Positions 1 through 11,397 of a DNA stretch of 11,397 nucleotides are shown here, piece by piece. The notes under the pieces were generated by a model. The model worked only from the letters and a program-made list of their open reading frames with translations. It had not been told where the DNA came from and searched no databases. The position numbers and the translations under genes are program-made. Within the stretch, counting starts at the first letter, position 1. The number at the start of each line of letters is the position of its first letter. Source of the stretch: a virus; IMG/VR virus record IMGVR_UViG_3300035701_000002, one strand, 5' to 3'.

Positions 1-721
1 CAGACATCAGGGCGAGGACGTCGACGTCGTTCATCGGAGGGGCGGAGGCGGCGAGCCAGCGAATGGCCTTCCCGACGCGGATGCGAGACGAGGCACGACC
101 GTCGGTGCAGTTTCCGGAGGTGTAGACCGTGAGTTTTTCCTCGACGGGAAGAGGACCGCAGGCGTTGAACGAAGAACGCATGATGCGGAGGGCGGCTTTG
201 AAGCAAGCCTTGTGGTCGGACACTAGGTCCTCACCTCCCCACCCGCTCTTCTTGTCATAGATGTACTCGAAGGTGTCGCCCTTCGGGCCAATCCTGATCG
301 GGGTCTTCCCGTTCACGGCCTGACCGAGCTGGACCTGCATGAGGCACCACGACTTCCCGCCGTCGCCCTTCGAGGCAGAGCCCTTTCCCTCGTCCACGTC
401 CTTCCGGAAGCCGCTCTCGGAGTCGGCGATCCCGAGCATCGTTGCCAGGGTCTTCGCACGCCCGTAGGGGCCGGGGAAGAGAGGGGCCTCGGACGGGTCG
501 TAGACGACCGAGATCGCGTCCCTGGCGATCTCCTTGTAGCGGGCCAGGCCGTCAGCCTCGGACTCCCTTGCGTCCTTGTACATGGACTTCCCGGGAGGGG
601 ACCACGACGACATGCGCGTGACGCACCAGTCCTCGAGGCTCTGAGGCATGCTGGCGGACGAGTCCCGCGCTCCGAGGAGGACGAGGACGAGGACGAGGGA
701 CAGGACTGCGAGTTTCTTCAT
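1..721 (-). CDS. Secreted lytic-transglycosylase-like protein; 5'-partial in window (start at 721, continues past the left edge)
   Basis: The reverse-strand frame is open from ATG (719-721) to position 1. The N-terminus MKKLAVLSLVLVLVLLGA is signal-peptide-like. A GGAGAC Shine-Dalgarno-like motif lies 5 nt upstream on the minus strand. An ESGF motif followed about 20 aa later by (C)LMQV resembles the catalytic Glu-Ser and GLMQ motifs of family-1 SLT domains. GC3 is high. The edge-truncated ORF is not in the supplied ORF track. Confidence 0.5.
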   Translation of the reverse strand, partial: MKKLAVLSLVLVLVLLGARDSSASMPQSLEDWCVTRMSSWSPPGKSMYKDARESEADGLARYKEIARDAISVVYDPSEAPLFPGPYGRAKTLATMLGIADSESGFRKDVDEGKGSASKGDGGKSWCLMQVQLGQAVNGKTPIRIGPKGDTFEYIYDKKSGWGGEDLVSDHKACFKAALRIMRSSFNACGPLPVEEKLTVYTSGNCTDGRASSRIRVGKAIRWLAASAPPMNDVDVLALMS

Positions 722-771
722 AGGAGTCTCCATGGTGTCGGACCGGAAACTAATTCACCCGGTCGTCTGGC

Positions 772-791
772 GTCCTCCCGTGCGGGAGGAC
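772..791. promoter_or_regulatory. 9+2+9 inverted repeat GTCCTCCCG-TG-CGGGAGGAC, about 50 nt upstream of the transglycosylase-like gene start
   Basis: The two arms are perfectly reverse-complementary, as read directly from the sequence. It lies in the 181-bp intergenic region between the gene starting at 721 (minus) and the stop of the 903..1214 minus-strand gene. It could be an operator or a hairpin. Confidence 0.3.
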
Positions 792-902
792 TCCCTCAGC
801 CATGATTCAACTTCACTGAGGGGAGCTAACACTACACCGGAAAGTTGCACACTAAAGCACGGTGCAGTATATCTGTCAAACGGGTCACGAGGCATGAAAC
901 TT

Positions 903-1214
903 TTAACGCGGGGCCGGCGTTAGCTCCAAGAACTGAGTGAGGCCCATCATGCCGGCCCTGGAAGTCGAGTAGCGAAGTATCCTGCGCGACACGACGTACG
1001 GGCCTGAAACCTTCCTGAACTTGCCCGGATCGGACGGGTTCTTCAGGGAAAGGTCGAACTCGATCTCCGTCCCTTCCTGCAACAAGGCCATGCTGCCGAC
1101 CCTGTACTCAAGATGCTTTGGGAGGTCCGTAAAGACGAAGATCGTCCGGACGTGTCCCGATTCCTGAGGCTGACCCGCACTGTCGATCACTACTTTATCC
1201 TCTTCACTGCCCAT
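903..1214 (-). CDS. Hypothetical protein, 103 aa
   Basis: It is in the ORF track. A GAGGGA Shine-Dalgarno-like motif lies 7 nt upstream of ATG (1212-1214) on the minus strand. Codon use is coding-like. I recognise no domain. Confidence 0.5.
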   Translation of the reverse strand: MGSEEDKVVIDSAGQPQESGHVRTIFVFTDLPKHLEYRVGSMALLQEGTEIEFDLSLKNPSDPGKFRKVSGPYVVSRRILRYSTSRAGMMGLTQFLELTPAPR

Positions 1215-1345
1215 ATCCTAATCCCTCGCCTCCGCTCCCTCTCCCTCTACTGACGCTCGCTTCGCTCGCTTGACTGTCTCTGCTAAAGCAGAGACGGGGA
1301 TCGAAGAGAGAGGAGAGAAGAAAAGGTTCTTCCGAAGAGAGGGGG
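1215..1345. repeat. Strand-asymmetric low-complexity tract: a polypyrimidine (CT-rich) run at 1215-1262 followed by a polypurine (GA-rich) run at 1296-1345, flanking a hairpin
   Basis: The sequence runs tcctaatccctcgcctccgctccctctccctctac ... gatcgaagagagaggagagaagaaaaggttcttccgaagagaggggg. It sits in the largest non-coding stretch in the window (1215-1601), between divergent genes. Confidence 0.5.
1274..1297. promoter_or_regulatory. Perfect hairpin/palindrome GTCTCTGC-taaa-GCAGAGAC (8-bp stem, extendable to about 10 bp), in a divergent intergenic region
   Basis: The arms at 1276-1283 and 1288-1295 are exact reverse complements with a 4-nt loop. No T-run follows, so an operator or RNA structure is more likely than an intrinsic terminator. 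Confidence 0.35.
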
Positions 1346-1453
1346 CCGGACTCGCCGGATACCTAGCTTCTCGGGCGGGTCCGGAGGGGCTCCGGGGTTC
1401 CGACCGTCTTCCTGGCTCAGTTCTTCCTAGTCTACGCTGCCGTCCCGGAGGAT

Positions 1454-1498
1454 CGGGGGAGAGGATCCCTGCTTCTGCTCCTTGGAGCCTCTCCCCCG
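1454..1498. promoter_or_regulatory. 11-bp inverted repeat CGGGGGAGAGG ... CCTCTCCCCCG with a 23-nt spacer, about 100 nt upstream of the 1602 gene
   Basis: The arms at 1454-1464 and 1488-1498 are exact reverse complements. It could be a transcription-factor site or a leader RNA structure for the operon beginning at 1602. Confidence 0.3.
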
Positions 1499-1601
1499 CC
1501 AGGATCAGAACGTAGTGTCCTGAACCCGCGGTCCGCGTCTCTGCGGTCGGACTCTACAGCGGAGAAGGCTCCTTGATGCACGTACATTGTAGGATAACGA
1601 C

Positions 1602-2336
1602 ATGAAAAAGGGTCCGAAGACGGGGCCCGGACTCCCCGCCGAGGCCGCCGAGGCCGTCGAGAGGTGCGTCGCGAGGATGGCGTCCAAGAAGGACGCTCCC
1701 TACTTCCGGCACTTTCTGACAGAGCTTGTGGCCAACAACGCCCTTCCGGCCGAGATCCTCGAACATGTGCCCGTCCCGGCGTCGGAGGTGGGTAAGACGA
1801 GGTTCGACCAGGTCTACGACGCCGCGATGGCCCTCGTTTTCCCCGGGTACAGGAGAGAGACCCTCGAGAGGCTCCTTGGGCCGCTCGAGGGTCGAGGGGG
1901 GAAGGTGTGGCGGGTTCTTCTCCCCGAGCGCTTCCGTATCGCCCACGTCCTGATCAGGGCCCGAAGCTTTCAGGAGGCCTTCTCCCTCGGATGCGACTAC
2001 GCCTGCCGGGCGTCCCTCCGGGCGTTCGGGAAGGTCCCTGTGGATCTGACGATAAGGGTCGTGTTCATGAGCGAGAGGGCCATACGCAGAATGCTGGACA
2101 TGCGCTGGGCCAACAAGCACAGAAAGCGACAGCAGCTCAAGCTCGTGGGGCGCGAGTTCACGGACAGGCAGGTGAACGGGGCCAGGCTCGTTGCGCTCGG
2201 GCATCCGAAGGACCCGAAGCACTCCGTGGTCAAGTACACGGAGAAGAAGGACCTGGACAAGGTCCGGAAGTCCCGCGGGATGACGCGCACCTCGTCGGTC
2301 GAGCACGAGTCGTACAGGGTCCCGAAGGAGCCGTAG
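1602..2336 (+). CDS. Hypothetical protein, 244 aa; first gene of the PurA-like operon
   Basis: The ORF has very high GC3. It stops with TAG 49 nt before the next gene, whose start carries a strong GGAGGAG Shine-Dalgarno motif, so co-transcription is likely. I recognise no domain. An internal alternative start (MASKK) is possible. Confidence 0.6.
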   Translation: MKKGPKTGPGLPAEAAEAVERCVARMASKKDAPYFRHFLTELVANNALPAEILEHVPVPASEVGKTRFDQVYDAAMALVFPGYRRETLERLLGPLEGRGGKVWRVLLPERFRIAHVLIRARSFQEAFSLGCDYACRASLRAFGKVPVDLTIRVVFMSERAIRRMLDMRWANKHRKRQQLKLVGREFTDRQVNGARLVALGHPKDPKHSVVKYTEKKDLDKVRKSRGMTRTSSVEHESYRVPKEP

Positions 2337-2385
2337 GGCCGACCGCTGTACTGTCCGTCATGAAAAGAACCTGTCGGAGGAGCAA

Positions 2386-3564
2386 ATGATCGAAGGTCGG
2401 ATGAACTTCATACTCGACGCTTTCTGGGGCTCGAGCGGCAAGGGGAAGACGTCGACGTGGCTCGCGGACCACCACAACGTGACGAACGTCTCGAGCTCGA
2501 ACTATCCGAACGCGGGCCATACGGCGCAGTTCGAGGACGGGACGAAGTTCGTGGCCAAGGCGATTCCGACGGCGGCCGTCCTGCGCAAGACTCGCGGCCT
2601 CGGGATGAGGTGCTTCATCTCCCCGGGATCCGGCTTCTCGCCGAAGCAGCTCCTGAAGGAGTGGGAGGAATGCGGCAGGCCGGACATGTTCGTCCACGAC
2701 CGTGCCAGCCTCGTGACCGAGGAGCACGCGGCCAGGGAGCGCGAGGGGTCCGAGTCGACCAAGCACATCGCGTCGACGATGCAGGGGTCCGGAACCGCCA
2801 TCGCGGACAAGGTCATGAGGAAGGCGGACGTCCAGCTCGCCGGCCACAACAGCGCATGGCTCGACGTCATCGCGGCGATGAGGCCGGAATCGTCCGACGA
2901 GATCAGGCGGAGGATTCAGGTCGTCCCGGCCATGGAGTTCAGGAACTTCGTCCACGGCGCGATCCGGGAGGGGAAGACCTGGCTTCACGAGGGATCCCAG
3001 GGCTACGCCCTCTCCATCGACCACGGGTCGCATTATCCGCACTGCACGAGCAGGAACTGCACGATCCAGGCGGCGATGGACCACATGGCGATCCCTCCCT
3101 CCATGGTCGGAGACGTATACCTCAACCTCAGGACTCACCCGATCCGGGTCGGGAACGTCGTGGAGGACGGCAGGCAGACTGGCTTCTCCGGAGGTTTTTA
3201 TCCGGACTGCCGGGAGATGACCTGGGAGCAGGTCGCGGCGGAGTCGGGAATGCCTCCGGCCGAGGCCGCGGAGCTTGCGGAGCGCGAGCGGACGACCGTG
3301 ACCAAGAGGATCAGGCGCGTCTGCACGTTCTCGTTCGAGGGCCTCCGAGACGCGGTCCGCGTGAACGGGGCGACGAAGCTCGTGCTGAACTTCATCCAGT
3401 ACGTGTGCTGGGAGGACAAGGGCCTCAAGGGCGGACGAGAGGCTTTCGAGAGCCTGTCAAGAAAGAGCCGCGAGTTCATCGACAAGGTCGAACGTGAGGC
3501 GAACCTTCCGGTCGTCCTCATCGGGACCGGACCGAACCACAACGAGATGATCGTCAGGGGGTGA
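2386..3564 (+). CDS. Adenylosuccinate synthetase family protein (PurA/PurZ-like), 392 aa, with a non-canonical P-loop and non-canonical GTP-specificity motif
   Basis: Family motifs seen in the translation: the P-loop GSSGKGK (canonical PurA has GDEGKGK); an exact NAGHT (catalytic His) at nt 2509-2523; EGSQGYALSIDHGSHYPHCTSRN (PurA has [22 protein letters not shown]) at nt 2989-3057; TKLV where PurA has TKLD (nt 3373-3384); and a C-terminal LIGTGPNHNEMI (PurA has ISTGPDRTETMI). A GGAGGAG Shine-Dalgarno motif lies 5 nt upstream. The TGA stop overlaps the GTG start of the next gene. Confidence 0.85.
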   Translation: MIEGRMNFILDAFWGSSGKGKTSTWLADHHNVTNVSSSNYPNAGHTAQFEDGTKFVAKAIPTAAVLRKTRGLGMRCFISPGSGFSPKQLLKEWEECGRPDMFVHDRASLVTEEHAAREREGSESTKHIASTMQGSGTAIADKVMRKADVQLAGHNSAWLDVIAAMRPESSDEIRRRIQVVPAMEFRNFVHGAIREGKTWLHEGSQGYALSIDHGSHYPHCTSRNCTIQAAMDHMAIPPSMVGDVYLNLRTHPIRVGNVVEDGRQTGFSGGFYPDCREMTWEQVAAESGMPPAEAAELAERERTTVTKRIRRVCTFSFEGLRDAVRVNGATKLVLNFIQYVCWEDKGLKGGREAFESLSRKSREFIDKVEREANLPVVLIGTGPNHNEMIVRG

Positions 3565-4040
3565 CCGTGGGCGGGGAGAAGAGCAAGCTCGTCCGTTTCT
3601 ACGAAGGTTCCGGGACGGACCATGCCGGGAGGAGCCTCAGGCAGATCTTGGCCTGGTCCGACGGCAGGCTGGAGTCAGTCCATGACTACATCCAGTGGCT
3701 GTTCCCGAACAGAAAGCCGAGCGACTTCAACCCGCACGCCCCGATCGTGACGCAGGACGACTCTGACGAGTTCAGGAGAAGGCCAGAGCTCCAGGGAGCC
3801 CTGTCAATGTCCGCGGACCGCATGGAGGCGTTCTACGACCTCGGGAGCACGAAGCCGTGGTGGGTAACCCCGTCCAACCACAACTATCTGAGGATAACCA
3901 GGGTCCTTCTCTCGCTGAAGGACCTGGGCCTCGAAGCGAGAGCCCTGTCCCTGTTTGAAAAGCTCTCGGACGTGTACACGGTGAACGTGGACGTGATTCC
4001 GTCGAAGACTGTGGCCCTCTGGATAAGTGCGATAGGATGA
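3561..4040 (+). CDS. OGFr N-terminal conserved-domain (opioid growth factor receptor-like) family protein, 159 aa
   Basis: The GTG start overlaps the PurA-like stop (GTGA). The motifs HDYIQWLFP(N)...NPHAP and HNYLRITRVLLSLKDLGLE match the human OGFR conserved region as I recall it (HSYIQWLFPLREPGVNWHAKP; NNLRITRILKSLGELGLE). GC3 is high. Confidence 0.7.
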   Translation: MTVGGEKSKLVRFYEGSGTDHAGRSLRQILAWSDGRLESVHDYIQWLFPNRKPSDFNPHAPIVTQDDSDEFRRRPELQGALSMSADRMEAFYDLGSTKPWWVTPSNHNYLRITRVLLSLKDLGLEARALSLFEKLSDVYTVNVDVIPSKTVALWISAIG

Positions 4041-4159
4041 AGAACCTCGACAAAGAGCCGGGTTTCTGGCTGACCGTCATCATGCTCGTCCCGCTCATCA
4101 TCGCCGTGGAGATCTTGCTCTTGTTCGAGAAGCGAGCTGCGTCCGGGAAGGCCCCATGA
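4037..4159 (+). CDS. Small single-pass membrane peptide, 40 aa (MKNLDKEPGFWLTVIMLVPLIIAVEILLLFEKRAASGKAP)
   Basis: It is not in the ORF track because it is too short. Its ATG overlaps the OGFr-like stop (ATGA) and its TGA overlaps the next ATG (ATGA). It has a hydrophobic core helix and coding-like GC3. It is one link in a chain of coupled genes. Confidence 0.5.
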   Translation: MKNLDKEPGFWLTVIMLVPLIIAVEILLLFEKRAASGKAP

Positions 4160-4416
4160 GCAAGGCCGACGGCGTCCCCGAGGTCTTCGGAGAGGGGGAC
4201 GTGACCATAGTGATGAGCTCGACGGGGACGCGTCTCTACCTAGGGACGATCCTCGTCGGATGCCTGGAGAAGGTTGAGGCTTCCGCGGGCCCTGACGGGA
4301 TGAGCCCGTCGCTCACAGTCACGTTCCCGAAGAGCCACGAGACGGCCATGTCGACGACGATAGAGGAGAACGCGAGGGTCCTCAGGGCCGCGGGTTGGGT
4401 CAGGGTCCTTCAGTAG
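4156..4416 (+). CDS. Hypothetical protein, 86 aa; last gene of the coupled operon
   Basis: It is in the ORF track. The ATG overlaps the upstream stop. It ends with TAG and overlaps the 3' end of the convergent 4400..4975 gene by 17 nt. Confidence 0.5.
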   Translation: MSKADGVPEVFGEGDVTIVMSSTGTRLYLGTILVGCLEKVEASAGPDGMSPSLTVTFPKSHETAMSTTIEENARVLRAAGWVRVLQ

Positions 4417-4975
4417 GCGGGTCGGATCTCCTCTTCCTCTTCAGGTGAATTCCGACCTGGTCCGGGTTCTCGACCATGTACTTGTGGCAAGAGTGGAAGT
4501 AGTCCGGGATGGGGTGGGCGGCGTCCTTCATCATCAGGGACTCGAACACGGTCCGTCCTCCGGAGGCGCCCCACATCCAGTCCTCGTCGATGGGGACGTC
4601 CGGGGACCTCTGGCTCCAGACGTTCCCGTACGGGAACATGAGGAGTATGAACTCTTTTTTGGAGAAGTGCGGGTTCGGCATGGGCACGAACTCCTCCTTC
4701 CTCTTGATCGACAGGAACACGCCGGGCGGCAGGACGACGCCCTCGGGGGTCGAGGTTACCCATCTCTTGATGGACATCCACTTAACCTCCGGCGTCTTGA
4801 CCCCGGTCTTCTTCCGGCAGGAAAGCGAGCAGTTGTAGAGCGCCGACGGAGAAAGGCCGCAAGTCCACGGACTGAAGTCGTCCGGGACTCCCCGGAAGAC
4901 ATGCATGGACCTGAAGAACGGTATCTTGATGGCCTCAACGGCCTGCTGTACTTTCTCAAGAACTTCTTTATCCAT
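4400..4975 (-). CDS. Hypothetical protein, 192 aa (Lys-rich; unknown function), divergent from the ThyX-like gene
   Basis: The ORF track extends to 5062, but the first ATG with an upstream GGAG is at 4973-4975 (MDKEVLEKVQQAVEAIK...). GC3 is high over the body. I recognise no domain. Confidence 0.6.
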   Translation of the reverse strand: MDKEVLEKVQQAVEAIKIPFFRSMHVFRGVPDDFSPWTCGLSPSALYNCSLSCRKKTGVKTPEVKWMSIKRWVTSTPEGVVLPPGVFLSIKRKEEFVPMPNPHFSKKEFILLMFPYGNVWSQRSPDVPIDEDWMWGASGGRTVFESLMMKDAAHPIPDYFHSCHKYMVENPDQVGIHLKRKRRSDPPTEGP

Positions 4976-4990
4976 CGGGAGAGCTCCGAA

Positions 4991-6325
4991 ATGGCAGATA
5001 CAAAGGTGGACGTGTTTTGCTTGACCGACGGCCTCGGTCAGGTTCTTCACCCTGCAGTGCAAGCTACTGTACTGGCGAAGTACTCGAGATCCCCGATGTC
5101 GGCGAGGGACATCGTCTCAGGCCTGACCCTCGAGGAGGCGGACAGGTTCCAGGACAAGTGGGTCGTCGGATACGGCCACTCGAGCGTGGCGGAGCTCGCC
5201 ACGATACCCCTCTGCTTCGAGGGGGTGTCTATCGTCGCGTCCAAATTCCTGGAGTCATGGCAGAGGCCAGGGTACTCGGAGAAAAGCACGAGGTACCAGG
5301 CTTTCTCCCGGGACTCGTTCGTGAGCCCTCCGGGAGCCCCGAGCACCATGAAGCACTTCGCCTCCAGGCTGTACGACGCCTACGAGAGCCTCCTTCCGAA
5401 GGTCTCCGCGATCGTCGCAGCGAAAACGGGCAAGGACAAGGACGACAGGACCGTGAAGGCCCGGGCGTTCGACAACGTCCGGTATCTTCTTCCGGCCGGT
5501 ACGGGGACGAACCTCGCATGGGTGGGGAACGCAAGGGACGTTCGGTACATGATCTCCTCCGCACTCGGATCGACGAACCCCGAGTTCAGGGCCATCGGGG
5601 AGGCCGCGTCGAAGGCCGTGTCCGAGCTATGTCCGGTGTTCGTGCGGGACGCCGAGCCGGACTCGTTCGAGCCTACGATTCGCTCTCTGGGGAAGACAAG
5701 TCCGAAGTTCGACTACAGGAATCCAAGCTGGTACGTGGACGTACACAGGCCGCACCTGATGCCATCCCCCGATCTCGTACAGAAGTCGTTCGAGTCCTCC
5801 TTGGCCGACATGTACGGGATGAGCTGGACGGCGTTCTGCAAGCACATGGACTCCCGGGGAAAAAGGGCGGTCCCCAGAATCTTCAGGACAGCACGGATCG
5901 CGTTCGACGTCATGATGGACTACGGGGCGTACCGCGATCTCCAGAGGCACCGCCGGTGCGAGCAGTACCCGGAGCCGCTGGCGGCCGGATACGGATATCT
6001 GGTCCCGGACGACATACTCGGGACAGACCTCGAGGCCGAGTATCGGGCTGCCATGGACTCAGTCCTGGCGTACGAGGACGAGACCGTCGTCCACGACGAA
6101 GACCTCATGCAGTACATGATACCCCTCGGATACCTCCACAGGTCGGTCTTCGAGATGGACCTGGCCGAGCTGTACTACCTGTCCGAACTGAGGACTCAGC
6201 CTCAGGGACACATATCGTACAGAAGGGTCGCGTACGGGATGTACTCCGAGGCGTCCGCACTGATCCCCGGCCTGATGCGATGGTGTCGCGCTATTCGTCC
6301 GGACGAGATAGGCGAGCACCGGTGA
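4991..6325 (+). CDS. Tandem (two-domain) ThyX-like flavin-dependent thymidylate synthase family protein, about 444 aa, with complementary degeneration of the catalytic motifs in the two halves
   Basis: The start ATG at 4991 is preceded by GGGAGAG. The N-terminus (KVDVF...LAKYSRS) resembles a ThyX N-terminus. The N-terminal half has GHSSVAEL (ThyX HxSVxEH-like, nt 5174-5197), SEKSTRY (the ThyX SxRY motif, nt 5285-5296) and NARDVRY (ThyX NxRxLxHF-like, nt 5528-5548), but it has SWQ where RHR is expected. The C-terminal half has ...YRDLQRHRR (the RHR motif, nt 5945-5956) and LRTQPQGHISYRRVA (ThyX C-terminal LR...H..EIR..A-like, nt 6188-6229), but it lacks SxRY. The ORF-track entry 4445..6325 is the same frame with a spurious 5' extension antisense to the 192-aa gene. 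Confidence 0.75.
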   Translation: MADTKVDVFCLTDGLGQVLHPAVQATVLAKYSRSPMSARDIVSGLTLEEADRFQDKWVVGYGHSSVAELATIPLCFEGVSIVASKFLESWQRPGYSEKSTRYQAFSRDSFVSPPGAPSTMKHFASRLYDAYESLLPKVSAIVAAKTGKDKDDRTVKARAFDNVRYLLPAGTGTNLAWVGNARDVRYMISSALGSTNPEFRAIGEAASKAVSELCPVFVRDAEPDSFEPTIRSLGKTSPKFDYRNPSWYVDVHRPHLMPSPDLVQKSFESSLADMYGMSWTAFCKHMDSRGKRAVPRIFRTARIAFDVMMDYGAYRDLQRHRRCEQYPEPLAAGYGYLVPDDILGTDLEAEYRAAMDSVLAYEDETVVHDEDLMQYMIPLGYLHRSVFEMDLAELYYLSELRTQPQGHISYRRVAYGMYSEASALIPGLMRWCRAIRPDEIGEHR

Positions 6326-6528
6326 AGGAGGACCTGGCGACGAGGACGGCCCTTCTTCCGCCGGAGAAGAGGGACGAGATCCGCAACTCCCTCAGGACCG
6401 AGATGTCCTCGATGAGGGTGAAAAACCTTCGGAACACCATCTCGAAGCTCCTTCCGAAGCTCAGCAAGATGGGCCTCAGCGGGGGCGAGATCCTGTCGGA
6501 GGCCGAGAAGTTCCTGTCTCGGTCATGA
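6322..6528 (+). CDS. Small hypothetical protein, about 68 aa (VKEDLATRTALLPPEKRDEIRNSL...), translationally coupled to the ThyX-like gene
   Basis: The GTG at 6322-6324 overlaps the ThyX-like TGA (GTGA). The product is a Lys/Leu-rich helical-looking sequence with coding-like GC3. It corresponds to the last 69 codons of the otherwise spurious track ORF 5017..6528. Confidence 0.4.
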   Translation: MKEDLATRTALLPPEKRDEIRNSLRTEMSSMRVKNLRNTISKLLPKLSKMGLSGGEILSEAEKFLSRS

Positions 6529-6870
6529 CGGGGACTTCGGGTACATAACGTCAATCTGCCACGGGACGGTTTCGCGCTCATGGAGGACGGGCGGTGCGAA
6601 GATCTTCACGATCTCGTATATGACGTTCCCTGAGTCCTCGTCCAGGGTCGGCACCTCCGCGAGCGTGAGGCACGGGCCGGACGCCGACGCCGACCGGGAA
6701 TCTTCGGACAAGATTCCGGGGTCCACGGGGGTCCTCCCATATCCGCCGACGAGAGAGCATAGAGCTTTCTTATTGACGGAGTAAAGGAGAGGACTAGATC
6801 CCTTTCTAGGACAAGAAGAAGCAACCCGGCATTTCGTACACTCCATCTGAAGGTATCTGACTTGACCCAT
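6523..6870 (-). CDS. Hypothetical protein, up to 115 aa; the true start may be further downstream
   Basis: It is the only candidate ORF in 6529-6920. The C-terminal two-thirds has high GC3. The first roughly 45 codons (which carry a CxxC...C motif) have atypically low GC3 and lie in a lower-GC island, so an internal GTG or TTG start is plausible. Confidence 0.35.
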   Translation of the reverse strand: MGQVRYLQMECTKCRVASSCPRKGSSPLLYSVNKKALCSLVGGYGRTPVDPGILSEDSRSASASGPCLTLAEVPTLDEDSGNVIYEIVKIFAPPVLHERETVPWQIDVMYPKSPS

Positions 6871-6920
6871 GATGGACGCTACCGAGATGGACCGGGCGTT
6901 GACGTATAGACGGAAGGAAC

Positions 6921-7823
6921 ATGTCCCTTAAGAACGCGGCCGAAACTGAGACCATGAGAGATACGGGCAAAGGGCTTCCGGAGAAGGGGTTCTTCGAGCT
7001 CGACCTCATGTCAAGCAAGATCATGTGGATGAACGAGTTCTCCCTGACGAAGGTAGGGATGAACCTCGAGCAAGCACAGTCCATGACCGTCTACGACGTG
7101 GTCCCGGAGGAGTTCCACGACTCTCTGAGCAGCTTCATCTCCGACGCTTCGAGCGGGAGGACGTCCAAGTTCTACATCTGGCCGTTCCGATCCTCGGACA
7201 TGAGCGTCACGTGGTGGTACTTCGCCCGGTTCAAGTCGGACCACCCGACCCACTGGTTCAAGGCCGAGTTCCTGAACAAGACCGGGAAGTCGGGCCCAGA
7301 GTATTCGTCCATGCTGGCGGCCATGAACACGGCGAACAGCTACAACGACCTGTACAACAAGCTCTCGGACTTCCAGCTGTTCACCAAGTCGAACATCGAC
7401 TCCATCAACGAGAAGGTCCAGGAGCTGAAGGATGAGCAGGCCGTCTTGAAGGAGCAGATCGTGGGGGCGACGTCGGCGGCTAACAGGGCGGCGAACGCGG
7501 CCATCGACGTCTCGTCCGCCATGAGGAACTTCAAGACGGACGTCCAGGAGCAGTTCTCGAAACAGACGGTGGAGATCCTGCGCCTAATCAGCACGGACGC
7601 CGTCCACGACCAGCGGCTCGTGGCGTTCGAGAAGCACATACAGAAGACGACGGACAACGCGGTCCGCGTCATAACGGTCCAGGCGGACAAGGCAGGACAG
7701 ATCATCACGACGCAGGCGGACAAGGCCGGAAAGAGCCTGTCGAGGAAGGTCACGATCCCGATAGGCGCAATCGCGGCGGTAATGACGATCTTGCAGTGGA
7801 TCATCACGCACTGGCCCAAGTGA
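6921..7823 (+). CDS. PAS-like N-terminal domain, central coiled-coil and C-terminal transmembrane anchor protein, 300 aa
   Basis: A GGAAGGA Shine-Dalgarno-like motif lies 4 nt upstream of the ATG. The PAS-like segment is GFFELDL...YIWPFRSSDMSVTWWYFARF. The middle of the protein is rich in heptad-like Q/E/K/A residues. An imperfect tandem peptide repeat TVQADKAGQII/TTQADKAGKSL is present (the 14-nt direct repeat caggcggacaaggc occurs twice, within 7680-7730). The C-terminal hydrophobic helix is IPIGAIAAVMTILQWIITHW. Confidence 0.6.
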   Translation: MSLKNAAETETMRDTGKGLPEKGFFELDLMSSKIMWMNEFSLTKVGMNLEQAQSMTVYDVVPEEFHDSLSSFISDASSGRTSKFYIWPFRSSDMSVTWWYFARFKSDHPTHWFKAEFLNKTGKSGPEYSSMLAAMNTANSYNDLYNKLSDFQLFTKSNIDSINEKVQELKDEQAVLKEQIVGATSAANRAANAAIDVSSAMRNFKTDVQEQFSKQTVEILRLISTDAVHDQRLVAFEKHIQKTTDNAVRVITVQADKAGQIITTQADKAGKSLSRKVTIPIGAIAAVMTILQWIITHWPK

Positions 7824-7848
7824 CGCTCGAGGTCAGTAAAGTTCGCGA

Positions 7849-8322
7849 ATGGGCTCAAGCGACCCGCCTGACGGCGAAATCAGCATAGAGATACCGCTCC
7901 CTCCGGGGACGGCCTCCTCGGGGCCGCCGGGAGGGAAGGATCACGGGCGCCTGAAGGCCTGGACGAACTTCATCGCCACCGCCGCAGCCCTGCTGGTCGC
8001 AGCAGCGGCGATACTGAAGCCACAGGACCACTCGACGGCCAGAGCCTCGTACGACGAGCTCAAGAAGGCTGTGGACGAGAACTCGCAGAACGACCGAAGG
8101 AACCACGAGGACCTCGTGGCCCTCAGGAACTACATGGACGGCTACCTGAAGGGGGCGGGGGCTGCGACGTCGCTCCCGTCGTCCATGCCGGTACCGTCGA
8201 CGTCCGGCTCAGCCAGGGCTATCCCCCCAGCTCCGGTCGCCACCATGCCTCCCCTCCCGGTACTCCATCCGGAGCCGAAGCCCCACAACCTTCCAGACTT
8301 CGACGCGGTGATGAAGAAATGA
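7849..8322 (+). CDS. Single-pass membrane protein with a Pro-rich C-terminal tail, 157 aa
   Basis: It is in the ORF track. The TM segment is WTNFIATAAALLVAAAAIL. The C-terminal region is Pro/Ser/Ala-rich. Its TGA overlaps the ATG of the downstream peptidase (ATGA). Confidence 0.55.
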   Translation: MGSSDPPDGEISIEIPLPPGTASSGPPGGKDHGRLKAWTNFIATAAALLVAAAAILKPQDHSTARASYDELKKAVDENSQNDRRNHEDLVALRNYMDGYLKGAGAATSLPSSMPVPSTSGSARAIPPAPVATMPPLPVLHPEPKPHNLPDFDAVMKK

Positions 8323-9260
8323 ACCTTCAAGGACTGACCGTCAACGGATACAGGGAAGCTCCGCAGGCCCTCTCGGACACCCACCCGAAGTTCGGGCTCG
8401 TCAGGGACGCGATGAGGGGGAGCGTCGACACGTACTACGAGGGCCAGTCCTCAGACCTGCGCGGCCTTTCCCCGAAGCGGCACAACCAGCTTCGCTCGAG
8501 CTCGTGCGTGGCCCAGTCGGTCGTGAGGGCGGCGGAGGTCAAGAGGATCCACAAGCTCTTCCTCACAGCGCAGGGGAGGGGGCTGGACATAGCGGCCGCC
8601 CTAGCCGAGGCTCAGGCCGGGCACGTCGCGCTCTCGAGGCTCGCCCTGTACTACCTGGCGAGGGAGATCATGGACCCCCCGGAGACGAGCCTGGACGAGG
8701 GGACGTACGTCTCGATGGCGGCCGAAGCCCTGAAGTCCTTCGGGGTCTGCAGGGAGGAAAAAAGCGCCACGAACCCGGCGGACCGAGCGTTCTGGCCGTT
8801 CGACCTGGGGACAGTCCCGGCTTCCGGCCGGGAGAGGATCTTCGAGTCCCCGACGTGGGCTGTCATGAGGGAAGCCTACCTCCACAAGATTCACGCCTGG
8901 TACAGGCTCGAGACCACCGGCGACGACCGCGTGAGGGACGTAATCCTCGCGCTTGCGGCGGGCAACCCCGTCGTCTACGGGACTCAGGTCGACGGGCAGT
9001 GGCAGACGTACGACGGTTCCGTCCCGCTCGGGACTCTGAAGAGCCGCGTCCTCGGAGGGCACGCGACCGTGCTCGAGGGATGGGAGCCGGGGAGGCAGCT
9101 CTTCCTCGGAGAGAACTCGTGGGGCGAGGACTGGGGCCTGACGGGGCCCGACGGGACCGGAGGGTTCTATGAGATCACTCCGGAGAAGATCGCCAGCAGC
9201 GAGTCGAACGACTTCGTGGTGATCGAGGGCGGCTGGGAACCGTGGAGGAAGGCGGCATGA
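8319..9260 (+). CDS. Papain-like (C1 family) cysteine peptidase, 313 aa, with no signal peptide
   Basis: The motif Q-x5-C in HNQLRSSSCVAQS matches the papain Gln19/Cys25 spacing. GGHATVLEGWE is like the papain His motif. GENSWGEDWGLTG...GFYEI matches the C1 hallmark NSWGxxWGxxGY. The first roughly 60 residues could be a prodomain. Confidence 0.75.
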   Translation: MNLQGLTVNGYREAPQALSDTHPKFGLVRDAMRGSVDTYYEGQSSDLRGLSPKRHNQLRSSSCVAQSVVRAAEVKRIHKLFLTAQGRGLDIAAALAEAQAGHVALSRLALYYLAREIMDPPETSLDEGTYVSMAAEALKSFGVCREEKSATNPADRAFWPFDLGTVPASGRERIFESPTWAVMREAYLHKIHAWYRLETTGDDRVRDVILALAAGNPVVYGTQVDGQWQTYDGSVPLGTLKSRVLGGHATVLEGWEPGRQLFLGENSWGEDWGLTGPDGTGGFYEITPEKIASSESNDFVVIEGGWEPWRKAA

Positions 9261-9571
9261 GGTCTCTGAGAAGTTTTTTTGCCGTCCTGTTGGTCGGCGT
9301 CGCGATCTCATCCGGATGTGGGCCGAAGAAGCCGGTCGTGCACGTCCCGACGGACACGGCGGACTGCCCGTCGGCATGCAAGCACCTCCGCGGGGAGGAC
9401 GGCTCAGGACTGAGCTGCGACGAGGGCAAGCCCCTCCCGGACGGGACCACATGCGAGAAGTTCTGTGCGGACACCCAGAACTCCGGACACGCTCTGGTTC
9501 CGAGCTGCGTGATGAAGGTCACACAGTGCTCGGACATGGACCACGTGGAAGACTTCTGCCCGAAGAAGTGA
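9257..9571 (+). CDS. Small Cys-rich secreted lipoprotein, about 104 aa (9 Cys; mature part about 85 aa with 8 Cys)
   Basis: The ATG at 9257 overlaps the peptidase TGA (ATGA). A GGAGGAAGG Shine-Dalgarno motif lies 4-12 nt upstream. The signal peptide MRSLRSFFAVLLVGVAISSG-C carries a lipobox-like SSGC. The Cys count suggests four disulfides. The track ORF 9242..9571 is the same frame with two extra N-terminal codons. Confidence 0.6.
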   Translation: MRSLRSFFAVLLVGVAISSGCGPKKPVVHVPTDTADCPSACKHLRGEDGSGLSCDEGKPLPDGTTCEKFCADTQNSGHALVPSCVMKVTQCSDMDHVEDFCPKK

Positions 9572-9581
9572 GACGGGCCTG

Positions 9582-9806
9582 ATGTTGGAGGACGTCCGGT
9601 GCGGCCTCCACAGCGGGATACCTGCGTGCTGCATAGCGTGGTACCTGGGCCCATGGAGGCTCGTGGGGTACGGAAGAGCTCCGCGCATCAGGCGGACGTA
9701 CTTCGAGCTGCTCGACGGCTTCGGGCACATCGCATGCCCCCTGTGCTTTCTGAAGGGCAGGGTTGTCGAAGTCAGAGAGTGCGATTGCCATTCCGCCGGG
9801 CTGTAA
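9582..9806 (+). CDS. Small Cys-rich (zinc-ribbon-like) protein, 74 aa
   Basis: It is in the ORF track. The Cys pattern is C-x8-CC ... CxxC ... CxC (8 Cys and 3 His in 74 aa). It ends with TAA 8 nt before the next gene. Confidence 0.4.
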   Translation: MLEDVRCGLHSGIPACCIAWYLGPWRLVGYGRAPRIRRTYFELLDGFGHIACPLCFLKGRVVEVRECDCHSAGL

Positions 9807-9814
9807 GCTCGAGG

Positions 9815-10429
9815 ATGGAACAGACAGACCTGATAGCGCTCATCGACCTGGACGGGACCGTGGCGGACTACGACTCCGCACTGATTGAGTCCATGAGGGC
9901 CATCCAGTCGCCGGACGAAACCCCGTACAAGAACCGGTACGAGGACGGCGGCGCAAGGGAGGAGATACCTCACGTTGAGGCCCGAAGGAGGCTCATCCAG
10001 AGGCAGCCTGGCTTTTGGAGGAACCTGAAGCCGCTGCCGGCAGGGTTCGAGGTGGTGGACGAGCTCAGGTCTCTCGGATTCTCGCTGCACGTCCTGACGA
10101 AGGGACCCGTCTCCACGCCCGTGGCGTGGAGCGAGAAGGTCGAATGGTGCCAGCGCCATCTCGAGGACGCCGTAGTGACGGTCACCGGCGACAAGAGCCT
10201 GGTGTACGGGCGTATACTCGTGGACGACTTCCCGCCGTACTTCACGAAGTGGCTGACCGTGAGGCCGCGCGGGCTCGTGGTGTGCATTGCCCACCCGTGG
10301 AACGCGGGGTATGCGAAGGGCGAGAAGCAGGAGCACCCGAACGTGCTCAGGTACGACGGGACGAACCGGGATGAGCTCAGGGCCAGGGTGCAGCGCGCGT
10401 ACGAGAGGACCGCGGGCGGGGGATTGTAG
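9815..10429 (+). CDS. HAD-superfamily 5'(3')-deoxyribonucleotidase-like hydrolase, about 204 aa
   Basis: The N-terminal LIDLDGTVADYD is HAD motif I (DxDGT), as in NT5C-type nucleotidases (DMDGVLADF). The second acidic motif is near the C-terminus (GRILVDDFP). The true start is the internal ATG at 9815 within the track ORF 9599..10429. GC3 is high. Confidence 0.7.
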   Translation: MEQTDLIALIDLDGTVADYDSALIESMRAIQSPDETPYKNRYEDGGAREEIPHVEARRRLIQRQPGFWRNLKPLPAGFEVVDELRSLGFSLHVLTKGPVSTPVAWSEKVEWCQRHLEDAVVTVTGDKSLVYGRILVDDFPPYFTKWLTVRPRGLVVCIAHPWNAGYAKGEKQEHPNVLRYDGTNRDELRARVQRAYERTAGGGL

Positions 10430-10441
10430 ACCTGAGCTGCA

Positions 10442-10470
10442 AACGTTAGGCTTTCCTTGAGCCTTTCGTT
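10442..10470 (+). terminator. Candidate weak intrinsic terminator or stem-loop after the HAD gene
   Basis: The imperfect inverted repeat aacgttaggct-ttccttg-agcctttcgtt has 9 of 11 positions pairing and is followed by a T-rich tttcgttcg. It lies 13 nt after the HAD stop. The structure is marginal. Confidence 0.25.
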
Positions 10471-10472
10471 CG

Positions 10473-10628
10473 ATGCAGAACGAGTCCATCACGGTAGTCG
10501 TTCCGGCTCCTGCTTTCGTCACGTCGGACGTAACGGCCAAGCCGCACCAGACAATCCTGTGCGACTCGTCCTCCGGGACCCCGTTCAACATAACGTTGCC
10601 GAACGCGGCAGTGTGGCAGGGGGCGTAG
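10473..10628 (+). CDS. 51-codon ORF (MQNESITVVVPAPAFVTSDVTAKPHQTILCDSSSGTPFNITLPNAAVWQGA) ending at an in-frame TAG, in the same frame as the downstream fiber-like gene
   Basis: It is not in the ORF track because it is short. GC3 is very high. The Thr/Val/Ser/Ala/Pro-rich composition matches the downstream repeat protein. It could be the N-terminus of that protein interrupted by TAG, or a separate small gene. Confidence 0.4.
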   Translation: MQNESITVVVPAPAFVTSDVTAKPHQTILCDSSSGTPFNITLPNAAVWQGA

Positions 10629-10643
10629 GTCGTAGTCAAGGTA

Positions 10644-11397
10644 GTGGCTAGCGGTGCGAACCTGACAGTCCTGGCCCAAGGTGGGACGGTCGAGGGAGCG
10701 GCGAGCTTTATCATTCGTATCCAGAGTCAGCTGTGCTCCTACACGTTCCAGAGCGACGGAGTGTCGAACTGGGACCTGACGCAGAAAATAGCCCCTGTCA
10801 AGAGCGGGACGCAGAACTACTCGGTCATTGTCGGCGGAGAGAGTGGAAACACCGCCACAAACGTCAGCTCGGTGGTCGTCGGAGGCTTCAACAACACATC
10901 CAGTGGGTCGAGCTCCGGGACTCTGTGCTCACAGGGGTCGACGGCCAGCGGGACGAGGAGCGTGACTCTTGGGGGGAACGCATGCACGGCGTCAGGGACG
11001 GATGGAGTGTGCATCGGGGGTTCCGGGACGCTCGCGTCAGCCTCAAACACGCTCGCCACCGGCGGAGGGCATGCGACAGCTCAGGACGCCCTCGCCATAG
11101 GACGGGGCACCGTCGCATCCGCACTCTTCTCACTAGCCATCGGAAGGGACGCTCAGGCCACCGTCCAAAGTCAGACGGCCATAGGGGTCGGGACAGACCA
11201 ATACGGAGATCCGAACGCCCGTAACTGGCTTGTCCAGTCGGGAGAGTCCGTCGGAGGGGCGTCGGGGGACATGGACTTCGACTTCGCCGTAAACGGAAAG
11301 ACATACGCCCTGTGCATAACCGTATTGGGGAGCCGGCAGGACGCGCAAGGGTGCAACGTGCGAACGTTCACCGGCTTGATCCACGGTTCCGGCGGAT
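10644..11397 (+). CDS. Gly/Ser/Thr/Ala-rich repeat protein (phage tail fiber / adhesin-head-like), 3'-partial, running off the right edge
   Basis: The frame is open from 10629 to the window end with no stop. The first start-like codon is GTG at 10644. The product has repeats such as SVIVGGESGNTATNVSSVVVGGFNNTSSG..., VTLGGNACTASGTDGVCIGGSGTLASASNTLATGGGHATAQDALAIGRGTVAS and LAIGRDAQATVQSQTAIGVGT. These are reminiscent of fiber or trimeric-adhesin head repeats. The edge-truncated ORF is not in the ORF track. Confidence 0.55.
   Translation, partial: MASGANLTVLAQGGTVEGAASFIIRIQSQLCSYTFQSDGVSNWDLTQKIAPVKSGTQNYSVIVGGESGNTATNVSSVVVGGFNNTSSGSSSGTLCSQGSTASGTRSVTLGGNACTASGTDGVCIGGSGTLASASNTLATGGGHATAQDALAIGRGTVASALFSLAIGRDAQATVQSQTAIGVGTDQYGDPNARNWLVQSGESVGGASGDMDFDFAVNGKTYALCITVLGSRQDAQGCNVRTFTGLIHGSGG

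Follow-up and report, generated by a model that had tools for sequence, protein, structure and literature searches.

We consider it rather likely that the region around the PurA-like gene studied here is a purine-modification region of an uncultivated jumbo phage, in which a divergent PurZ forms the core together with two further proteins, g244 and p86, and in which a variable slot holds accessory genes. The region lies in the window, i.e. the whole stretch of 11,397 nucleotides that was analysed (IMG/VR virus record IMGVR_UViG_3300035701_000002). The five ORFs that an earlier note on this DNA had placed at 1602–4416 are all there, each on the + strand and with gaps of at most 49 nt between genes (Table 1). 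The same sequence has been assembled from at least six samples, on contigs of 109–160 kb; a contig of 0.2–1 Mb also carries one gene of the window. The order g103(−), g244, PurZ, variable slot, p86, g220(−), ThyX is conserved across about 45 related loci, which lie on contigs of up to 436 kb with a GC content of 31–66%. More specifically, g244 and PurZ adjoin on the same strand in nearly all of these loci and p86 comes next in most of them. On its far side the unit is bounded by the convergent g220, the 3′ end of which overlaps p86 by 17 nt. Every locus that reaches g220 has it, with 48–74% identity, and no family match was obtained for it in Pfam, PHROG and NCBIfam profile searches. ThyX adjoins g220 in all loci long enough to include it.

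Table 1. Features of the PurZ region, in positions of the window
Feature	Coordinates	Strand	Description
Covarying element	1285–1561	.	~277 nt with covarying helices, candidate structured RNA; between divergent g103(−) and g244(+)
g244	1602–2336	+	conserved 244-aa protein; constant upstream neighbour of PurZ
g244–PurZ spacer	2345–2389	+	motif, 9-codon mini-ORF, Shine-Dalgarno
PurZ-like succino-amino-deoxyadenylate synthase	2386–3564	+	divergent member of the adenylosuccinate synthetase superfamily
OGFr_N-domain protein	3561–4040	+	159 aa (157 aa from GTG 3567); accessory gene in variable slot
p40	4037–4159	+	strain-specific ORF of 40 aa; one predicted transmembrane helix
p86	4156–4416	+	small conserved protein; usual downstream partner of PurZ
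g220	4400–4975	−	191 aa from ATG 4975; convergent conserved gene, bounds the unit
ThyX	4991–6325	+	flavin-dependent thymidylate synthase, 444 aa; Pfam PF02511, 4.5e-30, two matched stretches

The enzyme at the centre of the unit was described in the earlier note as a PurA-like ligase. It does belong to the PurA superfamily (Pfam PF00709, 2e-35; PHROG 1211, 1e-60), and it is not a generic PurA, since it carries the signature of PurZ. Its best PHROG and NCBIfam matches are both PurZ models. The NCBIfam PurZ model NF038379 scores 192.1 bits, under its cut-off of 300 bits, the archaeal-type PurA model NF003295 comes second with 185 bits (cut-off 368) and the PurA model TIGR00184 reaches 140 bits (cut-off 395). 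Among PDB entries the matches are PhiVC8 PurZ (115.7 bits), Pyrococcus horikoshii PurA (113.3 bits) and S-2L PurZ (108 bits). Identity to the enzymes of Vibrio phage PhiVC8 and cyanophage S-2L (PDB 6FM0, 7ODX), which are of the same superfamily, is about 32–36%, and no relative closer than about 36% was found among 50,697 deposited phage genomes.

The active site is more telling. Ser16 in the sequence FWGSSGKG aligns to S14 of PhiVC8 PurZ and replaces the catalytic Asp13 of the GDEGKG motif in P. horikoshii PurA. WGSSGKG is present in all 41 clade members whose N-terminus is covered. Asp13 is kept in 99% of PurA and is replaced by Ser in 100% of phage PurZ, while Ser or Gly at this position also occurs in a few archaeal relatives (PMC12884076). 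Further along, LNFIQY aligns with LNFCNY of PhiVC8 PurZ and with TMLDKY of P. horikoshii PurA, so that the guanine-specific pocket is replaced by NFxQY; NF[IV]QY is found in 32 of the 36 clade sequences covering that region. The counterparts in PhiVC8 PurZ are F295 and Y298, an aromatic pair that binds the adenine of ATP, and roles have been described for S14, T262, W252, Y244 and P233 as well (bioRxiv 10.1101/2025.10.22.683976). The enzyme of the window has kept T262, W252, Y244, P233 and S14. Unlike PhiVC8 and S-2L PurZ, it has two insertions and Trp at the position of F12, as in archaeal PurA, and over the last 100 residues, at the C-terminus, it aligns with P. horikoshii PurA and not with PhiVC8 PurZ. 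From this signature we can name the function with moderate confidence: the protein appears to be a deep-branching, divergent enzyme of the PurZ type. In two relatives PurZ contains LAGLIDADG inteins, one of them exactly at the NAGHT motif, between H and T; such insertions may be counted as a sign of the importance of PurZ.

In other phages PurZ performs the first step by which 2-aminoadenine comes to replace adenine in the DNA. The characterised phages with Z genomes are siphoviruses and podoviruses of about 40–70 kb, whereas the PurZ described here sits on jumbo-phage contigs. They have a recognisable PurZ/DatZ/MazZ/DpoZ cluster, with the dATP-removing and dGMP-supplying enzymes and the Z-selective polymerase within about 3 kb of purZ. 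Judging by its active site, the divergent enzyme would condense dGMP with aspartate, using ATP, to N6-succino-2-amino-2′-deoxyadenylate, which would be the committed step towards dZTP and 2-aminoadenine DNA. PurZ is retained together with two lineage-specific proteins, g244 immediately before it and p86 as the last of the unit. A PurZ-type enzyme across such a broad lineage, with constant neighbours of another kind, would bring giant phages into the range of Z-DNA or of a variant purine chemistry. In its widest form our reading is speculative, though possible: the jumbo-phage lineage may replace adenine by 2-aminoadenine or make a related modified purine by means of a deep-branching PurZ and the new partners g244 and p86 instead of DatZ/MazZ/DpoZ; the putative new structured RNA adjoining the module may regulate it or its divergent neighbour; and, separately, OGFr_N may be an enzyme domain of viral counter-defence that has escaped notice until now, in phages, giant viruses and RNA viruses.

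Two alternatives concern the chemistry of the unit. The enzyme could be a true adenylosuccinate synthetase, encoded as an auxiliary metabolic gene that boosts AMP/dATP in a phage whose DNA has ordinary adenine. Its scores for archaeal PurA and PurZ are nearly equal (185 vs 192 and 113 vs 116 bits), and it shares with the archaeal short PurA (PDB 2D7U/5K7X) the Trp before the P-loop and the homologous C-terminal segment. The neighbourhood fits this explanation too. In Vibrio phage K300 PurZ is flanked by DpoZ and DatZ, whereas here its partners are g244 and p86; tblastn with the K300 DatZ and DpoZ as queries gave no homologue at E ≤ 0.01 within 5–10 kb of PurZ in 1.22 Mb of related loci, and no HD, MazG or dUTPase Pfam domain is recorded within about 10 kb of PurZ. 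Against it stand the Ser at the position of Asp13 in every clade member, the replacement of the TMLD guanine-specificity motif by the aromatic pair and the scores far under all PurA equivalog cut-offs. We regard a true PurA as unlikely. It could also be that the OGFr_N protein acts in the Z pathway, e.g. as a nucleotide hydrolase that takes the place of DatZ or MazZ. Six members of the lineage encode it immediately behind PurZ, DatZ was not found nearby, and its invariant polar residues E38, H41, D42, H107, N108 and R114 are suggestive of an active site. However, the gene is missing from 21 of the 27 loci in which the whole interval from PurZ to g220 is covered, PurZ is lacking at 63 of 65 viral OGFr loci (the other two adjoin it), the protein does not resemble HD or MazG enzymes in its fold and its fusion partners in other genomes point to erasers of ADP-ribose or ubiquitin-like marks. 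A role of OGFr_N in the Z pathway is therefore very unlikely.

The other two alternatives concern the string of genes itself. From the 4-nt overlaps between stop and start codons the earlier note had concluded that the five genes share one function, and in the strongest form all five products would be one stoichiometric unit or complex around the ligase, with the overlaps enforcing equal expression. All ORFs are indeed on one strand, and two or three consecutive junctions have the overlap. The strings ATGA at 4037–4040 and 4156–4159 are present, and so is GTGA at 3561–3564, with the difference that the PurZ–OGFr overlap hinges on which start is used. At GTG 3561 the AGGGGG stands directly against the start (spacer 0), and for the in-frame GTG 3567 it lies 5 nt upstream, as a good Shine-Dalgarno. 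Public gene calls are split between 159 and 157 aa and the homologues align from residue 7 onward, so this junction may be a 2-nt gap. A scan of positions 800–5200 gave neither a terminator-like site on the + strand nor a sigma-70-like promoter; a jumbo phage may use promoters of its own that the sigma-70 model may not fit, so we take this as weak evidence for one transcript. A co-directional, tightly packed unit is plausible. As in other coupled phage gene strings with ATGA/GTGA overlaps, the genes share stop and start bases and the downstream Shine-Dalgarno is weak or absent, but the string is not distinguishable from other junctions of the same genome. In the 21-kb locus L001, 6–7 of 20 same-strand junctions are 4-nt overlaps, which makes them ordinary in this genome, and in relatives they are found at other junctions (OGFr–p86 in loci L007 and L008, PurZ–p86 in L016, g244–PurZ in L021). 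It is the synteny that decides, a comparison that the earlier note had itself proposed. g244, PurZ and p86 travel together, whereas OGFr is in the slot of 6 of the 27 fully covered loci and a single strain has p40. In the closest relatives L007/L088 (PurZ 82% identical) OGFr overlaps p86 directly, and in L089 (81% identical) p86 comes directly after PurZ; none of them has p40 and the last has no OGFr either. The five-product unit is thus highly improbable, being already largely refuted by synteny. The overlaps do not mark a five-subunit machine; they are the usual dense packing of this genome and would permit translational coupling along one transcript. In compact phage genomes such overlaps do not by themselves indicate a shared function, and here it was synteny that split the core from the add-ons.

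As to p40, it might not be a gene at all but a chance open frame in the 116-nt spacer between the OGFr-like gene and p86. An open frame of this length appears in about 23% of shuffles, the Shine-Dalgarno is poor (AGG abuts the ATG), tblastn gave no homologue in the other related loci and a scan of IMG/VR with the back-translated pattern gave 0 matches. On the other hand, the GC content by codon position is 0.54/0.34/0.85 (permutation p ~5e-5), and the codon log-likelihood of 0.56 per codon is on a par with that of the other genes of the window (0.24–0.67), while the other two forward frames give negative values. The frame also exactly fills the space between the stop of the upstream gene and the start of the downstream one and encodes a 21-residue hydrophobic helix with flanking charges (Kyte-Doolittle peak 2.85 over 19 residues). 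A chance frame is accordingly rather unlikely, and by its coding statistics p40 is probably a real small gene, though an orphan. According to the earlier note the ORF track had missed it; public gene callers call it on every contig.

The slot between PurZ and p86 differs greatly among the loci, the PurZ-to-g220 interval ranging from 49 to 2138 nt. The slot takes up mobile and accessory genes; its contents include genes for HNH endonucleases, a NADAR–OGFr fusion, a Mom/Vsr-like gene and OGFr_N genes. The OGFr_N protein of the window scores 51.2 bits against a Pfam gathering threshold of 22 (PF04664). The motifs HDYIQW and NHN..R..R are invariant in an alignment of 29 OGFr_N sequences, and the window member has the HDYIQW and NHNYLRITR motifs common to bacterial and viral members; it differs from the family in being a stand-alone protein of 157–159 aa in a phage. 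A structure search gave no solved structure that matches it. Elsewhere OGFr_N occurs in fusions with NADAR, OTU, UCH or UBA domains, and in an RNA-virus replicase it lies between the methyltransferase and the helicase. These fusions are a testable lead on a domain for which we know of no biochemical function. NADAR and Macro have been proposed as counter-defence domains common to jumbo phages and RNA viruses (PMC7824862). By analogy, the OGFr-like gene is probably an accessory counter-defence gene, encoding an 'eraser' or a binding module.

Between the divergent g103 and g244 lies an element that we regard as a candidate new RNA class. By nhmmer it has copies at about 30 distinct related loci, each time immediately before g244 and in the same orientation, and no further copies were found in 1.2 Mb of related loci. 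When 25 copies are aligned with MAFFT, 27 pairs in four helices are 78.3% paired, as compared to 33–46% with slid partners. The covariation score is 0.363 against a maximum of 0.129, and 0 of 500 shuffles reach it. For the long-range helix P1 the cognate strands give −8.9 kcal/mol and non-cognate strands −4.5 kcal/mol (permutation p < 1e-4). Indications of the strand are conflicting and thermodynamic z-scores are not significant. The element resembles large structured RNAs and riboswitch leaders in having several hairpins within a long-range closing helix that shows extensive compensatory change, and its fixed place beside a conserved gene is like that of riboswitch leaders by nucleotide-metabolism genes. 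Riboswitch aptamers are mostly smaller, and none of 4227 Rfam families matches the element, either in the window (E ≤ 1) or in five further loci (E ≤ 5).

Regarding the partner genes, the earlier note had proposed the 244-aa, 40-aa and 86-aa products as candidate components of whatever the ligase does. As constant neighbours g244 and p86 remain two concrete candidate components of a jumbo-phage PurZ pathway, while the strain-specific p40 is an add-on in the variable slot. Homologues of p86 (76–90 aa) close the PurZ unit in most loci, with divergent or tandem copies in L015, L017 and L021. A profile search gave 23 proteins, all hypothetical and with no Pfam domain; conservation is seen in VF..G..T towards the N-terminus, in SH(D/E) and IEE..R, and in a W towards the C-terminus. 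The g244 gene ends 49 nt ahead of the PurZ start (ATG 2386), which is preceded by the Shine-Dalgarno GGAGGAG at 2374–2380. The spacer also contains the motif GCTGTACTGTC (2345–2355) and a mini-ORF of nine codons, from ATG 2360 to TGA 2389, the stop of which overlaps the PurZ ATG. In 9 of 14 loci a TGTACNGT-like motif precedes PurZ by 5–80 nt. The pattern has three copies in the window as compared to 0.39 expected, one of them (4945) within the coding sequence of g220. This conserved spacer motif could be an internal promoter.

The PurZ unit, besides adjoining ThyX across g220, lies near ribonucleotide reductase and NT5C-type deoxynucleotidases. QueC is encoded about 6 kb past the window.

In this region a jumbo-phage lineage carries a divergent PurZ module, joined by two constant partners that are new and by a number of accessory insertions. 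At its centre is the gene described in the earlier note as PurA-like. Its product belongs to the adenylosuccinate synthetase family of Pfam and matches PHROG 1211 ('2-aminooxy adenylosuccinate synthetase', PurZ family) at 1e-60. Among 50,697 phage genomes it is closest to proteins annotated as PurZ or PurA in Z-type phages (Vibrio, Acinetobacter, Arthrobacter and others), at an identity of just 31–36%. Overall similarity scores for PurZ and for PurA lie close together: the solved structures of PhiVC8 PurZ, Pyrococcus horikoshii PurA and S-2L PurZ score nearly equally (115.7, 113.3 and 108 bits), and in NCBIfam the PurZ model comes top with 192 bits, followed by the archaeal-type PurA model with 185, each under its curated cut-off. 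What decides is the active site. The P-loop reads FWGSSGKG, as compared to QFGSTGKG in PhiVC8 PurZ and QWGDEGKG in P. horikoshii PurA, so that a Ser stands where the latter has the catalytic Asp13. Asp13 is kept in 99% of PurA and Ser is found in 100% of phage PurZ; Ser or Gly at this position also occurs in a few basal archaeal relatives (PMC12884076). The segment around the base of the phosphate donor is LNFIQY, compared with LNFCNY in PhiVC8 and TMLDKY in P. horikoshii; in PhiVC8 PurZ, F295 and Y298 stack on the adenine of ATP (bioRxiv 10.1101/2025.10.22.683976). T262, W252, Y244 and P233 are conserved and a Trp is present at F12 (residue roles: bioRxiv 10.1101/2025.10.22.683976). Both motifs are clade-wide, WGSSGKG being present in 41/41 members with a covered N-terminus and NF[IV]QY in 32 of 36. 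On these residues we read the gene as a deep-branching PurZ-like enzyme and infer that it would act on dGMP with ATP. Our literature search found no paper tying PurZ to jumbo phages.

In two relatives PurZ is interrupted in frame by inteins with LAGLIDADG homing endonucleases (L011, 6893–8137; L009, approximately 236–1250). The insertion in L011 lies exactly in the catalytic motif, between NAGH and T, and a near-identical phage (L092) has no intein. A group I or II intron was considered as the interruption in both relatives and rejected, there being no Rfam match.

Coordinates of the genes of the PurZ module and of two nearby nucleotidase genes
Feature	Coordinates	Strand	Product or location
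g244	1602–2336	+	244 aa
PurZ-like	2386–3564	+	392 aa
OGFr-like	3561–4040	+	159 aa
p40	4037–4159	+	40 aa
p86	4156–4416	+	86 aa
NT5C-family 5'(3')-deoxyribonucleotidase	window 9815–10429	+	near the PurZ module
NT5C-family 5'(3')-deoxyribonucleotidase, second	L001 19556–20122	−	near the PurZ module

It had been claimed that 1602–4416 holds a five-gene operon whose genes, four of them chained by 4-nt stop–start overlaps, share a function. The observation is correct but describes ordinary gene packing, and the interpretation holds only in part. Both the sequence and the ORF list show the five ORFs on the + strand, the overlap strings GTGA (3561–3564), ATGA (4037–4040) and ATGA (4156–4159) are all present, and the 49-nt spacer between g244 and PurZ carries a strong Shine–Dalgarno sequence, GGAGGAG, 5 nt ahead of the ATG at 2386. 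For the PurZ–OGFr junction the string is there and its use is uncertain: a purine run abuts the GTG at 3561, while AGGGGG precedes the in-frame GTG at 3567 by the canonical distance. Some public gene calls give 159 aa and others 157 aa, and alignment of the homologues begins only at residue 7. Overlaps of 4 nt account for 6–7 of the 20 same-strand junctions in the 21-kb locus L001, and in relatives they are placed at different junctions; the chain is thus normal packing for this genome. Between 800 and 5200 no sigma-70-like promoter was predicted, a scan of little weight for a phage of this kind, and no terminator-like site on the + strand, which is likewise weak evidence.

Some further features of the junctions can be noted. 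A mini-ORF of 9 codons (ATG at 2360; GTG in L001) has a stop that overlaps the PurZ start codon (within 2345–2389), and in the same interval the motif GCTGTACTGTC is kept upstream of PurZ in 9/14 loci at varying distance. The TGTAC... motif was rejected as a genome-wide promoter, since it is not enriched upstream of other L001 genes; its ThyX-side copy falls within the g220 coding sequence. The − strand gene g220 and ThyX (+) start back to back, only about 15 nt apart (4975–4991), and g220 and p86 share 17 nt at their 3' ends (4400–4416). Promoters or terminators around g220, if any, must be inside coding sequence.

Whether the five genes travel together was addressed in some 45 distinct loci related to the window, whose contigs reach 436 kb and span 31–66% GC. 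They were gathered via look-ups of exact proteins, scans of IMG/VR and a single metagenome scan, and mapped by tblastn with the window proteins. The map is consistent: g103 on the − strand, then g244 and PurZ (+), a variable slot, p86 (+), g220 (−), ThyX (+) and g300. The comparison upholds joint inheritance for g244, PurZ and p86 and contradicts it for the other two genes. Nearly everywhere g244 is directly upstream of PurZ, the two being anything from overlapping by 4 nt to a few hundred nt apart where small ORFs have been inserted; inversions account for the exceptions (L018, L105 and L124). In three members (L018, L105, L124/L126) the PurZ–g220–ThyX block is inverted relative to g244. p86 closes the unit in most loci, with divergent or tandem copies in L015, L017 and L021. 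The interval from PurZ to g220 measures 49–2138 nt in the 27 loci where it is fully covered; six of these contain an OGFr_N gene, and p40 is found only in the window strain. In the closest relative (L007/L088; g244 81% and PurZ 82% identical) OGFr and p86 overlap directly by GTGA, and in L089 (PurZ 81% identical) OGFr and p40 are both absent and p86 begins about 30 nt past PurZ. Other occupants of the slot are an HNH endonuclease (L012; candidates in L013 and L021), a NADAR–OGFr_N fusion (L013, 8355–9488) and, on the opposite strand, a protein of 506–509 aa that joins a Mom-family domain to a Vsr-like endonuclease segment (L015, 8203–9732; L017, 7933–9453; both −). The Mom family includes the adenine-modifying enzyme of phage Mu. 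The slot is an insertion hot-spot and no fixed part of a machine.

Constant association with PurZ makes g244 and p86 the best candidates for new pathway components. Neither PADLOC nor NCBIfam gave a match for the four non-PurZ products. More than 208 homologues of g244 exist, all unannotated and devoid of Pfam domains; 28 columns are invariant and rich in Arg and Asp, the C-terminal half is basic, and the predicted model (moderate confidence, pLDDT 68.9) returned no fold match. Profile search with p86 retrieved 23 small hypothetical proteins. As for p40, gene finders call it on all public contigs, its GC by codon position (0.54/0.34/0.85) follows the strong GC3 bias of the genome (permutation p ~5e-5), and its codon-usage log-likelihood, at 0.56 per codon, is on a par with the window's genes; in the other forward frames the value falls below zero. 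The product has a single strongly hydrophobic segment of 21 residues with charged ends on either side. The frame stays open in about 23% of shuffles, and the ribosome-binding site is poor. No homologue was found in related loci by tblastn or in IMG/VR by a back-translated scan; a 35-aa ORF between PurZ and OGFr in L008 was rejected as one, being neither hydrophobic nor similar. p40 is probably a real but orphan gene for a small membrane protein, and no link between it and PurZ can be demonstrated.

A pattern scan of IMG/VR yielded 65 viral OGFr loci, mostly in jumbo phages and some in giant-virus bins, and only 2 of the 65 adjoin PurZ. In phages and giant-virus bins the fusion partners of OGFr_N are NADAR in L013, a UCH deubiquitinase in L071, a UBA-like domain in L078 and, with weak matches, both NADAR and an OTU-like protease in L080. 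In L084 OGFr_N lies inside an alphavirus-like RNA replicase, with methyltransferase and helicase on either side, a position typically occupied by macro or OTU domains. It has been proposed that jumbo phages and RNA viruses have NADAR and Macro domains in common as counter-defence enzymes (PMC7824862). By this analogy, and from domain architecture alone, we propose that OGFr_N may be an accessory counter-defence module. No paper connecting OGFr_N with phages or with NADAR was found in the literature.

Usual partners of PurZ were not found in the neighbourhood. In Vibrio phage K300, PurZ is flanked by a DNA polymerase (DpoZ) and a dATP triphosphohydrolase (DatZ); with these as tblastn queries none was found in 1.22 Mb of jumbo-phage loci, and the records for the roughly 10 kb around PurZ contain no HD, MazG or dUTPase domain. 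Either adenine exclusion is encoded elsewhere in these large genomes, or it is performed by other proteins, possibly the NT5C pair, or substitution is partial. The two NT5C enzymes could edit dAMP/dNMP pools in place of DatZ or DmtZ. Further neighbours are a class II ribonucleotide reductase, a clamp-loader-like protein, ThyX, a peptidoglycan-binding protein and QueC. The ThyX gene (4991–6325) encodes 444 aa with two Thy1-matching stretches; ThyX is usually about half this length, which suggests a tandem-domain form. The QueC (7-cyano-7-deazaguanine synthase) homologue lies about 6 kb past the window's right end (L130/L131, 16730–17587), followed by DUF7277/DUF7275 and DHHA1 proteins, and hints at a second purine modification (7-deazaguanine derivatives) by the phage. 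The identical PurZ-like protein is present on 14 contigs (ENA, JGI and Logan assemblies; several samples), the longest one read being 108.8 kb. Identical copies of the OGFr-like and g244 proteins occur on contigs of up to 160 kb, and the window NT5C protein is also listed for a 0.2–1 Mb contig. Megablast of the whole window against the 50,697 phage genomes gave no DNA-level match.

The 387-nt divergent intergenic region between g103 and g244 holds an element of about 277 nt (1285–1561) that is conserved across loci of widely differing GC and is a candidate new structured RNA. nhmmer locates it in about 30 distinct loci, each time just upstream of g244; in L018, L020 and L105 the spacer is just 24–77 nt and the element is absent. 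P1, a long-range helix in which GCAGAGACGGGGAUC pairs with GGUCCGCGUCUCUGC in the window, encloses a domain of several hairpins and shows many compensatory variants. In an alignment based on sequence only, 78% of the positions in 27 pairs are paired as compared to 33–46% for slid partners, and no shuffle reached the covariation observed. Cognate strands of P1 pair far better than non-cognate ones. Thermodynamic z-scores are not significant, and Rfam 15 as well as tRNA/tmRNA searches gave no match. Evidence on the strand is conflicting: dominant G·U at three positions points to the + strand, whereas overall folding energy (19/25 copies) and the outer portion of P1 point to the − strand. The element may thus be a leader of the PurZ unit or of g103. 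Upstream of P1, a hairpin (1277–1295) that competes with it in the window and L007 was considered as an RNA switch and rejected: the hairpin is not conserved, its cognate strands pairing with the same energy as non-cognate ones (p = 0.52). Between the element and the start of g103, several loci share a second conserved motif (window ~1250–1275), which reads GCTCGCTTCGCTCGC on the + strand and AGCGAAGC on the − strand.

Follow-up and report, generated by a model that had tools for sequence, protein, structure and literature searches.

A putative PurZ-type enzyme encoded by a clade of huge phages

The viral DNA analysed here (the window; 11,397 nucleotides of the IMG/VR record IMGVR_UViG_3300035701_000002) encodes a protein of the adenylosuccinate synthetase family, which raises the question of whether this protein is a PurA or an enzyme of the PurZ type, which in phages catalyses the first step towards 2-aminoadenine (Z), a base that takes the place of A in some phage DNA. 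To our knowledge, small siphoviruses and podoviruses are the only phages for which Z-DNA has been demonstrated. The purZ genes of Z-DNA phages adjoin datZ, mazZ and dpoZ.

The features of the window are collected in Table 1. The 392-aa open reading frame is confirmed as a genuine gene: the identical protein was recovered from 14 contigs, which represent at least four samples and one of which is 109 kb long (ERZ27247694 k141_4916728), and its relatives form more than 120 clusters (65-99% identity). All PurA-family motifs named in an earlier note on this DNA were located in the protein, including NAGHT (residues 42-46), GATKLVLNF (residues 328-336) and the quoted motif LSIDHGSHYPHCTSRNC. The catalytic motifs, i.e., the P-loop Lys19, His45 of NAGHT, EGSQG and the TS(R)N block, are intact.

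Table 1. Features of the window discussed in the text.
Feature	Position	Strand	Remarks
Conserved 244-aa orphan	1602..2336	+	directly 5' of purZ, co-oriented
Shine-Dalgarno sequence GGAGGA	2376..2381	+	four bases 5' of the purZ ATG; direct sequence reading
Predicted PurZ-type succino-amino-deoxyadenylate synthase homologue, huge-phage clade	2386..3564	+	392-aa ORF in the ORF list
P-loop WGSSGKGK, residues 14-21	2425..2448	+	Ser16 in place of the PurA catalytic Asp13; alignments
PurZ-type insertion after IRVG, GNVVEDGRQTGFSGGFYPDCREMTW	3151..3225	+	Tyr272 and Trp280 = PhiVC8 Y244 and W252
TTVTKRIRR, residues 303-311	3292..3318	+	counterpart of PurA GATTGRRRR; alignments
Nucleotide-base specificity motif LNFIQY, residues 334-339	3385..3402	+	counterpart of PurA LTKLDV
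C-terminal GTGP, residues 380-383	3523..3534	+	kept from PurA ancestor; GFGP in PhiVC8 and S-2L
OGFr_N-domain protein	3561..4040	+	Pfam PF04664, 1.5e-13; start overlaps purZ stop
Conserved 86-aa orphan	4156..4416	+	12 clade loci
Conserved 191-aa orphan, divergent from the ThyX gene	4400..4975	-	18 clade loci; no Pfam/PHROG match
ThyX-like flavin-dependent thymidylate synthase homologue, 444 aa	4991..6325	+	Pfam Thy1, 5e-30, two stretches
NT5C-type 5'-deoxynucleotidase, HAD family	9815..10429	+	Pfam PF06941, 3e-12

Membership of the adenylosuccinate synthetase superfamily is far above chance, and the assignment to a PurA-family ligase was borne out by matches to Pfam Adenylsucc_synt (PF00709; 2e-35), to the best PHROG (PHROG 1211, "2-aminooxy adenylosuccinate synthetase"; 1e-60) and to solved PurZ and PurA structures (1e-32 to 1e-30). 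The best PDB sequence match is PhiVC8 PurZ (2.6e-32 for the protein by itself, 8e-44 for a profile of the clade), and S-2L PurZ is also among the matches. In a Foldseek comparison, 43 PurA and PurZ chains matched at E <= 0.001, the top one being S-2L PurZ (7ODX; TM 0.72/0.80); P. horikoshii PurA equals PurZ as a structural match (TM 0.68/0.82), and the fold comparison, which cannot separate PurZ from archaeal PurA, therefore supports the superfamily assignment only.

The top NCBIfam model is NF038379 (PurZ; 192.1 bits, 1.3e-56), whose curated cut-off of 300 bits the window protein does not reach; on the same model the reference proteins of PhiVC8, S-2L and Archimedes score 397, 350 and 325 bits, respectively. 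Since the clade lies under this cut-off, curated models miss it and its members bear the public label "adenylosuccinate synthase". In an alternative reading, the protein is an auxiliary adenylosuccinate synthetase converting IMP and aspartate into adenylosuccinate, and thereby raising the AMP or dATP supply of the infected cell, with ATP in place of GTP and with no non-canonical base being formed. Membership of the PurA superfamily, the near-equal scores of the archaeal-type PurA model (NF003295) and the PurZ model (185 vs. 192 bits) and the occurrence of true PurA paralogues in phages (PMC12884076) are in line with such a role. Against it, the protein matches none of the PurA equivalog models at the required score, with 185 bits vs. 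a cut-off of 368 for NF003295 and 140 vs. 396 for TIGR00184.

The diagnostic residues were mapped with MAFFT onto the PurA proteins of E. coli and P. horikoshii and onto solved PurZ and PurZ0 proteins. The alignment places Ser16 at PurA Asp13, which upholds the loss of the P-loop Asp described in the earlier note, and it also answers the question posed there of whether PurZ lacks this residue as well: the solved PurZ and PurZ0 proteins all read G-S-x, where PurA reads G-D-E. G-S-S is found in 120/120 of the closest cluster representatives. In a 2026 survey (PMC12884076), which took this residue as its criterion, Ser was reported here for 147/147 PurZ sequences of phages and Asp for 99% of PurA. 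According to a preprint, the substitution S14D abolishes the substrate selectivity of PurZ, which implies a tie between the P-loop Ser and the use of dGMP. Both observations argue against an auxiliary synthetase.

The claim that the Asp conferring GTP specificity is absent also stands, but the segment "TKLV", in which a Val had been taken for its replacement, was misaligned by five residues. The PurA motif LTKLDV aligns with LNFIQY of the window protein, so that Asp333 is replaced by Gln338 and Lys331 by Phe336. Thus, in place of the two aspartates characteristic of PurA (Asp13 in GDEGKG and Asp333 in (T)KLD) the window protein has Ser16 and Gln338. Its Phe336, Gln338 and Tyr339 correspond to F306, Q308 and Y309 of S-2L PurZ, and the pattern NF.QY is present in 118/120 of the closest representatives (NF.[QY]Y in all 120).

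The insertion following IRVG is of a type (GNVVEDGRQTGFSGGFYPDCREMTW) present in PurZ and missing from the PurA proteins of E. coli and P. horikoshii; it has been published as PurZ-specific, with its Tyr and Trp among the top differential residues. The Asp-binding region, which had been described as diverged, does contain TTVTKRIRR, and TTVTKR[IV]RR is found in 120/120 of the closest representatives. Within this segment Thr303 corresponds to PhiVC8 T262, while Arg308 stands where PurA has Arg303, a residue that touches the ribose 2'-OH, so selectivity for deoxyribose is not assured. The bearing of these features on an auxiliary synthetase is divided: Thr303 and the insertion with Tyr272 and Trp280 are PurZ states and speak against it, whereas Arg308 and the C-terminal third (MPxEEA, GTGP), which resembles that of P. 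horikoshii PurA, speak for it. The archaeal enzyme (2D7U/5K7X), a short adenylosuccinate synthetase, is of the same size class and fold, and its similarity to residues 289-392 amounts to 58 bits; it differs from the window protein in having the catalytic Asp (WGDEGKG), the sequence GTVTGRRRR and the GTP Asp (TMLDK), and in lacking the insertion.

Taken over all mapped positions, PhiVC8 S14, T262, Y244, W252, P233, F295, N297 and Y298 correspond to S16, T303, Y272, W280, P252, F336, Q338 and Y339 of the window protein, the PurA letters at the corresponding positions being D, G, K, D and V. The mapped PurZ residues have been assigned to the dGMP 2-amino pocket and to adenine binding. W14, S16 and T303 agree with PurZ, W14 being aromatic, although it is, as in PurA, a Trp; in PurZ the residue preceding the P-loop Gly is Phe or Tyr.

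In a neighbour-joining tree (146 sequences, 100 bootstraps), in which branching within the Ser-type group is poorly resolved, the Ser-type PurZ group that holds the window protein is separated from bacterial and archaeal PurA, including that of P. horikoshii, with 100% bootstrap. A placement inside housekeeping PurA, which the earlier note had named as a refutation of its proposal, was therefore not obtained. Together with the residues in the PurZ state and the best PHROG and NCBIfam models being PurZ, the tree favours a PurZ-like enzyme over a housekeeping PurA, as had been suggested, and we regard an auxiliary synthetase as quite improbable. Our preferred reading, held with moderate confidence, is that the gene codes for a large-phage ligase of the PurZ type, predicted to act on dGMP, aspartate and ATP.

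The tree bears also on a PurZ0-type enzyme, which would use GTP as the phosphate donor and link archaeal PurA to PurZ as an intermediate stage in evolution. PurZ0 of Gordonia phage Archimedes and Arthrobacter phage Wayne resembles the window protein in its P-loop Ser, TTVT and GTGP-like C-terminus, and the retention of a PurA/PurZ0-like GTGP together with the MPxEEA segment would suit an intermediate. However, PurZ0 keeps the guanine-specifying Asp (D305 in Archimedes, D326 in Wayne; SMAD/TMLD) and has Met instead of Phe in this motif (SMADQ/TMLDQ), whereas Gln338, Phe336 and Tyr339 of the window protein are as in the ATP-using PurZ. Moreover, PurZ0 does not have the full insertion, the YPD portion being absent, falls outside the group containing the window protein (63-68% bootstrap) and, as 7VF6, is a weaker match than PurZ by both sequence and fold. 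PurZ0 has been linked to dutZ and dmtZ (PMC12884076 and a further paper), and neither gene was found linked to purZ in the clade loci, over about 20 kb to either side. A PurZ0-type enzyme is thus very improbable.

Judged by its sequence, the PurZ-type protein of the window is a member of a distinct clade: its identity to PurZ of cultured phages is at most about 36-37%, it scores 192 bits against a PurZ cut-off of 300, and its C-terminus is archaeal-PurA-like. This huge-phage clade (100% bootstrap) is carried by viral contigs with lengths of 200-445 kb, e.g., ERZ27247941 k141_409429 (445 kb) and IMGVR_UViG_3300032782_000001 (436 kb), and the diagnostic PurZ residues are near-invariant in it despite a locus GC content of 36-65%. 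Samples with phages of this clade include JGI 3300036761, SRR11719878 and SRR9617868. Contigs of the clade have been binned into bacterial metagenome-assembled genomes.

With S-2L (7ODX) and PhiVC8 (6FM1/6FKO) PurZ the window protein shares (i) the short PurA-type fold, (ii) the P-loop Ser, (iii) TTVTK with its Thr, (iv) the post-IRVG insertion with Tyr and Trp, and (v) the adenine pocket L-N-F-x-(N/Q)-Y, in which its Gln is exactly as in S-2L. The alignment identity is only 32-34%, however, and the window protein keeps the archaeal-PurA-like MPxEEA and GTGP, where these two proteins end in GFGP, and has Arg308 in place of Lys or Leu. The nearest cultured-phage relatives are the PurZ homologues of Bacillus phage vB_BpsS-140 and Burkholderia phage BCSR129 (32-37% identity). 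Both have a PurZ-type pocket (LNFANY) similar to that of the window protein; the former also shares an MPxEE segment and ends in GTGA, and the latter contains TTVTKRVRR, with the same Arg. Their genomes are of siphovirus size (55-66 kb), as opposed to the 200-445 kb of the clade contigs, and we found no paper with a biochemical characterisation of either protein.

The purZ gene of the clade lies in an island of replication and nucleotide-metabolism genes. Z-pathway partners were sought with phmmer and then with profiles built from small-phage loci in 1.47 Mb of clade-anchored loci, covering approx. 20 kb on each side of purZ, and the context was extended by anchoring on RNR (A3) and on a conserved 230-aa protein (A5). 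No DatZ, MazZ or DpoZ was detected within this span by either kind of search, the test for MazZ being weak because its seed failed to pick up any homologue even in the small-phage loci; in the latter, used as a positive control (35 loci), DatZ was found in 23 and DpoZ in about 25. The clade therefore differs from the S-2L/PhiVC8-type phages both in genome size and in lacking adjacent datZ, mazZ and dpoZ; the linkage to a Z cluster (datZ, mazZ/DUF550 and usually dpoZ) that characterizes PurZ does not extend to the approx. 40 kb around its purZ. The companion Z-pathway genes for which the earlier note had advised a search of the genome thus failed to appear in the span examined. In small phages, Dut-like genes adjoin purZ, and DutZ, which hydrolyses dATP and dGTP, is a published component of the Z pathway; the Dut-like profile had a single match in the clade loci, an ordinary dUTPase adjoining RNR (L089). 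When IMG/VR was scanned with a DatZ alignment, 184 matches were obtained, and the best 80 of these were all on contigs of at most 65 kb.

The lack of Z-cluster genes within about 20 kb would fit an auxiliary synthetase, and the absence of DatZ and DpoZ from 40 kb around purZ in about 20 genomes is consistent with PurZ chemistry put to another role, such as draining or redirecting the guanine nucleotide pool (by action on GMP or dGMP), supplying 2-aminoadenine nucleotides that serve in anti-defence or regulation, or substituting Z only in part. Such a role may also be indicated by the replisome genes near purZ, which are of the Pol III clamp-loader type and not PolA, by Arg308, which could tolerate a ribose 2'-OH, and by anti-defence-like accessory genes such as NADAR in the slot beside purZ. 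On the other hand, no dedicated polymerase need be postulated, as S-2L has an all-Z genome with a non-selective PrimPol and polymerase I of E. coli accepts Z indiscriminately; the inspected span is about 10% of a 200-445 kb genome; and the fact that an enzyme standing alone is so well conserved in hosts that differ widely in GC content fits a core role in DNA synthesis. We therefore consider another role of PurZ chemistry rather unlikely.

If the protein is a PurZ-type ligase, as we favour, its homology with PhiVC8 and S-2L PurZ suggests that it most likely uses dGMP with ATP or dATP, phosphorylating O6 of dGMP. A host or phage adenylosuccinate lyase would then convert dSMP into dZMP, and kinases would raise dZMP to dZTP for placement opposite T in the phage DNA. 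The substrates, the deoxyribose selectivity and the presence of Z in the phage DNA are what we infer from sequence comparison. As datZ, mazZ and dpoZ are not adjacent, the exclusion of dATP would need genes elsewhere or other enzymes; the NT5C deoxynucleotidases, DHH phosphoesterase and T4-gp1-like dNMP kinase conserved near purZ are candidates only. In its widest form the proposal is tentative and to be taken as possible but doubtful: huge phages of one cosmopolitan lineage may build 2-aminoadenine into their DNA in place of all or some of the adenine, by means of a PurZ that stands alone and a replisome of the Pol III type, with dATP excluded otherwise than by DatZ, DutZ or DmtZ, e.g., by NT5C, DHH, the dNMP kinase or orphan proteins.

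The gene for this tightly conserved enzyme of predicted PurZ type belongs to the core of a widespread lineage of huge phages. Were the DNA of this lineage to contain Z, the replacement of A by Z would reach genomes ten times larger, with a different type of replisome, and would point to a new way of keeping dATP out of DNA; were the DNA ordinary, the clade would show a second use of PurZ chemistry. A literature search, with the 2023 PurZ0 paper and the "over 2000" surveys lying outside it, found no paper joining PurZ or diaminopurine to huge, jumbo or mega phages. These surveys, known to us through citation, give "over 2000" predicted Z viruses, among which the huge-phage clade may already be counted.

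The immediate neighbourhood agrees with the earlier description of a tightly coupled operon (the purZ stop overlaps the following start; GTGA, 3561-3564) whose other members are not purine-biosynthesis genes. Genes of the clade were taken from a GC3-aware picker and called genes; a minus-strand ORF at 1554-2306 was rejected as an antisense product of longest-ORF calling in high-GC loci. The 244-aa orphan 5' of purZ has 208 homologues, all clade-restricted and without a Pfam family, and, considered as a hidden Z-pathway hydrolase, could be assigned no function from its AF2 model (pLDDT 75.8, pTM 0.72). The slot 3' of purZ is variable and holds OGFr_N in the window and NADAR (L002, L022) or nothing in relatives. 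A single-linkage merger of the OGFr_N and NADAR proteins into one family was discarded, as BLASTP and Pfam show no relation between them. Scans of the 11,397-nt window for tRNAs, Rfam families, promoters and PADLOC systems added nothing. The ThyX-like protein is found in 20 clade loci and scores 41.5 bits on TIGR02170 (cut-off 87.9), and a second NT5C-type paralogue lies further 3' on a longer contig (L072). Finally, an integrase-flanked, prophage-like element of Chondromyces apiculatus (contig18) encodes a homologue with 43% identity that is translationally coupled to a dUTPase-domain protein, which we count in favour of the PurZ reading, and this cultured myxobacterium (DSM 436) offers an experimental entry point.

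The purZ-type open reading frame of the window is preceded by a GGAGGA sequence four bases ahead of its ATG start, and its stop codon shares bases with the GTG start of the downstream gene (GTGA). The ORF is real and conserved, since the encoded protein has a Pfam Adenylsucc_synt match (2e-35), its exact sequence occurs on 14 contigs (the longest of 108.8 kb) from at least four independent samples, and more than 120 clusters are 65-99% identical to it. All of the motifs quoted by the earlier note (WGSSGKGK, NAGHT, SIDHG...CTSRNC, TTVTKRIRR, GATKLVLNF and GTGP) were found in the protein. Among the closest cluster representatives, the G-S-S P-loop and TTVTKR[IV]RR are kept in 120/120 and NF.QY in 118/120, the remaining two carrying NF.YY.

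The top PHROG of the window protein is 1211, the PurZ family (1e-60), and among NCBIfam models it scores highest on that for succino-amino-deoxyadenylate synthase PurZ (NF038379); its 192 bits do not reach the 300-bit cut-off and are only just above the 185 bits of the archaeal-type PurA model; known PurZ and PurZ0 proteins score 325-397 on NF038379. The leading PDB sequence matches were PhiVC8 PurZ, P. horikoshii PurA and S-2L PurZ. For the AlphaFold model (pLDDT 73, pTM 0.80) the first structural match was S-2L PurZ (TM 0.72/0.80), and the fold cannot separate PurZ from archaeal PurA, because P. horikoshii PurA matches the model about equally well.

The protein was aligned with reference sequences from annotated records: PurA (E. 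coli, phage-borne and P. horikoshii), PurZ (PhiVC8, S-2L and SH-Ab 15497), PurZ0 (Gordonia phage Archimedes and Arthrobacter phage Wayne) and the two nearest cultured-phage homologues. Residue mapping showed that the positions assigned in papers to dGMP and ATP selection are all in the PurZ state: (i) Ser16 (S14 in PhiVC8, Asp13 in PurA); (ii) Pro252 (P233, Ser); (iii) Tyr272 and Trp280 (Y244 and W252, in a PurZ-specific insertion that PurA does not have); (iv) Thr303 (T262, Gly); (v) Phe336 (F295, Lys331); (vi) Gln338 (N297, or Q308 in S-2L; Asp333); and (vii) Tyr339 (Y298, Val). The earlier note had taken TKLV as the counterpart of PurA TKLD, a pairing that the alignment corrects: PurA LTKLDV aligns with LNFIQY, TKLV lying five residues upstream, so that Gln338 takes the place of the Asp. 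PurZ0 retains this guanine-specifying Asp, whereas the window protein does not. Compared with classical PurZ, the protein is atypical in Trp14, Arg308 (at the position of PurA Arg303), an MPxEEA segment and the C-terminal GTGP, the last being common to archaeal PurA. Some Ser-type proteins of the PurZ group (P0131, P0139, P0165, P0172 and P0221, 50%-identity representatives) have Phe plus Glu/Asp at the base-specificity position (e.g., VITFAEY and ALMFADY), a third residue state there beside PurZ (N/Q) and PurZ0 (Met plus Asp).

In a homologue search against representatives clustered at 50% identity, a G-S-x P-loop was present in all of the best 150 matches. A neighbour-joining tree (146 sequences, 100 bootstraps) separated the Ser-type group from PurA, archaeal enzyme included, with 100% bootstrap. 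Together with the PurZ-state residues, this supports the proposal of the earlier note that the protein is a PurZ-type enzyme rather than a housekeeping PurA. The window clade (the window protein with its closest relatives) also received 100% bootstrap; it is a separate, deep-branching lineage of PurZ with very strong conservation, missed by curated models. PurZ0 fell outside the group of window clade and classical PurZ (63-68% bootstrap); deeper branching inside the Ser-type group was poorly resolved. The enzyme would most probably catalyse dGMP + Asp + ATP/dATP -> dSMP (fair confidence).

Relatives 54-72% identical to the window protein are encoded by viral contigs from IMG/VR (up to 436 kb) and one ENA contig of 445 kb, and the GC content of the clade loci ranges from 36 to 65%. 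Gene order around purZ is conserved: class II ribonucleotide reductase (RNR), Pol III delta' and delta, orphans and a 245-aa orphan without a recognisable fold precede it; a variable slot (OGFr_N, NADAR or empty), an orphan of 86 aa, another of ~190 aa encoded on the opposite strand, and a ~445-aa ThyX-like protein follow. Further on are one or two conserved NT5C-type deoxynucleotidases, a DHH phosphoesterase and a T4-gp1-like dNMP kinase (candidate shapers of the nucleotide pool), and an endolysin-like protein. Within about 10 kb further outward lie a split NAD-dependent ligase, RecD2 helicase, and Mre11-like and PD-(D/E)XK nucleases on one side and a variable region on the other. The locus is a huge-phage replication and nucleotide-metabolism island rather than a purine operon of a bacterium. 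Two clade contigs (JBAZJM010000002.1 and DATBQC010000015.1) were deposited within bacterial MAGs labelled Lentisphaeria and Methylobacter, reflecting either mis-binning or a hint of the host; their purZ is named adenylosuccinate synthetase there.

Features of the window and of loci of purZ relatives (L numbers)
Location	Strand	Feature	Remarks
2386-3564	+	purZ-type ORF	392 aa
3561-4040	+	OGFr_N-domain protein	translationally coupled to purZ
4991-6325	+	ThyX-like protein	444 aa; two Thy1 stretches; conserved in 20 clade loci
8319-9260	+	weak papain-like C1 peptidase match	313 aa; Pfam 5e-05; PHROG 16701 3e-09; kept in some relatives (e.g., L104:5440-6366)
9815-10429		NT5C-type deoxynucleotidase	further loci of this gene set (NT5C, DHH phosphoesterase, dNMP kinase): L072:19556-20122, L004:16347-18118
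L002:11313-11888; L022:11215-11781		NADAR-domain protein	post-purZ slot
L081:13844-14362		phosphoribosyltransferase	172 aa; adjoins RNR; in three clade loci
L081:14577-17055		split NAD-dependent DNA ligase	adjoins RNR; adenylation+OB gene, separate HhH+BRCT gene on opposite strand
L078:6387-13774		prophage-like element	Chondromyces apiculatus DSM 436 contig18

Of 35 small-phage PurZ loci used as a control, 23 carry DatZ next to purZ and about 25 carry DpoZ there. Profile searches of the window and all clade loci (1.47 Mb, partly redundant, to ~20 kb either side) detected neither, and recovered one ordinary dUTPase; as they covered about 10% of each huge genome, this absence is local. Within ~20 kb either side, the purZ genes of this huge-phage clade are not accompanied by the classical Z-cluster. 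In a DatZ-alignment scan of IMG/VR, the best 80 of 184 matches were all on contigs of at most 65 kb. It is conceivable, if rather doubtful, that these huge phages have wholly or partly Z DNA through a stand-alone PurZ, a Pol III-type replisome and dATP exclusion other than by DatZ, DutZ or DmtZ. In the parts of the literature searched, we found no paper linking PurZ with huge phages; published homology surveys, which put the number of candidate Z viruses at "over 2000", may include the clade.

The Chondromyces element, in a cultured myxobacterium, encodes a tyrosine integrase, an HTH repressor, an AAA_25 protein and a PurZ homologue (43% identity) sharing the diagnostic motifs (WGSSGKGK and LLNFAQY). 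Coupled to this homologue is a 255-aa protein whose C-terminal part is a dUTPase domain, resembling the published DutZ arrangement.

The ThyX-like protein of the window falls far under the thyX equivalog cut-off (41.5 vs 87.9 bits); SEKSTRY lies in its N-terminal and RHR in its C-terminal half. It may be a ThyX that is a fused pseudo-dimer or has diverged in function. The NADAR-domain protein is unrelated to OGFr_N and matches PADLOC PDC-M42C; the post-purZ slot resembles a hot spot of accessory genes, which may serve anti-defence. The phosphoribosyltransferase possibly has a purine-salvage role. The purZ genes of five relatives (encoding P0122, P0123, P0125, P0132 and P0133) are interrupted by one or two inteins that carry LAGLIDADG homing endonucleases, one just after the NAGH motif and the second further downstream, roughly mid-protein; intein similarity apparently caused the RNR genes of the phages concerned to cluster with those purZ proteins.

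Follow-up and report, generated by a model that had tools for sequence, protein, structure and literature searches.

A predicted PurZ-type enzyme and a tandem ThyX in a conserved gene block of uncultivated jumbo phages

The window analysed here (11,397 nucleotides from an IMG/VR virus record; Table 1) encodes a PurA/PurZ-like ligase, a ThyX-like protein and a HAD hydrolase, and the question it raises is whether these three enzymes jointly remodel DNA precursors in a way that has not been described. An earlier note, made from the letters alone, had proposed such a pathway, with the ligase and the ThyX-like protein as modifying enzymes and the phosphatase clearing a canonical nucleotide.

Table 1 Features of the window and the evidence for them, or their occurrence near PurZ.
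Feature	Position	Strand	Length (aa)	Evidence or occurrence
g103, conserved small module ORF	903..1214	-	103	near PurZ in 33/57 clade-A loci
g244, conserved ORF directly 5' of PurZ	1602..2336	+	244	
PurZ-type succino-amino-deoxyadenylate synthase (predicted)	2386..3564	+	392	residue signature, PDB/PHROG matches, NJ tree
OGFr_N-like protein, variable slot after PurZ	3561..4040	+	159	Pfam OGFr_N 1.5e-13
g86, conserved small ORF	4156..4416	+	86	in 21/57 clade-A loci
c4, conserved ORF between PurZ and ThyX	4400..4975	-	191	
Tandem (two-domain) ThyX-like flavin-dependent thymidylate synthase	4991..6325	+	444	Pfam Thy1, PHROG 36506
Coiled-coil protein with hydrophobic C-terminal segment	6921..7823	+	300	weak coiled-coil Pfam matches alone; in 15/57 loci
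Papain-like cysteine peptidase, sporadic	8319..9260	+	313	Peptidase_C1 5.2e-5; PHROG 16701 3e-9; in 6/57 loci
NT5C-type HAD 5'(3')-deoxyribonucleotidase-like phosphatase, sporadic	9815..10429	+	204	Pfam NT5C, PDB match
Fibre-like repeat protein, runs past window end	10473..11397	+		YadA_head

The divergent purine-branch ligase that had been proposed is borne out by matches to Pfam Adenylsucc_synt (2e-35) and PHROG 1211, '2-aminooxy adenylosuccinate synthetase' (1e-60), and its top PDB match is the PurZ of phiVC8 (2.6e-32). By its residues it is no housekeeping PurA but a PurZ-type enzyme of predicted activity; since PurZ catalyses the first step towards the DNA base 2-aminoadenine (Z), this hints at non-canonical DNA, as the earlier note had suspected. 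The P-loop reads GSSGKGK, and S16 stands where E. coli PurA has D13; this Asp13 to Ser exchange is the defining PurZ change, with Ser in 100% of published PurZ-group phage sequences and Asp in 99% of PurA (PMC12884076). T303, F336, Y339, Y272, W280 and P252 of the window protein correspond to T262, F295, Y298, Y244, W252 and P233 of phiVC8 PurZ, in which T262 belongs to the 2-amino pocket and F295 and Y298 to the adenine stacking of ATP; in the metaGPA study, Y244 and W252 were the residues that best set dZ contigs apart. S16 and the first five of these residues are invariant among the homologues (120/120), and P252 is found in 119/120. The protein also has the loop insertion typical of PurZ and the motif TTVTK, and PurA K331 and D333, which specify GTP, are replaced by F and Q.

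In a neighbour-joining tree all Ser-type enzymes split from PurA (bootstrap 99), and clades A and B join canonical phage PurZ (bootstrap 100) with PurZ0 outside; the clade of the window protein is the sister of canonical phage PurZ, at about 35% identity. With the ATP/dATP-using 2-aminoadenylosuccinate synthases of phiVC8, SH-Ab 15497 and S-2L the protein has in common not only monophyly, the Ser, the loop insertion, TTVTK and the equivalents of the six phiVC8 residues but every common catalytic residue. However, identity to them is just 31-36%, and the window protein has Trp (W14) for Phe12, deviates at three further discriminating positions (S36, A147 and A284), and has an extra insertion of ~17 residues (AAESGMPPAEAAELAER), a PurA-like C-terminus and a score under the NCBIfam PurZ cut-off. 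Gene context differs as well: canonical PurZ lies in a DatZ-MazZ-DpoZ cluster of 40-70 kb phages, whereas the window clade occurs in jumbo phages, next to tandem ThyX and unknown-fold ORFs. The PurZ0 enzymes from phages of Arthrobacter and Gordonia (Wayne, Ghobes/Archimedes) share the Ser, the T262 equivalent and the fold family, but identity is 27-29%, and PurZ0 retains the PurA-like (T/S)M.D where the window clade has NF.QY; in PurZ0 genomes DutZ is always present and usually fused to DmtZ (PMC12884076). Archaeal short PurA (Pyrococcus horikoshii, PDB 5K7X/2D7U) is comparable in length and C-terminal region and gives a phmmer value (1.4e-31) near that of PurZ, but it carries WGDEGKG with Asp13 and falls outside the Ser-type clade (bootstrap 99).

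The ThyX-like protein was correctly recognized as a divergent tandem, with Pfam Thy1 matching over two stretches (1.9e-29, 103 bits) and PHROG 36506 at 2.9e-23, and its gene bounds could be corrected: the true gene starts at 4991 and not with the 626-aa ORF at 4445, whose 5' part overlaps the minus-strand c4. Its signature is split across the halves, the N half keeping YSEKSTRY with SWQ at the RHR site and the C half keeping RHR without the Ser/Arg loop. The same pattern, with two ThyX domains per chain, S..S.RY in the N half alone, RHR in the C half alone and a conserved ELRT.P.GHISYR tail, is found at 23-29% identity in cultured large phages (Microcystis Ma-LMM01/MaMV, Vibrio Yong/BONAISHI and the Tunturiibacter jumbo phage Tunturi_5, whose gp50 is annotated as thymidylate synthase; PHROG 36506). 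We know of no assayed member of this tandem family. Because the Tunturi_5 gene sits by dCMP deaminase and dUTPase, where the window gene has PurZ and c4 as neighbours, the window ThyX looks like an ordinary dTMP supplier and not the modifying enzyme that had been proposed.

The third enzyme is an NT5C-type HAD protein, as had been read from its DxDGT motif: it matches Pfam NT5C (7.7e-12, 45.9 bits), and among PDB entries the human cytosolic 5'(3')-deoxyribonucleotidase (cdN) matches it best (8.3e-10). With the NT5C family (human cdN/mdN and the PBS1 dTMP phosphatase Dtm) it shares HAD motifs I to IV as well as the cap motif PGF(F/W). The claim that all three enzymes deviate from canonical motifs therefore stands for the ligase, with Ser for Asp13, and for the split ThyX, but not for the HAD, whose DLDGTVADY, PGFW..L.P.P, T and VDD are intact and ordinary for NT5C. 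A phage precedent for nucleotide clearing exists in the dU-DNA phage PBS1, where an mdN-like phosphatase clears dTMP (PMC12697855). In the window the substrate role is only putative and the HAD is not conserved with PurZ, lying within 10 kb of it in 3/57 clade-A loci; a dTMP-clearing role is unlikely because the genome also encodes ThyX. The idea of a dedicated clearing enzyme is thus not upheld, as the sole tie to PurZ is proximity in the window genome, which carries a second NT5C paralogue 1.7 kb downstream of the window.

Genes within 10 kb of PurZ were counted across the 57 clade-A loci. The core conserved block comprises g103, g244, PurZ, g86, c4 and tandem ThyX, the last linked to PurZ in 34 of these loci, and a dNMP kinase is often near. 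Clustering of the three nucleotide enzymes is therefore non-random only in part: the pairing of PurZ and ThyX recurs, but the HAD does not belong to it. Wherever g86 occurs, it lies between PurZ and c4. No Pfam family is on record for g103, searches with g244 and c4 pointed to no function, and c4 matched no known fold. The start of the OGFr_N-like gene overlaps the PurZ stop. Only six loci have this gene in the post-PurZ slot, which holds NADAR or other genes in other genomes; no PDB relative of its product was found, and its accessory role is probably unrelated. A QueC-like gene was observed near the window genes, and a class II ribonucleotide reductase near the PurZ block. As to the phage-like neighbours that had been listed, the peptidase and the fibre-like protein hold up, but no HMM match backs the left-end 'secreted transglycosylase'. 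The fibre-like ORF is broken in the window by a TAG at 10626-10628; YadA_head (4.6e-4) was matched on the intact 365-aa version in L012, and assemblies differ in this gene by a G4/G5 tract and TAG/TCG.

The source of the window is an uncultivated jumbo phage of at least 203 kb, with relatives of 300-445 kb. The PurZ clade was found solely on uncultivated contigs and has no member among 50,697 phage isolates. PHROG matches near PurZ include tail fibre, head decoration, topoisomerase II, Dda-like helicase, an endolysin-like protein and the dNMP kinase; no terminase or major capsid gene was seen, and of the window's own 108.8-kb contig ~30 kb was covered. The earlier judgement that the element is phage-like rather than chromosomal is supported by these genes and by one relative in IMG/VR. 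That the contig is instead a cellular chromosome or plasmid with housekeeping purA, thyX and surE-like genes is barely credible. Contig sizes reach 445 kb, and among 185,579 cellular species genomes the gene occurs on contigs of just two MAGs (Lentisphaeria and Methylobacter), but both are isolated contigs, one of 76 kb and one of 6 kb; the gene occurs in no isolate genome, most genes around PurZ have no family assignment, and the loci examined showed no genes for rRNA, tRNA or ribosomal proteins. An ordinary PurA-type auxiliary metabolic gene, raising AMP synthesis from IMP, aspartate and GTP during infection, is very improbable. Sources name the gene adenylosuccinate synthase, as huge-phage surveys implicitly do under purine biosynthesis; purine-biosynthesis genes are reported in huge phages (PMC7162821), and the Pfam match is to Adenylsucc_synt. 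W14, immediately before the P-loop Gly, is PurA-like, and the NCBIfam PurZ model (192 bits, cut-off 300) scores hardly above the archaeal-type PurA model (185 bits). Against these stand the Ser in every homologue, the lost GTP-specifying residues, the complete PurZ-specific residue set with its loop insertion, the grouping with PurZ and the TIGR00184 purA score, which at 140 bits is far below the cut-off (395).

It is improbable, too, that the first reading is right throughout, with a PurZ-like enzyme, a ThyX-like enzyme making a modified pyrimidine and a HAD clearing a canonical dNMP in one joint new pathway. The three genes lie inside 8 kb, the ThyX signature is atypical, the PBS1 phosphatase offers a parallel, and second NT5C and QueC-like genes are close by, but nothing indicates a modified pyrimidine, the HAD is sporadic with canonical motifs, and cultured jumbo phages that have no PurZ carry tandem ThyX in a classical dUMP-to-dTMP setting. 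An unlikely reading that nevertheless carries some weight is a working PurZ without wholesale replacement of A, with dZTP serving partial substitution, pool manipulation or another purpose outside genome chemistry, since genes dedicated to clearing dATP, and one for a Z-selective polymerase, are lacking: DatZ, MazZ, DUF550, DutZ, DmtZ and DpoZ were absent within 10 kb of PurZ in the 57 clade-A loci, the exceptions being DUF5664 in two loci and one sporadic MazG/HisE-like PRA-PH domain in the Pfam census, and the replisome genes seen (clamp loader, topoisomerase II, Dda-like helicase) are not PolA-type. However, DatZ-type genes may lie elsewhere, since 20-30 kb of each genome of 200-445 kb was inspected. 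An ATP/dATP-using PurZ would itself consume dATP, and some relatives carry a dATP/dGTP diphosphohydrolase domain (7.9e-23, sporadic in clade A) or an NDT-like gene (adjoining PurZ in 12 of 27 clade-B loci). According to a report on S-2L (PMC8065100), full substitution is reached there with a non-selective PrimPol and pool editing.

On balance, we regard it as somewhat probable that the window belongs to the part of a jumbo-phage genome that serves replication and nucleotide metabolism, with the conserved block as its core, and that PurZ-driven dZTP synthesis goes together with phage dTMP supply. Among relatives, the diphosphohydrolase and MazG/HisE-like domains of clade A and the NDT-like genes of clade B speak for this reading as Z-pathway context. 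Judged by residue signatures and phylogeny, the PurZ-type enzyme would join dGMP and aspartate, with ATP or dATP, to N6-succino-2-amino-dAMP, which host PurB, as in the known pathway, would turn into dZMP. The phage dNMP kinase ~10 kb downstream and host NDP kinase would then yield dZTP for incorporation opposite T. Tandem ThyX would provide dTMP for the pairing partner, and the nearby class II ribonucleotide reductase would feed deoxynucleotides. Speculatively, the two NT5C phosphatases of the window genome may drain an unwanted dNMP such as dAMP, as accessory and not core components; the Z content of the phage DNA and a dATP-clearing step are likewise putative. Of the first reading, the phage-like element and the PurZ-type enzyme thus remain, but not the new pathway, the HAD clearing or ThyX as modifier: because the PurA-like gene bears the sequence marks of PurZ, the suspected new pathway is most likely the known one, the PurZ route to the Z base published in 2021, here in very large phages of a group not described before. 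What is undescribed is the clade itself, its jumbo-phage setting and its conserved partners of unknown fold.

The ligase of the window, a PurA-like protein of 392 aa, is assigned by Pfam to adenylosuccinate synthetase (2e-35) but matches the PHROG PurZ family far better (1e-60). Its best PDB match is phiVC8 PurZ (2.6e-32), followed by the archaeal PurA of P. horikoshii (1.4e-31) and S-2L PurZ (5.9e-30), with E. coli PurA reaching only ~1e-13. Asp13 is kept in 99% of PurA sequences and is a Ser in 100% of PurZ-group phage sequences (PMC12884076). The ligase was aligned with four PurZ, three PurZ0 and two bacterial PurA sequences as well as with 120 homologues. In this alignment the position of E. 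coli PurA Asp13 is taken by S16 (GSSGKGK), and all 120 homologues carry Ser there. The donor site is of the ATP type: F336 and Y339, equivalent to the phiVC8 residues F295 and Y298 that stack against the ATP adenine and serve as a discriminator in the literature, replace the GTP motif K331/D333 of PurA, the GTP-specific pair itself being changed to F336/Q338, with Q338 in place of D333. The clade shows no variation at S16, T303, F336, Y339, Y272 or W280, and P252 is present in 119 of the 120 homologues. The residues that best separate dZ-modified from unmodified contigs have been given as W252 and Y244 (bioRxiv 2025.10.22.683976). The window ligase further contains the TTVTK motif and, following the V255 loop, the insertion of PurZ type; every catalytic residue that PurA and PurZ share (K, N, H, T, R, Q, R) is retained. 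Departures from PurZ are found at A284, S36, A147 and W14; the last, at the position of PurZ F12, is PurA-like, and Trp occurs there in 118/120 homologues.

The NCBIfam PurZ model NF038379, a narrow 'exception' model, gives 192.1 bits, below its cut-off of 300, and the archaeal PurA model gives almost the same score (185 bits), so we place the ligase in a clade that is sister to PurZ and do not call it a plain member. The PurA equivalog cut-offs are likewise missed (TIGR00184, 140 vs 395.6; NF003295, 185 vs 368). In a distance-based neighbour-joining tree with 200 bootstraps, the window's own group (clade A), its union with more distant relatives (clade B), and the grouping of both with canonical PurZ to the exclusion of PurZ0 each received a bootstrap of 100, and all Ser-type enzymes were separated from PurA with a bootstrap of 99. 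Judged from these sequence features, the window enzyme is probably a functional PurZ. Some homologues in the clade (P0362, P0363, P0365, P0372 and P0383) are lengthened to 750–1197 aa by inteins with LAGLIDADG homing endonucleases, inserted either close to the NAGHT motif or close to the CTSRNC motif; two inteins are present in one of the proteins.

Features of the window, of its neighbourhood and of related loci (L0xx), with the number of clade-A loci (of 57) in which window genes and conserved neighbours were found
Feature	Locus	Position	Strand	Clade-A loci	Remark
g103	window	903-1214	-	33	real, conserved
g244	window	1602-2336	+	40	
PurA-like ligase	window	2386-3564	+		
OGFr_N-like protein	window	3561-4040	+	6	slot directly after PurZ
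g86	window	4156-4416	+	21	
c4	window	4400-4975	-	38	real, conserved
ThyX-like protein	window	4991-6325	+	34	
Coiled-coil protein	window	6921-7823	+		
157-aa ORF	window	7849-8322	+		
Papain-like peptidase	window	8319-9260	+	6	
Small ORF	window	9257-9571	+		
Small ORF	window	9582-9806	+		
NT5C-type HAD	window	9815-10429	+	3	
Fibre-like repeat protein	window	from 10473	+		
g459				32	sigma-like neighbour
g417				24	neighbour
dNMP kinase				22	
Clamp loader				21	
Second NT5C	L011	12127-12693	-	5	1.7 kb downstream of window
QueC-like protein	L011	16730-17587			
DUF7277/DUF7275 protein	L011	18517-19410			
Kinase candidate	L011	19359-20372			
Kinase candidate	L017	9204-9989			
Post-PurZ slot gene	L016	11313-11888			
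Post-PurZ slot gene	L087	912-1421			
Post-PurZ slot gene	L048	12878-13450			
DUF5664-like ORF	L068, L073	about 285-806			
2-Deoxyribosyltransferase-like gene	L078	8703-9110			clade B
Split DNA ligase ORF	L014	4106-5221	+		
Split DNA ligase ORF	L014	2596-3396	-		

The window has a GC content of 57–67%, and scans for promoters, terminators and tRNAs gave nothing notable. Its gene set recurs unchanged on metagenomic contigs, at least 14 in number; the longest one read has 108,811 bp (positions 12711-42237 covered), and single window proteins have identical copies on contigs of up to 203 kb. Because the minus-strand genes g103 and c4 are real and conserved, a 626-aa 'ThyX' reading frame beginning at 4445 is an over-extension, and the gene starts at 4991. 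The fibre-like gene (10473-11397) is broken in the window copy by an in-frame TAG at 10626-10628, directly after a G5 tract, and in other assemblies of the same phage (L010/L011, about 10770-10780; L012, 10659-11756) it has either G4, which gives a frameshift, or G5 followed by TCG, in which case a 365-aa ORF stays intact. The interruption could reflect population heterogeneity, phase variation or homopolymer assembly noise.

The genes that travel with PurZ were scored by tblastn of the window genes in 84 related loci, with no more than 10 kb of flank to either side: 57 of clade A (PurZ at least 50% identical) and 27 of clade B (41–47% identical). The earlier note had treated PurZ, ThyX and the HAD hydrolase as one cluster. 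The co-occurrence counts indicate that the linkage of PurZ and ThyX is evolutionarily maintained (34/57), and they leave the HAD, present in only 3/57, outside it. The 27 clade-B loci lack all of the clade-A partners. Two of these partners, c4 and g244, are restricted to the clade; their AF2 models are confident (pLDDT 88 and 77, respectively), yet neither matched a known fold. They are obvious candidates for the missing pool-editing step. The slot directly after PurZ is variable: the window has the OGFr_N-like gene there, at least five relatives have a NADAR gene (4.9e-47), and one more has a weak PARP-like gene, a pattern suggestive of a hotspot of accessory or counter-defence genes. For the OGFr_N-like protein, neither a PDB relative nor informative literature turned up; a role as an analogue of DatZ or MazZ was considered and dropped because of the NADAR and PARP-like genes found in the same slot.

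The ThyX-like protein is a tandem enzyme: Pfam Thy1 matches in two stretches (103.3 bits vs a gathering score of 24.8), the ThyX equivalog TIGR02170 is missed (41.5 vs 87.9), and neither single domain holds the complete RHRxxxxxxxS(x)R signature. The N-terminal half, aligned to M. tuberculosis ThyX, has SWQ in place of RHR and keeps YSEKSTRY; the C-terminal half keeps RDLQRHRR (RHRRCEQ) and the ELRT.P.GHISYR tail, without the Ser/Arg loop. These half-motif residues are conserved across 33 homologues. The protein matches PHROG 36506, the tandem ThyX of large phages (2.9e-23), and has full-length relatives in large Microcystis and Vibrio phages. Complementary half-motifs arranged in this way are also seen in gp50 of Tunturiibacter phage Tunturi_5, a cultured phage of 308.7 kb (1e-48 over 93% of the length); there the gene adjoins those for a dCMP deaminase and a dUTPase. 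A literature search for 'tandem ThyX' was unproductive. We infer that the protein is a thymidylate synthase that works as a pseudo-dimer and has half as many active sites as usual; this would represent an enzyme architecture with complementary half-sites. The HAD protein scores 45.9 bits with Pfam NT5C (gathering score 24.8); in the PDB it is matched best by human cdN and mdN, and the alignment to cdN shows motifs I (DxDGT), II (T) and IV (DD) all intact. An mdN-like phage enzyme that removes a canonical dNMP has a precedent in Dtm of PBS1 (PMC12697855), and draining of dAMP by the window HAD is conceivable but speculative. The HAD gene is sporadic and shares its genome with ThyX. A second, divergent NT5C paralogue (DVDGVLADF, VDD) lies further downstream, next to an endolysin-like PG_binding protein.

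Nucleoside 2-deoxyribosyltransferases and DUF5664-type proteins are both known as accessories of the Z (2-aminoadenine) pathway. We searched 1.35 Mb of related loci by phmmer with DatZ and DpoZ of phage phiVC8, DatZ, DUF5664-DUF550 and DpoZ of phage SH-Ab 15497, and gp50, DmtZ-DutZ and the polymerase of phage Wayne. Within 10 kb of clade-A PurZ, the sole match to the known accessories was a DUF5664/dATP-dGTP diphosphohydrolase-like ORF in L068 and L073, whose PurZ is 54% identical to that of the window. A Pfam census of 143 sporadic clade-A ORFs contained one dGTP_diPhyd_N (7.9e-23) and one MazG/HisE-like PRA-PH domain (3.9e-11). In clade B, a nucleoside 2-deoxyribosyltransferase-like gene (Pfam 2.1e-6) lies beside PurZ in 12/27 loci, ~1 kb upstream; the family has been linked to dZ biosynthesis in the 2025–2026 literature. 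The kinase candidate of L011 and L017 may phosphorylate dZMP. About 6.5–9 kb downstream of the window, L011 also encodes a DUF7277/DUF7275 protein and a QueC-like protein whose match is confined to the C-terminal part of the QueC profile. No DpdA-like transglycosylase was seen, and 7-deazaguanine modification of the DNA is a faint possibility that we do not claim.

The phage context proposed in the earlier note was borne out. Genes surrounding PurZ include those for a class II ribonucleotide reductase, clamp-loader subunits, an NAD-dependent ligase, sigma-like proteins, topoisomerase II, a Dda-like helicase, primases and a dNMP kinase, together with an endolysin-like PG_binding protein, tail-fibre proteins and a head-decoration protein, and the other neighbouring ORFs mostly have no family assignment. 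No terminase or capsid gene was seen in the stretches read. One PurZ relative (L014) is an IMG/VR viral contig, and among 185,579 species-representative genomes a clade member was found on only two MAG contigs. An ordinary chromosome as the source of these genes is ruled out by the phage-type neighbours and the IMG/VR relative. On that viral contig two ORFs on opposite strands together make up the NAD-dependent DNA ligase: the first has the adenylation half (profile 6-380), the second the OB/HhH/BRCT half (385-654). Across 50,697 phage isolates the window ligase has no match above 37% identity, and neither g459 nor g417, both conserved neighbours, is matched in those records. A large protein collection contains more than 120 clusters (at 90% identity) that are 64–99% identical to the ligase, drawn from many metagenome projects and located on contigs of up to 445 kb, and a 50%-identity library has 252 clusters at <=1e-30. 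The same PurZ protein is encoded on two contigs of 307,632 and 307,777 bp (L017/L018) from independent projects, which probably represent one jumbo-phage genome in full, about 308 kb long. In the literature we found no link of jumbo or huge phages to PurZ or diaminopurine, and a huge-phage survey names purine biosynthesis genes in general terms only (PMC7162821).

The three nucleotide-enzyme genes recognized in the earlier note are real. The undescribed DNA-precursor pathway that it suspected is most likely the PurZ route already known for 2-aminoadenine, combined with dTMP synthesis by the phage. Three things are new: a distinct sister clade of PurZ, the jumbo phages that carry it, and the conserved partners, which match no known fold. 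We lean slightly towards genomes of this clade being substantially Z-substituted. A more far-reaching reading, which we consider improbable, is that a large, worldwide group of uncultivated jumbo phages of 200–445 kb is fully Z-substituted by a pool-editing toolkit unrelated to DatZ/MazZ/DutZ/DmtZ, in which g244, c4, g86 and g103 would clear dATP or channel dGMP; under it, this genome might carry a second purine modification beside Z, hinted at by the QueC-like gene.

To our knowledge, Z-DNA, in which 2-aminoadenine replaces adenine, has so far been documented only in small siphoviruses and podoviruses of about 40–80 kb. As the clade lacks the usual neighbours of the Z cluster, it is a source of candidate new dATP-exclusion enzymes, which would be of use for engineering Z-DNA in cells. 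With the PurZ sister clade conserved on hundreds of jumbo-phage contigs, Z-DNA chemistry would extend to the largest phages. Annotations of 'adenylosuccinate synthase' or 'purine biosynthesis' in huge phages may in fact mark modified DNA, with a bearing on sequencing, restriction-based methods and the interpretation of host defence.

Follow-up and report, generated by a model that had tools for sequence, protein, structure and literature searches.

A single gene in the window, an 11,397-nucleotide stretch of viral DNA (IMG/VR record IMGVR_UViG_3300035701_000002), encodes a 444-residue protein that carries two ThyX domains in one chain, with the catalytic residues of flavin-dependent thymidylate synthases split between the two halves in a complementary manner. 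The same split is common to 408 aligned long-form homologues, and the protein is an unexceptional phage member of an already known, long-form type of enzyme. Comparative evidence from sequences and models makes it quite probable that this is a working long-form ThyX with which a jumbo phage makes its own dTMP from dUMP, via CH2-H4folate and reduced FAD, and that it acts as a dimer with two active sites.

Two ThyX domains in one chain

The open reading frame has a GC3 of 0.82 in frame, with lower values, 0.58 and 0.45, in the alternative frames. Its close homologues, which are 440–450 aa long, all share this start position; a GTG codon further upstream, at 4445, was considered as the start of the ThyX gene and rejected, since a conserved minus-strand gene overlaps the intervening stretch and 4991 is where the homologues begin. 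The protein matches phrog_36506, ‘thymidylate synthase’ (E 1.2e-23), and JGI gives the name ‘thymidylate synthase ThyX’ to an identical protein. The features of the locus are collected in Table 1.

Table 1. Coordinates of the tandem ThyX gene, its domains and catalytic motifs, and neighboring genes. Tm, T. maritima ThyX; Mtb, M. tuberculosis ThyX.
Feature	Position	Strand	Residues	Basis and remarks
PurZ-like adenylosuccinate-synthetase homologue	2386..3564	+		Pfam PF00709; phrog_1211, E 1e-60
Divergent upstream gene	4400..4972	-	190 aa	ORF list; GC3 0.83
Long-form tandem ThyX gene, flavin-dependent thymidylate synthase	4991..6325	+	444 aa	Pfam Thy1, PHROG, GC3
N-terminal ThyX domain	4991..5644	+	1–218	Pfam, hhalign, model
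GHSSVAE	5174..5194	+	62–68	H63 = Tm H53, S65 = Tm T55 (Mtb S71), E68 = Tm E58; hhalign
SWQ	5255..5263	+	89–91	exactly at Tm R78-H79-R80; RHR lost in N-half
EKSTRY, dUMP-binding loop	5279..5296	+	97–102	E97 = Tm E86, S99 = Tm S88, R101 = Tm R90, Y102 = Tm Y91
R164	5480..5482	+	164	= Tm R147; kept in N-half only, C-half equivalent Q374
NAR	5528..5536	+	180–182	N180 = Tm N163, R182 = Tm R165 (Mtb R190)
Inter-domain linker	5645..5731	+	219–247	without regular secondary structure in model (DSSP)
C-terminal ThyX domain	5732..6322	+	248–444	Pfam, hhalign, model
RHR, FAD/dUMP-binding motif	5945..5953	+	319–321	= Tm R78-H79-R80; within DLQRHRR, 316–322
LRTQPQGH	6188..6211	+	400–407	R401 = Tm R174 (Mtb R199); H407 1–2 residues past Tm H178 column
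68-aa ORF	6322..6528	+	68 aa	GTG start overlaps ThyX stop codon (GTGA, 6322–6325); GC3 0.88

The first-pass annotation had described a chain of about 444 residues made of two ThyX-like halves, and this description is correct: scanned separately, both halves clear the Pfam threshold, and a ThyX fold is predicted for each. With Pfam Thy1 (PF02511), the entire protein reaches 105.1 bits over two matched stretches, and the search of the separate halves that had been recommended as a check places both above the gathering cut-off of 24.8 bits, with 70 bits (E 3e-19) for the N-half and 39.1 bits (E 8.9e-10) for the C-half. Alignment of family profiles to T. maritima ThyX with hhalign, using a reference sequence 100% identical to PDB 1KQ4/1O26, gives probabilities of 95.9% for the N-half and 94.0% for the C-half, and the two half profiles align with each other at 94.0%; sequence identity to canonical ThyX in the hhalign alignments is only 14–22%. 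AlphaFold predicts a compact structure for the full-length chain (pLDDT 92, pTM 0.88), with secondary-structure elements in the same order in both halves, and the linker between them is the most length-variable region in the family alignments. In Foldseek searches, the top PDB matches of the full model are all ThyX crystal structures (probability 1.00, TM 0.56–0.67 per domain), as are all of the top 50 PDB matches of the C-half modeled alone (pLDDT 89, TM 0.56–0.67).

When the C-half by itself is searched against PDB sequences, no ThyX match is found, and the homology of this half to ThyX is therefore drawn from Pfam, hhalign and the fold search. The possibility that its RHR and LR matches are fortuitous is rejected by the profile alignments and the fold. 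Sequence and fold searches of our copy of the PDB return no tandem ThyX structure. With the NCBIfam equivalog model TIGR02170 (thyX), whose cut-off is 87.9 bits, the protein reaches only 41.5, and the best matched stretch is confined to the N-half (residues 61–219); this curated model thus does not class it as an equivalog of single-domain ThyX.

Complementary division of the catalytic residues

The motifs quoted in the first-pass annotation (GHSSVAE, SWQ, EKSTRY, NAR, DLQRHRR and LRTQPQGHISYRRVA, the last at residues 400–414 in the C-half) are all present where it had placed them, and its central observation, that the two halves have lost catalytic motifs in a complementary fashion, is real by the hhalign register and by conservation in the 408 homologues. 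In the N-half, H63 and S65 are 95–100% conserved in phage and cellular clades, with Chlamydia having an Asp at the H63 position; the M. tuberculosis counterpart of S65, S71, is an FAD contact (PMC6514825). The residues of the dUMP-binding loop, to which we assign the roles of M. tuberculosis S105, R107 and Y108 (PMC6514825), are conserved across all clades, E97, S99 and R101 at 92–100% and Y102 at 89–100%. R164 is 99–100% conserved and R182 85–99%, the latter being the counterpart of M. tuberculosis R190, an FAD phosphate contact supplied by subunit B (PMC6514825). K85 stands in for T. maritima R74. None of the 408 homologues has RHR at the SWQ columns, and R174 and H178 are lost from the N-half, where S190 aligns with R174.

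The C-half retains what the N-half has lost. Its RHR motif, which binds FAD and dUMP in ThyX (PMC6514825), is 97–100% conserved at R319, H320 and R321, and R401 and H407 are conserved at 99–100% and 98–100%, R401 being the counterpart of the M. tuberculosis dUMP contact R199 (PMC6514825). Equivalents of H53, S88/R90, R147 and N163/R165 are absent from this half, for which hhalign places Q374 at R147 and a gap plus P329 at S88/R90. The contiguous signature RHRxxSxxxxSxR is found in neither domain, as RHR occurs only in the C-half and S99-T-R101 only in the N-half. A reading in which one half is a conventional ThyX with all motifs intact was considered and rejected, being true of neither half. 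Over the polypeptide as a whole, each T. maritima contact residue (H53, T55, R74, R78–R80, E86, S88, R90 and Y91) is represented once and conserved, with K85 for R74, and equivalents of R147, R165, R174 and H178 are likewise present once, H407 serving for H178 with its offset of one or two residues. The meeting of these contact residues in one site depends on the dimer assembly proposed below.

A widespread long-form family

The lost positions are never restored among the 408 homologues, and in motif blocks the split is found in the window protein, C. trachomatis, C. pneumoniae, Sorangium, Tunturi_5 and others. The long-form family comprises about 2,600 clusters at 50% identity (2,628), and nearly all of the best 150 of these are 430–560 aa long. 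Long-form ThyX occurs in Sorangium, Armatimonadota, NC10, DPANN archaea, Patescibacteria, Chlamydiae and jumbo phages. Two Thy1 stretches are found in P0278, P0282 (C. pneumoniae), P0183 and Tunturi_5 gp50; P0278 is the representative of a 90%-identity cluster containing the C. trachomatis protein, P0397.

The clade of the window protein, separate from these phages, has so far come only from metagenomes, with more than 120 members at 58–100% identity on contigs of up to 445 kb. At several positions it has degenerated further than have the long forms of cells. Its members have Q for the third Arg of RHR and A/G/S at the R174 position in the N-half, and D..A in place of N163/R165 in the C-half, whereas the cellular long forms have D-x-R and K/R at these N-half positions and keep N-x-R in the C-half. 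Extrapolation from Chlamydia is thus imperfect.

The first-pass annotation knew of no characterized tandem ThyX, a statement that we correct here: C. trachomatis ThyX, with the same architecture and the same split, has been purified and assayed, and a duplicated ThyX domain was already noted in Chloroflexi in 2009 (PMC3224940). Apart from that note of the duplication, the searchable open-access literature yielded no account of the residue split.

For the window itself, these comparisons change little, as the call of a ThyX-type enzyme was correct and the function is most likely dTMP supply for a very large phage genome. Their wider meaning lies in the family, which is widespread, includes the drug-target enzyme of Chlamydia and keeps its active-site residues strictly split between domains.

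Genomic neighborhood

The ThyX gene belongs to a jumbo-phage lineage, and jumbo phages mostly carry either ThyA or ThyX (PMC7824862). It lies in a nucleotide-metabolism neighborhood that is conserved in relatives and also contains NT5C (Pfam, PHROG). The PurZ-like gene is syntenic with ThyX in three relatives (L005–L007) and has the phiVC8 and S-2L PurZ structures as its best PDB matches; Pfam, PHROG and PDB searches of the neighbors reveal no DatZ or MazZ partner. This neighboring gene suggests that the lineage, with phages of 200–445 kb, may use 2-aminoadenine DNA, which, if true, would be of greater interest than the ThyX itself. The upstream minus-strand gene also adjoins ThyX in a conserved manner, being called at 190–191 aa in relatives L001 and L005, and matches no family in Pfam or PHROG. 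Searches for Rfam families, tRNAs and sigma-70-type promoters near the ThyX gene find none, and the only terminator-like hairpin lies inside the gene, a number at or below chance expectation.

Immediately downstream is the 68-aa ORF, which had been described as translationally coupled to ThyX. The GTGA overlap is real and its position is conserved: the ORF is called as a gene in relatives L003 and L004, and a relative at 70% identity has, with the same 4-nt overlap, an 85-aa ORF that is 28% identical to it (pairwise E 5e-7). A link to the function of ThyX, however, did not emerge. No Pfam or PHROG family is matched, and the small ORF is probably merely co-translated with ThyX.

Proposed assembly and alternative explanations

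The published active site of ThyX is built from three subunits, with RHR and R174 from subunit A, T55 and R165 from subunit B, and R74, S88, R90 and Y91 from subunit C (PMC6514825). For the present bookkeeping of residues, we assign H53, probably, to role B and E86 to role C. On this basis the C-half would be able to play only role A, and the N-half only roles B and C. Two polypeptides probably associate into a four-domain arrangement that mimics the tetramer of canonical ThyX, and the role limits of the halves would then give a dimer with two complete composite sites, each formed by one C-half and both N-halves. The two further sites would be degenerate, as they would need RHR and R174 from an N-half. 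About one catalytic FAD per 444-aa chain is predicted from this count of sites. The earlier proposal of a pseudo-heteromer with composite sites fits the published three-subunit sites, but the novelty that it implied does not stand, since the split is family-wide. dTMP is most likely the product of the tandem ThyX. If the two-site pseudo-tetramer is right, it makes clean predictions for FAD stoichiometry and mutagenesis and provides a natural case of subfunctionalization after fusion.

The first-pass annotation had offered altered chemistry as an alternative. Such an enzyme might be, for example, a UMP or dCMP C5-methylase, or a hydroxymethylase supplying a modified pyrimidine for the DNA of the phage, and the rearranged motifs would then constitute a new active site on a ThyX fold. 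A ThyX-fold enzyme with another substrate does exist in PolB (PMC5003785), and ‘thymidylate or a modified pyrimidine’ has been allowed for phage thymidylate synthase homologues (PMC7824862). The score below the TIGR02170 cut-off points in the same direction, as does the PurZ-like gene, which makes another kind of DNA modification by the element probable. We nevertheless regard this alternative as very unlikely and do not retain it, because each canonical contact residue for uracil, phosphate, FAD and folate is available once to every putative composite site and hardly varies, because Chlamydia has the same split in a protein that has been assayed and is reported to be the sole thymidylate synthase there, and because a phage homologue is flanked by the dUMP-supply enzymes dCMP deaminase and dUTPase. 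The rearranged motifs are, moreover, a trait of the whole family and not of the phage in the window. We also count against it that the known dUMP hydroxymethylases are homologues of ThyA and not of ThyX. A related idea is limited to the PurZ-carrying clade: no trace of the second pair of sites is left, and the small overlapping ORF is always next to the gene, so that the enzyme may no longer be a plain dTMP synthase. That the tandem ThyX of this clade makes, or helps to make, another C5-modified pyrimidine, or that the small-ORF protein is its dedicated partner, seems to us highly improbable; if it were true, the phage would combine Z-for-A purine substitution with pyrimidine modification.

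Other assemblies of a genuine thymidylate synthase are also conceivable: the chain could work as a monomer around a single intramolecular site, four tandem chains could form a tetramer, or one half could serve chiefly as a structural or regulatory scaffold, perhaps as a remnant that binds NADPH or nucleotide. The compact monomer model with its pTM of 0.88 is compatible with such arrangements, and the D-x-R and K/R at R174 of the cellular N-half, together with the N-x-R of the C-half, hint at a residual function of the ‘dead’ sites in some clades. However, each canonical site is fed by three subunits (PMC6514825), and roles B and C both fall to the N-half only, so a single chain cannot fill all three roles; the window clade, in addition, has lost the residues for the second pair of sites. 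We therefore judge these assemblies unlikely for the window protein. That the gene is a decaying, non-functional relic, with the missing motifs as damage, is extremely unlikely. Each half alone does lack essential residues, in that T. maritima ThyX, for which the PDB searches list mutant structures at R174 and S88/R90, depends on these positions, but the losses are exactly complementary and the kept residues are 97–100% conserved across homologues down to 28% identity. The gene is also intact, has a strong coding GC3 and is syntenic in relatives at 70% identity.

Comparison with known systems

Among the closest parallels to the window protein are the Chlamydia enzymes CT632 of C. trachomatis (529 aa) and CPn_0746 of C. 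pneumoniae (529–531 aa for the pair), which likewise contain two Thy1 domains in one chain. BLASTP aligns residues 7–426 of the window protein to 26–502 of C. pneumoniae CPn_0746 at 28% identity (E 4e-49). The residues are split as in the window protein: the Chlamydia N-half is without RHR and has EKS[ST]RY and the R147 equivalent, and the Chlamydia C-half has DLQRHR and ELRSQPQGH, no S-x-R loop and Q for R147. Chlamydia ThyX differs in being cellular and not phage-encoded, and in its length, greater by some 85 residues, with insertions at the N terminus and in the linker. Its N-half, unlike that of the window protein, has D at the H53 position, retains the last Arg of RHR (D-A-R) and has K/R at R174, and its C-half keeps the N-x-R (N163/R165) that the window protein has lost. 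The C. trachomatis enzyme is reported to have been assayed by Griffin et al. (JBC, 2005). The purified protein has served in assays of activity and of inhibitors (PMC3498832), and in Chlamydia the flavin-dependent enzyme is reportedly the sole route to dTMP (PMC6514825).

Canonical ThyX, as represented by T. maritima TM0449 (PDB 1O26) and M. tuberculosis Rv2754c (PDB 3GWC), has the fold of each window half, and its set of catalytic residues is the sum of those in the two halves. It is a homotetramer with ~220–250 aa per chain, in which every subunit has all motifs and the four sites are equivalent, whereas in the window protein the motifs are split between domains and only two sites would be able to be complete.

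Other large phages carry tandem long forms as well, including Tunturi_5 gp50, the Ma-LMM01 ‘thymidylate synthase’ (A0A7D4) and proteins of Vibrio phages Yong and BONAISHI. Their genomes are 160–310 kb, and the host of Ma-LMM01 is Microcystis. These proteins give tblastn matches over 80–93% of the window protein at 23–29% identity, and full-length structural matches in BFVD (TM 0.69–0.78). The closest homologue from an isolated phage is gp50 of Tunturiibacter phage Tunturi_5 (518 aa, 29% identity, two Thy1 stretches), which has the same motif split as the window protein and is encoded directly after a dCMP deaminase and near a dUTPase.

PolB (PDB 4P5A), the polyoxin UMP C5-methylase, shares the ThyX fold and FAD-dependent C5 methylation, but, unlike the window protein, it is a single-domain enzyme with ribonucleotide-recognition loops, encoded in an antibiotic biosynthesis cluster (PMC5003785). 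The neighbors in the window are phage nucleotide-metabolism genes and ORFans, with no nucleoside-antibiotic cluster context, and PolB is not among the PDB sequence matches of the window protein at E up to 1. An analogy in evolutionary form is the monomeric dUTPase of herpesviruses, in which a multi-subunit nucleotide enzyme with active sites between subunits has become a duplicated single chain with complementary motif retention and fewer sites per domain. Its fold and reaction are unrelated to those of ThyX, and it represents the change from a trimer to a one-site monomer, whereas the tandem ThyX would represent that from a tetramer to a two-site dimer.

Gene model and genomic setting

The thyX ORF is intact and has 444 codons. 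Its GC3 is 0.82 in frame, against 0.58 and 0.45 for the two remaining frames, and GGGAGAG lies 8 nt 5' of its ATG. Close homologues are all 440-450 aa and alignable from residue 1, which fits the start at 4991. A longer ORF from GTG 4445 was rejected as the gene, as its extra part overlaps the conserved minus-strand gene. An ORF of 68 aa (GC3 0.88) follows thyX across a GTGA stop/start overlap at 6322-6325 and shares 28% identity with the 85-aa ORF found in the same place in the 70%-identity relative (pairwise E 5e-7); it is a real gene, tied to thyX by the overlap only. Many other long ORFs, up to 503 aa, run antisense or off-frame to real genes. Their Arg/Pro/Gly-rich translations, together with the GC3 pattern, suggest shadow ORFs, in a genome of 62% G+C, and not genes.

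The identical ThyX protein occurs on metagenomic contigs of up to 203 kb and 70%-identity relatives on contigs of 303-445 kb; viral contigs in IMG/VR, 393 and 274 kb long, also carry relatives. For most neighbouring genes no Pfam or PHROG family was found (ORFans), and the gene order is kept in the 70%-identity relative: a PurA-like gene, small genes, the 190-aa minus-strand gene, thyX and the overlapping small ORF. A jumbo-phage lineage is the best reading of the source element. The minus-strand ORFan and thyX form a divergent pair with start codons 18 nt apart. Searches around thyX gave no promoter-like site, Rfam family or tRNA, and no sigma-70-type promoter within window 4300-7000. The promoters of the pair must sit within coding sequence or belong to a non-canonical class.

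Features of the window and of two related metagenomic contigs (L001, L005)
Feature	Position	Strand	Remarks
PurZ-like adenylosuccinate-synthetase homologue, 392 aa	2386-3564	+	phrog_1211, E 1e-60
OGFr_N-domain gene	3561-4040	+	Starts with GTGA overlap right after PurZ-like gene; Pfam E 1.5e-13; phrog_38436
NADAR-domain protein (L005, 70%-identity relative)	8338-8913		Slot after PurZ-like gene
ORFan, 190 aa	4400-4972	-	Start at 4972
Long-form ThyX, 444 aa	4991-6325	+	
313-aa protein	8319-9260	+	Weak papain-family (Peptidase_C1) match in C-terminal part, Pfam E 5e-5; phrog_16701 'peptidase'
Overlapping next ORF, 104 aa by gene callers	9242-9571	+	Cys-rich; lipoprotein-like N-terminus (...VAISSGC)
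NT5C-type 5'(3')-deoxyribonucleotidase	9815-10429	+	
NT5C-type paralogue (L001)	16951-17517	-	Just outside the window
Shadow-ORF candidates	2230-3138; 9404-10714; 5017-6528	-; -; +	

Two ThyX domains with complementary losses

Scanned alone against Pfam, both halves exceed the 24.8-bit cut-off for Thy1 (PF02511): the N-half (aa 1-230) scores 70 bits (E 3e-19) and the C-half (aa 231-444) 39 bits (E 8.9e-10). When a 62-sequence family alignment was cut into halves and each was compared by hhalign with Thermotoga maritima ThyX (100% identical to PDB 1KQ4/1O26), the probabilities were 95.9% for the N-half and 94.0% for the C-half; the halves match each other at 94.0%. In the full-length AlphaFold model (pLDDT 92, pTM 0.88) one helix/strand order occurs twice, with an unstructured linker at aa 219-247 joining the two copies, and every PDB match of this model is a single-domain ThyX chain that covers one half. 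Modelled alone, the C-half (pLDDT 89) has only ThyX among its top 50 structural matches (TM 0.56-0.67). A C-half without any relationship to ThyX is thus contradicted by Pfam, hhalign and structural matches alike.

Catalytic residues by half, from the hhalign register
T. maritima	N-half	C-half
H53	H63	K291 (lost)
T55	S65	
E58	E68	
R74	K85	R315
R78-H79-R80	S89-W90-Q91 (lost)	R319-H320-R321
E86	E97	
S88/R90	S99/R101	gap and P329 (lost)
Y91	Y102	
R147	R164	Q374 (lost)
N163/R165	N180/R182	D390/A392 (lost)
R174	S190 (lost)	R401
H178	S194 (lost)	H407, 1-2 residues beyond the column

On this map both halves are incomplete and their catalytic losses are complementary. The motifs quoted in the first-pass annotation were all found in place, and neither half holds the full set, in agreement with the split it described, which stands well above chance. 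Sequence and predicted fold likewise support its view of the protein as a fused pseudo-heteromer in which the halves have subfunctionalised.

Conservation of the split across long-form ThyX

A search of a 5.8-billion-protein set gave more than 1,782 homologues, of which the best 120 are 58-100% identical to the window protein and nearly all 440-450 aa. Exhaustive HMMER searching of 1.84 billion cluster representatives gave 2,628 clusters at E <=1e-3 (284 at E <=1e-30); nearly all of the best 150 have lengths of 430-560 aa. When each GTDB species was scanned through a single genome, the long-form gene was identified in at least 594 species, with carriers including complete Sorangium chromosomes, Polyangiales, Armatimonadota, Methylomirabilota/NC10, Entotheonella, DPANN archaea and Patescibacteria.

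Three sets of long-form sequences, 408 in all, were aligned: those of the window's own clade, a set of diverse representatives, and Chlamydia-like proteins. The alignments indicate that the complementary split is a trait of the whole long-form family. S99, R101 and R164 of the N-half are conserved at 99-100%, E97 at 92-100% and Y102 at 89-100%, and R319, H320, R321, R401 and H407 of the C-half at 97-100%; none of the 408 has RHR in the N-half, or the S-x-R loop or an R147 equivalent in the C-half. In the phage clade of the window protein, the N-half shows Q in place of the third RHR arginine and A/G/S at R174, and the C-half shows D..K/Q/A at N163/R165; at these positions Chlamydia, Sorangium and many cellular members keep D-x-R and K/R (N-half) and N-x-R (C-half). 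The predicted second site pair of the tandem protein thus decays gradually across clades. An Asp at the H53 position of the N-half is seen in Chlamydia only.

A PurZ-like gene beside thyX

Of greater interest than the structural logic of ThyX is the neighbouring PurZ-like gene. Its best PDB matches are the PurZ enzymes of phiVC8 (6FKO/6FM1, E 2.6e-32) and S-2L (7ODX, E 5.9e-30), and its P-loop, GSSGKGK, has Ser at the position of S23, a PurZ-specific substrate contact in S-2L (PMC8342488). Because PurZ structures are matched best and this Ser is present, the 200-445 kb phage lineage may make 2-aminoadenine (Z) DNA. In the literature consulted, by contrast, the Z-genome phages belong to the Siphoviridae and Podoviridae (PMC8599892). 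Pfam, PHROG and PDB searches recognised neither a DatZ nor a MazZ homologue within the window. The slot after the PurZ-like gene, occupied by OGFr_N here and NADAR in the relative, looks like a swapped cassette. The two NT5C-type paralogues, at most ~7 kb apart, add to a theme of nucleotide-pool remodelling.

Active-site assembly and function

In the M. tuberculosis and H. pylori ThyX structures, each active site is built from three subunits (PMC6514825). Subunit A supplies RHR (M. tuberculosis R95-R97) and R199 (T. maritima R174); subunit B supplies S71 (T55) and R190 (R165) to the FAD phosphates; and subunit C supplies R87 (R74), the Q103 backbone (E86), S105, R107 and the lid Y108 (S88, R90, Y91) (PMC6514825). 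In the tandem chain role A could be filled only by a C-half, and roles B and C only by N-halves, so that one site would take one C-half and two N-halves, more than a single chain would offer. In a homodimer whose four domains imitate the D2 tetramer, two sites would be complete, each centred on a C-half RHR; the other two would be dead, as an N-half would be required to supply RHR and R174. We consider this two-site homodimer fairly probable from the residue map, and it agrees with the graded pattern among clades, in which the phage clade lacks residues that would serve the dead sites only.

The protein very probably carries out canonical dTMP synthesis. The first-pass annotation had raised altered chemistry as an alternative, and PolB is a known ThyX-fold enzyme with another substrate; it is single-domain and not detectably closer to the window protein. 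Nothing was found in favour of such chemistry, and the canonical uracil, phosphate, flavin and folate contacts are all present once per predicted composite site. Among isolated phages, the closest homologue is gp50 of Tunturiibacter phage Tunturi_5 (518 aa, 29% identity), annotated as thymidylate synthase, and its gene lies directly 3' of that for dCMP deaminase and near that for dUTPase, enzymes that supply dUMP. Full-length viral structural matches, such as that in Microcystis phage LMM01, carry the same annotation. A dTMP-making long-form ThyX that works as a two-site dimer is, with good confidence, the best combined explanation.

The novelty implied for the tandem form does not hold: the long-form class is large and already annotated, the assayed Chlamydia enzyme belongs to it, and the window protein is one of its ordinary members. 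What remains of interest is the structural logic of this class: no account of the complementary split or of a tandem structure was found in the full-text literature searched, and sequence and structure searches found no tandem ThyX in the PDB. The catalytic mechanism of C. trachomatis ThyX was reportedly the subject of a 2005 publication. This enzyme has been cloned, purified and put through activity and inhibitor assays (PMC3498832), and in Chlamydia dTMP is reported to come solely from the flavin-dependent enzyme (PMC6514825). Chlamydia proteins were retrieved with an approximate ThyX sequence as query, and the comparisons use the real proteins: 'FAD-dependent thymidylate synthase [Chlamydia trachomatis]' (P0397, 529 aa, on 520 contigs) and C. 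pneumoniae CPn_0746 (P0425, 531 aa). The latter and the representative of the former's 90%-identity cluster each contain two Thy1 stretches. CPn_0746 and the window protein can be aligned from end to end (28% identity, E 4e-49), and both Chlamydia enzymes are split as the window protein is, with EDARIGG...EKS[ST]RY in the N-half and DLQRHR, AQY and ELRSQPQGH in the C-half.

What the first reader, a model, noticed from the sequence alone, without database searches (positions are those of the whole stretch)
7849..9571. Coupled trio: Pro-rich single-TM protein, cytoplasmic papain-like C1 peptidase, then 8-Cys secreted lipoprotein
Three consecutive genes are linked by ATGA overlaps. The middle one carries the C1 peptidase hallmarks (Q-x5-C, the H motif, NSWGxxWG) but has no signal peptide, whereas its downstream neighbour is a small lipoprotein with 8 Cys in the mature part. 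C1 peptidases are uncommon in phage or prokaryotic accessory regions. The arrangement suggests a functional unit. Options include a maturation protease with a membrane anchor, a protease with a disulfide-rich inhibitor, or an exported effector with an immunity-like partner. Small phage lipoproteins encoded near receptor-binding genes are also known to mediate superinfection exclusion, and a fiber-like gene lies about 1 kb downstream.
Basis: partly seen in the sequence, partly recalled or inferred. Interest (0 to 1): 0.55.

Follow-up and report, generated by a model that had tools for sequence, protein, structure and literature searches.

The report
Phage papain-type protease with partner lipoprotein
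An uncultured phage carries a papain-type protease made inside the cell, coupled to a small exported disulfide-rich lipoprotein of unknown fold; the pair recurs in nearly every related phage, so it is probably an unstudied two-protein unit acting on the bacterial envelope.

Summary
Three co-directional genes with ATGA overlaps are present: g1 7849-8322, peptidase 8319-9260 and lipoprotein 9257-9571.

- **Lipoprotein.** It has a lipobox and 8 mature Cys, 7 of them invariant. Its family has about 1,200 clusters, no Pfam or PHROG entry, and no match to known folds.
- **Linkage.** The conserved unit is the pair, not the trio. Peptidase then lipoprotein occurs in 31 of 32 non-redundant loci, at 33-70% GC and down to about 25% peptidase identity. 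The two proteins co-diverge (Mantel r 0.81). The TM/Pro-rich g1 accompanies the pair in only 5 lineages.
- **Neighbours.** They are often envelope or lysis genes: PG_binding_1 endolysin-like proteins, a lysozyme-like gene, a holin-like gene, and once a chagasin-family inhibitor lipoprotein.

Best reading, inferred at about 0.4: the protease reaches the envelope only when the membrane is breached or it is delivered, and the lipoprotein is its periplasmic binding partner, most likely a cognate inhibitor. This resembles T6SS effector/immunity pairs or T4 gp5/Spackle. Binding, substrate and timing are untested.

The parts
7849..8322 (+). g1: bitopic membrane protein of 157 aa. It has an N-terminal cytoplasmic tail, a TM at residues 38-56 (nt 7960-8016), a conserved periplasmic helix (SYxELKxAVExN...NHxDIVALRNYLDGY), a variable Pro/Ser-rich linker and a conserved C-terminal motif LPDFDxVMKK. 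It is an accessory, lineage-restricted member of the module.
   Evidence: ORF and ATGA overlap. Hydropathy and Pro content. Homologues next to the peptidase in 5 lineages only: window, L029, L012, L007 and L052. No Pfam, PHROG, NCBIfam or PADLOC match.
8319..9260 (+). Xylellain-type C1A (papain-family) cysteine peptidase of 313 aa, with no signal peptide. The N-terminal ~45-residue extension is modelled at high confidence and is ordered. Catalytic residues: Gln57, Cys63 (nt 8505-8507), His248 (nt 9060-9062) and Asn266 (nt 9114-9116). Only 2 Cys, so none of the structural disulfides of secreted papains.
9257..9571 (+). Small exported lipoprotein of 104 aa. Signal peptide nt 9257-9316, lipobox ISSGC with lipid-attached Cys21 at nt 9317-9319, and a mature 83-residue domain with 8 Cys (4 putative disulfides). 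It is the constant partner of the peptidase.
   Evidence: ATGA overlap and RBS. C37, C41, C54, C66, C70, C84 and C91 invariant, C21 nearly so, in 23 homologues. 1,178 family representatives, all small stand-alone proteins; of the best 150, 123 have a lipobox and the modal count is 9 Cys. AF2 pLDDT 80.6 with three short helices. No fold or sequence match. Found downstream of the peptidase in 31 of 32 non-redundant loci.

Best explanation
This is a self-contained two-gene module of uncultured, mostly jumbo, tailed phages.

Shown or read directly from sequence:
- The peptidase is an apparently catalytically competent xylellain-type C1A cysteine protease. It is made and folded in the cytoplasm: no export signal and no structural disulfides.
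- The translationally coupled downstream gene puts a small four-disulfide domain on a lipid anchor in the periplasm.

Inferred:
- The two proteins sit in different compartments while the cell is intact. They can only meet when the protease gains access to the envelope, either through holin or membrane lesions at lysis, or by delivery from outside.
- The lipoprotein is then the protease's dedicated periplasmic binding partner. It is most likely a cognate tight-binding inhibitor or immunity protein that limits when and where the protease acts on envelope proteins or peptides.
- This is the logic of T6SS cysteine-peptidase effector/immunity pairs and of T4 gp5 lysozyme/Spackle.
- In the window's sub-lineage, g1 is an extra envelope component. 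It is an inner-membrane-anchored, periplasm-reaching protein with a conserved C-terminal motif.

Binding, inhibition, the substrate and the timing are all untested.
For: 1. Obligate linkage. Peptidase then lipoprotein, on the same strand and usually overlapping or less than 25 nt apart, occurs in 28 of 29 non-redundant peptidase-bearing loci spanning 33-70% GC (the window counted apart). It also occurs in the four loci added later: L048, L050, L052 and L053. The search worked in both directions, seeded by peptidase and by lipoprotein.
2. Co-divergence. Mantel r = 0.81, with 0 of 2000 permutations reaching it, while the flanking genes vary.
3. Opposite compartment signatures. The peptidase has no hydrophobic N-terminus and only 2 Cys. 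The lipoprotein has a lipobox and 8 conserved Cys.
5. A bona fide C1-inhibitor family protein (chagasin I42, E 2e-22) carrying its own lipoprotein signal sits directly upstream of the peptidase in L041. At least one phage therefore places a C1 inhibitor in the periplasm next to this enzyme.
6. Envelope and lysis neighbours: PG_binding_1 endolysin-like proteins near 8 loci, directly downstream in L011; a lysozyme-like endolysin with a TM directly upstream in L043; and in L050 the order holin-like (phrog_6918), TM/Pro-rich protein, peptidase, lipoprotein, right after the tail genes.
7. Precedents with the same topology: T4 Spackle/gp5 (PMC7677548) and T6SS endopeptidase/periplasmic immunity pairs (PMC3852654).
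Against: - No direct evidence of binding or inhibition. No complex prediction could be run.
- The lipoprotein resembles no known inhibitor family or fold.
- If it is already an inhibitor, the extra chagasin-type lipoprotein in L041 looks redundant.
- A stoichiometric inhibitor in the same cell would seem to defeat a lysis enzyme, so the biological pay-off is unclear. It could be protection against premature action, against enzyme from other virions, or something else.
- In the window the pair sits in a run of closely spaced same-strand genes with nucleotide-metabolism genes (NT5C, ThyX, PurZ), not in an obvious lysis or virion cassette.
- Linked genes co-diverge for trivial reasons too, so the Mantel result is weak on its own.
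Confidence: 0.4

Rival explanations
1. Lysis cassette. The C1 peptidase is a holin-dependent lytic enzyme: an endolysin-like endopeptidase, or a cutter of tethers between outer membrane and cell wall. g1 acts as an i-spanin-like inner-membrane protein and the lipoprotein as an o-spanin-like outer-membrane partner that completes envelope disruption.
For: - g1 has type-II topology with a periplasmic helix and a Pro-rich C-terminus carrying a conserved end motif.
- The lipoprotein is short and has a lipobox.
- L050 shows the order holin-like, TM/Pro-rich protein, peptidase, lipoprotein after the tail genes.
- Endolysin-like genes abut the pair in L043 and L011.
- Signal-less lytic enzymes that wait for a holin are the rule for canonical endolysins (general knowledge).
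Against: - A g1-like partner is absent from about 27 of 32 lineages within 4-6 kb or more of flanking DNA, or up to the contig end. Spanin genes are normally adjacent, overlapping or embedded (general knowledge), not split by another gene.
- The lipoprotein is a conserved, folded four-disulfide helical domain, unlike the short, Pro-rich, poorly structured and fast-evolving o-spanins.
- Its constant partner is the peptidase, not a TM protein.
- No C1A enzyme is known to cleave peptidoglycan.
Confidence: 0.2
2. Adaptor or activator. The lipoprotein does not inhibit the peptidase. Instead it recruits, positions or activates it at the outer membrane, for example by displacing the N-terminal segment. 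This is how outer-membrane lipoproteins partner periplasmic proteases and hydrolases in bacteria (NlpI-Prc/MepS, LbcA-CtpA, from general knowledge).
For: - Same linkage and compartment evidence as the main model.
- The L052 lipoprotein carries a ~45-residue Pro/Thr spacer between lipid anchor and Cys domain, as expected for a reach-out tether.
- A separate chagasin-type inhibitor in L041 makes more sense if the 8-Cys protein is not itself the inhibitor.
- The peptidase aligns best with zymogen forms and has an ordered N-terminal extension. In xylellain the N-terminal segment is reported to block the active site (Leite et al. 2013, recalled from memory, not read here).
Against: - Known adaptor lipoproteins are large TPR-type proteins, whereas small disulfide-rich domains are classically inhibitors.
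Confidence: 0.15
3. Two independent functions that merely travel together. The peptidase works in the cytoplasm, in host takeover, protein turnover or processing of phage proteins. The lipoprotein is a superinfection-exclusion or receptor-masking protein like T5 Llp.
For: - In the window the pair lies among early-type nucleotide-metabolism genes.
- Other protein-turnover genes occur nearby elsewhere: ClpP lies between the two genes in L034, and peptide deformylase is present in L007 and L020.
- Small phage lipoproteins are known exclusion factors (PMC9586334).
Against: - Independent genes would not stay adjacent, co-oriented and usually start/stop-overlapped across 33-70% GC genomes and otherwise unrelated neighbourhoods, down to about 25% identity.
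- No lipoprotein-family locus with readable upstream DNA lacked the peptidase.
Confidence: 0.15
4. Head or virion maturation protease held at the membrane by g1 (one of the first reader's options).
For: Only the adjacency of a TM protein and a protease. Ig-like (Big_3_5) proteins lie upstream in 5 loci, and tail genes lie upstream in L050.
Against: - No portal, scaffold or capsid genes are next to it in any locus.
- g1 is missing in most lineages.
- The known prohead proteases of tailed phages that I am aware of belong to other families (general knowledge).
- This model leaves the constant lipoprotein unexplained.
Confidence: 0.03

Closest known systems
Xylellain (Xylella fastidiosa, PDB 3OIS) and other short bacterial C1A peptidases
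   Different: The gene is phage-encoded and, unlike anything reported for xylellain, invariably followed by an 8-Cys lipoprotein gene. Whether the N-terminal block and nucleotide regulation described for xylellain apply here was not tested.
T6SS cysteine-peptidase effector / periplasmic immunity pairs (Tae-Tai, Ssp-Rap; PMC3852654)
   Same: A signal-less papain-superfamily cysteine hydrolase encoded next to a small exported, often disulfide-stabilised or lipid-anchored protein. The two meet only in the periplasm.
   Different: No T6SS is involved and the element is a phage. The enzyme is C1A, not NlpC/P60-like. The partner shares no sequence or fold with Tai or Rap proteins. Inhibition is not shown.
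T4 Spackle / gp5 lysozyme (PMC7677548)
   Same: A phage-encoded small periplasmic protein that forms a stoichiometric complex with, and inhibits, a lytic enzyme of the phage itself. This would be the closest phage precedent for the proposed logic.
   Different: There the target is a lysozyme carried on the tail spike and the genes are not adjacent. Here the enzyme is a protease of unknown location in the life cycle, and the genes are translationally coupled.
Spanins (lambda Rz/Rz1 type)
   Same: An inner-membrane type-II protein (g1) and a small outer-membrane lipoprotein, encoded close together near lysis-type genes in some relatives.
   Different: The two genes are separated by the peptidase. 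g1 is absent in most lineages. The lipoprotein is a conserved, folded four-disulfide domain rather than a short Pro-rich peptide.
Chagasin/ICP (MEROPS I42) and thyropin-type inhibitors of C1 peptidases
   Same: Proteins dedicated to blocking papain-family enzymes. A lipoprotein-form I42 member sits beside the peptidase in L041. Thyropins are small disulfide-rich domains (general knowledge).
   Different: The 8-Cys lipoprotein has no detectable sequence or fold similarity to either.

Membership tests
Peptidase family C1A (papain family) | Match to the Pfam Peptidase_C1 model above the gathering threshold | tested here: met
   23.9 bits against a gathering score of 20.7, E 5.2e-5, but only residues 204-276 are covered. 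The family profile hits 180 PDB C1 enzymes, and most homologues carry PF00112.
Peptidase family C1A (papain family) | Catalytic Cys and His, plus the oxyanion-hole Gln and the orienting Asn, in the canonical order and motifs | tested here: met
   Q57, C63, H248 and N266 are invariant in 38 diverse homologues. They are also present in the most distant pair partner, L050.
Peptidase family C1A (papain family) | Papain two-lobe fold | tested here: met
Peptidase family C1A (papain family) | Proteolytic activity sensitive to E-64-type inhibitors | not testable with these tools
   Needs an enzyme assay.
Xylellain-type short C1A | No signal peptide, no I29 propeptide, and a short N-terminal segment that occludes the active site | tested here: inconclusive
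   The absence of a signal and of a long propeptide is shown, and the N-terminal 45 residues are ordered.
Known C1-peptidase inhibitor families (cystatin I25, chagasin I42, thyropin I31, staphostatin I57, propeptide-like I29) | Sequence or fold match of the lipoprotein to one of these families | tested here: not met
o-spanin (Rz1-like) | Lipoprotein signal with a lipobox Cys and a short mature chain | tested here: met
   ISSGC lipobox and 83 mature residues.
o-spanin (Rz1-like) | Gene adjacent to, overlapping or embedded in a cognate i-spanin gene | tested here: not met
   It is separated from g1 by the peptidase gene. No g1-like gene is present in most lineages.
o-spanin (Rz1-like) | Pro-rich mature region with little secondary structure | tested here: not met
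   7.7% Pro overall (8 Pro in the mature chain), three helices, four conserved Cys pairs and pLDDT 80.6.
i-spanin (Rz-like), for g1 | N-terminal TM with type-II topology and a periplasmic helical domain whose C-terminus meets the o-spanin | tested here: inconclusive
   The TM at 38-56, preceded by basic residues, is followed by a conserved helix, a Pro-rich linker and a conserved C-terminal motif. The interaction cannot be tested, and g1 is present in only 5 lineages.
Effector/immunity-type pair (working analogy, not a homology family) | A signal-less hydrolase plus an adjacent exported small protein, co-inherited | tested here: met
Effector/immunity-type pair (working analogy, not a homology family) | Direct 1:1 binding that blocks the active site and protects the producer | not testable with these tools
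   Structure-prediction jobs were exhausted and a two-chain query cannot be submitted. Biochemistry is needed.

The most novel reading that the evidence does not exclude
The 8-Cys lipoprotein founds a new, widespread family (about 1,200 clusters at 50% identity) of periplasmic cysteine-protease inhibitors or immunity proteins with a new fold. Together with its xylellain-type C1A protease it would form a phage effector/immunity system acting on the bacterial envelope, for example a proteolytic route to envelope breaching at lysis or entry, with built-in self-protection or superinfection exclusion.
Probability: 0.3. Interest if true: 0.8.

Novelty: new variant of a known kind. Interest (0 to 1): 0.62.

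Why it matters
- **Scale.** A protein family of more than a thousand clusters has no annotation, and a phage protease has no assigned role. Yet the two are locked together across phages whose hosts probably range from low to high GC.
- **If the lipoprotein inhibits the protease.** It would be a new structural class of papain-family inhibitor. It would also be a phage counterpart of bacterial effector/immunity pairs.
- **If the pair works in lysis or entry.** It would add a proteolytic step to envelope breaching. Current models explain this by holins, endolysins, spanins and disruptins, or by tail lysins.
- **Annotation.** Either way, the pair is a simple diagnostic marker for this group of uncultured, mostly jumbo phages, and it gives a reason to annotate both genes.
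- **Inteins.** The inteins found in the protease are further evidence that the enzyme matters to the phage.

Tried and rejected
- **Cultured and annotated genomes.** tblastn of the peptidase and of the lipoprotein against 50,697 deposited phage genomes gave one weak uncultured hit and none, respectively. No cultured model phage is available. A scan of 185,579 species genomes gave one hit, a MAG contig, so there is no prophage or host assignment.
- **Trio as the conserved unit.** Rejected, because g1 occurs in only 5 lineages.
- **Promoter and terminator scan of 6300-11397.** Uninformative: 0 promoter-like sites, and terminator-like sites near the shuffle expectation.
- **Technical failures.** The first alignment, A2, was too diverse for a locus scan. 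Two distant lipoproteins gave no viral-contig hits.
- **PG_binding_1 neighbour.** Its N-terminal domain could not be assigned, since only the PG-binding domain matches. It is not related to the TM protein of L052.
- **Literature.** Searches for chagasin in phages, or for papain-like enzymes with phage lipoproteins, found nothing on this pair. The xylellain structure paper is not held.
Full report
**1. What is in the window**

Positions 7849-9571 hold three co-directional ORFs:
- g1, 7849-8322, 157 aa
- a peptidase, 8319-9260, 313 aa
- a small protein, 9257-9571, 104 aa from its ATG

Both junctions are ATGA start/stop overlaps. A GGAGGA lies 8 nt upstream of the third gene's ATG. The window is 62% GC, so long spurious ORFs overlap these genes on other frames. 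The three genes are validated by protein-level conservation in relatives (below).

The window matches the 67-kb metagenomic contig L001 at all but 22 positions. That contig carries phage-type nucleotide-metabolism genes: PurZ-like adenylosuccinate synthetase, ThyX, two NT5C genes and QueC.

**2. The peptidase**

- Pfam Peptidase_C1 is passed (23.9 bits against a gathering score of 20.7), though only over residues 204-276. PHROGs gives phrog_16701 'peptidase'.
- In an alignment of 38 homologues down to about 31% identity, Gln57, Cys63, His248 and Asn266 are invariant, as are the surrounding motifs.
- The AlphaFold2 model is very confident (pLDDT 93.5, pTM 0.92).

The protein has no hydrophobic N-terminus and only two cysteines. 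It thus lacks the structural disulfides of secreted papains, as expected for an enzyme folded in the cytoplasm. The first ~45 residues are ordered in the model. A phylogenomic survey already noted that xylellain-type C1A genes were acquired by Myoviridae and Siphoviridae (PMC10380794). It assigned no function and mentioned no partner.

**3. The lipoprotein**

- The third gene encodes a signal peptide ending in the lipobox ISSGC, followed by 83 further residues with 8 Cys.
- In 23 homologues, C37, C41, C54, C66, C70, C84 and C91 are invariant. So are E56-G57 and G77-H78, and a PTDT-like motif precedes the first Cys (P31 invariant, D33 nearly so).
- An exhaustive profile search finds 1,178 representatives (50%-identity clusters) at E<=1e-3 and 195 at E<=1e-10. 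The best 150 are all stand-alone proteins of mostly 85-155 aa. Of those 150, 123 have a lipobox, and the modal Cys count is nine.
- The family has no Pfam, NCBIfam or PHROG model and no PDB sequence relative.

It is therefore an unannotated family of apparently new fold.

**4. Linkage**

This is the main result.

- Loci seeded with the peptidase all carry the lipoprotein gene downstream on the same strand.
- Loci seeded with the lipoprotein all carry the peptidase upstream wherever upstream DNA exists.
- After removing near-duplicates, 28 of 29 non-redundant peptidase loci besides the window have the pair. The exception is L042, a distant C1 gene in a 595-kb phage.
- The pair also holds for:
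  - the most distant peptidase homologues (29-33% identity; L043, L045, L052, L053)
  - a distant lipoprotein branch (L050, peptidase E 1e-32)
  - an insert-bearing lipoprotein branch (L048 and L049)
- Genomes range from 33 to 70% GC. Contigs run from short fragments up to 402 kb, and many are of jumbo-phage size. Flanking genes differ widely.
- The gap between the two genes is usually under 25 nt or an overlap. In a few loci other genes intervene: a ClpP gene in L034, a lectin-like gene in L016 and a small ORF in L020.
- Pairwise identities of the two proteins are strongly correlated (Mantel r 0.81, 0 of 2000 permutations), so partners are not swapped.

g1 behaves differently. Its homologues accompany the pair only in five lineages (window, L029, L012, L007 and L052), in L052 on the opposite strand. 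The conserved unit is a pair, with g1 as a lineage-restricted accessory.

**5. Context clues**

Among 129 neighbouring ORFs, the recurrent families are:
- DNA methylases (16)
- PG_binding_1 proteins (8)
- Ig-like Big_3_5 proteins (5)
- NT5C (4)

The PG_binding_1 proteins are orthologous across 33% and 62% GC phages. They hit endolysin PHROGs only through their C-terminal PG-binding domain. In L011 this gene directly follows the lipoprotein.

Three loci are especially informative:
- **L043.** The gene overlapping the peptidase start is a lysozyme-like endolysin (phrog_7 at 5e-6, plus a weak Phage_lysozyme hit). It has a Pro-rich linker and a C-terminal TM.
- **L050.** The order is tail genes, a holin-like protein (phrog_6918, 6e-4), a TM/Pro-rich protein, the peptidase, the lipoprotein, then replication genes.
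- **L041.** The gene directly upstream of the peptidase is a chagasin-family (Inhibitor_I42, E 2e-22) protein with its own lipoprotein signal. This is a known type of C1-peptidase inhibitor, placed in the periplasm.

Two homologues carry inteins in the peptidase:
- one with a LAGLIDADG domain right after ENSWG (L020)
- one inserted exactly before the catalytic Cys (L049; GS|CFSGDT...VHN|CVGN)

This is typical of conserved, selected active-site motifs.

**6. Interpretation**

Shown:
- The C1A enzyme is apparently active and cytoplasmically made.
- The lipoprotein is exported and disulfide-rich.
- The two are linked almost without exception and co-diverge.
- Envelope and lysis genes are frequent neighbours.

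Inferred: because the proteins sit in different compartments in an intact cell, they can only act together once the protease reaches the envelope. That could happen through holin or membrane lesions at lysis, or by delivery with virions.

The topology is that of T6SS cysteine-peptidase effector/immunity pairs (PMC3852654) and of T4 gp5/Spackle (PMC7677548). Small, stable disulfide-rich domains are classic protease inhibitors. I therefore favour, at about 0.4, the reading that the lipoprotein is the protease's cognate periplasmic inhibitor or immunity-type partner.

Rivals:
- a lysis cassette in which g1 and the lipoprotein are spanin-like and the protease is the lytic enzyme (0.2)
- an outer-membrane adaptor or activator role for the lipoprotein (0.15)
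- independent functions that merely co-travel (0.15)
- a membrane-anchored maturation protease (0.03)

Points against my preferred model:
- There are no binding data.
- The chagasin lipoprotein in L041 looks redundant.
- It is unclear what a stoichiometric inhibitor gains the phage.
- In the window, the pair sits within a run of same-strand nucleotide-metabolism genes.

**7. Comparison and novelty**

The peptidase is a new member of a known family (xylellain-type C1A). The lipoprotein family is undescribed. The conserved protease-lipoprotein module has, as far as the searched libraries and literature show, not been reported. I class the finding as a new variant of a known kind, namely an enzyme plus a compartment-separated partner. 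The lipoprotein may prove to be a new inhibitor class.

**8. Limits**

- No cultured phage carries the pair, and no host can be assigned.
- No complex prediction was possible.

Noticed in passing
window 2386-3564 and 3561-4040 (also L004:4768-6481): A PurZ-like adenylosuccinate synthetase (phrog_1211 '2-aminooxy adenylosuccinate synthetase', E 1e-60; Pfam Adenylsucc_synt) is followed, with a start/stop overlap, by a gene with an OGFr_N domain (E 1.5e-13). The same pair is present in L004. Together with ThyX (4991-6325), two NT5C genes and a QueC gene 7 kb downstream in L001, this suggests a phage with modified bases, possibly a 2-aminoadenine genome. The OGFr_N partner is not one of the usual PurZ companions I know of.
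   Followed up: partly
L049:1646-3670 and L020:5986-7911 (peptidase homologues): Two independent intein-like insertions occur in the C1 peptidase. In L049 a ~390-aa element sits exactly before the catalytic Cys (…GS|CFSGDT…VHN|CVGN…). In L020 a ~378-aa element with a LAGLIDADG_3 domain sits right after ENSWG. I am not aware of inteins reported in papain-family peptidases.
   Followed up: partly
L041:5437-5874: A chagasin-family (Inhibitor_I42, E 2e-22) protein with a lipoprotein signal (LSTGC) is encoded directly upstream of the peptidase-lipoprotein pair. The contig was binned as Methylococcaceae.
   Followed up: partly
window 10473-11397 (L001:12155-13252): The Gly/Ser/Thr-rich 'fibre-like' gene has a weak, sub-threshold YadA_head hit. 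In the window it has an in-frame stop at 10626-10628, where L001 has Ser. The window differs from L001 at 22 positions in all. This could be a nonsense polymorphism, an assembly error or a pseudogene.
   Followed up: partly
L034:3894-4526: A ClpP protease gene (E 2e-29) is inserted between the C1 peptidase and its lipoprotein. Peptide deformylase genes lie next to the pair in L007 and L020.
   Followed up: no
L052:5783-6214: This lipoprotein homologue has a ~45-residue Pro/Thr-rich spacer between the lipid anchor and the Cys-rich domain, long enough to reach well away from the membrane. A g1 homologue lies upstream on the opposite strand (4091-4585). A TM plus Pro/Thr-linker protein lies downstream (6215-7018).
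   Followed up: partly
L001:14223-15332, L011:7130-8164 and 6 other loci: A conserved ~345-380 aa protein has a C-terminal PG_binding_1 domain and an unassigned N-terminal domain (motif ATEGG…NMYDxCxLTxGxIQxCE). It is 35% identical between a 33% GC and a 62% GC phage, and is probably the endolysin of these phages with an undescribed catalytic domain.
   Followed up: partly
window 6921-7823: A 300-aa protein has an N-terminal globular part, a long coiled coil and a C-terminal TM (tail-anchored). It is conserved in L004 (with about 130 extra N-terminal residues as annotated, 428 aa), in L029 (opposite strand) and in L011 (3 kb upstream). It has no family assignment.
   Followed up: partly
window 9582-9806: A 74-aa Cys-rich ORF (CC…CPLC…CDC, zinc-finger-like) lies 10 nt after the lipoprotein gene. 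It was found only in the nearest relatives (L001-L003 and L027).
   Followed up: partly
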